From the NCBI GenBank assembly GCA_964486045.1, contig CAZALK010000002.1, positions 128,001 through 192,000 of the forward strand: DNA of 64,000 nucleotides, written 5' to 3'. Below, in pieces: positions 1 to 64,000 of this stretch. A model generated the notes under the pieces. It ran no database searches. It had not been told where the DNA came from and saw nothing but the letters and a program-made list of their open reading frames with translations. This DNA comes from an uncultured archaeon. Its GTDB lineage: Archaea > Asgardarchaeota > Lokiarchaeia > Sigyniarchaeales > SOKP01. The stretch's first letter is position 1, and every line of letters begins with the position of its first letter. A program made the position numbers and the translations under genes.

Positions 1-125
1 TAGAAATAACTTATAAGGTTTTTTAATCCTTTTTATAACTAAATAATAGCCATAATTGTAAAAGGAAAAATAAAGCAATAAATTCATTTTAATTGAAGAA
101 GATTATTAGACATAAGGCTTTTTCT

Positions 126-965
126 TCATTGAGATCCAAGAATTTTGCGGATTTTATCTAATCGTATGTCCCTCGACAGTCTATTCGTTATAGGGTTATG
201 ATCTCCATATAATTCCTTATGATAAACAGGGCTCTGAGTCTGATAAAAAACACCCAAAGTAAACTTATGTTTAGTTTTGGCAGTTTTTATTGCTTCGAGA
301 TGAGATTCTGGTTCTTTATCTAAATATTCAATTTGCTTACTATATTCTCCCCATTTACGGTAAGAAATCGCGGGTTGCAATACTTCTATAAATGAGAATC
401 CGTCGTGAACAGTTGCTAGCACGATCATATCTGTAAGATGTTTTATATCTCCTGAAAAACTCCTGGCAACAAATGAAGCTCCAGCTTCAATCATCAATGA
501 AATTGCATGAAACGGTTGTTCAAAACTTCCTTTTGGTGTAGAAGGCCCTTTCCAACCTTTTTCTGTTAAAGGGGAGAATTGTCCTGTTGTAAGGGCATAT
601 ACACTATTATTATGCAAAATATAAGTCATATCTTGATTTCTTTTTGCCGCGAACATAGTATGTGCTAAACCTTCACCTAATCCATTTCCATCACCAGAAA
701 AATTAATTACTTTTAAATCTGGATTTGCAATTTTGATACCTTCAGAGTTTGAACTGTTTCTTCCGTGTAATCCATAAATACCACTAAGATTTAAATAATC
801 AAAAATTTTCGCATGACACCCAATACCCGCGGTAATTACAATATTTTCTCTTCTAATCCCATTCTCCTCTAAAAGTGGAATCGCATCTCTTATCGCAGTA
901 AAAATTCCGAAATTACCACACCCGGGACACCATGTATTCTCAGCATATGTTTTTATATCTTCCAT
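126..965 (-). CDS. korB: 2-oxoacid:ferredoxin oxidoreductase beta subunit (TPP-binding)
   Basis: WCPGCGNF, GIGC, HGR, GDG...NN TPP motif, EVLQP; directly downstream of the alpha subunit. Confidence 0.92.
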   Translation of the reverse strand: MEDIKTYAENTWCPGCGNFGIFTAIRDAIPLLEENGIRRENIVITAGIGCHAKIFDYLNLSGIYGLHGRNSSNSEGIKIANPDLKVINFSGDGNGLGEGLAHTMFAAKRNQDMTYILHNNSVYALTTGQFSPLTEKGWKGPSTPKGSFEQPFHAISLMIEAGASFVARSFSGDIKHLTDMIVLATVHDGFSFIEVLQPAISYRKWGEYSKQIEYLDKEPESHLEAIKTAKTKHKFTLGVFYQTQSPVYHKELYGDHNPITNRLSRDIRLDKIRKILGSQ

Positions 966-969
966 TTCT

Positions 970-2628
970 TCATAGCACCTCCTTAATTTTTATTGATAAA
1001 TCAATTGGATCAAACGGTCGACCATCATATCTTTTAATCGTACTTTTTATGTTTAATCCTGCTTTTTCATGTAGAAGAGCTGTAAATTGTCCTGTAGAAC
1101 TTTGTTCAACTACAATATTATCTTGATTCTTAAATTCCTCTAATTCCCATACAGGTAATGGGTTTAAATATATTGGCTGAATAATTGTGGAATTTATCTT
1201 CCCATAATTAAGAGCTTCTATTACGCTCATGTGTGTAGACCCGTAAGCAAAGATGTTAGTAGGATTCTCTCCTCGAATAATATTTACAGTTTTTTTCTTT
1301 TTTAAATATTCTATAAGAGCACTTACTTTCTTATTTCTTTTATCATGCATAAATGATATCGTTTCTGCATTTTCTGTAGTAATCCCAAATTGGTCATGTT
1401 CATAGCTATTCCATTTAATTGTTTCTTTTGATGGTGGAAAAAGCATTGGAGATATTCCATCATCCATGTCAAGGTATCGCTTATAATCGCTCCCACTGTA
1501 CATTTTTGGCTCTGCCCATTTTGCTCTATCTATGTCAATATTAACTGTCATGCTGCTCTCTGAAAGATGTTTATCAGTAAGCAATATTCCAGGTGTTTGA
1601 AATTTCCACACAAGATCTAGCATCTCGGATGCTAAATAATATGCTTCATCAACTGTTGCAGGAGACGCCACAATCCTTAAAAAATCACCATGACCCGCAG
1701 AAAGTGCAAAAGATAAATCTGCTTGTTCAGTATATGTAGGAACACCTGTTGCTGGACCAGGTCTTTGAGACAGTATAACGAGAATCGGTGTTTCGGTAAT
1801 TCCTGCTAATGAAAAACCTTCAGTCATTAGAGCAAAGCCTCCTCCACTAGTACCAACCATTGATTTAGCACCGGTGAAAGCTGAGCCAATTGCCATATTA
1901 ATTACTGCAATTTCACTTTCAGCATGGACTACGGCTAGACCAAAATTTTCTGCTTGCTTTGCTAAAAAATGTAAGATTGTCGATGCAGGTGTCATTGGAT
2001 AGGCATAATATACATCTAAGCCACCAGCAATAGCGCCTAGACAGATTGATTGGTTTCCGGAAATAATTTTTCGTTCTTTATATCCTTTCTCTAAGGGAAA
2101 TTTATTTTTACATCCAGATTTTACCATTTCATATATATTGTTTGCGAAAGAAATGTTATCCTCAATCCCTCTTGGATATTGAGTTCTAATAACTTGGTTC
2201 ATTTCGTCTTTTTTAAATCCTATTGTCGAAGATAAAATTGCCACAGCACCAACCCCATACATTAAACTTTTCATTGGGTATTTTTCTGCTTCTGATGTGA
2301 GTGGAATCCCAATACCCTCAACGTTTTCTTGTTCATCCGAATTAAAAACGATTATACTATTTTCAGCTACATCATTCATATGAGTCTCACAGCTTCTTTT
2401 ATCAAAATTAACAACTAAGTCAGCATTCATATAATGACTACTAATCCATCGAGGTGAAGTACTTACCACTGAAAAGTTATGACCGCCTCTTATTAAGCTC
2501 ATATAATCGTCCATCTGAAATATGTGTCTTCCCATACTTGAGAAAATATGTGCTGCAACAGAACCTGCTTTTTTTACACCCTCGCCGGCTTTACCACCAA
2601 CCAGAAAGGTAAAGACATCATTCCCCAT
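970..2628 (-). CDS. korA: 2-oxoacid:ferredoxin oxidoreductase alpha subunit (gamma-alpha fusion)
   Basis: GGKAGEG, IRGGHN, YPMTP, ESEIA, TSGGGF, RPGPATGVPT motifs; GGAG SD upstream. Confidence 0.93.
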   Translation of the reverse strand: MGNDVFTFLVGGKAGEGVKKAGSVAAHIFSSMGRHIFQMDDYMSLIRGGHNFSVVSTSPRWISSHYMNADLVVNFDKRSCETHMNDVAENSIIVFNSDEQENVEGIGIPLTSEAEKYPMKSLMYGVGAVAILSSTIGFKKDEMNQVIRTQYPRGIEDNISFANNIYEMVKSGCKNKFPLEKGYKERKIISGNQSICLGAIAGGLDVYYAYPMTPASTILHFLAKQAENFGLAVVHAESEIAVINMAIGSAFTGAKSMVGTSGGGFALMTEGFSLAGITETPILVILSQRPGPATGVPTYTEQADLSFALSAGHGDFLRIVASPATVDEAYYLASEMLDLVWKFQTPGILLTDKHLSESSMTVNIDIDRAKWAEPKMYSGSDYKRYLDMDDGISPMLFPPSKETIKWNSYEHDQFGITTENAETISFMHDKRNKKVSALIEYLKKKKTVNIIRGENPTNIFAYGSTHMSVIEALNYGKINSTIIQPIYLNPLPVWELEEFKNQDNIVVEQSSTGQFTALLHEKAGLNIKSTIKRYDGRPFDPIDLSIKIKEVL

Positions 2629-2781
2629 TTATTAACTCCTCATATTTGTATTGTTTTATATATTTCCAGTAAAAGTGTGTTGATTAGTATTTAAAAATAT
2701 GCCTTATAAGTTCTAAAGACATTTAAATATGAATGAAAAGGTAGAAGTAAAATAAAATTGATAATTTTCGTTAAAAATGCC

Positions 2782-3936
2782 TTAAAAGAAAACAAATCCA
2801 CATGAGGGGCATTTTTTTTTGCCAACTTTCATTATCTTACTACAATTAGGACAAATGGATACAGTTACCTTTCTCTTCTTCTTTTTTATTGGTTCCTCAA
2901 CTTTAGGTTGCTCCTTTTTCGCTTGAAGCATAGCTCTTACATCTGCCGCGAAAAGATCTTCTGTCTGTACAACCTGAGGTTTAGTTTTTGCTTCTAATTC
3001 GTGTAAATATTCTACAATATTCTTCTTTTTCATTTTATTGAGTTCAGAAATAGTTTGAATCTTTCCACTATGAACATCATCGATAAATTGCTCATCTAAT
3101 TTTAATATATTAAAGCAATTGTGACATCTAAAAACATGATTAATACCAATGCTAGAAGATTTGGCCCATTGAGCCCAACATACTTTATGTGCTATAGTGT
3201 CACACGCAGGACATGTCACAATACCTTGATCATCTTTTTGAAAACAAATCGAACATGTTGCTGTTTCTTCTATTAGATTTGGTTCATCAGCTAAATTGAT
3301 AAAGAAAGGTTGGTTATTTGGGAGAATCATTCTTATTTTCTGTTTAACAAAGGTGGGTTCTGAAATTCGTTTTTTTTCAGATAACCCTGTTAAGATTGGA
3401 TTTAACTCCTTTATGGATTTTACTCCAAACAATTCTCCATTACATAAGTTAGTTAATTTTAAAAGTTTCTGAGCTTGGTCAGAATATGGAGAACCGATAA
3501 GGATAGTATCGATAAAAAAGGGTATATCCTTAACTTTCTTGATGAGCTCTTCTAGAGCAGGAAGGATCTCATCTGGTATCTCATAGGCCCCATCATCAAC
3601 CAATATTAAAAGGCGGAAGTATTTTTCCGATATTTTTTTGAAAACCTCAATTATAAATGTTATTGCAATGAAAATTCCACCAGCAATATTAGCTTTACTG
3701 ATGTCTTTATTCAAAGATTTTAATGTACTTAAAATATTATCAGGGTCAAAGGTGAAATGATCTAAATAATTTGGACCATCTTTTAAAAAAAATATGAGGT
3801 TAAATCTGTCAGAAGGATCAGTTAACTGTTTATTTTTCATAAAATCAGCAATAACATTCGAGACTTGACGAAATTTTGTAATTTCGGGAGTAAAAGCATA
3901 AAAAATTAGACAATCTTCACTTCTTGTTGATATCAT
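2782..3936 (-). CDS. vWA-like domain + C4HC3 RING-like finger + C-terminal zinc ribbon protein
   Basis: DRFNLIFF / RLLILVDDG / IDTILIG vWA-type strands; CSIC-CPAC-x4-H-x2-C-CHNC; C-terminal CPNC...CPSCG. Confidence 0.7.
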   Translation of the reverse strand: MISTRSEDCLIFYAFTPEITKFRQVSNVIADFMKNKQLTDPSDRFNLIFFLKDGPNYLDHFTFDPDNILSTLKSLNKDISKANIAGGIFIAITFIIEVFKKISEKYFRLLILVDDGAYEIPDEILPALEELIKKVKDIPFFIDTILIGSPYSDQAQKLLKLTNLCNGELFGVKSIKELNPILTGLSEKKRISEPTFVKQKIRMILPNNQPFFINLADEPNLIEETATCSICFQKDDQGIVTCPACDTIAHKVCWAQWAKSSSIGINHVFRCHNCFNILKLDEQFIDDVHSGKIQTISELNKMKKKNIVEYLHELEAKTKPQVVQTEDLFAADVRAMLQAKKEQPKVEEPIKKKKRKVTVSICPNCSKIMKVGKKKCPSCGFVFF

Positions 3937-4215
3937 GTTTTAGCTGATAATAAAAATGATCTCAAATATCAATTTATTTAATATACAATTCGAGTCGAAA
4001 TTAATAAGTTTAAGGAAAATCTAATTTTTGATTTTATTTTATTCTATTTGAACCCAAGAACTTTTTAAATTAATTTAACAAATTTTTTATAAAAATATAC
4101 TTTCCCAGAATTAAGTTACTTTTAAAATTCAATAAATAGAAGGATTTCAATTAATAATTAAGAGCTAAAAGTAGTTTACGTTTTTGTAATACTTCCAAAA
4201 TATCTCTAATTAAAA

Positions 4216-4485
4216 ATGAGGGAAATTATGCAAGTTTATGGGCTTAAAATCAACCGTAACATTTGTACTGGTTGCAATGTATGTGTAGTTTCTTGTCCGA
4301 TCAACTTTAACCAATTGAAGACTAAAAGCTTCTTAACTAAAGAAAATGCGGTAATTTTAGTTAAAAATGGGATGGCGTTTAGTGTTTTCGATGAAAATAG
4401 GCAAATCAATTGCGATGGTTGTGGAGTTTGTATAAAAAATTGCCCTCAATCTGCAATACAACTAGAAATATTAGAAATAGAATGA
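4216..4485 (+). CDS. fwdG: 2x[4Fe-4S] ferredoxin, formylmethanofuran dehydrogenase subunit G-like
   Basis: CTGCNVCVVSCP and CDGCGVCIKNCP; first gene of the fwd cluster. Confidence 0.75.
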   Translation: MREIMQVYGLKINRNICTGCNVCVVSCPINFNQLKTKSFLTKENAVILVKNGMAFSVFDENRQINCDGCGVCIKNCPQSAIQLEILEIE

Positions 4486-4495
4486 GGTGTGATAA

Positions 4496-5224
4496 ATTTC
4501 ATTTCCCAAAATTTCAAGATCAATTAATAAAGAAATAGAACATGTTAAAGTTCAATTTCTCACTGAAAAGTTAGAATTAATTTTAGATAGAGTTAAATGT
4601 GTAGGATGTGGGACTTGTGCTCGAGCCTGTCCCGAGGATGCTATTTCTCGGGGACCAGTAGGAACATCCCGGCGATTTCCAAGTTTAGAAGACATTATTC
4701 CGGAAGTTTATGACCCAAAAGCTTGCGTCTTCTGCGGGACATGTGTTTTTTGCTGCCCTTTTAGCGCTTTAACCCTCAAAATAGATGGTCCGGTAATTGA
4801 ATTAGAAAAAATTCAAATTGTAAAGGAAAGAGTTGTTCCTAAATTAGAGTTTGAAGCTAAAAAGATTATTAGCCATACAGGAATTGAGAGAGTTGTTAAA
4901 CAATATACAGATGGTAATATAAGTATTAATGATGAAGAATGCCCCGGAGGATGTCAGACTTGTTTCGAGGTATGCCCATCTGGTGCAATATCAATACCCA
5001 AAAAGTCTGACAAAGGATGGGAAAAAGTTCCGAATGTAGAAGTAGATAAAGAAAAATGTGTTTTTTGCGGTGCTTGTGATAATGGCTGTCCTACGGGAGC
5101 AATAAAATTAGAAATTACTGATGTCAATACTTCAGGAGAATCAATTGAGATGTTTTGGGTACCTCTTTTAAAAAGATTAAAAACATTAAGATGGAGTGAA
5201 ACATCAGAAGAGGAAAAAAAATGA
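4496..5224 (+). CDS. fwdF: Polyferredoxin (4 clusters), FwdF-like; probable ATT start; absent from ORF track
   Basis: Open frame from ATT 4496 (in-frame TAA directly before, GAGGTG at 4484-4489) to TGA 5222-5224 overlapping the fwdD ATG; CVGCGTCARACP, CVFCGTCVFCCP, CPGGCQTCFEVCP, CVFCGACDNGCP. Confidence 0.85.
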   Translation: MSFPKISRSINKEIEHVKVQFLTEKLELILDRVKCVGCGTCARACPEDAISRGPVGTSRRFPSLEDIIPEVYDPKACVFCGTCVFCCPFSALTLKIDGPVIELEKIQIVKERVVPKLEFEAKKIISHTGIERVVKQYTDGNISINDEECPGGCQTCFEVCPSGAISIPKKSDKGWEKVPNVEVDKEKCVFCGACDNGCPTGAIKLEITDVNTSGESIEMFWVPLLKRLKTLRWSETSEEEKK

Positions 5225-5616
5225 GCATCGATAATTTGGTTTTAATTACATGTCGTACTATTGATCAAGGCGTGGCACTTGAAGGAGGAAAGGTATCAAG
5301 AGAAAATGTTCGTGCTGCTGGGATCTGTGCTTTTGATAAAGAGGATTTCAAGAAATTGGATTGCCTCGTAGGGACTCCCGTAAAAGTTACAACCGATTTT
5401 GGGGAAGTTTTGGTTTATTCTACAATCTCAGATGAAGGACCTCATCCTGGTATTATTTTCATACCTATGGGACCTTGGGCTAATCAAGTTGTAAATCCTG
5501 ATTCACAATCTTGTGGAACTCCTACCTACAAAGGGATGAAGGCATCTGTAGAACCAATTCCAAATGGTAAAGTTCTAGGAGCGGTAGCTTTAATTAATAC
5601 ACTAAAAGAGGTGTAA
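5221..5616 (+). CDS. fwdD: Formylmethanofuran dehydrogenase subunit D
   Basis: LITCRTIDQG, FIPMGPWAN, GTPTYKG motifs. Confidence 0.92.
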   Translation: MSIDNLVLITCRTIDQGVALEGGKVSRENVRAAGICAFDKEDFKKLDCLVGTPVKVTTDFGEVLVYSTISDEGPHPGIIFIPMGPWANQVVNPDSQSCGTPTYKGMKASVEPIPNGKVLGAVALINTLKEV

Positions 5617-5618
5617 TT

Positions 5619-5672
5619 ATGGTAGAAAAAATCAAAACTACTTTAGATGTAGTTTGTCCCAAGTATAAATAA
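5619..5672 (+). pseudogene. fwdB: Truncated duplicate of the fwdB 5' end (MVEKIKTTLDVVCPKYK*)
   Basis: 12 of the first 14 residues are identical to the fwdB start at 7172 (MVEKIKTSTDVVCP); GAGGTG SD at 5608-5613; similarity ends at GTTTGTCC. Confidence 0.85.
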
Positions 5673-5673
5673 G

Positions 5674-6984
5674 TTGAAAGATTTTAAGGTTAATGATTAT
5701 ATCACGCTGAGTTTAGAGGAAGGAAAAACCGTTATATACATCGCTGGAGAAAAATTTCAGCAATGTAAATTTTTGTTAATAACCATTCCTATCGAAAATG
5801 TTACCAATTTTGCTGATATTGAATCGGTGGATGAAGCGGCTGAAAGATTAGATTATTCCTTAGAATATAACCAAACTTATTATGAAATTCCTCCAGAAAC
5901 AGAATTTTGGGGACATTGTAGTAATTTGCAAGTGTGGGTAGAGAATGACTATGACACTCGGATCCTAAAAAGCGACTTGGCATTTCCCATTTTAAAAAGG
6001 TTAGTAGATGCTGGTAATCTAAAAGCTGAAAGAGTCTTCAAAGATGAAATAGCCAAGAGATTATCCAGTGGTTATCAAAACGTAATTGAATTTCTTTTCG
6101 AGGAAGAATATATCAAATATCTAGGTAATAAGGAGTTATGGAAAGTTATCATTCCTTCCCTGGAGAAATTAAGAAAAAAAAACTATCAAGTTCGTTGGTG
6201 GGTTTATAATACCGAATTACCCTTGTTGTTGTTGAGAAGACTTGTTGATATTGGTGATCCTCAAGCGTATCACTTATTAAAAGAAGTAATTATTGAAATT
6301 CTTCAAACAGGCAATGGTATGAATATCGGAATGTTATACGATGGTGAATATATAAATCTATTATCGAGAGAGGAATTCTGGAGGGTGTTCGGTAAAGATG
6401 GAGCAATTTTAAAAGAATTCGAAATTCAAATAAGACAATATAAAATAATAACAATTAAAAATTCAAATGGGATTGCTCTCATGAAAAAAAGGAAAAAAAC
6501 AAATGAGGAATCCTCTTATTTCAATTTAAGTAATGGGATATACATTAATCAGAGTCATATGGTTTTTACATACGAAAATGGTCATATTACAGGAATCGGA
6601 GTTTGGAGCGATGATAAAGATATATTTGAGGTTTCTCTATTGCCGAGTGAAGTGGTCCACTTAACACATCTAAAAGAATTAACTTTAAGTAATGTTAACC
6701 TTAAAAGAGTACCTTTAGATATAGATAACCTAAAATCCTTAAAATCTCTTTCTTTATCACATAACCTAATTTCTGCAGTACCAAAAAAAATTTGCAGATT
6801 AGAACTACTAAAATATTTAGGAATAGGTTGGAATAAAATAACTTCATTGCCAAAATGCCTTAAAAATTTATCTCTTTTACAAGAAATCCATATATTCCAT
6901 AATCCCTTAAATAAAAGAACGAGAGATTTTTTGAAAGGATTAGAAAGAGATAAAGAAGTAATATTACACTTAGACTCTCCCTAA
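5674..6984 (+). CDS. Leucine-rich-repeat protein with Lokiarchaeia-type N-terminal domain
   Basis: FKVNDYITL..KTVIYI..FQQCKFLL and EFWGHCSNLQVW N-terminal motifs; C-terminal LxxLxLxxN repeats; TTG start 1 nt after the stub's stop. Confidence 0.85.
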   Translation: MKDFKVNDYITLSLEEGKTVIYIAGEKFQQCKFLLITIPIENVTNFADIESVDEAAERLDYSLEYNQTYYEIPPETEFWGHCSNLQVWVENDYDTRILKSDLAFPILKRLVDAGNLKAERVFKDEIAKRLSSGYQNVIEFLFEEEYIKYLGNKELWKVIIPSLEKLRKKNYQVRWWVYNTELPLLLLRRLVDIGDPQAYHLLKEVIIEILQTGNGMNIGMLYDGEYINLLSREEFWRVFGKDGAILKEFEIQIRQYKIITIKNSNGIALMKKRKKTNEESSYFNLSNGIYINQSHMVFTYENGHITGIGVWSDDKDIFEVSLLPSEVVHLTHLKELTLSNVNLKRVPLDIDNLKSLKSLSLSHNLISAVPKKICRLELLKYLGIGWNKITSLPKCLKNLSLLQEIHIFHNPLNKRTRDFLKGLERDKEVILHLDSP

Positions 6985-7171
6985 TCAATGCTTAATTATC
7001 TAAAAGTTTTGTTTAGATAGGAGATATTATTGTTTTAGTATTGTTGCATTGTTCTTTTCATAAGAATTTTTTATAGGTTATACCTTTCAACGTTAAAGTT
7101 ATAAAAAGCAAGCGTTAAATTTTTACATAGTAACTAATTTAAATATTTAAAAAAACTAATAATAAAGAATC

Positions 7172-8526
7172 ATGGTTGAGAAGATTAAAACTAGCACCGA
7201 CGTGGTTTGTCCATTTTGCGGAAATAAACCGTAAATCGCTGTTTTACCGTAGCTTTATGTGACGACCTAGAAGTAGATATAGATATAAAAGAACAAAAGG
7301 TAGTAGAAGTTAGAAATGGGTGTCAGATCGGGTCAAAAAAATACTTTGCTTCAAATCCAAGCGAACATAGATACGAAAGACCTTTAATTAAAGATCACGG
7401 GTCTTATAAAGAAGTTTCATGGGAAGTAGCATTAGATAAGGCTGCTGATATTTTAGTAAAGGCTAAAAGACCCCTACTTTATGGTTTTTCAAGTACAGAG
7501 TGTGAAGCTCAAGGTAAAGGGGTAGAATTGGCGGAGATTTTAGGCTCTATTCTGGATAATACTGCTTCTGTTTGTCATGGACCATCACTAATAGCAATTC
7601 AAGAGGTTGGTTCTCCAACCTCAACTTTAGGTGAATATAAAAATCGGGCGGATCTTGTTGTTTTTTGGGGTTCTAATCCTGTTCACGCCCATCCCCGACA
7701 TCTAGGAAGATATAGTGAGTTCGTAAGAGGATATTTCAGAAAAGATGGGAGAAATGATAGATTTATAATCGTAGTTGATCCTAGAAATACCCATACTGCC
7801 CAGATAGCAGATCTATATGTTCAAGTAAACCCTAGTGAAGATTATGAATTAATCAATGCGATGCGGGCAATACTTAGAGGTGTTGAATTAGATGCAAAAG
7901 AGATTTCTGGAGTGTCAATGGAAAACATAATAGAGTTAGTAAATAAATTGAAATCCTGCAATTTTGGAGTTATATTTTTCGGAATGGGATTAACTCAATC
8001 GCTTTCTCACCACCGAAATGTTGATACAGCGATTTGTTTAGTAAGAGAATTAAATGACTATACTAAATTTTCATTAACAGCTATGCGTGGACATTATAAT
8101 GTTGCTGGAGCGAACCAAGTTTTCACATGGCAAACGGGATATCCGTATTCTATAGACTTTTCTAAAGGATATCCACGGTTTAACCCAGGAGAATTTTCTT
8201 CTGTTGATATATTGCTAAGAAACGAAATCGATGCTTTACTAATAGTTGCTTCTGATCCTGCTAGTAATTTTCCCGCTGCTGCCGTCAAAAATATGTTTAA
8301 ACATCCTTTTATTTCTATTGAACCACATCATACTCCAACTTCCGTAAATGCTGATGTAGTATTACCACCTGCTATTGCAGGAATTGAGTGTGAAGGTACA
8401 GCGTATCGTATGGACAGTGTTCCTCTCAGATTAAGAAAAGTGAAAGATGCTCCTGGGGAATGCTTAACCGATAAAGATATATTAGAGCGATTAATAGAGG
8501 TTGTAAAAAAAAAAAAAGGTGACTAG
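7172..8526 (+). CDS. fwdB: Formylmethanofuran dehydrogenase subunit B, interrupted by a 29-nt insertion; join(7172..7223,7253..8526) gives 441 aa
   Basis: Exon 1 MVEKIKTSTDVVCPFCG; exon 2 frame (xLCDD..NGC..RPLLYG..ECEAQ..DNTASVCHGPS..NRADL..HAHPRH..MRGHYNV..EGTAYRMD) is open from 7228 to 8526; the ORF track start at 7528 is internal. Confidence 0.93.
7224..7252 (+). other. Candidate bulge-helix-bulge (tRNA-endonuclease-type) mRNA intron, 29 nt
   Basis: GCGG(7218-21) pairs CCGU(7247-50); 3-nt bulges AAA(7222-24) and AGC(7251-53); inner stem UAAA/UUUA; removal restores TGC GGA ACT TTA TGT GAC GAC = CGTLCDD. Confidence 0.72.
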
Positions 8527-8529
8527 ATT

Positions 8530-9381
8530 ATTGGAGAAATCAAATTAAAGCTAAAATTAGAACCCAAATTTCCTTTAGAAGCTGAAAATATAACTATAGA
8601 TAAGTTTATGGGAAAATCAGAATCAGAGATTAAGAATTTAACTGTTTATCATGGAAATGAAGAAAAGACTATTGGAAATTTCTTTGATGTTTCAGGAAAA
8701 GGAGAAGATTTAAATGATCTAAAGATATCCATTGAAGGCAATCTCTTAAAAGTTAAACGAATTGGAGAAAAAATGACAAATGGCGAAATCCTAATAAATG
8801 GTAATGTGGGAATGCATGTAGGAAATCGCATGACTGGTGGCAAAATATTAGTAAACGGAAATGCAGATGATTGGGCAGGTGCAATGTTAAATGGTGGTGA
8901 ATTAGAGATCACTAGAAATGCTGGGCATTATGTTGGTGCTGCTTATAGAGGTTTTTGGAAAGGAATGCAAAATGGTATAATAAAAGTTCATGGTAAAATA
9001 GGAGATGAAGCTTTGACATGGGTAAATGGTTCAAAACCCGCAAAAAGGTTTCCCACTTTAAAGTGTGGCAGTGCTGGATCATTTCTAGGTATTCATGGTC
9101 ATGGAGGTACTATTATTGTTGAAGGGGATTGTAATCGATGTATTGGGGCTGATCAAGTACGAGGAACAATAGTAGTTAAAGGAAAAGTATCTAAAATTCT
9201 TCCTTCTTATAAAAAAATTGGTGAAGTAAACGAGATTGAGTTAATGAGTGGGGAAAAAATTAAAGGAAAATTCTTCGAATATAGCGGAGATCATTCAGTA
9301 GAAAAAAATCATTCAAAAATTGATAAAAAAACAGGAGAAATATCAAACAGTTCTAATGGAAGATTATTTATTGCCGTTTAA
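8530..9381 (+). CDS. fwdC: Formylmethanofuran dehydrogenase subunit C; probable ATT start upstream of the ORF-track ATG (8608)
   Basis: GxxMxGGxIxVxGNA repeats, GAAYRG.W.GM; upstream in-frame GEIKLKLKLEPKFPLEAENIT matches the FwdC N-terminus; AGGTGA SD at 8517-8522. Confidence 0.9.
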   Translation: MGEIKLKLKLEPKFPLEAENITIDKFMGKSESEIKNLTVYHGNEEKTIGNFFDVSGKGEDLNDLKISIEGNLLKVKRIGEKMTNGEILINGNVGMHVGNRMTGGKILVNGNADDWAGAMLNGGELEITRNAGHYVGAAYRGFWKGMQNGIIKVHGKIGDEALTWVNGSKPAKRFPTLKCGSAGSFLGIHGHGGTIIVEGDCNRCIGADQVRGTIVVKGKVSKILPSYKKIGEVNEIELMSGEKIKGKFFEYSGDHSVEKNHSKIDKKTGEISNSSNGRLFIAV

Positions 9382-9640
9382 ACAAAAATACTTCAATTTT
9401 CTCTTTCCTTTATTAATACAAATAACTTATGTTTTAACTATTAAGAAGTGCCATTATTTTAAAGTTTTAGACATTTTTGTCTTGGATATTTATTCTTGAA
9501 AACAATTACTTTTAAGTTATTTACTACTCTTTCCTCATTGAGTTAAGATATTTTAAAAAAATTCACAACTAAGATTTAACAACTTTTTTAAAAAATTTAA
9601 TATTAAAGCATATTATTAACTATAAAATCGGAGAAAAAAG

Positions 9641-10981
9641 ATGTCAATAAAGGTTGGATTTCTACAATTATCATCTTGTTATGGCTGCCATCAAAGTTTA
9701 TTAAATGCAAATTTAGGGCTTCTTAATATTTTACCAGAATTAGATACTTCCTATTTTGATGAAGAAGCCTTCACAAATATTAAAGATGGTGAAATAATTT
9801 ATGGCTTTATTGAGGGTGTTGCTAGAACCAAACAAGAAACGGCTGATGCTAAACTTTTCAGAAAAAAATGTAAAACAATTATAGCTCTTGGTGCATGTGC
9901 ATGTTATGGAGGTATAAAAGGTTTAGCTAATCTTTATGATATAGAGGAATTAACTGAAAAAATAACCGAAGCTATAGATGTTCCATCTGAATTTGAAGAT
10001 TTTATAACAAACATCAAAGATATAATTGAGGTTGATATGTTTATCCCCGGATGTCCTCCAACAACAAATAATATTTTTGCTGCTCTCATATATTTAATTA
10101 CTGTAGCGAAGGATTTACCATCATCCGTAAATAAGGAGGAAACTGTATGTAATAGTTGCGAACTATTCAAGAATGGATGTTTTATCGATGAAGGTAAATT
10201 ATGTTTTGGTTCCATCACTGCTGCTGGTTGTACTTTAATGTGTCCAAATGATGGAGATATTTGTTTTGGATGTTTCAAAGATACAAATAAACCTGGAGAA
10301 AAAACAAAAATATTGAAAGATTTAATCTATAATCAACTATCGTTAACTCCTCATGATGCGGCAACTTTACAGCATTTTATTGATTTATATCTGGGTTTTT
10401 CAAATATTAATAACTTTTATAATCGCAAAGATTTACTCCAAAAATTAGCTTTTGAACCGGAGGCGTTTAATTTAAGAGTAATTGAAACTGGAGATCAGAA
10501 GATAAAGGTTTTAGATACAGACGCAACAGGTAATGAAGTGTTAGATGAGATTATTGGCGTAATATTATCTCTTTTAAGAGGAGATCCAAACTTTAAATTT
10601 AGTTCTAAATCAGTTTGTAGCCATTGTGCTAGAACCATCGTGGATAAGATCCCAACATCGCTGAAGCGTGATTATGAAGATTTGCCAAAAACAGACACAT
10701 GCTTCTTAGAGCAAGGATATATTTGCATGGGTTTAGTCACAAAAGCGGGTTGTGGTACATTATGTCCAAATAAAGCAAACGCACCATGTCTAGGTTGTTA
10801 TGGACCAACTATTGGAATAAAGGACCAGGGTGCCAAATATATAAGTACTCTTGGATCTCTTACGGTACAAGAAGATCCTGAAGATGTTGTAAATTTTATA
10901 AAAGATCCTGCGGGATTATTTAATCGATTTTCTTTGGCAAGTACAACTTTAGGTCGAAAATTTCATGATCTAAAAGAATAA
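9641..10981 (+). CDS. mvhG: Group 3 [NiFe]-hydrogenase small subunit (MvhG/VhuG-like), extended
   Basis: SSCYGC, EG, LGACACYGG, PGCPP; two copies of the C-terminal Cys module. Confidence 0.8.
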   Translation: MSIKVGFLQLSSCYGCHQSLLNANLGLLNILPELDTSYFDEEAFTNIKDGEIIYGFIEGVARTKQETADAKLFRKKCKTIIALGACACYGGIKGLANLYDIEELTEKITEAIDVPSEFEDFITNIKDIIEVDMFIPGCPPTTNNIFAALIYLITVAKDLPSSVNKEETVCNSCELFKNGCFIDEGKLCFGSITAAGCTLMCPNDGDICFGCFKDTNKPGEKTKILKDLIYNQLSLTPHDAATLQHFIDLYLGFSNINNFYNRKDLLQKLAFEPEAFNLRVIETGDQKIKVLDTDATGNEVLDEIIGVILSLLRGDPNFKFSSKSVCSHCARTIVDKIPTSLKRDYEDLPKTDTCFLEQGYICMGLVTKAGCGTLCPNKANAPCLGCYGPTIGIKDQGAKYISTLGSLTVQEDPEDVVNFIKDPAGLFNRFSLASTTLGRKFHDLKE

Positions 10982-11002
10982 AACCAAATTGAGGAAAGTT
11001 CA

Positions 11003-12217
11003 ATGAAAGAGAATAATAAAATCATTCAACATGGTAATACAAGACTTATAATTGACGGAGATTTAAAAATTCAAGAGGCAAAGGAAGATATTGCTTCGAT
11101 TAAAGTTTTTGAAAAATTTAGCGAAGGTCGTTATTGTGAACATATTCCGAGAATTACAACTAGAATTTGCGGGACATGTTCAGTTCCACATCATTTAACT
11201 GCAACAAAAGCTTTAGAAGATGCTTGGGATGTAATAATCCCTCCGGCAGCATTAAAATTACGTAAGTTATTAATGACGGTGCAACAATATGCATCCCATA
11301 CAATGCAATTTTACTCAACAGCGGCCCCAGATTTCTCGGGTTTAACCTATGGTAATCCTACGATTAAAGCTGGTGTTCAAATTTTAAATAAAATTCCAGA
11401 TATAGGAAATGTTGCGTTAAAAATGGCAGACTTTGGTCAAAATCTTGCAGGTAAAATAGGAGGTAAACCAGTCCATCCTATATCCTCAATTGTTGGTGGG
11501 ATGAAAAAACCATTGACAGAATTTGACAGGAATTTGTTCCTTAAACAGATAGATGATCAAATGGAGCTCGCTCAGCAAACTTTAGAAAAGGGTTTAAAAG
11601 CTATTGAAGATAATTGGAAAATTATTGAAAAAGTAGGAGTACTTCAAACCCATTATCTAGGAATGACCAAAAATGGTGTTCATGATATATATGAAGGAAA
11701 AATCCGCGTTGTATCTCCAGAAGGAGAAAAAACTGATTATAATAATGCAAAGTACAAAGATGTTTTAGAAAAAAATAAGCCAAATGGAGGTTACCGTTCA
11801 AATAGTTTAGCTATGATCAATGTAGTTGATAAGATGGGAACACCATTAGCAGAAGAAGCACTAACTAACTTTAGAGAAAAAACCGGAACAATCTCACACC
11901 ATTTATTTGGCCTACAATGGACACGTCTAATCGAAATACTTTGTGCTATTGAAACAGTTAAATCTTTACTTAAAGATCCAGACATTTGTAATCCGGATTG
12001 TAAAACTTTGGATATTGAACCTAAAGAAGATAGTGGGATTGGTATTACTGAAACTCCCAGAGGGTTACTCTTATACCATATTTGGTCTGATGAGAATGGA
12101 ATATGTAAGAAACTAAATATAATTAATGACTCAATCATAAATTTAGAAGATACTGAAAAATCATTAAAGTTTGTAGTGAATCAATTAGAAAAGGAAAATA
12201 TATTAAAAAAATTATAA
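11003..12217 (+). CDS. [NiFe]-hydrogenase large subunit-like (MvhA/VhuA type) lacking the C-terminal DPCxxC motif
   Basis: RICGTCSVPHH, IGGKPVHP, VGGM, ETPRG; no C-terminal CxxC. Confidence 0.8.
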   Translation: MKENNKIIQHGNTRLIIDGDLKIQEAKEDIASIKVFEKFSEGRYCEHIPRITTRICGTCSVPHHLTATKALEDAWDVIIPPAALKLRKLLMTVQQYASHTMQFYSTAAPDFSGLTYGNPTIKAGVQILNKIPDIGNVALKMADFGQNLAGKIGGKPVHPISSIVGGMKKPLTEFDRNLFLKQIDDQMELAQQTLEKGLKAIEDNWKIIEKVGVLQTHYLGMTKNGVHDIYEGKIRVVSPEGEKTDYNNAKYKDVLEKNKPNGGYRSNSLAMINVVDKMGTPLAEEALTNFREKTGTISHHLFGLQWTRLIEILCAIETVKSLLKDPDICNPDCKTLDIEPKEDSGIGITETPRGLLLYHIWSDENGICKKLNIINDSIINLEDTEKSLKFVVNQLEKENILKKL

Positions 12218-12243
12218 TTATTCTCAAAAAAAGGTAGGATGAT

Positions 12244-12738
12244 ATGATAAGTGATTTTGAATTTAAGAAAAAAATGATGGATATTAATATCAAGGATACT
12301 CTAAAATACTGCTATCAGTGTAATCGTTGTACTGATGAATGTCCAGTATCGAAGATTGAACCACAAAGATATAATCCTAGAAAAAATATATTAGCATCAT
12401 TTTTAGGATTAAAATCTCAGCTATTTGATGTTGAAGATAAGTTTGGGATTTGGGGATGCACTGTATGCGATACATGCGATGAGGTATGTCCGCAGAAGAT
12501 CGAGCTCACTGAAATTTTTTATGTCTTAAAAAATATGAGTATCAAGAAAGGGGAAGGTCCTAGTTATTATACTACACAAGCATCGTCAATATACGACTTT
12601 GGGAAGGCTATTCCTTCACAACCAGCTATTGTAAGAAGAAGAGAGCAATTAGGCTTACCTAAAATTGAACCCACTAATGTAGAAGAGGTTCAAAAAATTT
12701 TAAATGAAACAAAATTAAATAAAATTTTAAATAAATGA
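12244..12738 (+). CDS. hdrC: Heterodisulfide reductase subunit C
   Basis: CYQCNRCTDECP and WGCTVCDTCDEVCPQ; upstream of hdrB. Confidence 0.9.
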   Translation: MISDFEFKKKMMDINIKDTLKYCYQCNRCTDECPVSKIEPQRYNPRKNILASFLGLKSQLFDVEDKFGIWGCTVCDTCDEVCPQKIELTEIFYVLKNMSIKKGEGPSYYTTQASSIYDFGKAIPSQPAIVRRREQLGLPKIEPTNVEEVQKILNETKLNKILNK

Positions 12739-12761
12739 GGATTAAGGAAAGGGTGAATTAA

Positions 12762-13655
12762 ATGGCAAAAGTTGATGAATATAAGATGTTCCAGGGTTGT
12801 GTTATCGGTAACAGAATCCCATTTTTAGAAGCTTCAGCAAGGAAGGTTTTTGACAAACTTGGGATTAAAACTTCTGAGGCTCCTTTTGGTTGTTGCCCAG
12901 ATCCAGTTGGGTTTAATTCAACTGATCATTTAAGCTGGTTGACTATGGCTGCTCGGAACCTTACAATTGCAGAAGAAGAAGATAAAAATATTATTTCTGT
13001 GTGTAATGGGTGTTTTCAGACATTAAAGCTTGCTAATGAAGAATTAAAACACAATGACCACGAGCGAGAAAAAATTAATAAAATTTTAAAGAAAATTAAC
13101 AGAGAATTTAAAGGAAACATAGATGTGAAGCACTTCGTAGAAGTATTGTATGATATTGGGGAAGAAAGGATCAAAGAACACGTAACTACAGATTTATCAA
13201 ATTTAAAAGTCGCGTGTCATACTGGGTGTCACTATTCTCGACCTTCATCCATTATTCAAACTGATGATCCAATGAAACCACTCAAACTGAGATACTTGGT
13301 AAACGCTGCAGGAGCTACATCAGTCGATTACTCAGATGAAATTATTTGTTGTGGTGCTGGAGTTGAGCACGCTGAAGAAGGACCTGCAATGCAAATTTTA
13401 GCAAATAAATTTAAAAGTGCATCCGAAGCTGGAGCTGAAGCGATTATAGTAAACTGTCCTGCTTGTTTCCAACAATTTGATACAAATGTAAGAAAGGTTG
13501 AAAGTTTCAGTGGAAAAAAATATTCAATACCTGTTTTGTATATTACTGAATTGTTAGCTTTAGCATTTGGTTTTAATCCTGTTGACTTAGGTGTGAAATT
13601 CCACCGAGTTAGATTAAAAGGTTTATTAGAAAAATATAAACTTAATCAAGATTAA
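12762..13655 (+). CDS. hdrB: Heterodisulfide reductase subunit B
   Basis: GC..CCP..CNGC and HTGCH..CCG..CPAC.QQFD CCG domains. Confidence 0.93.
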   Translation: MAKVDEYKMFQGCVIGNRIPFLEASARKVFDKLGIKTSEAPFGCCPDPVGFNSTDHLSWLTMAARNLTIAEEEDKNIISVCNGCFQTLKLANEELKHNDHEREKINKILKKINREFKGNIDVKHFVEVLYDIGEERIKEHVTTDLSNLKVACHTGCHYSRPSSIIQTDDPMKPLKLRYLVNAAGATSVDYSDEIICCGAGVEHAEEGPAMQILANKFKSASEAGAEAIIVNCPACFQQFDTNVRKVESFSGKKYSIPVLYITELLALAFGFNPVDLGVKFHRVRLKGLLEKYKLNQD

Positions 13656-13728
13656 GCCAATTAAGTTTATTTTTTTAATATTAACCAATTTAAGTTTTTA
13701 ATAAGGTTAACTCCTGTTATTTTGTTTG

Positions 13729-14415
13729 TTAATCATTAGGGAGATGGACTTTTCGCATCAGTGATAAATTACTTTTTAATGTAAGCTCAGCTCGTTGAAA
13801 AACCGCATTCTTTCCCTCTTCCCAAATGTTTTTTTCAATAAAATCTGGTGCTGATCCTGTTATATTACGAGTTTCTTCCCAATGAGCTACCGATTTATAG
13901 CCAAAGAATAATTTAATTTCATGTAAATGTTCAAAAGAAAGAGAAGAAAAAAGACCAAAGGCACTACAACCCCACGCTTCATAGAGAGGCCAAACTTTTT
14001 TATATGATAAATTAGCATATAATTCAATATCCTTCCTTTGGATAAAAAAAACTCTATTAGAATAAATAGGACGAATATCTTCAATGGGAAAAGGATCTTT
14101 AGGGTATGAGGTTATTGCTTTAAAGAATTTTATTTGTTCATCTTCGATTAGATTATCTTTTTTTCTAATTGTTTGAGTTTGAATTTTGTCATATATATTA
14201 AGATCGGGATATCGAGTAATTTGTAAATAAACATTTGTTGGAATACCAATAAAACCTTGGAGTAAACATATGACTTTAGCACCCGCTTTTTCTAATTCTG
14301 GAAAGTAGTCACTTTTACATGATGAAACATATTCTTTTAATGAATTAAAATCTACTTGAGAAGTTTGATGAATAGTTGTTATTCTTTGTTCAAAAATTGA
14401 ATTATTAATTCCCAT
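13729..14415 (-). CDS. NIPSNAP-like (duplicated dimeric alpha-beta barrel) protein
   Basis: Two repeats of P..E..G..(V/A)...F pattern, Y.S..HWE. Confidence 0.55.
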   Translation of the reverse strand: MGINNSIFEQRITTIHQTSQVDFNSLKEYVSSCKSDYFPELEKAGAKVICLLQGFIGIPTNVYLQITRYPDLNIYDKIQTQTIRKKDNLIEDEQIKFFKAITSYPKDPFPIEDIRPIYSNRVFFIQRKDIELYANLSYKKVWPLYEAWGCSAFGLFSSLSFEHLHEIKLFFGYKSVAHWEETRNITGSAPDFIEKNIWEEGKNAVFQRAELTLKSNLSLMRKVHLPND

Positions 14416-14518
14416 ATTTGTGACACCTTTAGTTTATAGTAATTATAATTAATAATTATTATTTTTAATAAAAGCATAATAATTACTAGATTAAAAATAA
14501 AACTGAGTTTTTTAGATT

Positions 14519-15130
14519 ATGATGAATAAAGCTGGAATAATTCTTTTGATCATTGGGGGAATCTTGATGATTATAAGTTCCGCTGTTGGTAGTATTGGGA
14601 TATATGAATTTCTTTACGATTTAGTTTCTACCGAAATCCCTCCAAATTTAATTCCATTACTTAATCTTTTAATTACTATTTTAAGGTTCATTGCAGATAT
14701 GGGTGGTGGAGCTATAATAGTCGGGGCTTTCATGATAATGGCAAAATTGTTGAGATTTGGAAAATGGCTTATTGGTATTGGATTAACATTTGGCTCACTA
14801 GCATTAATTATATGGTTGGTTTCACAAATCTCAAATATAATTATTACAGATCCACAGATTTTGGGTTATTTGACAAACTTAGAAGGATTTTTTACCTATA
14901 ATACTGGGTTTCAATTTATCGGGGTTGTAATTACAATAATCGGTAGGAATACAATTAAAAAGCCTAAGGAGGCAGAAGAAGAGAAAGTGGAACTTTCCGA
15001 AATTACTGAAAAAAGTGAATCTATTGCCCAAACAACTTCTGAAAACATTCATTGTCCTAATTGTGGTTCCCAATTACTCTTAAATGCCAATTATTGCAAT
15101 GAATGCGGGAGTAGTTTTGATGATAAGTAA
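14519..15130 (+). CDS. Membrane protein with C-terminal double zinc ribbon
   Basis: About 4 hydrophobic segments; CPNCG...CNECG. Confidence 0.75.
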   Translation: MMNKAGIILLIIGGILMIISSAVGSIGIYEFLYDLVSTEIPPNLIPLLNLLITILRFIADMGGGAIIVGAFMIMAKLLRFGKWLIGIGLTFGSLALIIWLVSQISNIIITDPQILGYLTNLEGFFTYNTGFQFIGVVITIIGRNTIKKPKEAEEEKVELSEITEKSESIAQTTSENIHCPNCGSQLLLNANYCNECGSSFDDK

Positions 15131-15223
15131 TGGTCTATTCTTTGCACTGAGCGAATTTATTTAATATTAACTATCATATATTTAATTAATCAATTTTTAG
15201 AAATGTAAGTTTAACTTTAACTA

Positions 15224-16051
15224 TTGGTTAGAATCTTGTTCAAACGAAAGGTAAACATAACTCGAATTAAAAAAAATGGGAAAGAGGATTTTCAAGATAC
15301 AGTACTTATAGAAAGTCCTGTAGATATTTTTATTAATTCTGAACCCATAGCTAATATTATTTGTTTACGTAAGGATCTTAAAGAGTTAGCATTTGGCTTC
15401 TTATTTTCGATTGGTATCATAAATTCTGCTGATGATGTAAAAGAAATAATAATTTCAGAATTAGATAACACTATTTTTATTACATTACAAAATTCAGTTA
15501 ACTTCAATGTTGATGATTTTAATATGAATCCTGTAAGTAGAGTTGTTGACACGACTTGTGGGATAACTTCACCATGGAGAGATGTAATTGAGAAAAGTTT
15601 AGATAATGGAAATACAAAAAAGTTGCTAAAATCTAAAGATTCCATAGTAATTAATTCAAAAACTATTTTTTCTGCTATCAAGAAAATGCAAATCTCAACT
15701 CCACTTTATCGAGAAACGGGGGGTTGTCACGGAGCAGCAATTTTTGATTTGGTTGGAAATTTGTTAAGTGTAAAGGAAGATGTTGGACGACATAATGCTA
15801 TTGATAAAGCAATTGGGGAATTATTGATAAAGAAACATAGTTTTAAAAATGTATTTCTCACCTCCACTGGGAGATTAACTGCGGATTCAGTCTTGAAAGC
15901 GATAAGAGCTAAAATCCCCATACTTGCATCATTTTCTGCAGCTGTAGAATCTGGAATTAGGTTAGCTTTTGCTTATGGTATTACTTTAATAGGATTTGCT
16001 CGAGGAAGTAGAATGAATATTTATACTCATCCAGAAAGAGTAAATGTTTAA
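15224..16051 (+). CDS. fdhD: FdhD sulfurtransferase (Mo/W-cofactor enzyme accessory)
   Basis: TTCG, TGGCHGAA, EDVGRHNAIDK, TGR, LIGFARG. Confidence 0.93.
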   Translation: MVRILFKRKVNITRIKKNGKEDFQDTVLIESPVDIFINSEPIANIICLRKDLKELAFGFLFSIGIINSADDVKEIIISELDNTIFITLQNSVNFNVDDFNMNPVSRVVDTTCGITSPWRDVIEKSLDNGNTKKLLKSKDSIVINSKTIFSAIKKMQISTPLYRETGGCHGAAIFDLVGNLLSVKEDVGRHNAIDKAIGELLIKKHSFKNVFLTSTGRLTADSVLKAIRAKIPILASFSAAVESGIRLAFAYGITLIGFARGSRMNIYTHPERVNV

Positions 16052-16105
16052 AAATAAAATCTTTTTTATAGATAATAATTACAAGTAAAATAAAGGTCAA
16101 TAAAT

Positions 16106-16534
16106 ATGGAACATAAGAAATGGGTAATTCTATGCATAATGGGTGGTATTTTGATGGTGCTTAGCTCCCTTGTTGGAAGAGTTGGGGTTATAGGTACCAT
16201 AATATCTTTACTTTCTGGAGTTGTAACACCTGAGATCCAACAAGTTTTAGTAACTATTTTATCTGTGTTTAGCTATATTGCAGCAGCAGGAGGTTTAGCT
16301 GTAATAATCGGTGCTTTAATTGCAGGTTTTAGCTCGGTTCGACTTGGTAGATTTATAGTAGGTTTAGGGATAGGGACAAGTTTAGTTAGTATAATTATTC
16401 TAGTCATTACTAGTATAATTGGCGGTTCAACAATTATCGACATTCCTATAATATTATTTACAGCTTTTAATAACGCCTATGGGCTTGCAGGTGTAGTATT
16501 TTCAATTATTGGTGGAAGGAAACTAAAAGATTAA
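16106..16534 (+). CDS. Four-TM membrane protein, paralog of 14519..15130
   Basis: Shared GGILM..SS.VG..G, GG.A.I.GA, R.G...+G+G, IIG motifs. Confidence 0.75.
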   Translation: MEHKKWVILCIMGGILMVLSSLVGRVGVIGTIISLLSGVVTPEIQQVLVTILSVFSYIAAAGGLAVIIGALIAGFSSVRLGRFIVGLGIGTSLVSIIILVITSIIGGSTIIDIPIILFTAFNNAYGLAGVVFSIIGGRKLKD

Positions 16535-16679
16535 AGAATAAGTCTATTTTCACTACTATTTATTTCTTTTATTGATAATAATCTTGCTACTTAACATTAG
16601 TAGAGAGAAGATTTTTAAGAAATTTAATATTTTTCAATACAAACTTAAGTTAAAATTTTATAAATAGGGATGATAAAAT

Positions 16680-17564
16680 TTGGCAAAGGCAGATGAATAC
16701 AAACTGTTTCAAGGATGTGTAATTGGAAATAGATTACCATTTATCGAAGCATCCGCAAGAAAAGTGTTTGACAAACTTGGGATTAATACCTCCGATGCAG
16801 CTTTCGCTTGCTGCCCAGACCCAGTGGGATTCAACGGTACTGACCACGAATCATGGCTTGCTATGGGAGCTAGAAACCTAACTCTCGCAGAGGAAGAAAG
16901 CAAAGATGTAATTTCATTGTGTAATGGTTGTTTTCAGACTCTTAAATTAGTAAACCAAGAATTAAAACATAACGATCATGAAAAAGAAAAAGTAAATACT
17001 ATATTAAAATCAGTTGGAAGAGAATTCAAAGGGACTATAGAAGTAAAGCATTTTGTAGAGGTATTGCATGAATATTTAGACAAGATAAAAGAGAATTCAG
17101 TGAAAGACTTATCTAGCCTAAAAGTTGCATGCCATCCAGGATGTCATTATAATCGACCTTCAGAAAAAATACAAACAGAAGACCCAATGAAACCAGTCAA
17201 GTTAAGAGAAATTGTCGCCGCCACAGGAGCAATTCCTGTAGATTATGAAGAGGAGGCACTTTGTTGCGGCACTGGTACTGGAAATACTGAAGAAGAACCT
17301 GCAATGCAAATCCTATCAAATAAAATGACTAGTCTGATCAAGGCAGGTGCTGAAATTGTAATCCTTAATTGCCCTGCTTGTTACCAACAATTTGATAATA
17401 ACCAGAAAAAGGCAGCAAAAATAGATAACAAAACTTTTGGATTACCAGTTTTATACATAACAGAATTATTAGCTCTTGCTTTTGGAGAAAACCCTGATGA
17501 GTTGGGATTAAAATTCCATAGAATAAGAGTAAAAGCATTTCTCGATAAATACGGATTTAAATAA
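16680..17564 (+). CDS. hdrB: Heterodisulfide reductase subunit B, second copy
   Basis: Close paralog of 12762..13655 with all CCG-domain cysteines; TTG start. Confidence 0.93.
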   Translation: MAKADEYKLFQGCVIGNRLPFIEASARKVFDKLGINTSDAAFACCPDPVGFNGTDHESWLAMGARNLTLAEEESKDVISLCNGCFQTLKLVNQELKHNDHEKEKVNTILKSVGREFKGTIEVKHFVEVLHEYLDKIKENSVKDLSSLKVACHPGCHYNRPSEKIQTEDPMKPVKLREIVAATGAIPVDYEEEALCCGTGTGNTEEEPAMQILSNKMTSLIKAGAEIVILNCPACYQQFDNNQKKAAKIDNKTFGLPVLYITELLALAFGENPDELGLKFHRIRVKAFLDKYGFK

Positions 17565-17589
17565 TCCTCTCTTTTTATTTTAGAATCAT

Positions 17590-18756
17590 TTAAGTAATAA
17601 TTAGTTTTTCGATCTCTGATATAAGATCCCTAGGCATTTTTTTTAGTACGCCTTGAGCAGATTTAGGATTTCCCCCACCTTTACCATTATATTTTTTGAT
17701 AAGTGTCTGTAATAGTTCATTTGCATCAATCTTCTCATTCATTGAGAGCAGTCTTATTTTGTTATTGCCTATTTCTACGATGATTAGGGAATTTTGAGGA
17801 AATAAACTTAACATTTTATTGATAATCTTAATATCAGCATTAAAATCGATATAAAATAGCGGAATGTTGTAAACTATTTTAGAAGGTGATTTTGAAATCG
17901 ATTCTAACAATTTTATTAATAAATCTTTTTGTAGAACTTGAATATTTTCAAGAAGATCTAAACGCTTTTTAACGTTTTTCCCTAATTTAGCTATTGGGGT
18001 GTTTATATCGTTGGCAAGTGATATCAAATCTATATTAATATTTGAATTGAGCAGAAGAGCTTTGCTTCCTATATAATATCTAATCTCATTTCCTTTTTTA
18101 AAATCATAAATAAATAAGCACCCAATTTCAGTTGTGTTTTGAACATGTGTTCCCCCGCAACACACTAAATCTAAATTCTGAATTTCTATAAGGCGGACTT
18201 GAGATTCGTCTGGAATTTTACTTCTAATTTCCTTAGCTTCTTCTTCAGCTTGTTTATGTGGAATAATTTTTGAATTTATTTTAAAGTTCTTTAAAGTGGA
18301 AATAGTATTAATCTCATGTATGATCTCTTTTAGCTGGTCAAATTCTAATTTTTGCGATATTTGTATAAAAACTTCTTCAAAATTAATGTTAGCACGGATT
18401 GTATCAATATCATAATTATTTTTTAATATTGCTGAAAGTATATGTTGAGAAGAATGCGATTTCATCAAGCCATAGCGATTCTGCCAATTAATTTCTCCTT
18501 CAATTTTATCTCCTATGTTTAGCTTTTTATGAAAATCAGCAGATGTGTGATGTATAATATCATTTTCTTCTTTACTTACCTTCTTAATTTCAATTTTAAA
18601 GTCTTTTGAAATTAAAAACCCTTTATCACTCAATTGGTTACCACTTTCAGGATAAAATAATGTCTTATCAAGCACAATTCCAGCTTTTTTAATCACTTCA
18701 ATTTTTGCTGTAAATTTGGTTTCATAAGGAGTTTGCCAGTATAATTTTTGAGTCAT
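17590..18756 (-). CDS. AlaX-type alanyl-tRNA editing protein with C-terminal DHHA1 domain
   Basis: LDKTLFYPESGNQ.SD.G, HSSQH, CGGTH, GKGGG...AQG. Confidence 0.88.
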   Translation of the reverse strand: MTQKLYWQTPYETKFTAKIEVIKKAGIVLDKTLFYPESGNQLSDKGFLISKDFKIEIKKVSKEENDIIHHTSADFHKKLNIGDKIEGEINWQNRYGLMKSHSSQHILSAILKNNYDIDTIRANINFEEVFIQISQKLEFDQLKEIIHEINTISTLKNFKINSKIIPHKQAEEEAKEIRSKIPDESQVRLIEIQNLDLVCCGGTHVQNTTEIGCLFIYDFKKGNEIRYYIGSKALLLNSNINIDLISLANDINTPIAKLGKNVKKRLDLLENIQVLQKDLLIKLLESISKSPSKIVYNIPLFYIDFNADIKIINKMLSLFPQNSLIIVEIGNNKIRLLSMNEKIDANELLQTLIKKYNGKGGGNPKSAQGVLKKMPRDLISEIEKLIIT

Positions 18757-18860
18757 TAGCTAATTTCACTTGAAAAGATTAATATGAGATTATATCACTT
18801 AATATTCTAACATATTTCAAATTATAATATATACAAAACGTTATTGTGAGTTGATTTAAG

Positions 18861-19760
18861 ATGGTTGAATTTGTAAGAACTCCAGAGGAACGGTTTGAGA
18901 ATATCCCTAACTTTCCCTATAAACCTCACTATGTCGAAGATCTTAAAGGTTATGAAGAACTAAGACTGTGTTATTATGACGAAGGGCCAAAAGACTCTAA
19001 AGAGGTTTTTTTTTGTCTTCATGGAGAGCCAACGTGGAGTTATTTATACCGTAGAATGATCCCTATTTTTTTAGAAGCGGGATATCGCATTGTCGCCCTA
19101 GATTACTTTGGGTTCGGAAGATCTGATAAACCCATAGAAGATAAGGTTTATACTTTTGATTTCCATAGGAATTCACTTATAGAATTCATAAAAATGCTAG
19201 ATTTAGACAACATTGCACTTTTATGCCAGGATTGGGGTGGCTTGTTTGGGCTTACGTTACCAATGGAATTCCCTAATAATTTTAAGCATTTAATAATAAT
19301 GAATACGATTCTAGGAACTGGTGATTTTGAAATTTCCCAGGGATTCAAAGGATTTCGACAATTTATGAGCGGGACTCAGGATCTGGACGTAGGCCGTTTA
19401 ATTAATAGTGTTACCCAACATTTAACTCCTGAAGAAGTTAGTGCATATGATGCTCCCTTTCTTGATGTCAAATATAAAGCTGGAATTAGGAGATTTCCCC
19501 AGATTGTTCCAACAGATTACGATGCTCCTGGAGCTGAGATTTCGAGAAAAGCTCGAGATTGGTTCCAAAAAGATTGGACTGGTGAATCTTTTATGGCTGT
19601 AGGGATGGCAGATCCCGTAATGGGACTACCTATGATGGAAATATTAAGAGGAATGATTCCTAGATGTCCAGAACCATTGAAGATCGAAGAGGCGAGCCAT
19701 TTTGTTCAAGAATGGGGTGAAATTGTAGCTAAAGAAGCACTAAAAGCTTTTAATCTTTAG
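18861..19760 (+). CDS. Haloalkane dehalogenase (alpha/beta hydrolase)
   Basis: RTPEERF, LHGEPTWSYLY, GFGRSDKP, QDWGG nucleophile, HFVQE. Confidence 0.88.
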   Translation: MVEFVRTPEERFENIPNFPYKPHYVEDLKGYEELRLCYYDEGPKDSKEVFFCLHGEPTWSYLYRRMIPIFLEAGYRIVALDYFGFGRSDKPIEDKVYTFDFHRNSLIEFIKMLDLDNIALLCQDWGGLFGLTLPMEFPNNFKHLIIMNTILGTGDFEISQGFKGFRQFMSGTQDLDVGRLINSVTQHLTPEEVSAYDAPFLDVKYKAGIRRFPQIVPTDYDAPGAEISRKARDWFQKDWTGESFMAVGMADPVMGLPMMEILRGMIPRCPEPLKIEEASHFVQEWGEIVAKEALKAFNL

Positions 19761-19792
19761 TCGAATTAGTTTTTTTGAACTTCCTGACTCAA

Positions 19793-20416
19793 TTAAGTTT
19801 CTCCGTACCATTTATTTATCAAGCTATTTTTTTTTATATATCTTAAAGCGTAAATAGCCACAATTAAAGTAATTAAGGATTCAATATTCCAAATGAGTTC
19901 ATAAATGGTTAAGTTATAGTTTCCCCATTGCCATAGAGAATACAAAAGGAATTCAGGTGATTGAAGTATTACCCATGGAAAAAATAATTCTATATATTGG
20001 TGTGAAGGAAGATCTAGTAAAAGATGTGTAAGTCCACCAATAAAGGCTGAATAAATAGCGACAGTTAGAGATTTAAGACCATATTTCTTATTTTTTAATT
20101 TATCCCAAGAGTCTAAACCTAGGTAATTCATTGGTTTTGATAATCTTCTTCCTTTATTTGCAATTCGAGATATATAAGGAAAAATTACCTTCCGGAATAA
20201 AACCGTTAGTAAGAGTGTTAAAGGTATAGTATAATAAAATAATCCTAAAATGCTATGAGAAATTCCTCTTAGTGTAAATGGTAAAAAAAAATCAATTAAC
20301 GATGTTAGATCAGGAGTAAATGTGCTTATACAAAGAGCTGTACCATCAAATTTATCTGGATACTTTATTTTTAATGCTAATCCAGGAGCTTGGTGAGAAA
20401 ATATTGCGCTTGGCAT
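19793..20416 (-). CDS. Membrane-bound metal-dependent hydrolase-like protein (DUF4184/YdjM-like)
   Basis: SH, PDL, SHS, THLLLD..H motifs within TM helices. Confidence 0.7.
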   Translation of the reverse strand: MPSAIFSHQAPGLALKIKYPDKFDGTALCISTFTPDLTSLIDFFLPFTLRGISHSILGLFYYTIPLTLLLTVLFRKVIFPYISRIANKGRRLSKPMNYLGLDSWDKLKNKKYGLKSLTVAIYSAFIGGLTHLLLDLPSHQYIELFFPWVILQSPEFLLYSLWQWGNYNLTIYELIWNIESLITLIVAIYALRYIKKNSLINKWYGET

Positions 20417-20481
20417 CTAAATAACATCCTTTTTTTCTAAATATATAAAGATTTTTTTTTTTAATATAATATAATTCAAAT

Positions 20482-21795
20482 TTAAATTAAAATTCCATAA
20501 AGATTAGACCCTTCCACTTTCTCTATTTTTACATTTACCAATGCTCCATGTTCACCATTGTATCGATCTATGAGTATATTTTTATAAGCGAAATTTCTAC
20601 CAAACACTTGGGATTTCTCACTCCCATCATGTAAAACCAATACTTCACCTTGCCAACCTTTCCATTTAATATTTGCGTGATCTAAACTATTCCTGAAAAT
20701 ATTTGATAATCTTTTTGATCTCTCTTTTATTATTTTTCCATCAATTTGTTTCATTTGTTTTGCTTCAGTTCCTGGGCGAGGAGTAAATTTTGAGATGTTT
20801 AAGATTTCAGGTTTTAACCATTTTATAAAATTTATGGTTCTATAGAAGTCATACTCAGTTTCACCGGGAAATCCACAAATAATATCTGTTGAAATGGTAA
20901 GATGCTTAAACTCTTTTCTTAAGATGTCGATATTACTTACAATATCTGAAATTAAGTATCTTCTTTTCATTTTCATTAAGATTTTATTACTTCCAGACTG
21001 AATCGGGATATGTAAAAAGTGGTAAACTTTTGGTAATTTGTATATTGAAATTAAATGTTTGATCTTATCAATTAAAAAACTTGGATTTATCATCCCTATT
21101 CTTAAAAAGAAATCAAAATCTAGGTTTACGATTTGTTTTACTAAATCTGATAATTGTATTCCATTATATTGGTAGATGCTACAATCTTGAGATGTAAAGT
21201 AAATCTGTTTAATCCCTTGGTGTAATTGATGTTCTACATTTTTAGTAATATTTTCTGGGTCATAACAGTTCAATTTTCCTCTTGCTTGTTTGACACAACA
21301 ATATGTACAAGCCCCCAAACAACCTTCTGATATTGGAATAATTCCTGTAATTTTCCTTACTGGGTGATTTATTAAAATTTCAGATTTATCAATTGAATCC
21401 TCTGACCTAAAAATAAGATTTTTGTTCCCAAGTTTAATTTTATCAAAAATAGAGGGGATTTCTCTAAAATTGTCTAGATCAATTATAGCAGAAAATGAAG
21501 GTATAATTTTTTTTATTACGTCAATATAATTAGGAGTAATATGAGGTAAACAACCCGCAATGATTATAAATTTGTCTTTATAATTTCGGTAAAATTCATG
21601 TAGGTTTTTCAGACGCTCCTTTATTTTATTTTCAGTTTGTTCTTTGACAGCACAAGTGTTTATTATTAAAAATTGAGCATCTTCCAGTTCGACTTGGGAA
21701 TACCCTGAATTTCTTAAGATATTTGCAATTATATAAGAATCAGCTTTATTTGAAGTACAGCCGTAGGTTTCAATATAAAAAGAATTCTCTGGCAA
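20482..21795 (-). CDS. tRNA methylthiotransferase (MiaB/MtaB family radical SAM)
   Basis: TYGC, NTCAV, AGC, EGCLGACTYC, HIPIQSG, TDIICGFPGE, TRAM-like C-terminus. Confidence 0.92.
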   Translation of the reverse strand: MPENSFYIETYGCTSNKADSYIIANILRNSGYSQVELEDAQFLIINTCAVKEQTENKIKERLKNLHEFYRNYKDKFIIIAGCLPHITPNYIDVIKKIIPSFSAIIDLDNFREIPSIFDKIKLGNKNLIFRSEDSIDKSEILINHPVRKITGIIPISEGCLGACTYCCVKQARGKLNCYDPENITKNVEHQLHQGIKQIYFTSQDCSIYQYNGIQLSDLVKQIVNLDFDFFLRIGMINPSFLIDKIKHLISIYKLPKVYHFLHIPIQSGSNKILMKMKRRYLISDIVSNIDILRKEFKHLTISTDIICGFPGETEYDFYRTINFIKWLKPEILNISKFTPRPGTEAKQMKQIDGKIIKERSKRLSNIFRNSLDHANIKWKGWQGEVLVLHDGSEKSQVFGRNFAYKNILIDRYNGEHGALVNVKIEKVEGSNLYGILI

Positions 21796-21923
21796 ATTTA
21801 ATTCATTTAAAAAGTATATAATAATTTATTAGAGGAACTTGCTTATTAGGTAATAAAAACACTTTTTAATTAAAATAGTCTTATATTACGAAACACATAT
21901 TAATCATTTAGAGTTGGGTAGGG

Positions 21924-22361
21924 ATGTCAACTAAAATTAAATACATGTATTGTAATGTGTGTAAGAATGAAGTAGAAGACCCCAGTAAAAAACCACTTAC
22001 CAGAACGCAAATGACAATTTGGATTATCATTATCATAGCTACAATTGGTTTAGCTGCTATTGTTTTGGCAATTTACTATTCCACAAGGCCGAAAGATTAT
22101 TGTCCTGAATGCCACACTAAATTGGTCAAATCCGATAAACCATTCGAAAAACCAAAGAAGAAACCAGAAGAGATGACCTCAAAAGAAAAAGTACTTGATA
22201 AAGCAGGGATTGAAGAAGAGAAATCCAAAAAGAAAGCACCAAAAAAGAAACCCTCACAAGAGAAATCAGAGGAAGATGCTGAAATTATTTGCCCCTATTG
22301 TGGTGAAGAACTAAAGAAAAACTATCCTACTTGCCCATTTTGTCAATCTGTGTTAGATTAA
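21924..22361 (+). CDS. Zinc-ribbon membrane protein (LITAF-like CxxC-hydrophobic-CxxC arrangement)
   Basis: CNVC, TM segment, CPEC, C-terminal CPYC..CPFC. Confidence 0.7.
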   Translation: MSTKIKYMYCNVCKNEVEDPSKKPLTRTQMTIWIIIIIATIGLAAIVLAIYYSTRPKDYCPECHTKLVKSDKPFEKPKKKPEEMTSKEKVLDKAGIEEEKSKKKAPKKKPSQEKSEEDAEIICPYCGEELKKNYPTCPFCQSVLD

Positions 22362-22503
22362 TTTTAAGAACATCACTTATCAAATAATAATTATTCACAC
22401 ATTAAAAATAATAAAAATATATAGTAGAATGACCAAATATAAAATTAAAGAATTTGAAAACTTAAATAATATAAAATTTAAAACATAAAAGTGAAATATA
22501 AAA

Positions 22504-23274
22504 ATGCCAAGAAGAAGTCGTAAAGCATCAGTTAGAGAACCTCAACCCTTAGATGCGTATAGTTCCTGGGATATTCGTTTCGCAAAACTTATCTACTATG
22601 GATTTATACTCGCATCAATAGTTCTTGTACTTGGAATTTGGACTCTGATACTCACCATAATCATCCCAATTGGGTTGTTCGAATTTTTCGCAGGACTCCA
22701 GTTAGGATTTCAGATTGCTATCATCGCTGGTATGATTACAGGACACTTGTTCTTATTAGTTCTTTTTTATACTCTTTTTCGCGGAGGTATGGTGCGGTTA
22801 TGTCAAACTTTATTTAAAGACCGACTTGTAGCAAAAAAATGGGAAGATTATTACGGACTTAGAATGCTTGTAGGCGTCTCTCTCATTGGTCTTTACATTA
22901 CAATACTAAGTCTTCTAATAGGTCTACTTCCAACTGTATTATTTGAATCTATTGGACATTTATTTTTATGGATGTTTAATTGGACGCAAGCAAAATATTG
23001 GTTCTTATGGGCTGGACTCATAATCCTTATAATAGTAGGAATAATATTCATCGGTTTGGCACTATGGAATAGAGGTGTTTTTTGGGTTCTTAGTCACGTG
23101 AAAGAAATAGAAGAAGAAATGGAGATCGAAGAAGAAATCAAAAAGGAAGCCATTAGAGACTCTGATGAGAGAACTCTTAGAGACATTTACAAAAAAGAAT
23201 CAGGACAGAAAGCAATCTATAAAGGTAAAGAAACTAAAGGTTATCAAGAGTGGAAACAGAAATTAGGGGCATAA
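22504..23274 (+). CDS. Hypothetical multi-pass membrane protein
   Basis: Four long hydrophobic segments and a charged C-terminal tail. Confidence 0.75.
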   Translation: MPRRSRKASVREPQPLDAYSSWDIRFAKLIYYGFILASIVLVLGIWTLILTIIIPIGLFEFFAGLQLGFQIAIIAGMITGHLFLLVLFYTLFRGGMVRLCQTLFKDRLVAKKWEDYYGLRMLVGVSLIGLYITILSLLIGLLPTVLFESIGHLFLWMFNWTQAKYWFLWAGLIILIIVGIIFIGLALWNRGVFWVLSHVKEIEEEMEIEEEIKKEAIRDSDERTLRDIYKKESGQKAIYKGKETKGYQEWKQKLGA

Positions 23275-23327
23275 AATAAAGAGTAATAAAAAATAAAATC
23301 ATAATTTTTTTTATATCTTATTTAAAT

Positions 23328-24233
23328 CTATTTTCTCATCATTCGAGGGTTCTTGAATAGATCTAATTCTTGTTTCGGAGGTTTATAATTTGAAGTTGCT
23401 GTTTTTTTCATCTTTTTATAGAGTCTTTTGACTAATTTTTCTGCGTCATGCATGAAATTACAAGCTATTGAAAATAAAGTCAAATATTTAACAAAGGTCT
23501 TATCCTTTGCATATACTTCATTATATATCTCGAGTTCAAAATTTTTTTTTACTCTTTGACCATCAATTCTAGCAATTTTTTCATCTCCAAGAAAAATATT
23601 GTAATTTCTTCCGGGTCCAATTACACCCTTACACCTGATCATCTGAAGTTTATCTCCTGCTTGTTCAGGAAGGAGGGGGAATGTCCATCGTGTTCCCATC
23701 AACCTAAATCCACGTACTACACGAACTAGATTAATATTACCAGGGATTTGCATAAAGAATACAGGAGCAGGAGATCTAATTTCAAAACTTTGGATTAATG
23801 AATGTGTAACACTTAATTCGATTCCTGCCTTGAAATTACCTCCTTTTTGGTTACCATCCATTCCTTCTTCCATGATTGTAAAATAACGGCAAATTAGCCT
23901 TCTTTCTTCAATAGGTTTTTCTTGCCAGTCATCCTTGTTAAAAGCGATTATAAATTTTTTCTTACCATCAATTTCAATTACACCCTCAATATCAAAGCTT
24001 TTGGAAAAATATCGTGTTTTAGCTTGATATTTGAGCTGTTGATGAATTCCCAGTTCTTCATCATGTAAGCGAGTACGCCAAAAATTAACTTTTACTTTTT
24101 TATATACAGCTTTTTTAGGTTTTGGAGGTGCTGTAGGTGCGGCAGCTTTCTTAGGGGCTTTTTTTACGGCTTTTTTCTTAACAGATTCTTTTTTAGTCTC
24201 TTTAGGTATTTCTTCTGATTTTTTTTTTGCCAT
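23328..24233 (-). CDS. Hypothetical protein with Lys/Ala/Pro-rich N-terminal tail
   Basis: 301-aa ORF; basic low-complexity N-terminus. Confidence 0.75.
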   Translation of the reverse strand: MAKKKSEEIPKETKKESVKKKAVKKAPKKAAAPTAPPKPKKAVYKKVKVNFWRTRLHDEELGIHQQLKYQAKTRYFSKSFDIEGVIEIDGKKKFIIAFNKDDWQEKPIEERRLICRYFTIMEEGMDGNQKGGNFKAGIELSVTHSLIQSFEIRSPAPVFFMQIPGNINLVRVVRGFRLMGTRWTFPLLPEQAGDKLQMIRCKGVIGPGRNYNIFLGDEKIARIDGQRVKKNFELEIYNEVYAKDKTFVKYLTLFSIACNFMHDAEKLVKRLYKKMKKTATSNYKPPKQELDLFKNPRMMRK

Positions 24234-24399
24234 AGATAATCATAACTTTTTACTTTTGATTTAAAATTTTACTTTTTTATAATTAACATTTCACTAGGAT
24301 ACTTAATAATTTTTATTCATTTTAAATTTGTTTACAATAAGTTTTATTAACAGAACCCGCAAAAAAAATAATAAAATTATTTGAAAGATATAAAAAAGA

Positions 24400-25479
24400 C
24401 TAAATTTCCTCTAATTCTGCATTTATTATCTTAAGGAGTTCAGGGGTGATTTGGCCTGGAAAATAAAAAGCTAAAATTTTCACTGTAGCGCGTAAAAAAT
24501 GACTTATTATAGGCAAATCAATTAAAAATTTAATATGTTTGCTAAGAATTGCTCTTGCTTTTGTATTTGCTAATAATTCGTCTATCTTAGAATCTACAGT
24601 CAATAGAGGTTTTCCTCTTATCAGATCGTCATTAAAACCTCGATCAATAGATCTACCTTGCACAAATGTCTTATTAAAGTTATACACTGCCTTAAAATCT
24701 ACTTTATCTATGAGATTATATGTTTTCATTGAAATAAATGACGATGTAACTTCAATAACCTTAAATTCAAATGGAGATTCAGGAAATGCTGAAACCGAGA
24801 TGAAGTGGACATTATTTTTTTCAATATGAGCATTAATATGTGTATGACCATGAAAAATTCCTCGAATTTGAGGTGATTTTCCAAGAAGTTCCATGAATTG
24901 GTTGGTTAATAATTGACCAGATTCAAAAAATGGAAAATGCAAACCTGTTTGACTAGAGGGAATACCTACAATCGAAGTATGGGTAGATAAAAAATGAATA
25001 GAATCAGGATATTCAATAAGTTTTTGATGCATGGTATCAAATTGATTAGGTAAGTAAAATGGGTTCAAACTTCTTTCCCAAAAATAGGGCTTATCTATTT
25101 CCCATTGATTAGGAATAACATGTATTAGAGTGTTGTCCGAGTGGATAGTGAAATTTGGACTTTTGTCTAAAAAAAATTCTGGAGCTTTTTTTAACCACAA
25201 TTCAAAACCGTTTTCAACAGTTAAATCATGATTTCCAAGACAAAGATACACAGGAACCGATAGATCAAAAAGTTTTCGAGCAAAATTAATGTCAGTAGCT
25301 GTATCATTTATCATGTCCCCACCATGGAGAATAAAGTCTACATCTCCTTCTTTTTTTATCCAATTATCCAAACAAAGTAAAATAGTCTTGATTCTATCTA
25401 CATAAGATTTCTGTTGAGTATAAGCCATATGACCAGCTCCACCGATATGTGTATCTGAGATAAATATGAATTTTGTCAT
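24400..25479 (-). CDS. Calcineurin-like metallophosphoesterase
   Basis: SDTH, GGD, GNHD, GHTH motifs. Confidence 0.88.
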   Translation of the reverse strand: MTKFIFISDTHIGGAGHMAYTQQKSYVDRIKTILLCLDNWIKKEGDVDFILHGGDMINDTATDINFARKLFDLSVPVYLCLGNHDLTVENGFELWLKKAPEFFLDKSPNFTIHSDNTLIHVIPNQWEIDKPYFWERSLNPFYLPNQFDTMHQKLIEYPDSIHFLSTHTSIVGIPSSQTGLHFPFFESGQLLTNQFMELLGKSPQIRGIFHGHTHINAHIEKNNVHFISVSAFPESPFEFKVIEVTSSFISMKTYNLIDKVDFKAVYNFNKTFVQGRSIDRGFNDDLIRGKPLLTVDSKIDELLANTKARAILSKHIKFLIDLPIISHFLRATVKILAFYFPGQITPELLKIINAELEEI

Positions 25480-25619
25480 TTTTCTTACTTCTTTTTTTTA
25501 CGATTTCCTTTTCATTTTTGCTCTTTTATCTTATAGTCAAAAAATTTGATGTAGTTTTTAAAAAAAATTGTATTAAATTTAGAATTATTGTTATCTTAGG
25601 TTCAGATATAAGCTACTTA

Positions 25620-28600
25620 TCACTTATCAAAATTTACTTCACATTTCCCTTCAGCATCACAGAATTTACTTCCAATTTCACGATCTTTTGTCTCATCTAA
25701 ATTAAGAGGTGTAATTTTTTCTATCATTTCTTCATAATCTTCTTTAGTTATTTCTTCATAAGGAGCTTGTTTATATCCATGTTCTTTTATAGGTAGAAAA
25801 CTAGCACTTTTTAGTTTATCTTCATAGGCTTCAAGAACGTATTTAATCTGGTTTGCTTCTTCTTGTTTGAAAGTAATGGTTATTGATACTTGGTTATCTG
25901 ACCAATAATGTTGATAAGCTGCAGCATTTTCTGCTTGTTCCCAAATTGAAACGTCATTTTTGGAACGATCAAAAAATTTCTCATGAATTGGAAACTCAGC
26001 TACTACAGTATTTGGTGAATATGAGTCGTCTTCAATTTTGTAACCTGCATTTTTTATATTTGGGATCAAATCGGAATTTTTTGAAAGTCTGATTCTTCTA
26101 ATATAATATTCTGAATGGGGATAATGGATACCGGGAGGTACTCCGGGGAGTAAACTTACTGTGCCGCTAGGTTTAACAGTTGTGATTTTGACAGACTTTG
26201 GGATGCATAACCAATCTGAATATTGCTCATCTAACTCTCGTAAGTATTTATAAGCCTTATCACACCAATCTAGTATTTTTCTTTTACCATGCTTAACGAA
26301 TGCCTCAATTATACCAGTTTGCGAAATTCCCATCCTTCGATTTTTTAACATTACTGCGTTAGTTTCTTGCCAATGAGTGTTGACAAGCGTGACTGATTTT
26401 GAATATAAATAAGCGTATTTTAAAGTCTCTTGGAATTCTTCATAACTCTCATGACGTGATGGAAAAGTTTCAACCAGACACTGGTATGTAAGAACATTTC
26501 CAAAGATTCCCATATGGTTTATAGGTTCATTAAAACAGTATACTAATTGGAGTTCTTTTAATTTTTCGACTTTTATAATTTTTTGCTTACGAGTCCTATC
26601 AATCATTTTTCCTTCTGGATGGCGATTATTGATTGCATATCTTGGACCTATTCGCTTGGCTTTTTTAATTCTAGTAGAAATCTCCCCACATTCATATGAA
26701 GGAATATATAAACAATATATATTATAATTCCTAATACCATAATTTGTTTCTTCTCCAGCATCACCCGCAGAATACATAGTGGAATGATTGATCCCAATTC
26801 TGCGCAAGAGAATTTGAAGATCTCTAATTTTTTCTTCATTCCCAAAGATTCGATAATTGTCAGTATTTACTTGATGAAATAAATTTCCATCAGTCTCAAT
26901 TAATCCTGCTGTAAATTCAAGGATTGATTCTTGATCCCAACTAAAGATTATGTCAGGAAGACCTCGCGATTTATCGTTTAAATGTTCAGCTATTTTTGGA
27001 TCAATAACATCTTTAAGATTCAGTCGGTTATATGGTTCATTATATCCTTCTTTTATTTGTTCTTTATACCAAGTTCCCTTAACATCCAAATCCTTTAATT
27101 TTGATTTCTCTCCACATATGGAAACCATTGGATAAACTTTATCAATATACCCATCACCTGAAAAAAGTCCATATTCAAATGCATTTGGTTCATAAATCCC
27201 TCCATATTCTTTGTCAATTTCAAATGGTATAATATAATCTCCCAAATTAAGATCTTTTGTTTCAACAGAACGGAAAACTCGAGCTGTTGATGGACGAATA
27301 TGCCAATTATGATCTGAAGTGCAATCTAAATAAGATCCGTCTGAGATATACACACGGAAAATCTCTTTATCTTTAGCTGCGAGGAAAGGTTTAATTCTAG
27401 ACCATTGATCTCCATTCCAGATTTCTACTTCTTTATCAACTACATCTGCTATTCGAGGAGCTCCATTTATAGCTTGAATTCTTGTATCTCCTGTTACACA
27501 ACAGAGTTCGAAGGATTCTAATGTCTGTTCCCCGCAAGGATTAACTCCCGCTGCTTTTTTATCTTTGTAATCTGGATCGTCTCCCATTCTTGAGTAGGCT
27601 CTTGCATTTTCTAACCATAAGATTCCAGGTTCTCCATTCACGGCAATTTGATTTGCTATAAAGGAATAATCCAGACCCTTAACAGCAAACACAGAGTTGT
27701 TACTAGCCCATCTATGAGAATATAATGCTTCTTCATCTTGTTTACATGTTACAAAGTCTAAATCAGTAGGATCGCCTAAAGCAATCTCAGCACTTCTGCG
27801 TACATTTCCCGCAACCACACACTTGCCTATATAATTCATAATATCTACAATATCAACGGATGATATTATCTGCCCTATTCGTTTTTCGAGAATTTTCTGT
27901 ATATCTTCGAGCATCTCTTTCAATGGCGCTGGTCCAGAAGCGATACCCCCAAATCCTCTAATTGGAACCCCAGCTAGTCTAATCTTACTGAAATCTAATA
28001 TAGGTGCTTGCTTTCCTAAGAAATAGGCTTCGAGTATTAATTTTAATGCTTCTACCCACCCTTCTCGACTATCCGGGATTTCAAAATTGAATGTTCCTTC
28101 ACTTGGTTTCTTTATTTTTATTTTTCCTGCCCCTTTAGTATCAAATCCAACACCTACTCCTAACATCAAAGCATCCATAACAAATTCAAAGGCCTTCGAG
28201 TTTTTTAGATCAATATCTTCAGTAGATGCGAACCCACAATTATTTAAAGACATCGAACCGTGACGTGCAATAAATTCGGTACCCATCATCCATAATCCAC
28301 GACCAGGAGGGGATAGCTTAAAATTCCAAATCTTGTTAAACATAGTTTGAGCTGATTTCTGAGCTTTATCATCACTCCATGGTAGACTTAATTTTACACA
28401 ATGTTCCTTCTGGATTGAATAACAACCCTCCACTACTCTTCGGAGGGTCTCCCAGAATTCTTCTTTGCGGTTTTCTCCTTCAATTATCCTCGCATAAGTT
28501 CTTTTATAGGTAATATACCCAATAGGGCCCCAATCTGGCTGTTGACCTTTAAATGGATCTAAAAATAATTCATCTAGTTTGAATCCAACACTTTCCAAAT

Positions 28601-28892
28601 TTATAGCTCTTGCGAATAAATTTCGGTATTTATTCATTCCGCGTTGGGTTAATTCTACACAAACTAATTCACGAATATAGTTAGTAGTAATTTCTTTCAT
28701 CCCAAGCCCAATAATCGTTCTGATAACATCTTCAGCTACACTCTCAGAAATATTCCATTCTAGGCCTGTCTCTCGATTTAGTATTTTCGCAATACTATTT
28801 TCATCAAACTTTGTCTTCTCCCCTTTAGAATTAATCACATATTTAGGGTACAAATCTATTAACGAAAATGAGTTATCGGTCATGATATTCAT
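25620..28892 (-). CDS. nrdJ: Class II (AdoCbl) ribonucleoside-triphosphate reductase with N-terminal ATP cone, intein-containing
   Basis: YKRTYAR, PPGRGLW, LNNC, GNVRRSAE, NPCGEQ, TTVKPSGTVS, C-terminal FCD...C. Confidence 0.93.
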   Translation of the reverse strand: MNIMTDNSFSLIDLYPKYVINSKGEKTKFDENSIAKILNRETGLEWNISESVAEDVIRTIIGLGMKEITTNYIRELVCVELTQRGMNKYRNLFARAINLESVGFKLDELFLDPFKGQQPDWGPIGYITYKRTYARIIEGENRKEEFWETLRRVVEGCYSIQKEHCVKLSLPWSDDKAQKSAQTMFNKIWNFKLSPPGRGLWMMGTEFIARHGSMSLNNCGFASTEDIDLKNSKAFEFVMDALMLGVGVGFDTKGAGKIKIKKPSEGTFNFEIPDSREGWVEALKLILEAYFLGKQAPILDFSKIRLAGVPIRGFGGIASGPAPLKEMLEDIQKILEKRIGQIISSVDIVDIMNYIGKCVVAGNVRRSAEIALGDPTDLDFVTCKQDEEALYSHRWASNNSVFAVKGLDYSFIANQIAVNGEPGILWLENARAYSRMGDDPDYKDKKAAGVNPCGEQTLESFELCCVTGDTRIQAINGAPRIADVVDKEVEIWNGDQWSRIKPFLAAKDKEIFRVYISDGSYLDCTSDHNWHIRPSTARVFRSVETKDLNLGDYIIPFEIDKEYGGIYEPNAFEYGLFSGDGYIDKVYPMVSICGEKSKLKDLDVKGTWYKEQIKEGYNEPYNRLNLKDVIDPKIAEHLNDKSRGLPDIIFSWDQESILEFTAGLIETDGNLFHQVNTDNYRIFGNEEKIRDLQILLRRIGINHSTMYSAGDAGEETNYGIRNYNIYCLYIPSYECGEISTRIKKAKRIGPRYAINNRHPEGKMIDRTRKQKIIKVEKLKELQLVYCFNEPINHMGIFGNVLTYQCLVETFPSRHESYEEFQETLKYAYLYSKSVTLVNTHWQETNAVMLKNRRMGISQTGIIEAFVKHGKRKILDWCDKAYKYLRELDEQYSDWLCIPKSVKITTVKPSGTVSLLPGVPPGIHYPHSEYYIRRIRLSKNSDLIPNIKNAGYKIEDDSYSPNTVVAEFPIHEKFFDRSKNDVSIWEQAENAAAYQHYWSDNQVSITITFKQEEANQIKYVLEAYEDKLKSASFLPIKEHGYKQAPYEEITKEDYEEMIEKITPLNLDETKDREIGSKFCDAEGKCEVNFDK
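26481..27500 (-). mobile_element. Intein (340 aa) with LAGLIDADG homing endonuclease
   Basis: Starts CVTGDT; block B CTSDH; GLFSGDG and AGLIETDG; VYCFNEP..H; ends LTYQ|C; removal gives ESFELC-CLVETFP. Confidence 0.9.
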
Positions 28893-29470
28893 CCAATATT
28901 ATTTTTAAAATTAAGATAGTAATTTCATCGGCATAAATATTAATTAATTAAATTAATTGCCTTAACCGTACCTATAAATCAATTACTTCTTCTTATATAT
29001 AATTATTGCTATTTGTTATTAAACTATTGATTAAGTTCTTTACTTTTTAGTAATTCGTAATAATGCAAATCTATGAAATATACACAATTTTGTAAATAAA
29101 TCTTTAATGGTATTTTTCTAAAAGCTCTTAAATTTTTTTTTGTCGATAATTTTTGACAAGGATCTAATAATGTAGAATTACTCCTATTATTTAAACAAAA
29201 AATGTGATTAGAATTAATAAATTGTATATAAAAGTTTCTAAAGGAAGAGTGCAAGAGAAATCAAATACTTTTGTAGTTCTTCAAATGCACATATCGGACA
29301 AATTTTTTTATCAAAAAGCAATAAGAATATAACTAAGATTAATACCTTGAGACATTAATGGGAAAAATTTGGGGAAAGAAAAACATATCAGAAACGAATA
29401 AAAAGTTATTAGACTGTATAGCTATATTAATTATTAGTTAATTGTGAAATTGAAGATTTACCTCTAAATA

Positions 29471-29911
29471 ATGATGAAAAGGGAAAAGTTCCAGATTATA
29501 CCTACGGATGAACTAGAAAGGGTAATTAATAAGGTTTTAAACAATCAAAATGAAGTATTATTATGTTATTTATTCGGATCTTATGTTTTAGGTAATAAGA
29601 CTGAATTTAGTGATATAGATCTCGGAATTCTCTTAGATAGGGCATTTAAAAAACCATATTTATATCAAGTAAATTTGAGTTTGGAAATAGAAAAGGAATT
29701 TGGAAATAAAATAGAAATTGATTTATCTATTTTAAACAACGCCACACCTCGGTTTTTATATAACATTATTAAAAATGGATATGCTATTCATTCCAAGAAT
29801 AAAACAATACAGCAAGAGTTTGAAATAAAAGTTTCTTATGAATATTTAGATATAAAACCTATTTTAGATATGTATGACAAAATAACAGTCATGGATGTGC
29901 TTAAGGATTAA
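29471..29911 (+). CDS. Minimal nucleotidyltransferase (MNT) antitoxin
   Basis: YLFGS-x10-DIDL. Confidence 0.9.
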   Translation: MMKREKFQIIPTDELERVINKVLNNQNEVLLCYLFGSYVLGNKTEFSDIDLGILLDRAFKKPYLYQVNLSLEIEKEFGNKIEIDLSILNNATPRFLYNIIKNGYAIHSKNKTIQQEFEIKVSYEYLDIKPILDMYDKITVMDVLKD

Positions 29912-30377
29912 AATAAATCGGGACTTAATTTTAACTAGATTTAATAGATTCGACCAAATATTGGAAAATTTACTTGAACTTAGGCAAATAGGGAAAAAAG
30001 AATTTCTCACTAATTATAAAAATTATCTTACAGCACAGAGAGCCTTAGAAATTTGCATAAATATTTGTATAGATATTGGAAATCACATTGTATCTCTCAC
30101 AAATAAAGAAAAACCTGAAACATTTACGGATATTATCAAAATCTTAGCTAAACAGGAGGTTATAACCGATGAGCTAAAAACTCAATTTACGAAAATGGTG
30201 AGAATTCGTAATTTATTAGGGCATTTTTATTTAGAAATTGATAATGAAATGATTTACAGTATTTTACAAAACAATTTAAAAGATTTCACGTCGTTTAAAG
30301 AAGCGATAATAAAAGCATTTAAAGACGATTTAATTATAGATCAAACAAAAAAAACACCACTAAGCAATCAAGGGTGA
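29895..30377 (+). CDS. HEPN (DUF86) RNase toxin
   Basis: RNLLGHFY R-x-H motif; overlaps the MNT gene. Confidence 0.88.
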   Translation: MCLRIKINRDLILTRFNRFDQILENLLELRQIGKKEFLTNYKNYLTAQRALEICINICIDIGNHIVSLTNKEKPETFTDIIKILAKQEVITDELKTQFTKMVRIRNLLGHFYLEIDNEMIYSILQNNLKDFTSFKEAIIKAFKDDLIIDQTKKTPLSNQG

Positions 30378-30497
30378 ATCCTTCTTCTAATAGTTTACCT
30401 TTTTTTACAATAACTTAAAAATAAAAAAAGAATTGAGAGTCTTTTGACTCCACTTTAATAGATTTTTTATATGTTGTTGTTGATAGATACCATAATT

Positions 30498-30776
30498 TCA
30501 TTCATCAAATTCATGTTCTAATAAAAAGACTTCAGGTGGACCTGTTGCTCCTGATTCTTGCCTTTTTGCTTGTAAATCGGGGTTTTCCATATATGCTTTA
30601 AACTTTTCTAAGCTTTTTAGCTCACTAAAAACATATATTTCATTTTTGTTCCCCAAAGCTGTGAATACTCGCAAATTTATTGCTCCAGCTTCTTTTCTAC
30701 CCTCACTATCCTCACTAAAACTCTTTTTCCAAACATCAAAATCTTTAACAACTGATTTAACTATCACAAAAGGCAT
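30498..30776 (-). CDS. Small dimeric alpha-beta barrel protein
   Basis: V.DFD.WK..F....R..AG...SG..GPP pattern. Confidence 0.7.
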   Translation of the reverse strand: MPFVIVKSVVKDFDVWKKSFSEDSEGRKEAGAINLRVFTALGNKNEIYVFSELKSLEKFKAYMENPDLQAKRQESGATGPPEVFLLEHEFDE

Positions 30777-31076
30777 GCTAAATTACCATATTTTTCTTGA
30801 AAAGATATAGGAATTTTAAGAGATATCTTAATATTTAAATCTACCATTGTTAAAAAATAAAAAAAATTTGAAAAAGAGTATTTAAAATAACTTTTATACG
30901 ATGATTTTAAATACCTAGCAAGAAGTTGGTCAATCAAGAAAAATTTTGAACCAACATTAATGATTGCTAGGAATTATGGGCAAGACCAACAACAATTACA
31001 GGTTACACCAGACTCTTCACATATATCAGGTATTATAATGAATAAACTTAAGATCATGAGTACATTTCCAATCTAA

Positions 31077-31478
31077 CTATTTAAAAAATAGAAGTAAATC
31101 CTCTTTTGATATTTCTTGACGATGTTTTTGGTCTTCCCATAGTTTACGATAAATATAGAAGAATTCATATAGGTCTAATTCAATAGAAGAATAGATTAAA
31201 ATACCGTCTTCAATAATATGAATCTTTATATATAATGGTAATTCGTTAAAAAGGCGAATGTCATATCTATTAGAATCAACATTGATATTTTGTAATATGA
31301 ATGAAATTAGTTGATGAGGCTCTTCATTAGGTGCTACTATACACATGTCAATATCGCTTCTATTTGTATTTTGACTTTTGCTATAAGAACCGAATAATAA
31401 AATTCCTAAAATATCCTTCTTTTCTATTACATATGTAAAATCATTGTAAATTTGCTCTAGCAATTCTTTTTTAACCAC
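31077..31478 (-). CDS. MNT antitoxin, second copy
   Basis: LLFGS-x10-DIDM, LPLYI. Confidence 0.9.
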   Translation of the reverse strand: MVKKELLEQIYNDFTYVIEKKDILGILLFGSYSKSQNTNRSDIDMCIVAPNEEPHQLISFILQNINVDSNRYDIRLFNELPLYIKIHIIEDGILIYSSIELDLYEFFYIYRKLWEDQKHRQEISKEDLLLFFK

Positions 31479-31894
31479 TCTTTAGCTTTCACCTTAAAAC
31501 TTTGAAAATCCTTAAGAAGATTTTTTAAACTATTATATGCTATCTCATTGTCCAAACCATTATAGTCATGAACAATTCTATTTCTTAGACCATTTGCTTC
31601 TCGGAGTTTTGCAGCCAAATCTAGATTAACAATATTTTTATTTTTAATTATATTTATATTAGAATAGTCGTCTTTGGGAATCAATTTTAGATCTTTTACT
31701 ATCATCGCTACTAAATCAGTAATGATATCAATTCCGATTTGAAAAGCGTGATAAATTCCATATTGTTTTTGTAATTCTAAACGATCTCTAAACTCTTTTG
31801 AATCTATATTTTTCGTCCAATCCTTTAGGTGTTCTATCGTTTGATTTAAATATTCTAATTTTCCACTATATCGTTTTATTCTTTCTTCTTCCAT
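31457..31894 (-). CDS. HEPN (DUF86) toxin, second copy
   Basis: GLRNRIVHDY; PKDDY..N. Confidence 0.9.
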   Translation of the reverse strand: MEEERIKRYSGKLEYLNQTIEHLKDWTKNIDSKEFRDRLELQKQYGIYHAFQIGIDIITDLVAMIVKDLKLIPKDDYSNINIIKNKNIVNLDLAAKLREANGLRNRIVHDYNGLDNEIAYNSLKNLLKDFQSFKVKAKEWLKKNC

Positions 31895-32226
31895 TCTATT
31901 AATATATTTTTTTTCTATCTATTTTAATTTATTGAATTATCTCATGAAGTCTTCAATTTTCTTTAGTTTATTGAAAAATTAGATTCTAATTTATTATTAC
32001 ACCCTAACTAAATACATTTGTTATAGGTTAGAATTTTAAGTAAAAAAACCTTAATTCTTCTTAATTAAAATTTGAAAATCATTAATTATATACGCAATTT
32101 TATAGTGATTCAATCCTTTTGCCCGATTTAATTTCCGAGAAAATAAATAAGGGTTATCAAAAATTTATAGATCAAAACTTAAATGAAATTAAGTTAGAAT
32201 TTATATTTCTTCAAAAATAGAAAAGA

Positions 32227-33015
32227 ATGTCAAAAGTAGGGTATGTTCAAACATCTCCAATATTTGGGGATAAAAAGAAAAATTTTGAACAGATTGAGAA
32301 TTTGCTGGTAGGTGTAAAAGCGGATTTAATAGTTTTACCAGAGCTATTTGCTACTGGGTATGCTTTCATATCGAAAGATGAAGCAGTGTCTTTAGCTGAA
32401 ACCCTAAATGGAAAAACATCTCAATTTCTTATAAGAATTTCCAAAATGACAGGGGCAGTTATAATTGGAGGATTTGTCGAACAGGCAGAAAATAGAATTT
32501 ACAATTCTGCTATTATTGTCTCAAATAATCAAGTTATCGATTCATATCGTAAACTACATCTTTATTACAGGGAAAATTTGTGGTTTTCTCCAGGAGATAA
32601 ACCTTTAAAAGTATATGATATTAATAATATGAAAATAGGGATTATGATCTGTTTTGATTGGATTTTTCCTGAAGTAACGCGAAGTCTTGCTCTTCTTGGT
32701 GCAGATATTGTTGCTCATCCTGCCAATTTAGTACTTCCTTATTGCCAAAATGCTATGATCACGCGTTGCTTAGAAAATCGAGTTTATAGCGTAACCGCTA
32801 ATAGAATTGGGCAAGAGAAAAGAGGTAAAGATAATTTTGTATTTACTGGTGCCAGTCAAATTACCTCCCCTGATGGAAAAGTCTTATTATCGGCACCATC
32901 TAATAAGATACTTACGGGTTTTTCAGAAGTAGACATCGAACATTCGAGAAATAAAAAACTTAACGAATTTAACAATATTTTAGATGATAGAAGGGAGAAC
33001 TTCTATTTTAAATAG
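32227..33015 (+). CDS. Nitrilase / carbon-nitrogen hydrolase family
   Basis: E-K-C triad: LPELF, YRKLHL, ICFDW. Confidence 0.9.
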   Translation: MSKVGYVQTSPIFGDKKKNFEQIENLLVGVKADLIVLPELFATGYAFISKDEAVSLAETLNGKTSQFLIRISKMTGAVIIGGFVEQAENRIYNSAIIVSNNQVIDSYRKLHLYYRENLWFSPGDKPLKVYDINNMKIGIMICFDWIFPEVTRSLALLGADIVAHPANLVLPYCQNAMITRCLENRVYSVTANRIGQEKRGKDNFVFTGASQITSPDGKVLLSAPSNKILTGFSEVDIEHSRNKKLNEFNNILDDRRENFYFK

Positions 33016-33049
33016 ATATTTATTTTGATCTTAATGACAATTATTTACA

Positions 33050-33433
33050 TTACTCGATTAAAGCAGAACTCTTTAGTCTATTGTGTAAATGTTTGATTAT
33101 AGCTTTGAATGCGTTTTCAACATTTTCGCCCGTTTTAGCAGAGGTCCGGTAATAACCCTCTAAATAGTTTTTTTTAACAAATTTTAAAATCTTTTCCTCA
33201 TCTAATTTGCTCTCATCAACCAAATCAACTTTATTACCAAATAGGGCAACTGGTATATCCCCACAAAATTTCCTTATTTCTTTTAATCATTGAGCTGCAT
33301 GTTTAAAACTTTTTTTACCAAAATTATTATCCTCGATAGAAAATACCACGATCGTTGCTACACTTGACCTATAAAAAGAGGGTCGTAAGAAATGAAATTC
33401 ATCTTGGCCCGCTATATCCCAGAAAAATAATGT
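33050..33433 (-). pseudogene. Rab-like small GTPase remnant (no P-loop, internal TGA)
   Basis: WDIAGQDEF (G3), GNKVDL (G4), TSAKTGENV (G5); TGA at 33287-33289 at a Trp-like position; no G1 or start upstream. Confidence 0.85.
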
Positions 33434-33460
33434 ATTTCATTTCAGTTTTCTAAAATACCT

Positions 33461-33637
33461 GGAGTCTATTACAAACGATCTCAATATCCTAAACAAATGA
33501 AACTTTTTAAAGATGCAATTCAGATTTTAGAAAACCTTGAAATGGGAGATGAGCCTATAATACAGACGTTAAAAGAAAACATTGAATTTATAAGAGATGA
33601 ATTGGACAAAAACCAAACTAAATCAAATCAAAAATAA
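33461..33637 (+). pseudogene. C-terminal remnant of a TPR-like protein
   Basis: GVYYKRSQYPKQMKLFKDAIQILENLEMGDEPIIQTLKENI resembles a terminal TPR plus capping helix; no proper 5' end. Confidence 0.45.
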
Positions 33638-33751
33638 ATACTTTTATTATCTTTCATGACTAATTAATTCAAAAGTGCTAAGTACAAGAAAAAAATTTAA
33701 AAAGCAAAAATCAATTAGTTCTATTTTAAATTACAAACAGTTTGCTAAAAA

Positions 33752-34759
33752 ATGAAAGCGGTTGTATTTGATGGGAAAAGTTTAATTATTAAAACTGTAG
33801 CTGATCCAAGAATAGGCGACATAAAGGTATTAGTTAGAGTCAAAAGTGTTGGGCTTTGTGGAACAGACATAGCAATAATCAAAGGTAATTTACTAACACC
33901 TATACCCCTAATTTTAGGACATGAGTTTGCTGGTGATGTAATTAAAGTGGGGGACAATGTCGATCCAAAATGGCTTAACAAGAGGGTAACCTCTGAAATA
34001 AATAGTAATATTGATTTTAGTTGTTATTATTGCAAAAAGGGAAAACCTACTCAATGCATATCTCGTAAAGCATTGGGAATTGATGTTGATGGGGCTTTAG
34101 CTGAATATATAGCGTTGGATCCATATTTACTTCATGAAATCCCTAACTCAATCTCATATGATGATGCCACCTTCATCGAGCCATTAGCAGCAGCATATCA
34201 AATATTCGAAACAATGCCATTAGAAACAACTGATAAAACAATAGCTATATTCGGGCTTGGAAAGTTAGGATTACTAATAACACAAGTAGCTTTACTAAAA
34301 GGTTTAACATTAATAGTTGTGGATGGTTCTTATAGAAAACTTAAATTGGCAAAAAAACTTGGTGCACATAGATTGATAAACAGATTTGATGGTACGAACA
34401 TTACTGATATGGTAAAGGCTCTAACACGTGGACTAGGCGCCGATATAGTTATAGATGCGACAGGTAATCCCTTAGCGATAAAAGATGTTTTAGCATCGTG
34501 CAGACCTCTAGGAAAAGTACATTTAAAAAGCACATACGGTCTTGATGCGCATGTTAATTTAACAGACGCAGTATTACGCGAATTAACTCTATATACTAGT
34601 AGATGTGGACCGTTTGATAAGGCTATCGAAGGATTGGAGTCGGGAAAGATTAATGTTGAGAAATTAATCTCAAATAAAATCCCACTAAAAGACATCGGAA
34701 AAGCTGTAGACTTTAATAATATAAACCAAGACCATATTAAAACAATTATTCACATATAA
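33752..34759 (+). CDS. Zinc-dependent alcohol dehydrogenase (MDR family)
   Basis: GLCGTD, LGHE, CYYC-x7-C, EPLA, GLGKLG. Confidence 0.92.
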   Translation: MKAVVFDGKSLIIKTVADPRIGDIKVLVRVKSVGLCGTDIAIIKGNLLTPIPLILGHEFAGDVIKVGDNVDPKWLNKRVTSEINSNIDFSCYYCKKGKPTQCISRKALGIDVDGALAEYIALDPYLLHEIPNSISYDDATFIEPLAAAYQIFETMPLETTDKTIAIFGLGKLGLLITQVALLKGLTLIVVDGSYRKLKLAKKLGAHRLINRFDGTNITDMVKALTRGLGADIVIDATGNPLAIKDVLASCRPLGKVHLKSTYGLDAHVNLTDAVLRELTLYTSRCGPFDKAIEGLESGKINVEKLISNKIPLKDIGKAVDFNNINQDHIKTIIHI

Positions 34760-34905
34760 ACCAAATAAATACCTTTGTTTTGTAACTTCTTTTTATATCC
34801 ATAATGATTAAAGATTCTAAACATTGAATTTTTTAGAGAAAATACTTTAATTATTATATAAATAGTTTTAAAATATTTAATTTGAGCTTTTGAGGAAAAC
34901 TGATT

Positions 34906-36744
34906 ATGACTGATGATGATATTCAGGTGCCAAAATTAGATACAGGGAAAAATATAGCACATCAAGATATAAAATTTCCGTATTCTTGGTTCTTGTTGGT
35001 CTTCTTTACAATTTATCTTACCTCCCTTTTAGTTCCAACATTTTTATTCATGACATATATCTTTCTTTTTTTCTTGCCTAATTTTTTAGAAGTATCAAAT
35101 TTTTTAACACTTTTCACTGAGATTAAACCAATTCTCGCAATAATTTCTATGCCTTTAGTAATCATAGGGTGTTATTTAATCCGTTTATTTTTTGTTGGGC
35201 TGACAACACGGTTTTTTTGGAGATTGAGTGAAAGGAAGTCTCCCAGTAAAGATGGGATAATTCCAAGGAATTTTCCGAGTAGAACTCTTAATTATTATCA
35301 TATTCGAGGTTTTATGATAAAATATGGAAAGAACACATTTAATAAAGGAGCCTTCCCTTGGCTAAGCAATTGGTTTTACAATTTTGTAGGTTCAAGTGTG
35401 ATTGGAAAAGGATCAACCTTGGAGGAGAGTATATGCAATGAAAAATTTGCTATCGTTGGAAAAAATTGTTATTTTGGTGCAAGTTCGGCTTTAGCGACTC
35501 ATCTGGTTGATGGGACTTTTGGAAACATAAATTATTTTCATATCAAAGTTGGAGATAATGTAACTTTTGCTGGTACAAATTTAATTGCAGCAGGATCAGA
35601 GGTACATGATAATTCGTATTTGCTTCCTTTAGCTTCCGCAGGAAAACATAGCATATTAAAAGGGAATAATTATTATTGGGGAATCCCTTTAAGAAAAATA
35701 TTTCGGAAGAAAACTATGGGGTATTTGAAAATAACACCAAAGGAATTAGAAATAAATGAGAACATTGCTGGATATCTCGAGAAAGATGCAATGGAAAAAC
35801 TAAAAATTGAGAATATTTTAGGACCATTTAACGAATCAATTGAAAAGGAGCAAGAAAATATTGAAGAAAATGAAGAAAATGAGGAAAATATTGATATAAA
35901 TAGATTAAAAGAAGAAGATTTAGCAATAGACTTCACAACAAGTAGTGCAATTTCTAAGCTGAATATAAAGTTTCTAGTAGTGTACATCCCAATTTTTTGG
36001 TTATCTGGTATGTTGGATACAATTATATTTTACTCATTCATTTCTTTTGTAGGAAATGTATTTTTGAAGATATTCTTTCTCCCCACAATTATAATTATTA
36101 TGTGGTTTATATTTATATTAGGCTGCTTCTTTTTTAGCAAATTATTTCTAATTTTAATAAACTTAATTCATAGACCAAGAGAAGGGGTTTTTAAAGCTGA
36201 AATTGGGAATCCTGATTTTGAATTTTGGATGTTAAGAACTGAATTGAAAAAAGTTGTGCTATGGCTTATACGGAACTGGCCCATTCCCTGGATGGATATA
36301 TTAGCATTTAAGTGGTATGGTATAAAAATGACCTTAACAAGTTCATTATATGATTCTTGGTGTGATGGAGAATTTATAACATTTGGACGAAGAGTCTTAG
36401 TAGGGCAAGGTTCACATATCATGTCAAGCATGGTAGTCGGCCGCTACTTGATTATAAAGAAAGTAATTTGTGGTGATTATTCTCTTATTGGAGGACATTC
36501 GACAATAGCACCAGGTACAATAATTGGAGAGGATACTTTTGTCAGTGCTATTTCTACATCTATGTATTCTCAAATTTTAGAACCCGGATGGATATACTTT
36601 GGTATTCCATGCATTAAAATGAAGCCAAACAAATACTCTGAATCCGAAAGAGAGATCCTTATAAAAAGAGATGTAGATGAAGCAAAGAAATATACAATTC
36701 AGCACGAGGTTAATATTGATGATGATAAGAAAGACCTTGTGTAA
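34906..36744 (+). CDS. Membrane protein with two TM+left-handed beta-helix acyltransferase-like modules (Pls/NRPS terminal-domain-like)
   Basis: Two repeats of TM pair + hexapeptide repeats ending Y(Y/F)(W/F)GIP; LATHL motif. Confidence 0.7.
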   Translation: MTDDDIQVPKLDTGKNIAHQDIKFPYSWFLLVFFTIYLTSLLVPTFLFMTYIFLFFLPNFLEVSNFLTLFTEIKPILAIISMPLVIIGCYLIRLFFVGLTTRFFWRLSERKSPSKDGIIPRNFPSRTLNYYHIRGFMIKYGKNTFNKGAFPWLSNWFYNFVGSSVIGKGSTLEESICNEKFAIVGKNCYFGASSALATHLVDGTFGNINYFHIKVGDNVTFAGTNLIAAGSEVHDNSYLLPLASAGKHSILKGNNYYWGIPLRKIFRKKTMGYLKITPKELEINENIAGYLEKDAMEKLKIENILGPFNESIEKEQENIEENEENEENIDINRLKEEDLAIDFTTSSAISKLNIKFLVVYIPIFWLSGMLDTIIFYSFISFVGNVFLKIFFLPTIIIIMWFIFILGCFFFSKLFLILINLIHRPREGVFKAEIGNPDFEFWMLRTELKKVVLWLIRNWPIPWMDILAFKWYGIKMTLTSSLYDSWCDGEFITFGRRVLVGQGSHIMSSMVVGRYLIIKKVICGDYSLIGGHSTIAPGTIIGEDTFVSAISTSMYSQILEPGWIYFGIPCIKMKPNKYSESEREILIKRDVDEAKKYTIQHEVNIDDDKKDLV

Positions 36745-36759
36745 AACAATTTGATAACT

Positions 36760-37155
36760 TTAATTTATAATTAGTCCTAATTCTTGTTTTAAAAATCTCG
36801 ATAAATTTACGCATGTATTTTTTAATTCAGTTCTATTTTGGTAAAATAAATGAAGTCTAGGACAGTCATTATCGAAAATACAATTTTTTAAATGGAAGTC
36901 AAAGATTAATGGATAAAATCTACATCCTTGGGGACGATGTTCATAAATTTTACATTGATCTGAATGAGAATCTAAGAATATACAGTGATCTTTAATATTT
37001 TTTAACTGAGAAAACCCATCCTTATTATTAAACACGAAATCTTTTTTTTGTAGATTTTGATCCGTATTATTTATTATTTTAATAATATCATTCTTAGAAA
37101 GAATCATTTCCGTTCTTAAACAGCATTCTCCACAATTTTGGCATTTATTTTTCAT
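36760..37155 (-). CDS. YkgJ-family cysteine cluster protein
   Basis: CQNCGECC, CIFL...CKIY..RP.GCR.YP. Confidence 0.88.
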   Translation of the reverse strand: MKNKCQNCGECCLRTEMILSKNDIIKIINNTDQNLQKKDFVFNNKDGFSQLKNIKDHCIFLDSHSDQCKIYEHRPQGCRFYPLIFDFHLKNCIFDNDCPRLHLFYQNRTELKNTCVNLSRFLKQELGLIIN

Positions 37156-37291
37156 GGTTTTTTATTTTTATGTATTAATCATAAATTTAAAAGGAAAAAA
37201 AATATCTTATAAAATATAATAAGTATCAAATGCTTTTTAATAGAGCAAAATTTAATGAGTTTTAAGGTTTAACAATTTTCACTGCAAAAAA

Positions 37292-39166
37292 ATGGCCACA
37301 ATGAGCAAAGAAGTAGAGCTAAACGATCCTTTGGATAAGATTAGTACTGAAAATCACGTCATTAAGGAAGAAGTTAAACTCCAATTTTATTTATATATTC
37401 TTATCTTTGGCTTTATTTTTTACAGCTCATGGGTTTTCCCGGGTATTGTTTTTTTCTGGTACTTCCTTCAAGTTTTTCTTCCTTTTGTCTTGGAAACTTC
37501 TAATATCTTGTTAATTTTTACAGAAATTCGCTCTTTAATTGCATTCTTTTTGATGCCTTTGGTTCTTATAGGTTGTTACTTACTACATTTATTTTTATTA
37601 GGACTAACATCTCGAATTTGCTGGAAGATTTCTGAAAAAGTCTCACCATCAAAATCAGGGGTAATTCCACGAAATATTCGCAGTAAAGCGGTTAATTATT
37701 ATCATATAAGAAGCTTTTTAATCAAGTATGGGAAAAATTCCTTAACTAAGGGTATTTTTCCCTGGTTAGGTAATTGGTTTTTTAACACCGTAGGCTCTAA
37801 TACAATTGGGAAAGGTACAACGTTAGAAGAATCTGTAGGGATGGATAAATTTATCGATATTGGAGAAAATTGTTATATCGGAGTTAATTCTACTTTAGCC
37901 AGTCATCTGATTCAAGGAATTTTTGGAAATATCAGCTATTTTAAGATTAAAGTAGGTAATAATGTAACAGCTGCCGCAATGAGTCAAATAGGTCCGGGTT
38001 CTGAGATTCACGATAACTCCTTCTTACTACCATTAGCCTCAACAAGTAAACACAGCGTGTTAAAAGGAAATAAGTATTATTGGGGGATACCTTTAAGGAC
38101 AATATTTAGAAAGAAAACTATGGAATATTTATCTTTAACACCAAAAGATTTAGAGATAAATGAAAATGTAGAAGGTTATACTGATAAAAAATTATTGAAG
38201 AAATTAAAAATAAAAGAAATTCCAAAAACATCTATCAGCGATACGGTTAACGTAGAAAAAATAGAGAGTACATTGGATGAGATTAAAATTGACATTAATA
38301 CATTAAGCAAGGAGGATTTAGCAATTGATTTCACTACTAGTTCAGCTATAAGTAGGGTTAATTTAAAGTTTTTAGCAGTCTATATCCCAATTTTCTGGGT
38401 AGCAGGATTAATAATTTCGATAATGTGGTATTGGTATTTACTAGAGAGAAATTGGGTTGCTATACTAATTTTTCTTCCTTTTGTGATATTTGGGTCAATC
38501 TACTTTTTTATTTTAGCTAGTATTCTTTTCAGTAAATTACTTTTAATCTTGGTAAATTTAATACATAAACCCAAGGAGGGTATTTTTAAAGCTGAAATTG
38601 GGGATACTGACTTTGAATTTTGGATGTTAAGAACTGAATTGAAAAAGATCGGGTTGTGGTTCATGCGCAATTCACCACTTCCTTGGACAGATGTAGTAGC
38701 ATTAAAATTATTTGGTGTTGATATGGATGCTTCGAGCCATCTCAATGATGCATGGTGTGATGCTGAGTTTATTAAGTTTGGGAGGAAAAACTTAATCGGG
38801 CAGGGTGCTGTAATTATGTCTTCAATGATCGTTGGTCGATATTTGATTATAAAGAAGGTTGTATGTGACGATTATATCATGATTGGCGGTCATACAACTA
38901 TTGCCCCAGGAACAATTATGGGTAAAGAGTCAGTGATTGGTGCGCTTTCTTCTACAATGGTAAATCAAGTGTTAGAGCCAGATTGGGTATATTTTGGATT
39001 TCCTGCTATTAAATTAAAGGAAAACAAGTACGCAGAAGAGAGAAGAGATGTGATATTGAAGCGTGATGTGGATGAAGCCCAAAAATTTGAAATTGAACAT
39101 AAAATTAATATAGATGAAGATAAAAAAGGTTTAGTTAAAATGGAAAAAGAGGTAAAAAAAGCATGA
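37292..39166 (+). CDS. Paralog of 34906..36744 (two TM+LbH modules)
   Basis: Shared DLAIDFTTSSAIS, FEFWMLRTELKK, KRDVDEA; LASHL motif. Confidence 0.7.
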   Translation: MATMSKEVELNDPLDKISTENHVIKEEVKLQFYLYILIFGFIFYSSWVFPGIVFFWYFLQVFLPFVLETSNILLIFTEIRSLIAFFLMPLVLIGCYLLHLFLLGLTSRICWKISEKVSPSKSGVIPRNIRSKAVNYYHIRSFLIKYGKNSLTKGIFPWLGNWFFNTVGSNTIGKGTTLEESVGMDKFIDIGENCYIGVNSTLASHLIQGIFGNISYFKIKVGNNVTAAAMSQIGPGSEIHDNSFLLPLASTSKHSVLKGNKYYWGIPLRTIFRKKTMEYLSLTPKDLEINENVEGYTDKKLLKKLKIKEIPKTSISDTVNVEKIESTLDEIKIDINTLSKEDLAIDFTTSSAISRVNLKFLAVYIPIFWVAGLIISIMWYWYLLERNWVAILIFLPFVIFGSIYFFILASILFSKLLLILVNLIHKPKEGIFKAEIGDTDFEFWMLRTELKKIGLWFMRNSPLPWTDVVALKLFGVDMDASSHLNDAWCDAEFIKFGRKNLIGQGAVIMSSMIVGRYLIIKKVVCDDYIMIGGHTTIAPGTIMGKESVIGALSSTMVNQVLEPDWVYFGFPAIKLKENKYAEERRDVILKRDVDEAQKFEIEHKINIDEDKKGLVKMEKEVKKA

Positions 39167-40086
39167 GTGTTCCGAATACGATGCGTGTTGGACCGTTTAC
39201 ACCGACTATTTTGGCACGAAAAAGGTATCTAATATTTTATTTTTTCCTGATATGGGTAAGCATAATTCCGCTCCTATTGGAATTTTGGTTTTATTGGCGT
39301 TTATTATGGACACCAATTTCTGCTGTAGGTTTAAGTCCCGTTCATTTTTACACCTATCTACCACTTTTATTATTTTTGATGTATGTAACGATTGTCTTTT
39401 CTGCTATATTTTTTGCAAAGGTTTTGTTAGTTATAACCAACGCTATTCACAAACCAAGAGAAGGCACCTTTTTAAGACATCCCTCTGATAGGGATTATCG
39501 TTATTGGAGTCTTCGGAATACAATTAAACGATGGCCAATATGGTTAGCTCATAGATTTCCATTTCCAGGGATTTTAGATAATATATGCTTTAAGGTATTC
39601 GGAGTTAAAACAAAAATCTCAAATTCCTTATTCGAAGGATGGGTTGACACAGAATTTATAGAGTTTGGAAGTGACGTTGTAGTTGGCCAAGGCTCAATTG
39701 TTCAAGGCGCAGTAATTATTGGGAATCTTCTAATAATCAGAAAGACGGTTATAAAAGATAATGTAAGGATCGGATCTCATGCGATAGTTATGCCAGGAAC
39801 TCATATTGGAAACAATTGTATCCTTGCAGCTAATAGTGTAACTACTGTAGGACAAGTTTTAGAAAAGGGTTGGATCTATGTTGGAATTCCTGCTAAAAAA
39901 TTCAAATTAAACTATTTCTTTGAAGACGGACTTGAAGATAAATTAGGTCATGTTGAAGATATAGAAGCTCTGCGCGAAAAGTATGAAGAAATGTATACTA
40001 AACGATATGATGAGCTAACCTATAAAGAACGAAAGGAATTAAAAAGGGAAAAGAAAGAGAAAGAAAAAAAGAGATGGGTACCTTAG
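39163..40086 (+). CDS. Single TM+LbH module acyltransferase-like protein
   Basis: HKPREG.F, WVDTEFIEFG, hexapeptide repeats, GWIYVGIPA; ATGA overlap with the upstream gene. Confidence 0.75.
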   Translation: MSVPNTMRVGPFTPTILARKRYLIFYFFLIWVSIIPLLLEFWFYWRLLWTPISAVGLSPVHFYTYLPLLLFLMYVTIVFSAIFFAKVLLVITNAIHKPREGTFLRHPSDRDYRYWSLRNTIKRWPIWLAHRFPFPGILDNICFKVFGVKTKISNSLFEGWVDTEFIEFGSDVVVGQGSIVQGAVIIGNLLIIRKTVIKDNVRIGSHAIVMPGTHIGNNCILAANSVTTVGQVLEKGWIYVGIPAKKFKLNYFFEDGLEDKLGHVEDIEALREKYEEMYTKRYDELTYKERKELKREKKEKEKKRWVP

Positions 40087-40294
40087 TTATTATTATTGAT
40101 CTAAGGTAAATTCAGGTTCTGGTTTCAATTTCAAATGTATGTAATAATTATGATTTGATTATAGCGTTTAAAACCGACTTCAATGATTCGGCATATTGAG
40201 AACACTAGAAACACGGAGGATTTAGGGAAAAAGTCAGAGTTAGAAATATAAAAGAGAAGATAAAAAATACTCTATAATTGTTTAATTTAGATTT

Positions 40295-41368
40295 TCAAGT
40301 TTTACTCTTATATTCTCTCGTATATAACTTTTGATGCTTGATAGGCATCGATTCGAACACTTCCTTTGCTTTCACTGGGGGATACACCTCAAGAGTGCCG
40401 TCTTCCCTTTGAATAACGCATCCAGAATTGACTAAAGTTTTGTATCGGAGGGCTGTTTTCTTTGTATTTCCCGCGCAAATATAATTACAGTTTCCACAGG
40501 TTAACTGTTGTTTATATGTGTCATTAAAAGCAGGTTGATATCCAAGCGAACTGTCTTTATACGGTAGTCTTTTCCTCTGACTTAACGTGGCAGTCAGAAA
40601 TAGGGAATTTAGTTCATCGTCGTTTTCAGTGTACTCATATCGCCCTGGAGACCAAGTAGAAAACTTTCCTGATTTATGTAACCCATTAGCCCCACCACAC
40701 GTAATGCCACAGCGCATCATAGGTCCTCTTTTAGAGTAATCAAATGTTTCACCCCCGATTGTCACGGTTGTTACTTCGTCTTCATTGAACATTCCAAAAG
40801 CACATACTTTCGTGCATATCATACACTTATCACAAAAAGTTTCTGACTCGGATATCCGGTTCGTTGGTTTAAGTTTTGCGTCAGTAATTATACCTCCGAG
40901 TAATATGGAAGTTCCAAATTCTTTCGTTCCAGCATTTCCTGACCAACCAAACGAGGCAACCCCCGATCTAACAGCAAGATACCTTAATGAAAGCTCGGGG
41001 GGTAGTGACACTTGCCATCCAGGAACATCCTCTCTATAATGGTTGTTAGGAATAACCGATATTGCTTTGTGGCCTTGTTCAATTAACCAGTGCTTGACGC
41101 GTTGAGCCGCCCTCCAAATTATTCGATGCATTTCTAAATTTTCTTCTTCATGAATTCCTCGAATACTCGGATCGACTTTTCCTAAATATTTTAGAATCAT
41201 CTCTTTATCAAAAGGAACAAAAAATCCTATTGCCGATTGAGCCTCGGGGAGTAAATAGGTAAGATCTGTTCCAGGCATGTCTGATTTCATTGTTTCGAGC
41301 GTTGCAAACCCGACCTTTTTTGCTCCACCTTCAATTAACATATCTTCTATTTCTTTTTCTAAAGTAAT
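40295..41368 (-). CDS. Epoxyqueuosine reductase / reductive dehalogenase-superfamily Fe-S (cobalamin) protein; possible ATT start
   Basis: LAVRSGVASFGWSG, CDKCMICTKVC, CGNCNYIC; AGGTGA SD 6 nt before ATT 41368 (ORF-track ATG 41341). Confidence 0.75.
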   Translation of the reverse strand: MTLEKEIEDMLIEGGAKKVGFATLETMKSDMPGTDLTYLLPEAQSAIGFFVPFDKEMILKYLGKVDPSIRGIHEEENLEMHRIIWRAAQRVKHWLIEQGHKAISVIPNNHYREDVPGWQVSLPPELSLRYLAVRSGVASFGWSGNAGTKEFGTSILLGGIITDAKLKPTNRISESETFCDKCMICTKVCAFGMFNEDEVTTVTIGGETFDYSKRGPMMRCGITCGGANGLHKSGKFSTWSPGRYEYTENDDELNSLFLTATLSQRKRLPYKDSSLGYQPAFNDTYKQQLTCGNCNYICAGNTKKTALRYKTLVNSGCVIQREDGTLEVYPPVKAKEVFESMPIKHQKLYTREYKSKT

Positions 41369-41586
41369 AATTAATCACCTTTAGTTGAGTTTTGATTATT
41401 TTAATTTATTAATTAAATAGAATAATACTAGAGATAAATATAAAATTTACACCAGATGATTTCTTCAATTTCTTTTCTTATCTCATTTTCTGACATGACT
41501 TTTATATATACAATTTTAATAAAATCTCGCTTCTAATAATATATGAAAGCAAAAAATTTTTAAAATAGAGTTAAATAAATATTTAA

Positions 41587-42456
41587 TTGAAAATTTCAAG
41601 CTTGAGAATAATGGAAGCAAAAAAGTTATATCATAAACTCGATTCAGATTTCGAGCTTGGTTTATGTAAGGATGATTGGAAAGGGATGGATTTTAACGAT
41701 TATATTAGTGATAATTTTAAAACACGTTATATGGGTATACTCTTAGATAATTCTGAAGAAATTAATTATGTATATACTGCTGTTTTTCCTAGTGATAGAA
41801 TTTTAAGTAGGATAATAGAATCAGGAAAGGAAAATATCCTATTAATAACTCACCATCCGATGAATTGGGATATAAGAACACCTGAAATATTCCAAGATAT
41901 TAACCCAAGCTTACTCCCAAAATTGAAACAACAGAAAATTTCGATATATAATATGCATGTGCCTTTAGATAAGAATGGGAAATATTCTACTGCAACAAAT
42001 CTGGCTAATGCTCTGGATATTACAATTGAAGGTGAATTCTATGAATATTTCGGTGTAAAGGTTGGAGTATATGGGAAGACTGAATTAAACAAACCAGAAG
42101 AATTAGCTGATAAGTTAAAATCAATTGTAGGTCATAACACGAAACTATGGAAATATGGATCAGATGAGATATTAGACCACAAGGTTGCTTTAGTAGGGGG
42201 AGGTGGCAATAATATCGAGGGAATAGAAGAAATAATAGAATTAGGTATCAATACTTATGTTACAGGCGTAACTGTCTTAAATGATTTCAGTAAAGAAGTT
42301 CATGAATTTGAGAAGGATAATGAAATAAATATTATCGGGGGTACTCATTATTCAACAGAAAAATTTGCATGTATAGCCTTAAGTGAATATTTTGAAAAAA
42401 TAGGGCTAAAAAGTAAATTCATTGAAGGTCAACCTATACTAGAGGATATAGAGTAG
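41587..42456 (+). CDS. Nif3-like dinuclear metal protein
   Basis: ITHHP, HVPLD, GGGG, THYSTE. Confidence 0.85.
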   Translation: MKISSLRIMEAKKLYHKLDSDFELGLCKDDWKGMDFNDYISDNFKTRYMGILLDNSEEINYVYTAVFPSDRILSRIIESGKENILLITHHPMNWDIRTPEIFQDINPSLLPKLKQQKISIYNMHVPLDKNGKYSTATNLANALDITIEGEFYEYFGVKVGVYGKTELNKPEELADKLKSIVGHNTKLWKYGSDEILDHKVALVGGGGNNIEGIEEIIELGINTYVTGVTVLNDFSKEVHEFEKDNEINIIGGTHYSTEKFACIALSEYFEKIGLKSKFIEGQPILEDIE

Positions 42457-42466
42457 CCATTTTTGT

Positions 42467-44299
42467 TTAAAATTTGTATTTTTGGTTCTGTATTTTCTCA
42501 TAGATCTCTTTATTAAAGGGTATGTATACTGATTCGTTTGGAAGCATAATATAGAGAGGATCTTCAATAACTTGAGGATCAATGCCTTCTTCTTTGAGTT
42601 TTAGTTTTTTAAATTTAAATGTATGAGTTGTTGAGAGATCCGATTTAAATCTGAGAAAAATGGGTATAGCATATGGGGCAAGATTATCATTAAATATGTT
42701 TGCTAACCTCTTGAAATCAAACTTATCAAAATTTGATTTGGGAACAATTGCAGCCATTCCTGCTCGCCCGTCTGTAAGTGGTATTTTAATTCCATAAGCG
42801 GATGATATTGAGACTTGATCAAATACATTGAGTACTTGTTCTACTTCAGTAGTGGAGACATTATGTCCCTTCCATCGGAAGGTATCACCGAGACGATCTA
42901 CAAATTGGGCATGACCACATCCTTGATCTCGCATTAAATCGCCTGAATTGAACCATTCATCCCCTTCTTTAAAAACATTGTGAAAGAGCTTCGCTTTGGT
43001 CGCATTTTCATCGGTATATCCCATAAATTTATTTGTACCTGCACTTTCAAATATAGCTAGACCAACCTCACCTTTTTTTACTTTTCTCATAACTCCTCTC
43101 GTATTTCTAATGGGTTTATCTTCCTCATGATCATATCGTACAATGGCATGAGTACCACCAAAAGAATATCCACACGTACAATCAAAATTTAATACATTTG
43201 CAAATGCTCCATTTCCTTCCGATGCTCCATAAAACTCTCCGATAACAGGAATCTTAAATCGTTTTTTAAAATCTACCCATATTTCTGGACGGAGACCATT
43301 TCCTATCACTACTCTTACAGGATTATCTGAATCATTTGGTTTAGGGGGTTGATTCATTAAATAACGACATATTTCTCCAACATAATTGAAACCAGTAGCG
43401 TTGAATTTTCGAATGTCATCCCAAAAGTGACTAGCACTAAATTTACGGGCTATTGCTAAAGCACCCCCATTAACAAATATGGAAGGCCACCCCGTCATTA
43501 GAGCTGTGCCATGAAAGAAAGGGAGTGGAATATACATTGTATCATCGGGAGAAAATTCTGCAATAATTCTTCCAAACCCAAGTCCCGCACCAATAACTCT
43601 TGCTTGTGATAAGAGTGCTGCTTTAGGTAATCCAGTTGTACCAGAAGTAAATATATAAGCAATAACATCTAGAGTCTTGGTATTTTTCGTAGTGGAAGGA
43701 TTATCTGTAGGAAAATTTTTAACAGTTTGCGGGAGGTTAATAAATCCTTCAGGAAGGTCCATCTCACCATCATCGTGTATGAAGCAGAGTTGTTCAACAT
43801 CTGAAAGATTAATATTAGCTTTAACTTCGCTAAAGGCACTGAAACATTCTTCTCCGATAACAATTATCTTACCCGGTGTTAGGTCTAAACTATATATTAG
43901 AGATTTTTTACGCTGATCAGTATTAATCAATGAAGAAATTGCTCCGATTTTAGCATTAGCAGTATAAACCAGTAAAATTTCTATTCGGTTTTTTATTAAA
44001 ACCTTAACTACATCACCTTTTTTCAAGCCTAATGAGATAAAATAATTTGCATACTGGTTGACCTTTTCATTAAATTCTTGATAAGTAAGAACAGTATCTT
44101 CAAATTTAATAGCTGGATTATTAGAATATTTTTGAGAATTTTCTTCAAGAATAGATCCCCATGTAATTTTATTTTCTACAGAAAGATTTGTAAGTTCTTG
44201 GACGAATGTACCATGATTTTTAGCGAATTCTCCAAATCTTTTATTAAATTCTGCTTTGTCGATAAGGTTTGATTCACTTGATTTTGATATTTCCATCAT
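42467..44299 (-). CDS. Long-chain acyl-CoA synthetase (FATP/ACSVL type)
   Basis: YIFTSGTTGLPKAA, YVGEICRYL, EFYGASEG, FVDRLGDTFRWKGHNVST. Confidence 0.93.
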   Translation of the reverse strand: MMEISKSSESNLIDKAEFNKRFGEFAKNHGTFVQELTNLSVENKITWGSILEENSQKYSNNPAIKFEDTVLTYQEFNEKVNQYANYFISLGLKKGDVVKVLIKNRIEILLVYTANAKIGAISSLINTDQRKKSLIYSLDLTPGKIIVIGEECFSAFSEVKANINLSDVEQLCFIHDDGEMDLPEGFINLPQTVKNFPTDNPSTTKNTKTLDVIAYIFTSGTTGLPKAALLSQARVIGAGLGFGRIIAEFSPDDTMYIPLPFFHGTALMTGWPSIFVNGGALAIARKFSASHFWDDIRKFNATGFNYVGEICRYLMNQPPKPNDSDNPVRVVIGNGLRPEIWVDFKKRFKIPVIGEFYGASEGNGAFANVLNFDCTCGYSFGGTHAIVRYDHEEDKPIRNTRGVMRKVKKGEVGLAIFESAGTNKFMGYTDENATKAKLFHNVFKEGDEWFNSGDLMRDQGCGHAQFVDRLGDTFRWKGHNVSTTEVEQVLNVFDQVSISSAYGIKIPLTDGRAGMAAIVPKSNFDKFDFKRLANIFNDNLAPYAIPIFLRFKSDLSTTHTFKFKKLKLKEEGIDPQVIEDPLYIMLPNESVYIPFNKEIYEKIQNQKYKF

Positions 44300-44486
44300 A
44301 TAAACGCCTTTTTTACATTTCAGTATATATATTATGGTTTTTTGGATTTTTTTTTCAACAAAAAATTCCTTAGAAATATTAGATTTTTACTGGTTATAAA
44401 TCTTCTAATTTTCTAAATTAAACTAGTTTCAAATTTAATCAAAAGACAATCTAACTTGAAAATTTATAGTCTGTAAATTCCCCTCT

Positions 44487-44630
44487 TTATTCACTAAAAT
44501 CCAGTTTTTCCTTACCATTTACAATTTTAAAATTGATAATATTATTGTTGGGAGGTTTTTTTTCTTCGATTTCTTGTTCTTCAATATCGATTATTTTAGG
44601 AATTGATTCCTCATTATTTTTCTGATTCAT
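44487..44630 (-). CDS. Small acidic hypothetical protein (47 aa)
   Basis: MNQKNNEESIPKIIDIEEQEIEEKKPP...; AGGA upstream; below the ORF-track cut-off. Confidence 0.35.
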   Translation of the reverse strand: MNQKNNEESIPKIIDIEEQEIEEKKPPNNNIINFKIVNGKEKLDFSE

Positions 44631-44757
44631 TTAATTGTCCTGTTTTATTCAATTTCAGAAACGACTGATCAACATAGAAGTGTTAAATGATTATTTTAAA
44701 TAATTAATCTACCTATTATTAAATTAATTGTTTAAAGAATAAATTTCGAAATCTCTA

Positions 44758-44961
44758 ATGATATCAAAATTAATGATTGTAAAATCTAATGGACTACTTT
44801 GCTATTCAAAAACATTTCATGGAGAGGATATACTTGATGATGGTTCCATAAACGGCTTTCTTTCAACTACTTTAGATATTTCTCAAAAAATTGGGGGTGG
44901 TGAAATAAGATCACGCAATTTCAGAAAAAGCAAAAGCAAAAATTTATTCAAATTTAATTAA
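44758..44961 (+). pseudogene. Truncated longin-like domain protein
   Basis: LMIVKSNGLLCYSKTF...D...NGFLS....SQKIGGGEIRS resembles the N-half of Asgard longin domains; terminates early. Confidence 0.5.
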
Positions 44962-45007
44962 TATGTTGAGTAAAATCATAATAGAATAGAAAAAACATTT
45001 GTAATTT

Positions 45008-45499
45008 ATGAAGTTCGAAGAAAATTTTATATTCCCTGTATATATCTATCAAGAGGTTATAGAAACAATTAAGATATTGTGTAGTAAATCAATTTCAGAG
45101 ATTTTTGGGTATCTTATAGGTTCTATTTTAATATGGAATAATGTTATTTATATAATTATTGAAGAATCAATTTTTCTTGAAGATATTATATATAGTGACA
45201 AATTTTTAACATCTCAAATAGTAGGAACTGCGGGAGCATATCAAAAAGAATTTGACCGGCTAAAAAAAATGAGAAGAAAAAAGAATTTAAGAATCGTTGG
45301 ATGGTGGCATTCTCACCCCGATTTTGGATGTTTCTTATCATCCACCGATTTACTTACTCAAAAATATTTTTTTCATAAATCGTTTCAAGTAGCGATGGTT
45401 GTTGATCCAAGTAGAAATGAATTTGAATTTTTTACTCTTGATCTTCATACAAAAATAGGTTACAAATCAGTCAGTTATGCAATTATAGCTAAAAATTGA
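45008..45499 (+). CDS. JAB/MPN+ (Rpn11-like) metalloprotease
   Basis: E.FGYL.G and VGWWHSHPDFGCFLSSTD JAMM motif, VVDP. Confidence 0.93.
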   Translation: MKFEENFIFPVYIYQEVIETIKILCSKSISEIFGYLIGSILIWNNVIYIIIEESIFLEDIIYSDKFLTSQIVGTAGAYQKEFDRLKKMRRKKNLRIVGWWHSHPDFGCFLSSTDLLTQKYFFHKSFQVAMVVDPSRNEFEFFTLDLHTKIGYKSVSYAIIAKN

Positions 45500-46413
45500 T
45501 CTTAAAACCTAAAGAAGAAATGTCTAAAAAAGATACAGATTTTGAAGAGTTCTCCTTATATGGAATTGAATCAGTGGATTCAGATATGTTTGATCGTCAA
45601 AAAAGAATCAAAGGATGGGATCAGGCAAGAATTAACAATTCTACAGTAATGGTCATCGGCGCGGGGGCCATTGGAAACGAGTTAGTAAAAAATTTAGTTC
45701 TAATCGGAATAGGAAAAATAATTTTAATTGATTATGATTTCATAAATACTTCAAATTTAAATAGATGCGTTCTATTTAATATAAAGGATACTAAACAAGA
45801 AGTGTATAAAGTAGATGCCATAAAGGAAGCATGTACAATACTAAATCCGAATACCGAAATAATTTCAATCAAAAAAAAACTAGAAGATATTGAAAAAACA
45901 CTTTACACTAGATCTGACGTAATATGTTCATGTGTTGATAATATTGAATCAAGATTGGAAGCGAATAATTATGCTTATTATTATAACATCCCTTTTGTTG
46001 ACGCAGGGATTGATGAATTCTTTGGTAGCCTCCAATCGGTATATTCTGAGGTAAAGGAAGCTGCTTGTTTCCAATGTAATATTACCGATTTAGACCTAGA
46101 TATAATGTGGAAAAAATATTCGTGCACGGGTCAAGAGATTGATAATGAAAATGGTGAAACTTTTGGAATAATTGCTTCGATCATCTCAACTACTTCAATT
46201 ATAGGAGGATTACAGTCACACCAAGTTCTAAAATTCCTATTAGGACTAGAATATTTTAAGGAACATAAAAAATGGAACCCTTATATTGGCCAACCATTAA
46301 TTGGGAAACAATTAAATTATAATGGAATATTAAACAGTTTCAAAATCGTTGAAAAGGTAAAAAATCCTGAATGTTGGACATGTTCCTTTAAAAAAGCCCA
46401 ACCTACTAAATAA
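45496..46413 (+). CDS. Ubiquitin-activating E1-like enzyme (ThiF family)
   Basis: FDRQ, GAGAIG, D.D....SNLNR, CVDN, CFQC, YSCT catalytic Cys, CWTC. Confidence 0.92.
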   Translation: MILKPKEEMSKKDTDFEEFSLYGIESVDSDMFDRQKRIKGWDQARINNSTVMVIGAGAIGNELVKNLVLIGIGKIILIDYDFINTSNLNRCVLFNIKDTKQEVYKVDAIKEACTILNPNTEIISIKKKLEDIEKTLYTRSDVICSCVDNIESRLEANNYAYYYNIPFVDAGIDEFFGSLQSVYSEVKEAACFQCNITDLDLDIMWKKYSCTGQEIDNENGETFGIIASIISTTSIIGGLQSHQVLKFLLGLEYFKEHKKWNPYIGQPLIGKQLNYNGILNSFKIVEKVKNPECWTCSFKKAQPTK

Positions 46414-46478
46414 TGTAAAAACGTAATGTAAATTTAAAATTAAATAATAAAATAAATTAATGAAAGGGGTACGATATT

Positions 46479-47042
46479 CTGCCAGAGCTTCCTTTTGAAA
46501 TATGGAAAGAAAGAATTGATAATGAAATTATAAACATTAAAAAATTAAATGTTCTTGAAAAAGACTCCATAAATCGAAGTGAAGATAGTGTTGAACTAAT
46601 TTTGAATGTGAAAGCATTAGGATTTATTATGAAAAAATCAGAATTAATTCCAAAAGATTCTCATAAAATCTATTTAAAACTAAATCGAATGTTCCCTTAT
46701 CCTGGAGGAATTAGTTTTTCATGGCTTACTGAACTATTTCACCCGAATATTCATTCAATTGACGTACCTTATACTAGTAAACAAGGAACGGGATTCATAT
46801 GCTTAAATATTTTAAAAAAGTGGTCTCGATTATCTGATTTAGTCACAATTGTTAAAGCCTTAAAAATTTTAGTGGAAAATCCAAATCCCGATGATCCTCT
46901 CGATTATCCCCATTGTTTAGAAGCGGCAAAGTACTTTTCGAAGCACAATATTAAGAAATTAAAAAAGAAATATTCATTCATAATTGATCTTCAAGACCTG
47001 GACAACGAAGAAGATGATGAAATTGTAATTATTGATGAGTAA
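46479..47042 (+). CDS. Ubiquitin-conjugating E2 enzyme; probable non-canonical (CTG 46479 or ATT 46476) start
   Basis: FP.P, FHPNI, G.ICLNIL..W, NPNPDDPL; open frame upstream of 46602 encodes PELPFEIWKERIDNEI (E2 helix 1); AGGGGT SD at 46465-46470. Confidence 0.9.
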   Translation: MPELPFEIWKERIDNEIINIKKLNVLEKDSINRSEDSVELILNVKALGFIMKKSELIPKDSHKIYLKLNRMFPYPGGISFSWLTELFHPNIHSIDVPYTSKQGTGFICLNILKKWSRLSDLVTIVKALKILVENPNPDDPLDYPHCLEAAKYFSKHNIKKLKKKYSFIIDLQDLDNEEDDEIVIIDE

Positions 47043-47054
47043 TAAAAATAATTT

Positions 47055-47318
47055 CTATACTTTTAATCCACCAATAACCCTTGTCCATAAAGTTAAGGTT
47101 TCGTTCTCTTTCAATCCATATTTATGAATGGCATCAGAAACTGTAATTTTATTAGGCAATTCTTTATCATTAATAACTAATGTATAAGAACGTTGTTCAG
47201 AACTAATTATACCCATATGTTTTACGATAATATCAATGATTCTTTCTATTTGGTGATGATCTTTTACATCTAGCTTTATGATTTTTCCTGTTCTTGAATC
47301 CTCAACCGAAATTTTCAA
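47055..47318 (-). CDS. Ubiquitin-like protein precursor (GG + LKV extension)
   Basis: 87 aa beta-grasp pattern, YGLKENETLTL..RVIGG; adjacent to E2/E1/JAB. Confidence 0.88.
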   Translation of the reverse strand: MKISVEDSRTGKIIKLDVKDHHQIERIIDIIVKHMGIISSEQRSYTLVINDKELPNKITVSDAIHKYGLKENETLTLWTRVIGGLKV

Positions 47319-47352
47319 ATTATTTTACGCCTTCTATTTTGTGTTTTAAATA

Positions 47353-48852
47353 TTAATTATAACAATTTATTTTTCTACTTCTAATAAATATTATTACTCC
47401 TATCAAAATAATACTTACAAATCCGACGGTTAAAAAAACTTCAATTCCTAATCCAATGATGTTTTCCGAAGCAGAATTACTTTTAATCCCGAAGGAGTAA
47501 TAAATATCCAATTCATTATTTCGACCATCTGTCCAAACAACATGGGGGATCATAGATTGATCAAGTCGAATAGTAAGATAATCTCCTGGTCTAAAGAAAG
47601 AACCGGAAGTTTCTTCACTTGCGATCGCGATTGGGGTATTAAAGACTGGATTATCTCGATTTTCCCCAGAAAAGTTAACTAAGCAATAGTAAGGTTTGAA
47701 ATTTCCATGAGATGGAGCGTTATAGTAGACAATATGTAAATTTCCATCAGAATCGATGTCCATATCAGGCATCCATTGATCTCCAGCGGTAATTGGATTT
47801 ACCTGAAAGCGATTACTCCAACTTCCACCAAAATCATCTGAATATCGGAGATAAACATCAATTGAATGATCTCTACTCTCAAATGTATCTGCCCATAATA
47901 AATAGAGCCTATCGTCCTGATCAGTTCGAAGAACTGGAATTGTAGCTTTACCTGAGCCAAAAAAGGAATAATTTCCATCAGTGTTAACAAAACTTTGGTT
48001 TTCAAAAGTAAATCCACCATCTAGACTACTGGTAAAGTAAAGATTCCCTCCTCCGCTTAGAATATCAAGCCAAGTTGATGCGATGTAGATGTTATTTTCA
48101 CTATTTAAGGTTATATATGGAGCAAGATGCCCATCTGATGGTTCTCCTAGTACAGAGATTTCTTGAAAGCTTTCTCCTTTATCTATTGAACGTGTTAATC
48201 GAATTGTTACGTTTCCTTCTGGAATACTAGCATCAGCATCATCATACACAACATAAATTGTTCCGTTATCATCGATATTCATTGTTTCTTTATCTGCAAA
48301 AAATGATCCATTTGACGCTGATGTGGTAGTCCACTCAGTTATATCACCACTACTTTTGGCTACAGTTACTTGAGATAAATAATTAGTTGTAAAAAATTGA
48401 AAATATTCGGGTTGCCATTCGATATATGCGTAGTAGATACTCTGATTATGCCAAATTAGCCACGGATCTGATTGATCGGTATTTAACCCATTATACATTG
48501 GCATGTCAAATGGAACTGTCCAAGAAACTCCTTTATCTGTAGATTTTACGATACTTACATGTCTTCCTCCACCACTGTGAGTATCTGCGTTCTTCCAGCC
48601 TACAAAAAGTACCCCCGTTTCACTAACAGCGATCGTTGGTTCTACGTGATGATCCCAATTACTATCATCTGTTGATAATAATGCATTCTTGGAAAATCCT
48701 TCAGTTTGAAAAGAAATATCTTGAGCGGATCTTGGTGAACCAATATTTAGATAATTTGCTAAATCGGTGGAATGTAAAAATCCAATAGGTAACATCATAA
48801 AAGCTAAAATTAAGATGAATATTAATTTATACTGCTTTTTAAATTTGAACAT
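47353..48852 (-). CDS. Secreted, membrane-anchored BNR/Asp-box (sialidase-fold) protein
   Basis: Signal peptide; STDKGVSW, SIDKGESF, SLDGGFTF, SDDFGGSW; C-terminal TM. Confidence 0.88.
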   Translation of the reverse strand: MFKFKKQYKLIFILILAFMMLPIGFLHSTDLANYLNIGSPRSAQDISFQTEGFSKNALLSTDDSNWDHHVEPTIAVSETGVLFVGWKNADTHSGGGRHVSIVKSTDKGVSWTVPFDMPMYNGLNTDQSDPWLIWHNQSIYYAYIEWQPEYFQFFTTNYLSQVTVAKSSGDITEWTTTSASNGSFFADKETMNIDDNGTIYVVYDDADASIPEGNVTIRLTRSIDKGESFQEISVLGEPSDGHLAPYITLNSENNIYIASTWLDILSGGGNLYFTSSLDGGFTFENQSFVNTDGNYSFFGSGKATIPVLRTDQDDRLYLLWADTFESRDHSIDVYLRYSDDFGGSWSNRFQVNPITAGDQWMPDMDIDSDGNLHIVYYNAPSHGNFKPYYCLVNFSGENRDNPVFNTPIAIASEETSGSFFRPGDYLTIRLDQSMIPHVVWTDGRNNELDIYYSFGIKSNSASENIIGLGIEVFLTVGFVSIILIGVIIFIRSRKINCYN

Positions 48853-48938
48853 TCGACTTATCAGACTCCTTTAGAAGCTTCACATAAATTTAATCTTAAA
48901 ATTTTTAATAAGAACTTAGGATTTATTTTTACTTTATG

Positions 48939-49667
48939 CTATTTTAAAACAAAATACATTCTTCTGTTATTTTTTCCTTTATTAACGGTCTTAATTACTT
49001 CAATTTTACCGATTTCTTTAAGATGTTTGACATGAGTCCCTCCATCCACTTGTTTATCAATATCTCCAATTTTGACAATACGAAATTCCTCAATTTCTTT
49101 AGGTAATCCTACAGCTAAGCGGGCTAATTCAGGTTTTTCCAGAACTTCGTGTTTTGACATATAATCTATTGTAATAGGTAAATTTTGATTTATGATTTTA
49201 TTGACTTCATCTACATAAGCTCGTAATTTATCCGGTGAATAATCGATCATCGAAAAATCCATTCTGGATTTATCCATCTCAATCTGATTACCTGTAATCT
49301 TAGCATTAGCTCTTTTATAAAGGATATTTGAAATTAGATGACAAGCGGTATGGTATCGCATGAAGTTGTACCTTCGATTCCAGTCAATTTCACAAGATAC
49401 TTCATCTCCTTCTTTTAGGCCAACTTCATCTACTTCATGACTAATTTTTCCAGAGAATTTGCCAACATAGACTACATTAAATTTCTTATCATCTTTGGTT
49501 ATAATCCCTTCGTCCCAAGGTTGACCACCCCCGTTGGGATAAAAAGCGGTTTTATCAAGGGTGACAAATTTTCCGTCTTTCACACTGGTAATTATGGCAT
49601 TCCAGGTTTTAAGATAAGAATCATCCATATATAATGATTTTACCATAAAAAGGAAGAAAGTAAACAA
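48939..49667 (-). CDS. alaXM: AlaX-M alanyl-tRNA editing protein
   Basis: TAFYPNGGGQP.D.G, HTACH, DGGTHV, NKGK.NRR. Confidence 0.88.
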   Translation of the reverse strand: MFTFFLFMVKSLYMDDSYLKTWNAIITSVKDGKFVTLDKTAFYPNGGGQPWDEGIITKDDKKFNVVYVGKFSGKISHEVDEVGLKEGDEVSCEIDWNRRYNFMRYHTACHLISNILYKRANAKITGNQIEMDKSRMDFSMIDYSPDKLRAYVDEVNKIINQNLPITIDYMSKHEVLEKPELARLAVGLPKEIEEFRIVKIGDIDKQVDGGTHVKHLKEIGKIEVIKTVNKGKNNRRMYFVLK

Positions 49668-49690
49668 ACTTAAAATTTTAACTTAAAAAT

Positions 49691-49849
49691 TTAATCATTT
49701 TCATGAATTTCTGATGGTTTAACTCCATCAAACAATTCTAGTTTTAAGAAACTCTTTTCTTTTTTACAATTAGGGCAAAAATATGAACCAGGCTCCTTAT
49801 TCTTAAAACTAAAACCACATTCTTTACATACAGCGTAAAACAAAAACAT
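49691..49849 (-). CDS. Zinc-ribbon microprotein (52 aa)
   Basis: MFLFYAVCKECGFSFKNKEPGSYFCPNCKKEKSFLKLELFDGVKPSEIHEND; paralog adjacent. Confidence 0.8.
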   Translation of the reverse strand: MFLFYAVCKECGFSFKNKEPGSYFCPNCKKEKSFLKLELFDGVKPSEIHEND

Positions 49850-49876
49850 TTAATAATAATAAATAGGAATTGCTAT

Positions 49877-50029
49877 TTAATTTACCTCATGAAGTTCATT
49901 TGGTTTAGCACCACAAAAAGCTTCAAATTTAATAAATTTCATTTGTTTTGAGCAATTAGGGCAATAATACTTACCTGGTTCTTTATTTTCAAAGGAGTAT
50001 CCACATTTTTTACAAACTATTGCATTCAT
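49877..50029 (-). CDS. Zinc-ribbon microprotein (50 aa)
   Basis: MNAIVCKKCGYSFENKEPGKYYCPNCSKQMKFIKFEAFCGAKPNELHEVN; GGGGA upstream. Confidence 0.8.
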   Translation of the reverse strand: MNAIVCKKCGYSFENKEPGKYYCPNCSKQMKFIKFEAFCGAKPNELHEVN

Positions 50030-50232
50030 ATCATAAATATCCCCAATAGGATTTTAAAAAGTTCTTATTATGAAATAATTAGACTTTAAATTTCAGATAT
50101 ACTTTTGATAAGTCATTTACAATCAAAATAAATAAATTAAAAGTGTTGTATAATTAATTTATAACTGATATTTGAATATACTTAAAAATATAATCAAAAT
50201 ATATTCAAAATATATGATATTAAGTTTTTTTC

Positions 50233-51270
50233 ATGAAATCTGTAGAATTGGCTGGTACTAAATTCGAAATAAAGGATGGTTTTCTTGATTTAGGTCTTTT
50301 AGATATTAAAGATATTGAAGAGATAATCGGTTTAGATAAGGTTAAAGATTTAAAAAATCTAGAACTTAGTTCTAACGAAATAATTGTGATAAGAAGATTA
50401 GAAAGCCTTGATGAGTTAGAGATTTTAAATTTAGGAAGTAATAAAATTAGAGAAATAAAAGGATTAGATAATCTACAGAACCTTGAAATTCTTCATTTAA
50501 TTAGCAATCAAATAAGAGAAATTAAAGGGTTAGAAAATTTAACTAGCTTAAAAGAATTATATCTTAGAGGAAATCAGATAGAAGAGTTAAAAGGATTAGA
50601 AAAGCTTACATCTCTAGAGAGATTAGATTTATCTTGGAATAACATTTCAAAAATCAACGGTCTTGAAAATTTGAATAAACTCGAAGTTCTCTGGATTGCT
50701 GGAAATCGTTTGCTAAATATTGAAAATCTAGAAAATTTAGAAAACTTAGAAGTATTAAACCTGGCAGGCAATCAAATATCAAATATAGAAGGCTTACAAA
50801 ACTTAAAGAATTTAAAAAATATTTATATTAATAACAATTCAATTAAGGAGATTAAAGGGTTTGAGGCTTTGGAACAATTAGAAACAATCTGGCTTAACTC
50901 TAACCATATTTCAGAAATTAGAGGATTAGACAATTGCAAGAATTTAAGAATCTTAAACTTAAAACAAAACATGATAAAACATATTAGAGGATTATATTCC
51001 TTAACAAACTTAGAAAATCTCTTTCTTTCCGAGAATAACATAGGGGAAATCAAAGGTCTTGAACCTTTAACAAAATTAGAAACTGTTGATCTTGGTCAAA
51101 ATCGTATTATTCAAGTTAAAGGTTTGGAATCTCTAATGAACCTAAAAGACTTATGGTTGGCTGATAACCTAATCCCCCAGGAAATGGTCGACCAACTGGG
51201 AGGTTTAGACTCGGGGGGATGTGCAAACGATCCATTACAATTTGTTCAATATTGTCTTGTGAATCTATGA
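50233..51270 (+). CDS. SDS22-like leucine-rich repeat protein
   Basis: About 13 regular 22-aa LxxLxLxxNxIxxIxGLxxL repeats. Confidence 0.93.
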   Translation: MKSVELAGTKFEIKDGFLDLGLLDIKDIEEIIGLDKVKDLKNLELSSNEIIVIRRLESLDELEILNLGSNKIREIKGLDNLQNLEILHLISNQIREIKGLENLTSLKELYLRGNQIEELKGLEKLTSLERLDLSWNNISKINGLENLNKLEVLWIAGNRLLNIENLENLENLEVLNLAGNQISNIEGLQNLKNLKNIYINNNSIKEIKGFEALEQLETIWLNSNHISEIRGLDNCKNLRILNLKQNMIKHIRGLYSLTNLENLFLSENNIGEIKGLEPLTKLETVDLGQNRIIQVKGLESLMNLKDLWLADNLIPQEMVDQLGGLDSGGCANDPLQFVQYCLVNL

Positions 51271-51347
51271 TTAGGACATCTTTTCGAAAAAATATATCTT
51301 ACCAAATAAATTAATTAGATTATCTTTATATTATTGGGGCAATGTGA

Positions 51348-52607
51348 GTGAAATTGAGAGATATTAACCCTTTTGAAAGTGCGAAAAAGAAACTTGATAT
51401 AGCTGCGAATGTGATTGATTTAGATGAAAATACTTTAAAGTATTTAAAGAAAGTGGAACGTAGTTTAATAGTTTCTATACCTGTGGTAATGGATAACGGA
51501 TCTCTTCAGATTTTTGAAGGTTACAGAGTTCATCATTCTACATTGCGCGGGCCTGGCAAAGGTGGTTTAAGATATTCACCCGATGTAACTCTTGATGAAA
51601 TTAAGGCATTAGCTTTCCTGATGACTTTTAAAACGAGCTTGTTAGAATTACCTTTAGGTGGTTCAAAAGGCGGAGTTCGTGTTGATAAAAAAAAGTTATC
51701 CTTAAACGAATTGAGACATCTCACGAGAAGATATACTTCAGAAATCTTAAACATGATTGGGGAAGATATTGACATTTTAGCTCCAGATATGAATACAGGA
51801 GAGCAGGAAATGGCCTGGATTATGGATACTTATTCAATGAATAAAGGTAAGCCATCTCCGGGTGTAGTTACAGGAAAGCCTATAGAGATAGGGGGGACAG
51901 TCGGACGTACCGACGCACCTGGGACGGGAATGTTTTATATTCTTGAAACCTTATGTGAAAGGCAAAATTTCAGTTTAAAATCTAGTAAAGTTGCTATTCA
52001 AGGTTTCGGAAAAGTTGGGAAGGTTGTTGCTCAAATTTTAAATAATGTAGGTTGTAATATTATTGCCATCACTGATTCAGAAGGTGGAGTTTATTCTGAT
52101 AAAGGTTTAAACATAAATAAACTAATCAATTGGAAACAAAAAGGTAACTCATTAAAGGATCACGAAAGGAGTAATATTAAAGTCATAACGAATGAAGAAT
52201 TACTATGTACAAAATGTGATATACTCATTCCTGCTGCAATAGAGAACCAGATTTTTAGTAAGAATGCTGATAATATTGACTGCAAAATTATATTAGAAGG
52301 TGCAAACAGTCCAACCACATCTCAAGCAGATGAGATACTAAAAGAAAAAGGAATAATTATTATCCCAGATATTTTGGCTAACGCAGGTGGTTTATGTGTG
52401 TCATATTTCGAATATATTCAAGATCTACATTCATACTTTTGGAACCTTGAAAGAGTTAATAGAGAGATGAAAAGAATTTTGCTCAGAGCTTTTGAATCAA
52501 TCTTAAATTTATCAAGCGAAAAAGAAATAACATATAGAACAGCTGCATACATTATTGGAGCAGAAAGATTAGCAAAAGCACATGAGTTAAGGGGACTATT
52601 TCCATGA
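51348..52607 (+). CDS. gdhA: Glutamate dehydrogenase (Glu/Leu/Phe/Val DH), copy 1
   Basis: RGPGKGG, GGSKGG, APDMNT, TGKP, GFGKVG, NAGG..VSYFE. Confidence 0.9.
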   Translation: MKLRDINPFESAKKKLDIAANVIDLDENTLKYLKKVERSLIVSIPVVMDNGSLQIFEGYRVHHSTLRGPGKGGLRYSPDVTLDEIKALAFLMTFKTSLLELPLGGSKGGVRVDKKKLSLNELRHLTRRYTSEILNMIGEDIDILAPDMNTGEQEMAWIMDTYSMNKGKPSPGVVTGKPIEIGGTVGRTDAPGTGMFYILETLCERQNFSLKSSKVAIQGFGKVGKVVAQILNNVGCNIIAITDSEGGVYSDKGLNINKLINWKQKGNSLKDHERSNIKVITNEELLCTKCDILIPAAIENQIFSKNADNIDCKIILEGANSPTTSQADEILKEKGIIIIPDILANAGGLCVSYFEYIQDLHSYFWNLERVNREMKRILLRAFESILNLSSEKEITYRTAAYIIGAERLAKAHELRGLFP

Positions 52608-52638
52608 TAAGAAAAAAATGCAAAAAAGGTGAAATAGC

Positions 52639-53889
52639 TTGGAATTAAATCCTTTTGAAGTAGCAAAGGAGCAAATTGATATCGTGGCCAAAGAGATGGG
52701 ATTAGATCCTAATATAACTCGATACCTCAAGAAAATTGAGAAAGCATTAATCGTGTCCATTCCAATAATGATGGACAATGGTTCTCTTCAGATTTTTGAA
52801 GGTTATAGAGTTCATCATTCGACAGTTCGAGGACCAGGAAAGGGAGGTATAAGATATGCTCCAAATGTGAATCTTGATGAAGTGAAGGCTTTAGCTACTT
52901 GGATGACATGGAAATGTAGTCTCTTAAAATTACCCTTTGGAGGAGCTAAAGGAGGAATCTGTGTAAATCCTAGAGAATTATCAAAGAAGGAATTAGAAAA
53001 ACTTACGAGGAGATATGCATCCGAGATTATTAACTTTATTGGACCTAATATCGATGTCCCTGCTCCAGATGTTAATACAAATGCACAGATCATGGCTTGG
53101 ATTATGGATACTTACAGTATGAACAAGGGGAGGGCTGTACCAGGAGTCGTTACTGGAAAACCGGTGGAAATTGGTGGCTCAGTCGGAAGAAATTCTGCGA
53201 CAGGGAGGGGTCTATACTTTGTTATTGACGCAATGTGTAAGAAATTAAATATAAGCTTGGAATCACAAAAAATTATTATTCAAGGTTTTGGAAACGTTGG
53301 AGGTTGGATAGCAAATCTTTTATACGAACGAGGTTGTAAAATTTTAGCAGTTTCTGATATATCTAGTGGAATATATTATTCAGAAGGATTAGAAATAAAT
53401 AAATTATTAGATTGGGTTCATAGTGGCAATTTTTTGAAGGATTATAAAGATCAGAGATATAAATTGATTTCAAATAATGATCTTCTTACAAGCGATTGCG
53501 ATATCCTAATTCCTGCAGCTCTAGAAAACCAGATAACAGAAGCAAATGCCAATGAGATTAGATGTAAGATTGTTCTAGAAGGTGCAAATGGACCAACAAC
53601 ACCAGAAGCAGATAAAATTCTATTTAACAAAGGAATTCATTTGATCCCAGATATTCTTTCCAACGCAGGAGGGGTATGTGTTTCTTATTTTGAATATGTT
53701 CAAGATATACGTGCTTACTTCTGGGATTTAGATCGTATTAATAAGGAACTAAAAAGAATGATTCTAGAAGCATTTGAGGAAGTATATAAATTACATAAAA
53801 TGAGAGAAATACCTCTCCGTACAGCAGCCTATATAATTGCAGTGCAAAGAATTGCTAGAGCAATAGAATTAAGGGGAATCTTTCCTTAA
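52639..53889 (+). CDS. gdhA: Glutamate dehydrogenase, copy 2
   Basis: MTWKC, GGAKGG, PAPDVNT, GGSVGR..ATGRG, GFGNVG, EGANGP. Confidence 0.93.
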   Translation: MELNPFEVAKEQIDIVAKEMGLDPNITRYLKKIEKALIVSIPIMMDNGSLQIFEGYRVHHSTVRGPGKGGIRYAPNVNLDEVKALATWMTWKCSLLKLPFGGAKGGICVNPRELSKKELEKLTRRYASEIINFIGPNIDVPAPDVNTNAQIMAWIMDTYSMNKGRAVPGVVTGKPVEIGGSVGRNSATGRGLYFVIDAMCKKLNISLESQKIIIQGFGNVGGWIANLLYERGCKILAVSDISSGIYYSEGLEINKLLDWVHSGNFLKDYKDQRYKLISNNDLLTSDCDILIPAALENQITEANANEIRCKIVLEGANGPTTPEADKILFNKGIHLIPDILSNAGGVCVSYFEYVQDIRAYFWDLDRINKELKRMILEAFEEVYKLHKMREIPLRTAAYIIAVQRIARAIELRGIFP

Positions 53890-53895
53890 TTGTAA

Positions 53896-55401
53896 TTAAC
53901 TAGTAATAGAATAATCAGTTTCCCCAGTGATTCTATTTACAATTAAATATCTAGATCTCATCCTTGAGCTGTTAGTTTCTATATAATTTAGTATTTTGAT
54001 CTCAACTTCTTTAGGAAATAAGTAATGAGCAAAGTGTAAAGTATTTTCCTTTAACTTAATACAATTGAATAATCTTAGGCTTTCAATCGAATAAAATAAT
54101 TCACTTAATAAATCCATGTTCATATACTCGGAAAATTCGAGAAACTCTAAATTTCTATAAATCTTAGAAACCAAATTATCTAGTAGATTGCCAGTGGTTA
54201 AAGATTTTAGTTTTTCAAGGTTGTTGTTTATATAATAACTGAAAATAACGTAATAGCTTGCTTCTGAAGAATAAAACCCATTACGATTTTGCATAATTCC
54301 ATTTGGTGTTATTCTCTTTTCAATCTCGTCGTAAATAGCATCAATTTTTTTTTCATCTACATTATCTAAATATTCTAAAAATGCAAGAATCGCCAAAATA
54401 TTTGAGAGTTGAGATGTTTCCATATTTTCGAAATGGTACAATTCTAATCCTTCAGGTTCAAATTTAATAATATTTTTAATTTGATCATCCGTTAACCTTA
54501 ATTTAGCTAAAGATGTTGACTTTAAGAAAAAATATATCTGATTTGTGGCTTCGATTATTGGAACATCAAATTCATCTAAATGATCCTGATATAAATCTGA
54601 TAAAAAATCTTTAATCCCCTTATGATCAAAATTTACTTTTAACTCGTTAGCTAAGTATAACGCGCAATAACAAAGATCTGGATTTTTTAAAGAGATTAAA
54701 GGAATTTGCTCCATACAATCTTCAAAGTGATCTTTTAGAAACTCTTTTATATGAGTGAAATTGTAAAAATATTGAATATCGAAAGATTCTATAATTTTAT
54801 AGGTCAAATATATTAATTGCACCTTATTTTGTAAATTATCTAAATCTTCTAAGCGTTCAATTTTCTCTTTATTTTCACAGAATTTTATAATAATTTTATC
54901 TCGGATTCGAATATATCTTCTCAATTTTTCTAGCTTTTCAGGAGTTTCTTCAAATAAATTTTTTAAATTCCTTAATTCAATGAGAAAATCAAGAGTAAGT
55001 ATCCCTTTAGTTTTAAAATTTAATAGTATTGGAACTCCTCTATCATCCACTAGATAAAAGATCACCTGTTCCAAGATTACTTCATAGATTAATGGCGCTA
55101 TCTTTTTTGTGTAGAGTTCGAATATTGAAGAAATTTTTCTGTTTTCTTCAATTTTGAGAGTTAAGAATTTATCTGAAAATCTATTTTGAACCTTGGCACG
55201 GTATAATCCTAACCAAACAAACTCATCAACAAAAATCAGAATTATTTCTTTAAGAGCTTTTTCTAGATTATTTTCTATGTTTTGATTACTTTTTATAAAA
55301 TTATTTATCTTCTCAAGAAAATACTTATCAACATTATCGTAGAATATATCTAATCCATTAAAATATAATTCCAAAACCTTAAATAATCCTTGAAATATCA
55401 T
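53896..55401 (-). CDS. Hypothetical alpha-helical protein
   Basis: 501-aa ORF with no recognised motif. Confidence 0.7.
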   Translation of the reverse strand: MIFQGLFKVLELYFNGLDIFYDNVDKYFLEKINNFIKSNQNIENNLEKALKEIILIFVDEFVWLGLYRAKVQNRFSDKFLTLKIEENRKISSIFELYTKKIAPLIYEVILEQVIFYLVDDRGVPILLNFKTKGILTLDFLIELRNLKNLFEETPEKLEKLRRYIRIRDKIIIKFCENKEKIERLEDLDNLQNKVQLIYLTYKIIESFDIQYFYNFTHIKEFLKDHFEDCMEQIPLISLKNPDLCYCALYLANELKVNFDHKGIKDFLSDLYQDHLDEFDVPIIEATNQIYFFLKSTSLAKLRLTDDQIKNIIKFEPEGLELYHFENMETSQLSNILAILAFLEYLDNVDEKKIDAIYDEIEKRITPNGIMQNRNGFYSSEASYYVIFSYYINNNLEKLKSLTTGNLLDNLVSKIYRNLEFLEFSEYMNMDLLSELFYSIESLRLFNCIKLKENTLHFAHYLFPKEVEIKILNYIETNSSRMRSRYLIVNRITGETDYSITS

Positions 55402-55924
55402 TTTAAAAAATCTTCTCTTTTCAGAAATTTTTGAGAGATATTCTTAACCGGAATTAATTTCCTTGGCTTTTTTTAATTTTATAATATTTTATTAACTACT
55501 CCAAAATCCTTAATATTATATAAATATTACTCACATATAAATCTTAATAACGACTTTTCGATTTGGAGCAAAATTATTAAAGATATTAATGAAATTGTCT
55601 ATAAAAGCTTTATAATGGCTCCAATCTTTTAAAATAAGGAATATTTCATAATGTAAAAGTAAAATTTTGAACGATATTGATGAATAGAAAAGATCAAAAT
55701 TGCTTTTCTCATCAAAATTTTTTATTAAATTGAGGAAAACCATTAATCTTTGGAAAATTCTTAATTATAAATCAAGTAACATTTAGAATTAGTACAATTA
55801 TTTTTTTTTCAAAAGTAGTTGGCGTATAGAAAGTATCATCAAACAGTTTGGGATTCTAATTAGTTATAACCAATAAAAAAAAATTTGTATTAAGAGTATT
55901 GCGTAATAAGAGTTGCTTTATTTT

Positions 55925-56833
55925 TTAAGACGTTAAATCTAATTTGAAAAACTTGATTGCATTCTCAATGGTCTTTTCACTTACTAGGTTTTGGGAAATT
56001 TTATGGGAGTTAGCAATTGCTGCTATAGCATATCGCACATTGGAAGGGACGTTAATCGGCCCTCTTTTATAAGGGTGCTGGTAGTATGAATCTGTCTCAG
56101 TTACAAGTGAATCCAAAGGTGATAATCTTGTCGCTTTTTGCCATCTATTAAAGCCAAAAGCAGAACTTGGAACAGAAAGTATAAAACCTTGATTAGGAAG
56201 TGTTCTACCATATACTTCCGGTCCTGAAAAGCAATGCCACATTACTCTGTGAGGAGAAATATTATATTCTTCTAAAATAGCAAGGATTTCTTTATTTGCG
56301 CCATCATTTTTATTGTATCTGTGTTTTGGATGCTTTTTATCAAACTCATGTTCAGCAGCATTTCTCACATGCAAAACATAAGGTTTATCAAAATCCTTAG
56401 TAAACTCTAAAATTTTTCTAAAAACTTCGACTTGCTTGTTTCTTGTTTCCAATGTTTTAGCGTGATGAAAATCAAGTCCTATTTCACCAATTGCTAAAAA
56501 TTCATTATTATTATTTCTTACATAATCTACCCACGCCTTCCATTCTATATCATAAATATCCTTAGGAGTGTAGGTAACTGTTTGAGGAGCCCACCCGCAA
56601 GTAAAACCGAAATTCTTATCAATATTTTTTTTAAAATTCAAGGTAAGATTTAATGTATGAAAATCTATCGTGCTAGAAATAAGATATTTTCCACCCATTT
56701 TAAAATAATTTGAAAATTGTTCTCGGTCTGATGGGAGTTGATCATTTTTAGGGCGTGGAAAAGGTATATGACAATGAACATCTATGAAATTAATGTTTTG
56801 TTCAGGTGTTTGTGTAGATATCTTTTTTGGCAT
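55925..56833 (-). CDS. tatD: TatD-family hydrolase
   Basis: DVHCH, AIGEIGLD, LHVR, HCFSG, ETD. Confidence 0.9.
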   Translation of the reverse strand: MPKKISTQTPEQNINFIDVHCHIPFPRPKNDQLPSDREQFSNYFKMGGKYLISSTIDFHTLNLTLNFKKNIDKNFGFTCGWAPQTVTYTPKDIYDIEWKAWVDYVRNNNNEFLAIGEIGLDFHHAKTLETRNKQVEVFRKILEFTKDFDKPYVLHVRNAAEHEFDKKHPKHRYNKNDGANKEILAILEEYNISPHRVMWHCFSGPEVYGRTLPNQGFILSVPSSAFGFNRWQKATRLSPLDSLVTETDSYYQHPYKRGPINVPSNVRYAIAAIANSHKISQNLVSEKTIENAIKFFKLDLTS

Positions 56834-57001
56834 ATTTAATATCTTAAATTTTCAACTGCTTTGGATAATTGAAATAATTTTAAAGATTTAATTTTTGTTT
56901 TAATAATACCTAAGTGGGAAAAACTAGATCCAAAAAAAAATCTCTAATTCCTAAATAGATTCAACTAATTCTTTAAATAGTGTCTTTTATTTAAGAGTAA
57001 C

Positions 57002-57415
57002 ATGAGTAGTCAATTAAAATCTAAACTTGAAGAGTTAGAAATAAAGAAGAATGCTATAAAGTCAAAAATTGATGAGATTAATACCAAAAGAGATGAAGAA
57101 ATCAAAACAGTTAATAATAAATATGACCATATGGTTTATGAGATAAATTATGAAATCCAAAAATTCGAAAATGAGATTTTCAATGAAATGATAAGATCAT
57201 TTGTTGAAATAGCTTCAAAGGAGTTAGATATTAAAAGAAGTTCGGATATGTATTCTGTTTCGGATGAATTCAAAGAATATAGAGAGAAAATAGCAAGATT
57301 TGAGACCTTTCCAGAGGAATTAGTTGAAAAACTACATAGAGTAGTACATGGTGATCCAATAGAAAATATCATATATGAACTTGAAGATATTAAAAAGAAG
57401 TATTTAAGAGGATAA
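57002..57415 (+). CDS. Hypothetical coiled-coil protein
   Basis: 137-aa E/K-rich ORF. Confidence 0.7.
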   Translation: MSSQLKSKLEELEIKKNAIKSKIDEINTKRDEEIKTVNNKYDHMVYEINYEIQKFENEIFNEMIRSFVEIASKELDIKRSSDMYSVSDEFKEYREKIARFETFPEELVEKLHRVVHGDPIENIIYELEDIKKKYLRG

Positions 57416-57526
57416 TTTACAATTAAAATTAATTTCAGTCAAATAAATACGATGGTCAAAATTTCTTGAGTATATTATATAGGTATTACACAGATAAATA
57501 TGTTCAATTGGACCATATGAAATGTA

Positions 57527-57694
57527 ATGAATATTGAAGGTAATAATGATATGGAACTTTTTGAAGAGGAGGTCGAGATTTATAATTCAAAAATGCGATT
57601 ACTAAATTGGTTGTATGACGAAATTAGGATACATCCGGTAGGGTTCAAGGATATGGTTAATGAAAAAGGTCAAACACTATCACTTAACCTCTAA
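57527..57694 (+). CDS. Small hypothetical protein (55 aa)
   Basis: MNIEGNNDMELFEEEVEIYNSKMRLLNWLYDEIRIHPVGFKDMVNEKGQTLSLNL fills the intergenic gap. Confidence 0.4.
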   Translation: MNIEGNNDMELFEEEVEIYNSKMRLLNWLYDEIRIHPVGFKDMVNEKGQTLSLNL

Positions 57695-57699
57695 AACGT

Positions 57700-58269
57700 T
57701 TATATCATATTGGGATGAGTAGATATTATTGTTTTAATTAATTTTTTTATTACCATGATTCCGGTATTTAATTCTATTTTATAAGGGACATGTATAAAAA
57801 CAACAAGATATTTCTTTTCTGAGAATAATAGATTCCAATAATAGATATAATTACACAAGTACGTACCTGGGTAATTTGAGATTGAAATATTCTTTGTATC
57901 CTGTAATTGTAAACCTGAGTATAATTTATTAATGTTTAAAATCGATTTTAAGATAAAAGGGGAATTAAATCGAATCAAACCAAACTTAACCTTGTTATTA
58001 ACATCTTTCCCGAAAGCAAAGTTCCATCCACACTTTTCTATACGGAATTTCTTGCTTTCGTGAATACCTAAGAGAACTACTAATTTTGGTTTTGAGATAG
58101 TATGAGTCAGCAGATTCTTAAGCGAAATGAGACTTAAATCCCAAATTACAGGGAACACTTTCTTTATTAATAGGAAATCTAAATCCGGTAGTTCAAGTTT
58201 ATCTACAATTTTACCACTACTATTAGTAGTATTTCTTCCATATGGTCTAAAACCAGTTAAAATCATCAA
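57700..58269 (-). CDS. pcp: Pyroglutamyl peptidase I family (C15)
   Basis: LTGFRPYG...N.S, RIE, GTYLCN, FIHVP. Confidence 0.85.
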   Translation of the reverse strand: MMILTGFRPYGRNTTNSSGKIVDKLELPDLDFLLIKKVFPVIWDLSLISLKNLLTHTISKPKLVVLLGIHESKKFRIEKCGWNFAFGKDVNNKVKFGLIRFNSPFILKSILNINKLYSGLQLQDTKNISISNYPGTYLCNYIYYWNLLFSEKKYLVVFIHVPYKIELNTGIMVIKKLIKTIISTHPNMI

Positions 58270-58348
58270 TATTTTGACCGAAATATCTTTGTATCAAAAT
58301 ATTATGCAATAATTAAAAATAAAAAAAAACGCAGAAAAACAAAATTTG

Positions 58349-58783
58349 TTAATCTTCTGATTTTGCTGCTGCTGCTGCAGCTTTTGCTTTCTCTTTTTCT
58401 AAATTACTCAGTTGTTTTTTTAAAGCATTAATTTCTTTTTGTTTCTCTTTAATTTGAGCTTTCTTTTCAGATTCAATATCTTTCAGCTTGTTATTTAAAG
58501 CCTTTTCTTTATCACTTTTTAATTTTGAGAGCGTTTTGCCTTCATTTTTAGCAGCAGCTATTTTTTCTTTCTTTTTATCTGCCCATTCTGCCGCTTTTTC
58601 AATCGCTTCGTCTCTAAGTTTTTCTTCTTCTCCTAGTTTCGTGTTAGTTTCCTCAATCTTAGGATCAAACTCATCTTCAATTTCTTTCTCTGCAGATGCA
58701 TCTTTTTTAGAAGCTTCCTCTTCTATCCTCGTGATATCATCTTCCTTTGCGGAGATTTGACTTCTAATTTCTTCTTCAGACAT
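58349..58783 (-). CDS. Highly charged coiled-coil protein
   Basis: E/K/A-rich heptads with a poly-Ala tail. Confidence 0.75.
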   Translation of the reverse strand: MSEEEIRSQISAKEDDITRIEEEASKKDASAEKEIEDEFDPKIEETNTKLGEEEKLRDEAIEKAAEWADKKKEKIAAAKNEGKTLSKLKSDKEKALNNKLKDIESEKKAQIKEKQKEINALKKQLSNLEKEKAKAAAAAAKSED

Positions 58784-58832
58784 AATATTTCAATTTTGAT
58801 AAATAATTTGGTATATTTAATAACTTTTTTAG

Positions 58833-58983
58833 TAATTCAAATGTTATAAATTATTGGTTAGTTCTAACATGAATAATCTCACTTTTGAATAATAGTATTT
58901 TTATATTTTATGATAAGATCATACAAAACTTTTTTACAAGGCTTGAATTAAATATAATTTAAATTTAATTAATTAGGTTAGAA
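58833..58983 (+). repeat. ~150-bp upstream region, copy 1
   Basis: Aligns with 61652..61802 (shared TGTTATAAATTATTGGTTAGTTCTA, TGAATAATCTCACTTTTGAAT, AATTAGGTTAGAA). Confidence 0.85.
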
Positions 58984-58987
58984 ATTA

Positions 58988-61234
58988 ATGTTAAAAAATA
59001 GTAAGAGAAAAAAAATAGTCTTTCTTCTATCATCAGTTCTGTACATTTTAATTGCAACATTCTTTGTTAATGGAATTTTGATTGATGATAATCGTTTATA
59101 TCATAAAAGAAACGTAGAATTCGATGATAAGAATGGTGACTTAAAGTCTGCAGGAGTTTATACCAATATAACTATAGATGACAGGCCGGGAAGCCCAAAT
59201 AATTGGGCTTGGGCGAAAACTCAACCTTGGAGCTCTGGTTCAGGAACATTATTAGATCCATACATAATTGAAGGTCAGATTTTAAATCTGTCTGCTAGCG
59301 CACATGGTATACGCATTTCAAACTCAACATCTTCTTACTTTGAAATTAGGAATAATATTGCTCAATGGAACGAATTAACTAATACACTTACAATGACTGG
59401 CATTTTTTTAAGCAATACTTCTAAAGGTAAAATAGTCACTAACACAATTTACAATATAACAAAAGGAATTCACTTAAATAATTGTTCAAATGTAGATATA
59501 CTCAATAATACAATATACGATCAAACAACACCAATAAATCATATGGTAGAAGGAATTTTAGTAGAATATAGCTATTTCCTTAATATTTCCAAAAATAAAG
59601 TATTTGATATAATACAGGCAGGGAACGGCATATTTCTAAATAACAGCTTTTTTAATAACATCTCTGCCAATAAAATATATAATATTGAAAATAGCAATGG
59701 TATGAAACTCGAAAATAGTAATTTTAACGATGTTACTGAAAACGATATATTTAGCAATGAGGTTGGAATTACACTCCAAGCTAGTCATAACAACACATTT
59801 TCTGGAAATAACGTAAGCAATAATGCAGATCATGGATTAGTAATAAGCCAAAGCCATAATAATACCCTTACAGGAAATATGGTAAAGGACAATAGCCAGA
59901 ACGGGATACAATTATTTGAATCTGATAATAATACCCTCTCAAGAAACCCCATAAATAATAATGGTAATTACGGAATAATTATAGAATACAGCATAAATAA
60001 TATAATCTTGGGGAATATTATGACTAGGAATTTACAGGGGATTTTTATGTCCTTTAGTAATTTCAGTATCATTATAAAAAACAACGCAAGTAAAAATAAT
60101 TACGGAATGTCTATAGATGAAAGCAATAATAATACCATATCGGGAAATGTTATATCCAATAACTCGCAGTATGGGATAATTTTTTCTGGTAATAGCAATA
60201 ATAATACTTTCTCGGGAAATACCGTAAACAATAATGATGTTATAGGAATTTATTTGGAAGATTATTGCGATTTAAACCAATTTACCAATAATATTTTAAA
60301 TAATAATTTGGTTGGATTTCAGATTGATTTAAATAATGATAATAACTCAATTTTTGAGAATTTCTTACTGAATAATGGTAAACATGCGATTGACGGTGGA
60401 ACTGATAACAAATGGAATAGTACTATAATTGGTAATTATTGGGACAATTATACCGGTGTAGATGCTGATCATAACGGAATAGGAGATACTAACCATATTT
60501 TTAATGGAGGGATAGATTATCTACCAATCTGGGATGTTGATTTACCATCAATCAATATTGTTTCTCCTTCAGATAATGATTTAGTTGGTAGAACAGCTCC
60601 TAGCTTTATTGTTGAGGTTACTGATCTTTACTTAGAGAATATGTGGTATACTATTGATGATCATGTAACTAATGTGCTTTTTACAACTAACGAGACGTTC
60701 GACCAAACTTTGTGGGAAATATTATGGGATAGTATAGCGGAAATGGATTTCATATATATTATATTCTACGCTAACGATACTTTTGGTAATCTAGGGTCTA
60801 ATAATGTCTCGGTAATTAAAAGTGTTGCTCCCATAATTTCAATTATATCTCCATTAGAAGATACGGTATTTGGAGCAGTAGCGCCGAACTTCACGGTTGA
60901 AGTAGTTGAGTCAAACTTAGAATTTATGTGATATTCTGTTGACGGCGGCCTTACAAATGTTATTTTTACTACAAATGGCTCATTATCACAGTCCATATGG
61001 GATAATTTACCAGAAGGCGGAGTTACTATCAGATTTTATGCCAACGATTCATTAGGAAATATCGTCTTCGAACAAGTGAACGTCTTTAAGGAAATTCCAG
61101 TTTCCACATCACCATCTCCCACAATTGGGATAGACTTCAATATAAATGGTCTCATACTTCTCATTGCTATTACAGGATCAATAATATCTATTATTAGTCT
61201 TACGCTGAAAAGAAAACGAAAAATTCAATACTAA
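58988..61234 (+). CDS. Surface protein with NosD/parallel beta-helix repeats, Ig-like repeats and C-terminal TM anchor; in-frame TGA at 60929-60931
   Basis: Signal peptide, GI.L..S.NNT repeats, GNYWDNY.G.D; frame stays open 100 codons past the TGA to TAA 61232-61234, encoding the rest of the repeat, a TM and KRKRK. Confidence 0.85.
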
Positions 61235-61651
61235 TTATTTTTTTATTTTATTCTCATGTTATCTTGAAAAAAAATTTCGTCCTAACTTAAATTTAGATCG
61301 ATTCTTTTCTTAAAATAATTTTTACTTATCCTTAAAATTTAATAGAATTGGATATATAAGATGAGAAAAACCATTAGCTGAAAAAATCCTATAACAACAT
61401 TTAGGTATAAAATTTTTTTCTAATCTATTTATTCTGGGTTAAAATTTTTATAAAATAATTGACTTGTTATTGTGGTTTTAAGAAAAATATCTTAAGAACC
61501 TTTTTATCGCCAAATCTTAAAAGGATTCATTAACACTCCGTTTGTAAGTGATTCAAAATCTTTTCTCATAAACATTTAGATTTTAATCTAAAGGGGACAA
61601 AAATGGGTGAATTCTAAGAGAAAATTTTTATAATACCTAAATTTTATTTAC

Positions 61652-61802
61652 TAATTCAGATGTTATAAATTATTGGTTAGTTCTACTATGAATAATCTCA
61701 CTTTTGAATGATAGCATTTTTAAATTTTGCTAGAAGATCATCCAAAACTTATTTATAAGACTTAAACTAAATATAATTAAAATCTTATTAATTAGGTTAG
61801 AA
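61652..61802 (+). repeat. ~150-bp upstream region, copy 2
   Basis: Matches 58833..58983; precedes the paralogous gene. Confidence 0.85.
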
Positions 61803-61822
61803 TTATAGATATAAAATCAAAA

Positions 61823-64000
61823 ATGTTAAATCAAAGAAACTGCAATATATTAACCGCTGTTCTGTTTCTGTTTATGATCACATCAGCTTCTATGGGAATA
61901 TTATGGCTTATGGATAATTTTAATAAAGCTCACATAAGAAATCTTGAAACTGAATCATTTAATTTTAACATCAAGGTTTCTGCTACTTATAATGATATTG
62001 TCATTGATGATTTACCAGGGAGTTTAACTAATTGGACTTGGGCAGAAACACAAATTTGGTTTGGAGGAGGTTCTGGAACTATAGGGTCACCTTATATAAT
62101 TGAGAGCCATACTTTTGAGTACTCAGCTGGCGGTGGTGATAGTTTTGCGATTTTAAATTCAAGGAAATATTTTATTATTAGAAATTGTACATTTGTTAAT
62201 TCAAATTCTATTGATGTGGGGCTTTATCTGAACAATGTTACTAATGGACAAATTCTTAATAATCAAATGTATAATAACTATTTTGGAATAGAATTCGTCA
62301 ATGTTAATGATACAATTGTCTCGGATAACAATGTCACTAATAATAATTTTTATGGGATATATTTATATAATAGTTATTCTAACAATTTTATTCAAAATAA
62401 CGTGTCTGATAACGTAGATAGAGGATTTCGTTTACAAGACTACAGTCTATTTAATAACATCGAGGGAAATCTCATAAAAGATAATGGTAATGATGGAATT
62501 TTATTAGAGGGAAACTGTAATAATAACACTATTTCGAGAAATATCATCACTAATAATGGAGATGTAATCCCGGAATACGGGATTGATTTTTCGGGACCGA
62601 ATCTTTATAATACAATCACAGGAAATATCATAACCGATCATACTATTGGGGGAATACATTTTTTTCCAGATAGTAACAATAACTCCTTGTATGAAAATAT
62701 ACTGAAAAACAATACGATTCATGCTCTTGACCAAGGTTCGAATAACGATTGGAATAATACACTTATAGGAAATTATTGGGATAATTATTCAGGATATGAT
62801 ATGGATTTAGATGGAATTGGTGATACTCCATATGATGTTCTTCCTGCTGGTGGTAGTCAAGATTATTTACCAATTTGGAATATACAGAGACCAATTGCGA
62901 TTGATGATCTTCCCGGTAGTTTAAATAACTGGACTTGGGCAGCGAATCAAGCATGGAGTAGTGGCTCTGGGACTGAATTAGATCCGTATATAATTGAAGA
63001 TTTAAATATAGATGGAAATAACACTGATTATTGTATTTCGATATCAAATTCTGAAGCATATTTTATAATTCAAGGTAATACACTTAATAACACGATTAAT
63101 ACCCTTACTGAAGGTGGAATTATATTATTTAATGTTTCTAACGGAAACATAATCGGGAACAATTTTTATAATAACAGAAATGCTGCAATATTTGGAACAT
63201 TAACTAATCATACCATAGTTTCAGGGAACACGCTTAATAATAACCGTCATGGAATATATATAGATGGTTCTTATAACGAATTTTTGGTTAATAAAATATA
63301 TGGAGATGCTACAGGAACGGGAATTGTGATACAGGGTAGTTATAATGACAATATAATTAATGGAAATATTATAGAGAATTGTTGGCAAGGAATATGGATA
63401 GCAATTGCTGATAATAATACACTTTCGGGAAACATCGTTTCCAATAATATGCAAAACGGAATCATTTTATTAAGCAATAGTGATTCTAATTTTCTTTCAG
63501 AGAATATAGTAGTAAATAACACATTGAGTGGGATTTTAATGCTCACTAGCAATAATAATACAATTGAAAGTAGTATAGTACATGATAATATGCAAATTGG
63601 AATTAATTTACAGTCTAGTGATAATAATACAATTTATGATAACGTTATAAGTGAAAATATTAATACCGGTGTCTGGTTTTATGGAGGTTCTGATGGAAAT
63701 TTATTATATAGGAATTTCTTCTCTGGTAATGGAAGACATGCATTTGATGAGGGCTCGAATAATGATTGGAATTCTACAACAATAGGTAATTATTGGGATA
63801 ATCATACTAGTCCAGATTTAAACCCCATAGATGGCATTGTCGACTGGCCATATAATATAAGTGGTTCTGCTGGAAGTAAAGATTATTTGCCTATAGCTGA
63901 AGACGGACCACCCTCAATAACTATTAATTCTCCTTCTGATAACGATATTTTTGGTACTAGTGCTCCGAGTTTTAGTGTTACAATTACCGATACTTTTTTG
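61823..64000 (+). CDS. NosD/parallel beta-helix surface protein, runs off the window end (absent from ORF track)
   Basis: ATG 61823, signal peptide, two modules each starting IDDLPGSL.NWTWA...GSGT...PYIIE and ending GNYWDN. Confidence 0.88.
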   Translation, partial: MLNQRNCNILTAVLFLFMITSASMGILWLMDNFNKAHIRNLETESFNFNIKVSATYNDIVIDDLPGSLTNWTWAETQIWFGGGSGTIGSPYIIESHTFEYSAGGGDSFAILNSRKYFIIRNCTFVNSNSIDVGLYLNNVTNGQILNNQMYNNYFGIEFVNVNDTIVSDNNVTNNNFYGIYLYNSYSNNFIQNNVSDNVDRGFRLQDYSLFNNIEGNLIKDNGNDGILLEGNCNNNTISRNIITNNGDVIPEYGIDFSGPNLYNTITGNIITDHTIGGIHFFPDSNNNSLYENILKNNTIHALDQGSNNDWNNTLIGNYWDNYSGYDMDLDGIGDTPYDVLPAGGSQDYLPIWNIQRPIAIDDLPGSLNNWTWAANQAWSSGSGTELDPYIIEDLNIDGNNTDYCISISNSEAYFIIQGNTLNNTINTLTEGGIILFNVSNGNIIGNNFYNNRNAAIFGTLTNHTIVSGNTLNNNRHGIYIDGSYNEFLVNKIYGDATGTGIVIQGSYNDNIINGNIIENCWQGIWIAIADNNTLSGNIVSNNMQNGIILLSNSDSNFLSENIVVNNTLSGILMLTSNNNTIESSIVHDNMQIGINLQSSDNNTIYDNVISENINTGVWFYGGSDGNLLYRNFFSGNGRHAFDEGSNNDWNSTTIGNYWDNHTSPDLNPIDGIVDWPYNISGSAGSKDYLPIAEDGPPSITINSPSDNDIFGTSAPSFSVTITDTFL

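What the first reader, a model, noticed from the sequence alone, without database searches (positions are those of the whole stretch)
7209..7263. Candidate bulge-helix-bulge mRNA intron splitting the Fe-S motif of fwdB
Seen: fwdB reads ...VVCPFCG, then hits TAA (7232) in a 29-nt insert, and resumes in another frame as xLCDD, staying intact for over 420 codons. The junctions fold as a BHB: central 4-bp helix GCGG(7218-21)/CCGU(7247-50), 3-nt bulges AAA(7222-24) and AGC(7251-53), inner stem UAAA/UUUA, and an outer stem in register via three U-U pairs then CAU/AUG and GUC/GAC. Established: the archaeal splicing endonuclease EndA cuts after the 2nd nt of each bulge and RtcB ligates; the well-known archaeal mRNA case is cbf5 in Crenarchaeota. 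Applying that rule removes 7224-7252 and creates the codon A|CT, giving CPFCGTLCDD, the canonical methanogen FwdB motif, and a normal-length 441-aa protein. Inference: a spliced intron in a core C1-metabolism mRNA of an Asgard archaeon. I am not aware of this being described.
Basis: partly seen in the sequence, partly recalled or inferred. Interest (0 to 1): 0.93.

Follow-up and report, generated by a model that had tools for sequence, protein, structure and literature searches.

The report
tRNA-type mini-intron splitting Asgard fwdB
The gene for a core carbon-fixation enzyme subunit (FwdB) of this Lokiarchaeia-type Asgard archaeon is broken inside its iron-sulfur motif by a 29-base insert shaped like a tRNA intron. 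Twenty related alleles carry the same kind of insert, so the mRNA is very probably cut and rejoined by the tRNA-splicing enzymes, something documented in print for only one archaeal protein gene (cbf5).

Summary
fwdB starts at ATG 7172, reads MVEKIKTSTDVVCPFCG, meets TAA at 7232, and resumes in another frame at 7253 for 424 codons. Removing 7224-7252 gives a 441-aa FwdB with CPFCGTLCDD, the motif of the solved FwdB 5T5I_B.

- **Not an artefact:** two separately assembled DNA runs hold the insert.
- **Not a pseudogene:** dN/dS is 0.04-0.06 with dS above 1.
- **Site A (this one):** 11 distinct alleles carry a 29- or 30-nt insert here.
- **Site B (7 nt upstream):** 9 further alleles carry a 29-nt insert there, as a textbook bulge-helix-bulge.
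- **Shared architecture:** both sites have a 4-bp helix, two 3-nt bulges and a hairpin with compensatory changes. Cutting after the second bulge base restores the motif at both.
- **Recoding ruled out as one mechanism:** the 30-nt variants are in frame but carry TAA.
- **Enzymes:** the genome encodes an alpha/beta splicing endonuclease and RtcB.
- **Other genes here:** fwdA, rpoA', EF-2 and a Rab-like GTPase carry inserts of the same geometry.

No RNA data could be obtained, so splicing is inferred, not seen. This scan has already reported such mRNA introns on other DNA, including other Asgard genomes. The papers I could search document only cbf5. Verdict: first reading supported; a new member of a known kind.

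The parts
7172..7223 (+). fwdB exon 1: 17 codons plus the first base of the Thr codon, encoding MVEKIKTSTDVVCPFCG with Cys 1 and 2 of the 4Fe-4S motif
   Evidence: Exon 1, with a start codon, is conserved as coding sequence in all 20 insert-bearing alleles. Differences between alleles are mostly synonymous.
7224..7252 (+). 29-nt bulge-helix-bulge mini-intron; contains the TAA (7232) that stops the exon 1 frame
   Evidence: The junction is fixed by the variation pattern: AA before the cut and C after it are invariant, while the third base of the 5' bulge (7224 in the window) and the second base of the 3' bulge (7252) vary.
7253..8526 (+). fwdB exon 2: the last two bases of the Thr codon, then LCDD... 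for 423 more codons and the stop
   Evidence: TIGR03129 at 584 bits. Aligns to 5T5I_B from residue 15. The first 91 codons, upstream of the first in-frame start codon (TTG 7528), have pN/pS 0.14.
7218..7221 (+). 5' strand (exonic, GCGG) of the 4-bp central helix
   Evidence: Pairs with 7247-7250. Cys2 is TGC in 10 of 10 site-A alleles and 8 of 62 intron-less ones. 95% of cells are paired.
7222..7224 (+). 5' bulge AAA; predicted cut after 7223
   Evidence: the first two bases are invariant AA and the third is A or U.
7225..7246 (+). Intron hairpin: UAAA/UUUA next to the central helix, bulged U7242, then C7229:G7241, G7231:C7239, U7232:G7238; loop 7233-7237
   Evidence: four pairs show changes on both sides. 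The 30-nt variants add one base on the 5' strand that pairs with the otherwise bulged U, read.
7247..7250 (+). 3' strand (intronic, CCGU) of the central helix
   Evidence: GC to GU changes keep the pairing in 2 alleles; one G-A mismatch in each of 2 alleles.
7251..7253 (+). 3' bulge AGC; predicted cut after 7252
   Evidence: A invariant, second base A or G, third base C invariant (second position of the Thr codon).
7208..7214 (+). 5' strand of the exonic outer helix (UGUCCAU), separated from the central helix by three U-U oppositions
   Evidence: RNAalifold predicts this helix on its own. Pro is CCA in 10 of 10 site-A alleles and 20 of 62 intron-less ones.
7257..7264 (+). 3' strand of the outer helix (AUG, bulged U7260, GACG)
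   Evidence: Leu is NTA in 10 of 10 site-A alleles against 35 of 62. Asp1 is GAC in 9 of 10 against 12 of 62.
5221..5616 (+). fwdD (operon context)
   Evidence: PF01568 and NF042908.
8608..9381 (+). fwdC (operon context)
   Evidence: TIGR03122 at 207 bits (cut-off 130.65).

Best explanation
The 29 nt at 7224-7252 are an archaeal bulge-helix-bulge (BHB) intron in the fwdB pre-mRNA.

In the transcript, exonic GCGG pairs with intronic CCGU. This 4-bp helix carries a 3-nt bulge 3' of it on each strand. It is stacked on an intron hairpin on one side and on a weaker exon-exon helix on the other, a 'relaxed' BHB.

The heteromeric (alpha/beta) splicing endonuclease EndA cuts after the second base of each bulge. 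RtcB joins ...UGC GGA A to CU UUA UGU.... The joined mRNA encodes a 441-aa FwdB whose CxxCxxxC iron-sulfur motif (CPFCGTLC) is restored.

Shown here: the anatomy, its conservation and covariation, purifying selection on both exons, and the presence of the enzyme genes. Inferred: the cutting and ligation themselves, and which enzymes perform them.
For: 1. **Real DNA.** Two separately assembled DNA runs hold the insert without gaps. Several insert alleles recur identically in independent MAGs and metagenome contigs.
2. **Functional gene.** dN/dS between insert-bearing alleles is 0.043-0.057 with dS 1.2-1.8, the same as between intact alleles. The 91 codons upstream of the first possible internal start have pN/pS 0.14. 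Exon 1 keeps its start codon and MVEK...CPFCG in all 20 alleles.
3. **Site A.** Eleven distinct alleles carry a 29- or 30-nt insert at exactly this site. On the 10 aligned in A1 (L205 was read by eye only), 93% of cells pair, against 22-51% when partners are slid. Four pairs have changes on both sides, and 0 of 500 shuffles reach the covariation score. RNAalifold finds the three helices on its own.
4. **Site B.** Nine further alleles carry a 29-nt insert 7 nt upstream. RNAalifold returns a textbook hBHBh' there. 95.9% of cells pair against 31-44% when slid, with 5 pairs changed on both sides. The same cutting rule again yields CPFCGTLCDD.
5. **Junction.** The bases flanking the predicted cuts on the exon side are invariant, and the adjacent intron bases vary.
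6. **One mechanism for both lengths.** The 30-nt variants are in frame but carry TAA. The 29-nt ones shift the frame. Only excision serves both.
7. **Exon codons fit the helices.** TGC 10/10 against 8/62, CCA 10/10 against 20/62, GAC 9/10 against 12/62. In site B the Pro codon is CCG in 9 of 9 alleles, against 1 of 62 intron-less alleles.
8. **Product.** It matches the solved FwdB 5T5I_B motif VVCPFCGTLCDD.
9. **Enzymes.** Two EndA-domain ORFs of 200-201 aa: one has a Tyr, a His and a Lys where I expect the catalytic residues from memory, not checked by alignment, and the other lacks the His. RtcB is present. Asgard archaea are reported to have (alpha-beta)2 EndA with the loop linked to relaxed-BHB cleavage (PMC5829648).
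10. **Same geometry in other genes of this genome.** The rule restores universal motifs in rpoA' (GHFGH|IELARP) and EF-2 (AH|IDHGKTT), and rejoins the frame in fwdA (DGPW|EFALHH).
Against: - No RNA evidence exists. No RNA run was listed, so neither a spliced junction nor a circular intron has been seen.
- The single-sequence fold is not exceptional (z = -1.2).
- At site A the outer helix is interrupted by three U-U oppositions. The central helix shows no double compensatory change, only GC to GU, and two alleles each have one G-A mismatch.
- RNAalifold also offers a slightly different register, with an extra U16:A51 pair and the AAA/UUU pairs shifted by one.
- A diverged intact paralogue exists (G000:C3:147912-149183, 33% identity), so this copy need not be the only FwdB.
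- The rule 'cut after the second bulge base' comes from my knowledge of the field. Here it is supported only indirectly.
Confidence: 0.87

Rival explanations
1. Translational recoding: the ribosome gets past the insert by a -1 frameshift, by hopping (as in phage T4 gene 60), or by stop-codon readthrough, with no RNA processing.
For: In most 29-nt alleles the exon 1 frame stop and the opening of the exon 2 frame overlap by 1-4 nt. In L086 the overlap is 22 nt, and L031 and L053 have no stop in the exon 2 frame of the region tested. A shift is therefore geometrically possible. The stretch is A-rich.
Against: - The 30-nt alleles (L068, L089, L205) are in frame with a TAA and would need readthrough. 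The 29-nt ones would need a frameshift. That makes two mechanisms for homologous inserts.
- Either route would put 10 or more extra, non-conserved residues between Cys2 and Cys3. All 62 distinct intact junctions kept for that comparison, and the solved structure, have CxxCxxxC.
- The insert varies as an RNA hairpin, with paired changes, and not as a peptide.
- No matching take-off and landing codons flank the insert.
Confidence: 0.04
2. The insert inactivates the gene. This fwdB copy is a pseudogene or is dispensable, with the diverged paralogue on contig C3 taking over.
For: An in-frame stop follows 20 codons. An intact paralogue is present.
Against: - dN/dS is 0.04-0.06 at dS above 1 between insert-bearing alleles, equal to intact alleles.
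- 424 codons stay open in all full-length insert-bearing alleles.
- Exon 1 and its start codon are preserved.
- The insert length is held at 29-30 nt in 20 alleles.
Confidence: 0.03
3. The insert is removed from the RNA, but not by EndA and RtcB; for example, by another endonuclease that recognises the hairpin.
For: No enzyme assay was possible. Site A deviates from the strict BHB.
Against: - The geometry (4-bp helix, 3-nt bulges 3' of it on both strands) is exactly the EndA substrate.
- Site B is canonical.
- The cuts predicted by the EndA rule are the only ones that keep Thr in all ten site-A alleles of alignment A1.
Confidence: 0.05

Closest known systems
BHB intron in the cbf5 pre-mRNA of Crenarchaeota (Watanabe 2002; Yokobori 2009, PMC2738675)
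   Same: A short intron inside a protein-coding sequence, bounded by an often relaxed bulge-helix-bulge. It is linked to a hetero-oligomeric splicing endonuclease and is patchily present or absent among related species.
   Different: A different gene (fwdB, C1 metabolism) and a different phylum (Asgard, Promethearchaeota). Two alternative insertion sites lie 7 nt apart in the same motif. It is part of a set of similar inserts in several genes of one genome. Splicing of cbf5 was shown experimentally; here it is inferred.
Archaeal pre-tRNA and pre-rRNA BHB introns
   Same: The same motif and the same predicted enzymes (EndA, RtcB). Cuts fall at symmetric positions in the two bulges.
   Different: The substrate is an mRNA. 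The exonic strands of the helices are codons, so synonymous sites are constrained, and excision must restore a reading frame.
BHB intron in the 5' UTR of Haloferax volcanii HVO_1309 (PMC7714728)
   Same: An mRNA that is a substrate of the splicing endonuclease, shown there by circRNA-seq and in vitro cleavage.
   Different: It lies in the untranslated leader (46 nt), not in the coding sequence, and does not interrupt a protein motif.
HAC1/XBP1 unconventional mRNA splicing in eukaryotes (IRE1 plus an RNA ligase, RtcB in animals); from my own knowledge
   Same: Non-spliceosomal removal of a very short, frame-changing intron from a coding sequence by a protein endonuclease, followed by ligation.
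   Different: The endonuclease (IRE1) and its twin stem-loop motif are different, and the event is a regulated stress switch. No sign of regulation was tested here.

Membership tests
Archaeal bulge-helix-bulge (BHB) intron | 4-bp central helix with a 3-nt bulge 3' of it on each strand | tested here: met
   Site A: GCGG/CCGU with bulges AAA and AGC, 95% of cells paired across 10 alleles. Site B: CCGU/GCGG with bulges UUA and UUU, 100% paired across 9 alleles.
Archaeal bulge-helix-bulge (BHB) intron | Flanking helices h (exon-exon) and h' (intron hairpin) | tested here: met
   The inner helix has 4 pairs with changes on both sides at each site. The outer helix is strong at site B. At site A it is separated from the central helix by three U-U oppositions, which makes it the relaxed type.
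Archaeal bulge-helix-bulge (BHB) intron | Cuts at the symmetric bulge positions give a functional joined product | tested here: met
   In silico only. Both sites give CPFCGTLCDD and 441 aa, identical to the 5T5I_B motif. Invariant exon-side and variable intron-side bases flank the cuts.
Archaeal bulge-helix-bulge (BHB) intron | Cognate enzymes encoded (EndA able to take relaxed motifs; RtcB ligase) | tested here: met
   Two EndA ORFs, each with PF01974 and PF02778, of 201 and 200 aa. RtcB at 557 bits. The L1 loop itself was not examined here; its presence in Asgard EndA is taken from PMC5829648.
Archaeal bulge-helix-bulge (BHB) intron | Spliced RNA and excised (circular) intron observed; cleavage by EndA | not testable with these tools
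   No RNA run was listed for this DNA.
Formylmethanofuran dehydrogenase subunit B (TIGR03129) | Full-length match above the curated cut-off | tested here: met
   584 bits against a cut-off of 327.8, profile positions 10-420 of 421, for exon 2 alone. Best solved relative is 5T5I_B at E = 1e-155.
Formylmethanofuran dehydrogenase subunit B (TIGR03129) | N-terminal CxxCxxxC 4Fe-4S motif on one polypeptide | tested here: inconclusive
   Not met by the genomic reading: Cys 1-2 and Cys 3 lie in different frames. Met only after the proposed splice.

The most novel reading that the evidence does not exclude
The fwdB mini-intron belongs to a population of roughly 30-nt BHB introns that interrupt many protein-coding genes of this Asgard lineage and still move.

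- Possibly one intron family occupies two sites 7 nt apart in one motif.
- Intron-bearing and intron-less alleles alternate among near-identical sisters.
- In one case (L120) the intron sits in a short tract of foreign flanking exon sequence, as after a homing-like or gene-conversion transfer.

Asgard archaea would then hold a living system of gain, loss and sliding of mRNA introns, spliced by the enzymes that eukaryotes kept for tRNA and HAC1/XBP1 splicing.
Probability: 0.35. Interest if true: 0.9.

Novelty: new member of a known kind. Interest (0 to 1): 0.8.

Why it matters
In the papers I could search, endonuclease-type splicing inside an archaeal coding sequence is documented for one gene family only (cbf5), plus one 5' UTR case.

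Here a core enzyme of the Wood-Ljungdahl pathway in an Asgard archaeon can be made only if its mRNA is spliced. At least three other genes of the same genome (fwdA, RNA polymerase A', EF-2) carry inserts of the same shape.

- **Annotation:** these genes are currently called truncated. The database proteins from insert-bearing alleles that I examined have 427-437 residues and lack the first two cysteines. Metabolic reconstructions of Asgard MAGs could therefore score them as broken.
- **Evolution:** the closest prokaryotic relatives of eukaryotes would tolerate, and perhaps spread, introns in protein genes. The presence/absence polymorphism among close species gives a tractable system for studying intron gain, loss and sliding.

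Tried and rejected
- **RNA evidence:** no RNA holder was listed for the stretch. The only runs available were DNA contigs.
- **Spliced-form protein:** a search of 5.8 billion proteins gave no hit above 92% identity to this allele, so no assembled spliced transcript could be recognised.
- **Genome-wide scan:** I scanned for BHB geometry plus reading-frame restoration. It is dominated by chance hits at ordinary gene junctions. Only the in-frame 30-nt class exceeds the decoy geometries (27 against 9-17 with both sides at least 40 codons). The number of mRNA introns in this genome therefore remains unknown.
- **False leads:** a GCGG...CCGUAG look-alike at C1:233216 lies antisense to a continuous ORF. 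A hit at window 16858 lies in a continuous HdrB-like ORF.
- **Calibrating the cutting rule on tRNA introns:** this failed. ARAGORN finds only 31 tRNAs, several spurious, with imprecise intron borders.
- **A corrected error of mine:** I first thought frameshifting was geometrically impossible in L009. One search showed a 1-nt overlap, so that argument was dropped in favour of the 30-nt in-frame alleles.
- **T4 gene 60-type hopping:** no matching take-off and landing codons.
- **GU...AG borders:** they would remove 22 nt, which does not restore the frame, and they are not conserved in L009.
- **Known RNA families:** no Rfam family matches the region.

Full report
**1. What is in the sequence.**

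The window is G000:C2:128001-192000 of a 5.18-Mb, 31% G+C genome. Its relatives are labelled Promethearchaeota, the Lokiarchaeia-type Asgard archaea.

An fwd cluster lies at 5.2-9.4 kb:
- fwdD at 5221-5616
- an LRR-protein gene at 5674-6984
- fwdB
- fwdC at 8608-9381

fwdB opens at ATG 7172 and reads MVEKIKTSTDVVCPFCGNKP, then TAA at 7232. The frame that carries LCDD from 7255 is open to 8526. It matches the FwdB model TIGR03129 at 584 bits, over profile positions 10-420 of 421. It aligns to the solved FwdB 5T5I_B from residue 15. The gene is therefore complete except that its first 17 codons lie in another frame, 29 nt away.

Removing 7224-7252 yields 441 aa beginning MVEKIKTSTDVVCPFCGTLCDD. 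The solved Methanothermobacter wolfeii FwdB reads VVCPFCGTLCDD at the same place.

**2. Not an artefact and not a pseudogene.**

- Two Logan-assembled DNA runs cover the region without any gap (depth 269 and 73). The first may be the source sample; the second is another sample of the same study.
- Pairwise dN/dS between insert-bearing alleles is 0.043-0.057 with dS 1.2-1.8. This cannot be told apart from pairs of intact alleles.
- The first in-frame start codon in exon 2 is TTG 7528. The 91 codons before it have pN/pS 0.14 among eight insert-bearing alleles, so translation must enter exon 2 from upstream.
- Exon 1 keeps a start codon and the peptide MVEK...CPFCG in all 20 insert-bearing alleles.

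**3. Comparative evidence at this site (site A).**

I compared FwdB loci from three sources:
- 40 related genomes
- GTDB genomes and JGI metagenomes
- eight further contigs reached through protein hits

Sixty-two distinct junctions are intact (TGY GGN ACN YTN TGY, encoding CGTLC). Eleven distinct alleles carry an insert exactly between GGA A and CT. Eight of these are 29 nt long and three are 30 nt.

- 93% of cells pair, against 22-51% when the partners are slid by 1-3 columns.
- Four pairs have changes on both sides, all in the intron hairpin.
- No shuffle out of 500 reaches the observed covariation score.

RNAalifold finds the outer, central and inner helices without guidance.

The three 30-nt variants have one extra base on the 5' strand of the hairpin. 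It pairs with the U that is bulged in the 29-nt variants (read).

The variation pattern fixes the junction:
- Alignment columns 21-22 (AA) and 53 (C) never vary.
- Column 23 (A or U) and column 52 (A or G) do vary.
- Cutting after the second base of each bulge is the only choice that gives Thr (ACN) in all ten alleles. In this window a cut one base earlier would give Ala.

**4. An independent test: site B.**

Nine other distinct alleles carry a 29-nt insert 7 nt upstream, between CCG UUU and UGC. One of them (L198) encodes the protein closest to this window's, at 92% identity.

The geometry is as follows:
- The exonic CCGU pairs with an intronic GCGG.
- The bulges are UUA and UUU (also UCU, CAU or UGU).
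- The exon-exon helix abuts the central helix directly.

RNAalifold returns a textbook hBHBh'. On this structure 95.9% of cells pair, against 31-44% when slid. Five pairs change on both sides, for example G:C to A:U at the first hairpin pair. The same cutting rule again restores CPFCGTLCDD.

So two different placements, built from different exon bases, obey one rule.

**5. Exon codons are shaped by the structure.**

| Codon | Site A alleles | Intron-less alleles |
|---|---|---|
| Cys2 TGC | 10 of 10 | 8 of 62 |
| Gly GGA | 10 of 10 | 20 of 62 |
| Pro CCA | 10 of 10 | 20 of 62 |
| Leu NTA | 10 of 10 | 35 of 62 |
| Asp1 GAC | 9 of 10 | 12 of 62 |

Most of these positions are partners in the central or outer helix; the A of GGA opens the 5' bulge. 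In site B alleles the Pro codon is CCG in 9 of 9, against 1 of 62 intron-less alleles.

These counts are confounded by relatedness. However, the intron-bearing alleles are scattered over the FwdB tree.

**6. Mechanism and rivals.**

The genome encodes two EndA-domain proteins of 201 and 200 aa. Each has both Pfam endonuclease domains. One has a Tyr, a His and a Lys where I expect the catalytic residues and the other lacks the His. I judged this by eye and from memory, and did not check it by alignment. This looks like an alpha/beta enzyme. RtcB is present.

Asgard archaea are reported to have (alpha-beta)2 EndA with the loop that goes with cleavage of relaxed BHB motifs (PMC5829648).

The rivals fare as follows:
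- **Recoding** cannot be a single mechanism. The 29-nt alleles would need a frameshift inside a 1-4-nt window. The 30-nt alleles would need readthrough of TAA. Either way, ten or more unconserved residues would enter a CxxCxxxC motif.
- **Hopping** lacks matching take-off and landing codons.
- **Pseudogene** status is excluded by section 2.

I put excision by EndA and RtcB at about 0.87. The missing piece is any RNA observation.

**7. Context in the same genome.**

Notes from other windows of this scan pointed to similar inserts elsewhere. I read three of them directly:
- **rpoA'** (C13:44095, 30 nt): helix GGAC/GUCU, bulges AUU and AAA, a 9-bp hairpin. The join gives GHFGH|IELARP.
- **EF-2** (C13:92012, 30 nt): helix GCGC/GCGU. 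The join gives ITAH|IDHGKTT.
- **fwdA** (C20, 30 nt with TAA): helix CUUG/CAAG, bulges GGU and ACA. The join gives DGPW|EFALHH.

A Rab-like GTPase and a thiolase-like gene look the same in my scan output.

My own genome-wide scan is too noisy to give a count. Only the in-frame 30-nt class exceeds the decoy geometries.

**8. Turnover.**

On a tree of 68 FwdB proteins, site A alleles sit next to intron-less sisters in at least six places. One shallow clade contains intron-less, site A and site B alleles.

L120 (site A) compares with its relatives as follows:
- It is 94-100% identical to its intron-less sisters over most of the roughly 600 nt upstream (88-90% in the first scored window), and 86-100% identical from about 350 nt downstream (100% in several windows).
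- It is only 78-80% identical to them in the 50 nt before the intron.
- In those 50 nt it is 98% identical to the intron-bearing L031.

This looks like a short recombination tract that carries the intron and its flanks. The direction, gain or loss, is open.

**9. Novelty.**

A 2020 study states that cbf5 is the only reported BHB intron in an archaeal mRNA, besides their own 5' UTR case (PMC7714728). A 2026 preprint on Asgard tRNA introns does not mention mRNAs. My other searches found nothing on Asgard protein genes.

This scan has already reported such introns on other DNA, including RNase HII, Rab and hypD genes of other Asgard genomes. The mechanism is a known kind. The gene, the lineage, the two alternative sites and the apparent mobility are new.

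Noticed in passing
G000:C20:3425-5143 (minus strand; outside the window): fwdA of the same enzyme carries a 30-nt in-frame insert with TAA. It has a 4-bp helix CUUG/CAAG, bulges GGU and ACA, and a hairpin AUGCGA/UCGCAU. Cutting after the second bulge base joins DGPW to EFALHH.
   Followed up: partly
G000:C13:44095 and G000:C13:92012 (outside the window): RNA polymerase A' and EF-2 are each split by a 30-nt insert of the same geometry. Removing it restores GHFGH|IELARP and ITAH|IDHGKTT. A Rab-like GTPase (C17, minus, 96930) and a thiolase-like gene (C3:186169) look alike in the scan output.
   Followed up: partly
window 5674-6984: A 436-aa leucine-rich-repeat protein gene sits between fwdD and fwdB. 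In the seven of eight relatives fetched by the look-up of encoding contigs where an upstream gene was called, fwdD ends about 50-60 nt before fwdB (about 380 nt in L203). This window's fwdB also lacks the GGAGG found 7-9 nt before the ATG in most relatives.
   Followed up: partly
L120 compared with L119, L118 and L031 (fwdB loci of close relatives): There is a short tract of divergent sequence around the intron. Identity to intron-less sisters is 78-80% in the 50 nt before it, against 94-100% over most of the flanks. Identity to another intron-bearing allele is 98% there. This suggests recombination that carries the intron together with its flanking exon bases.
   Followed up: partly
L198 (JGI contig Ga0452210_186744), 375-439: The FwdB closest to this window's (92% identity) has its intron at site B, 7 nt upstream of this window's site A. 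The position has therefore changed between very close relatives.
   Followed up: yes
whole genome G000: ARAGORN finds only 31 tRNA genes in 5.18 Mb. Twenty are called with introns and several calls are spurious (Pyl, Stop). This fits heavily interrupted tRNA genes, as a 2026 preprint reports for some Asgard archaea.
   Followed up: no
G000:C3:147912-149183 and C3:149617-151251 (outside the window): A second, diverged and uninterrupted fwdB (33% identity) lies beside a second fwdA-like gene. The genome may therefore hold two formylmethanofuran dehydrogenase sets.
   Followed up: no
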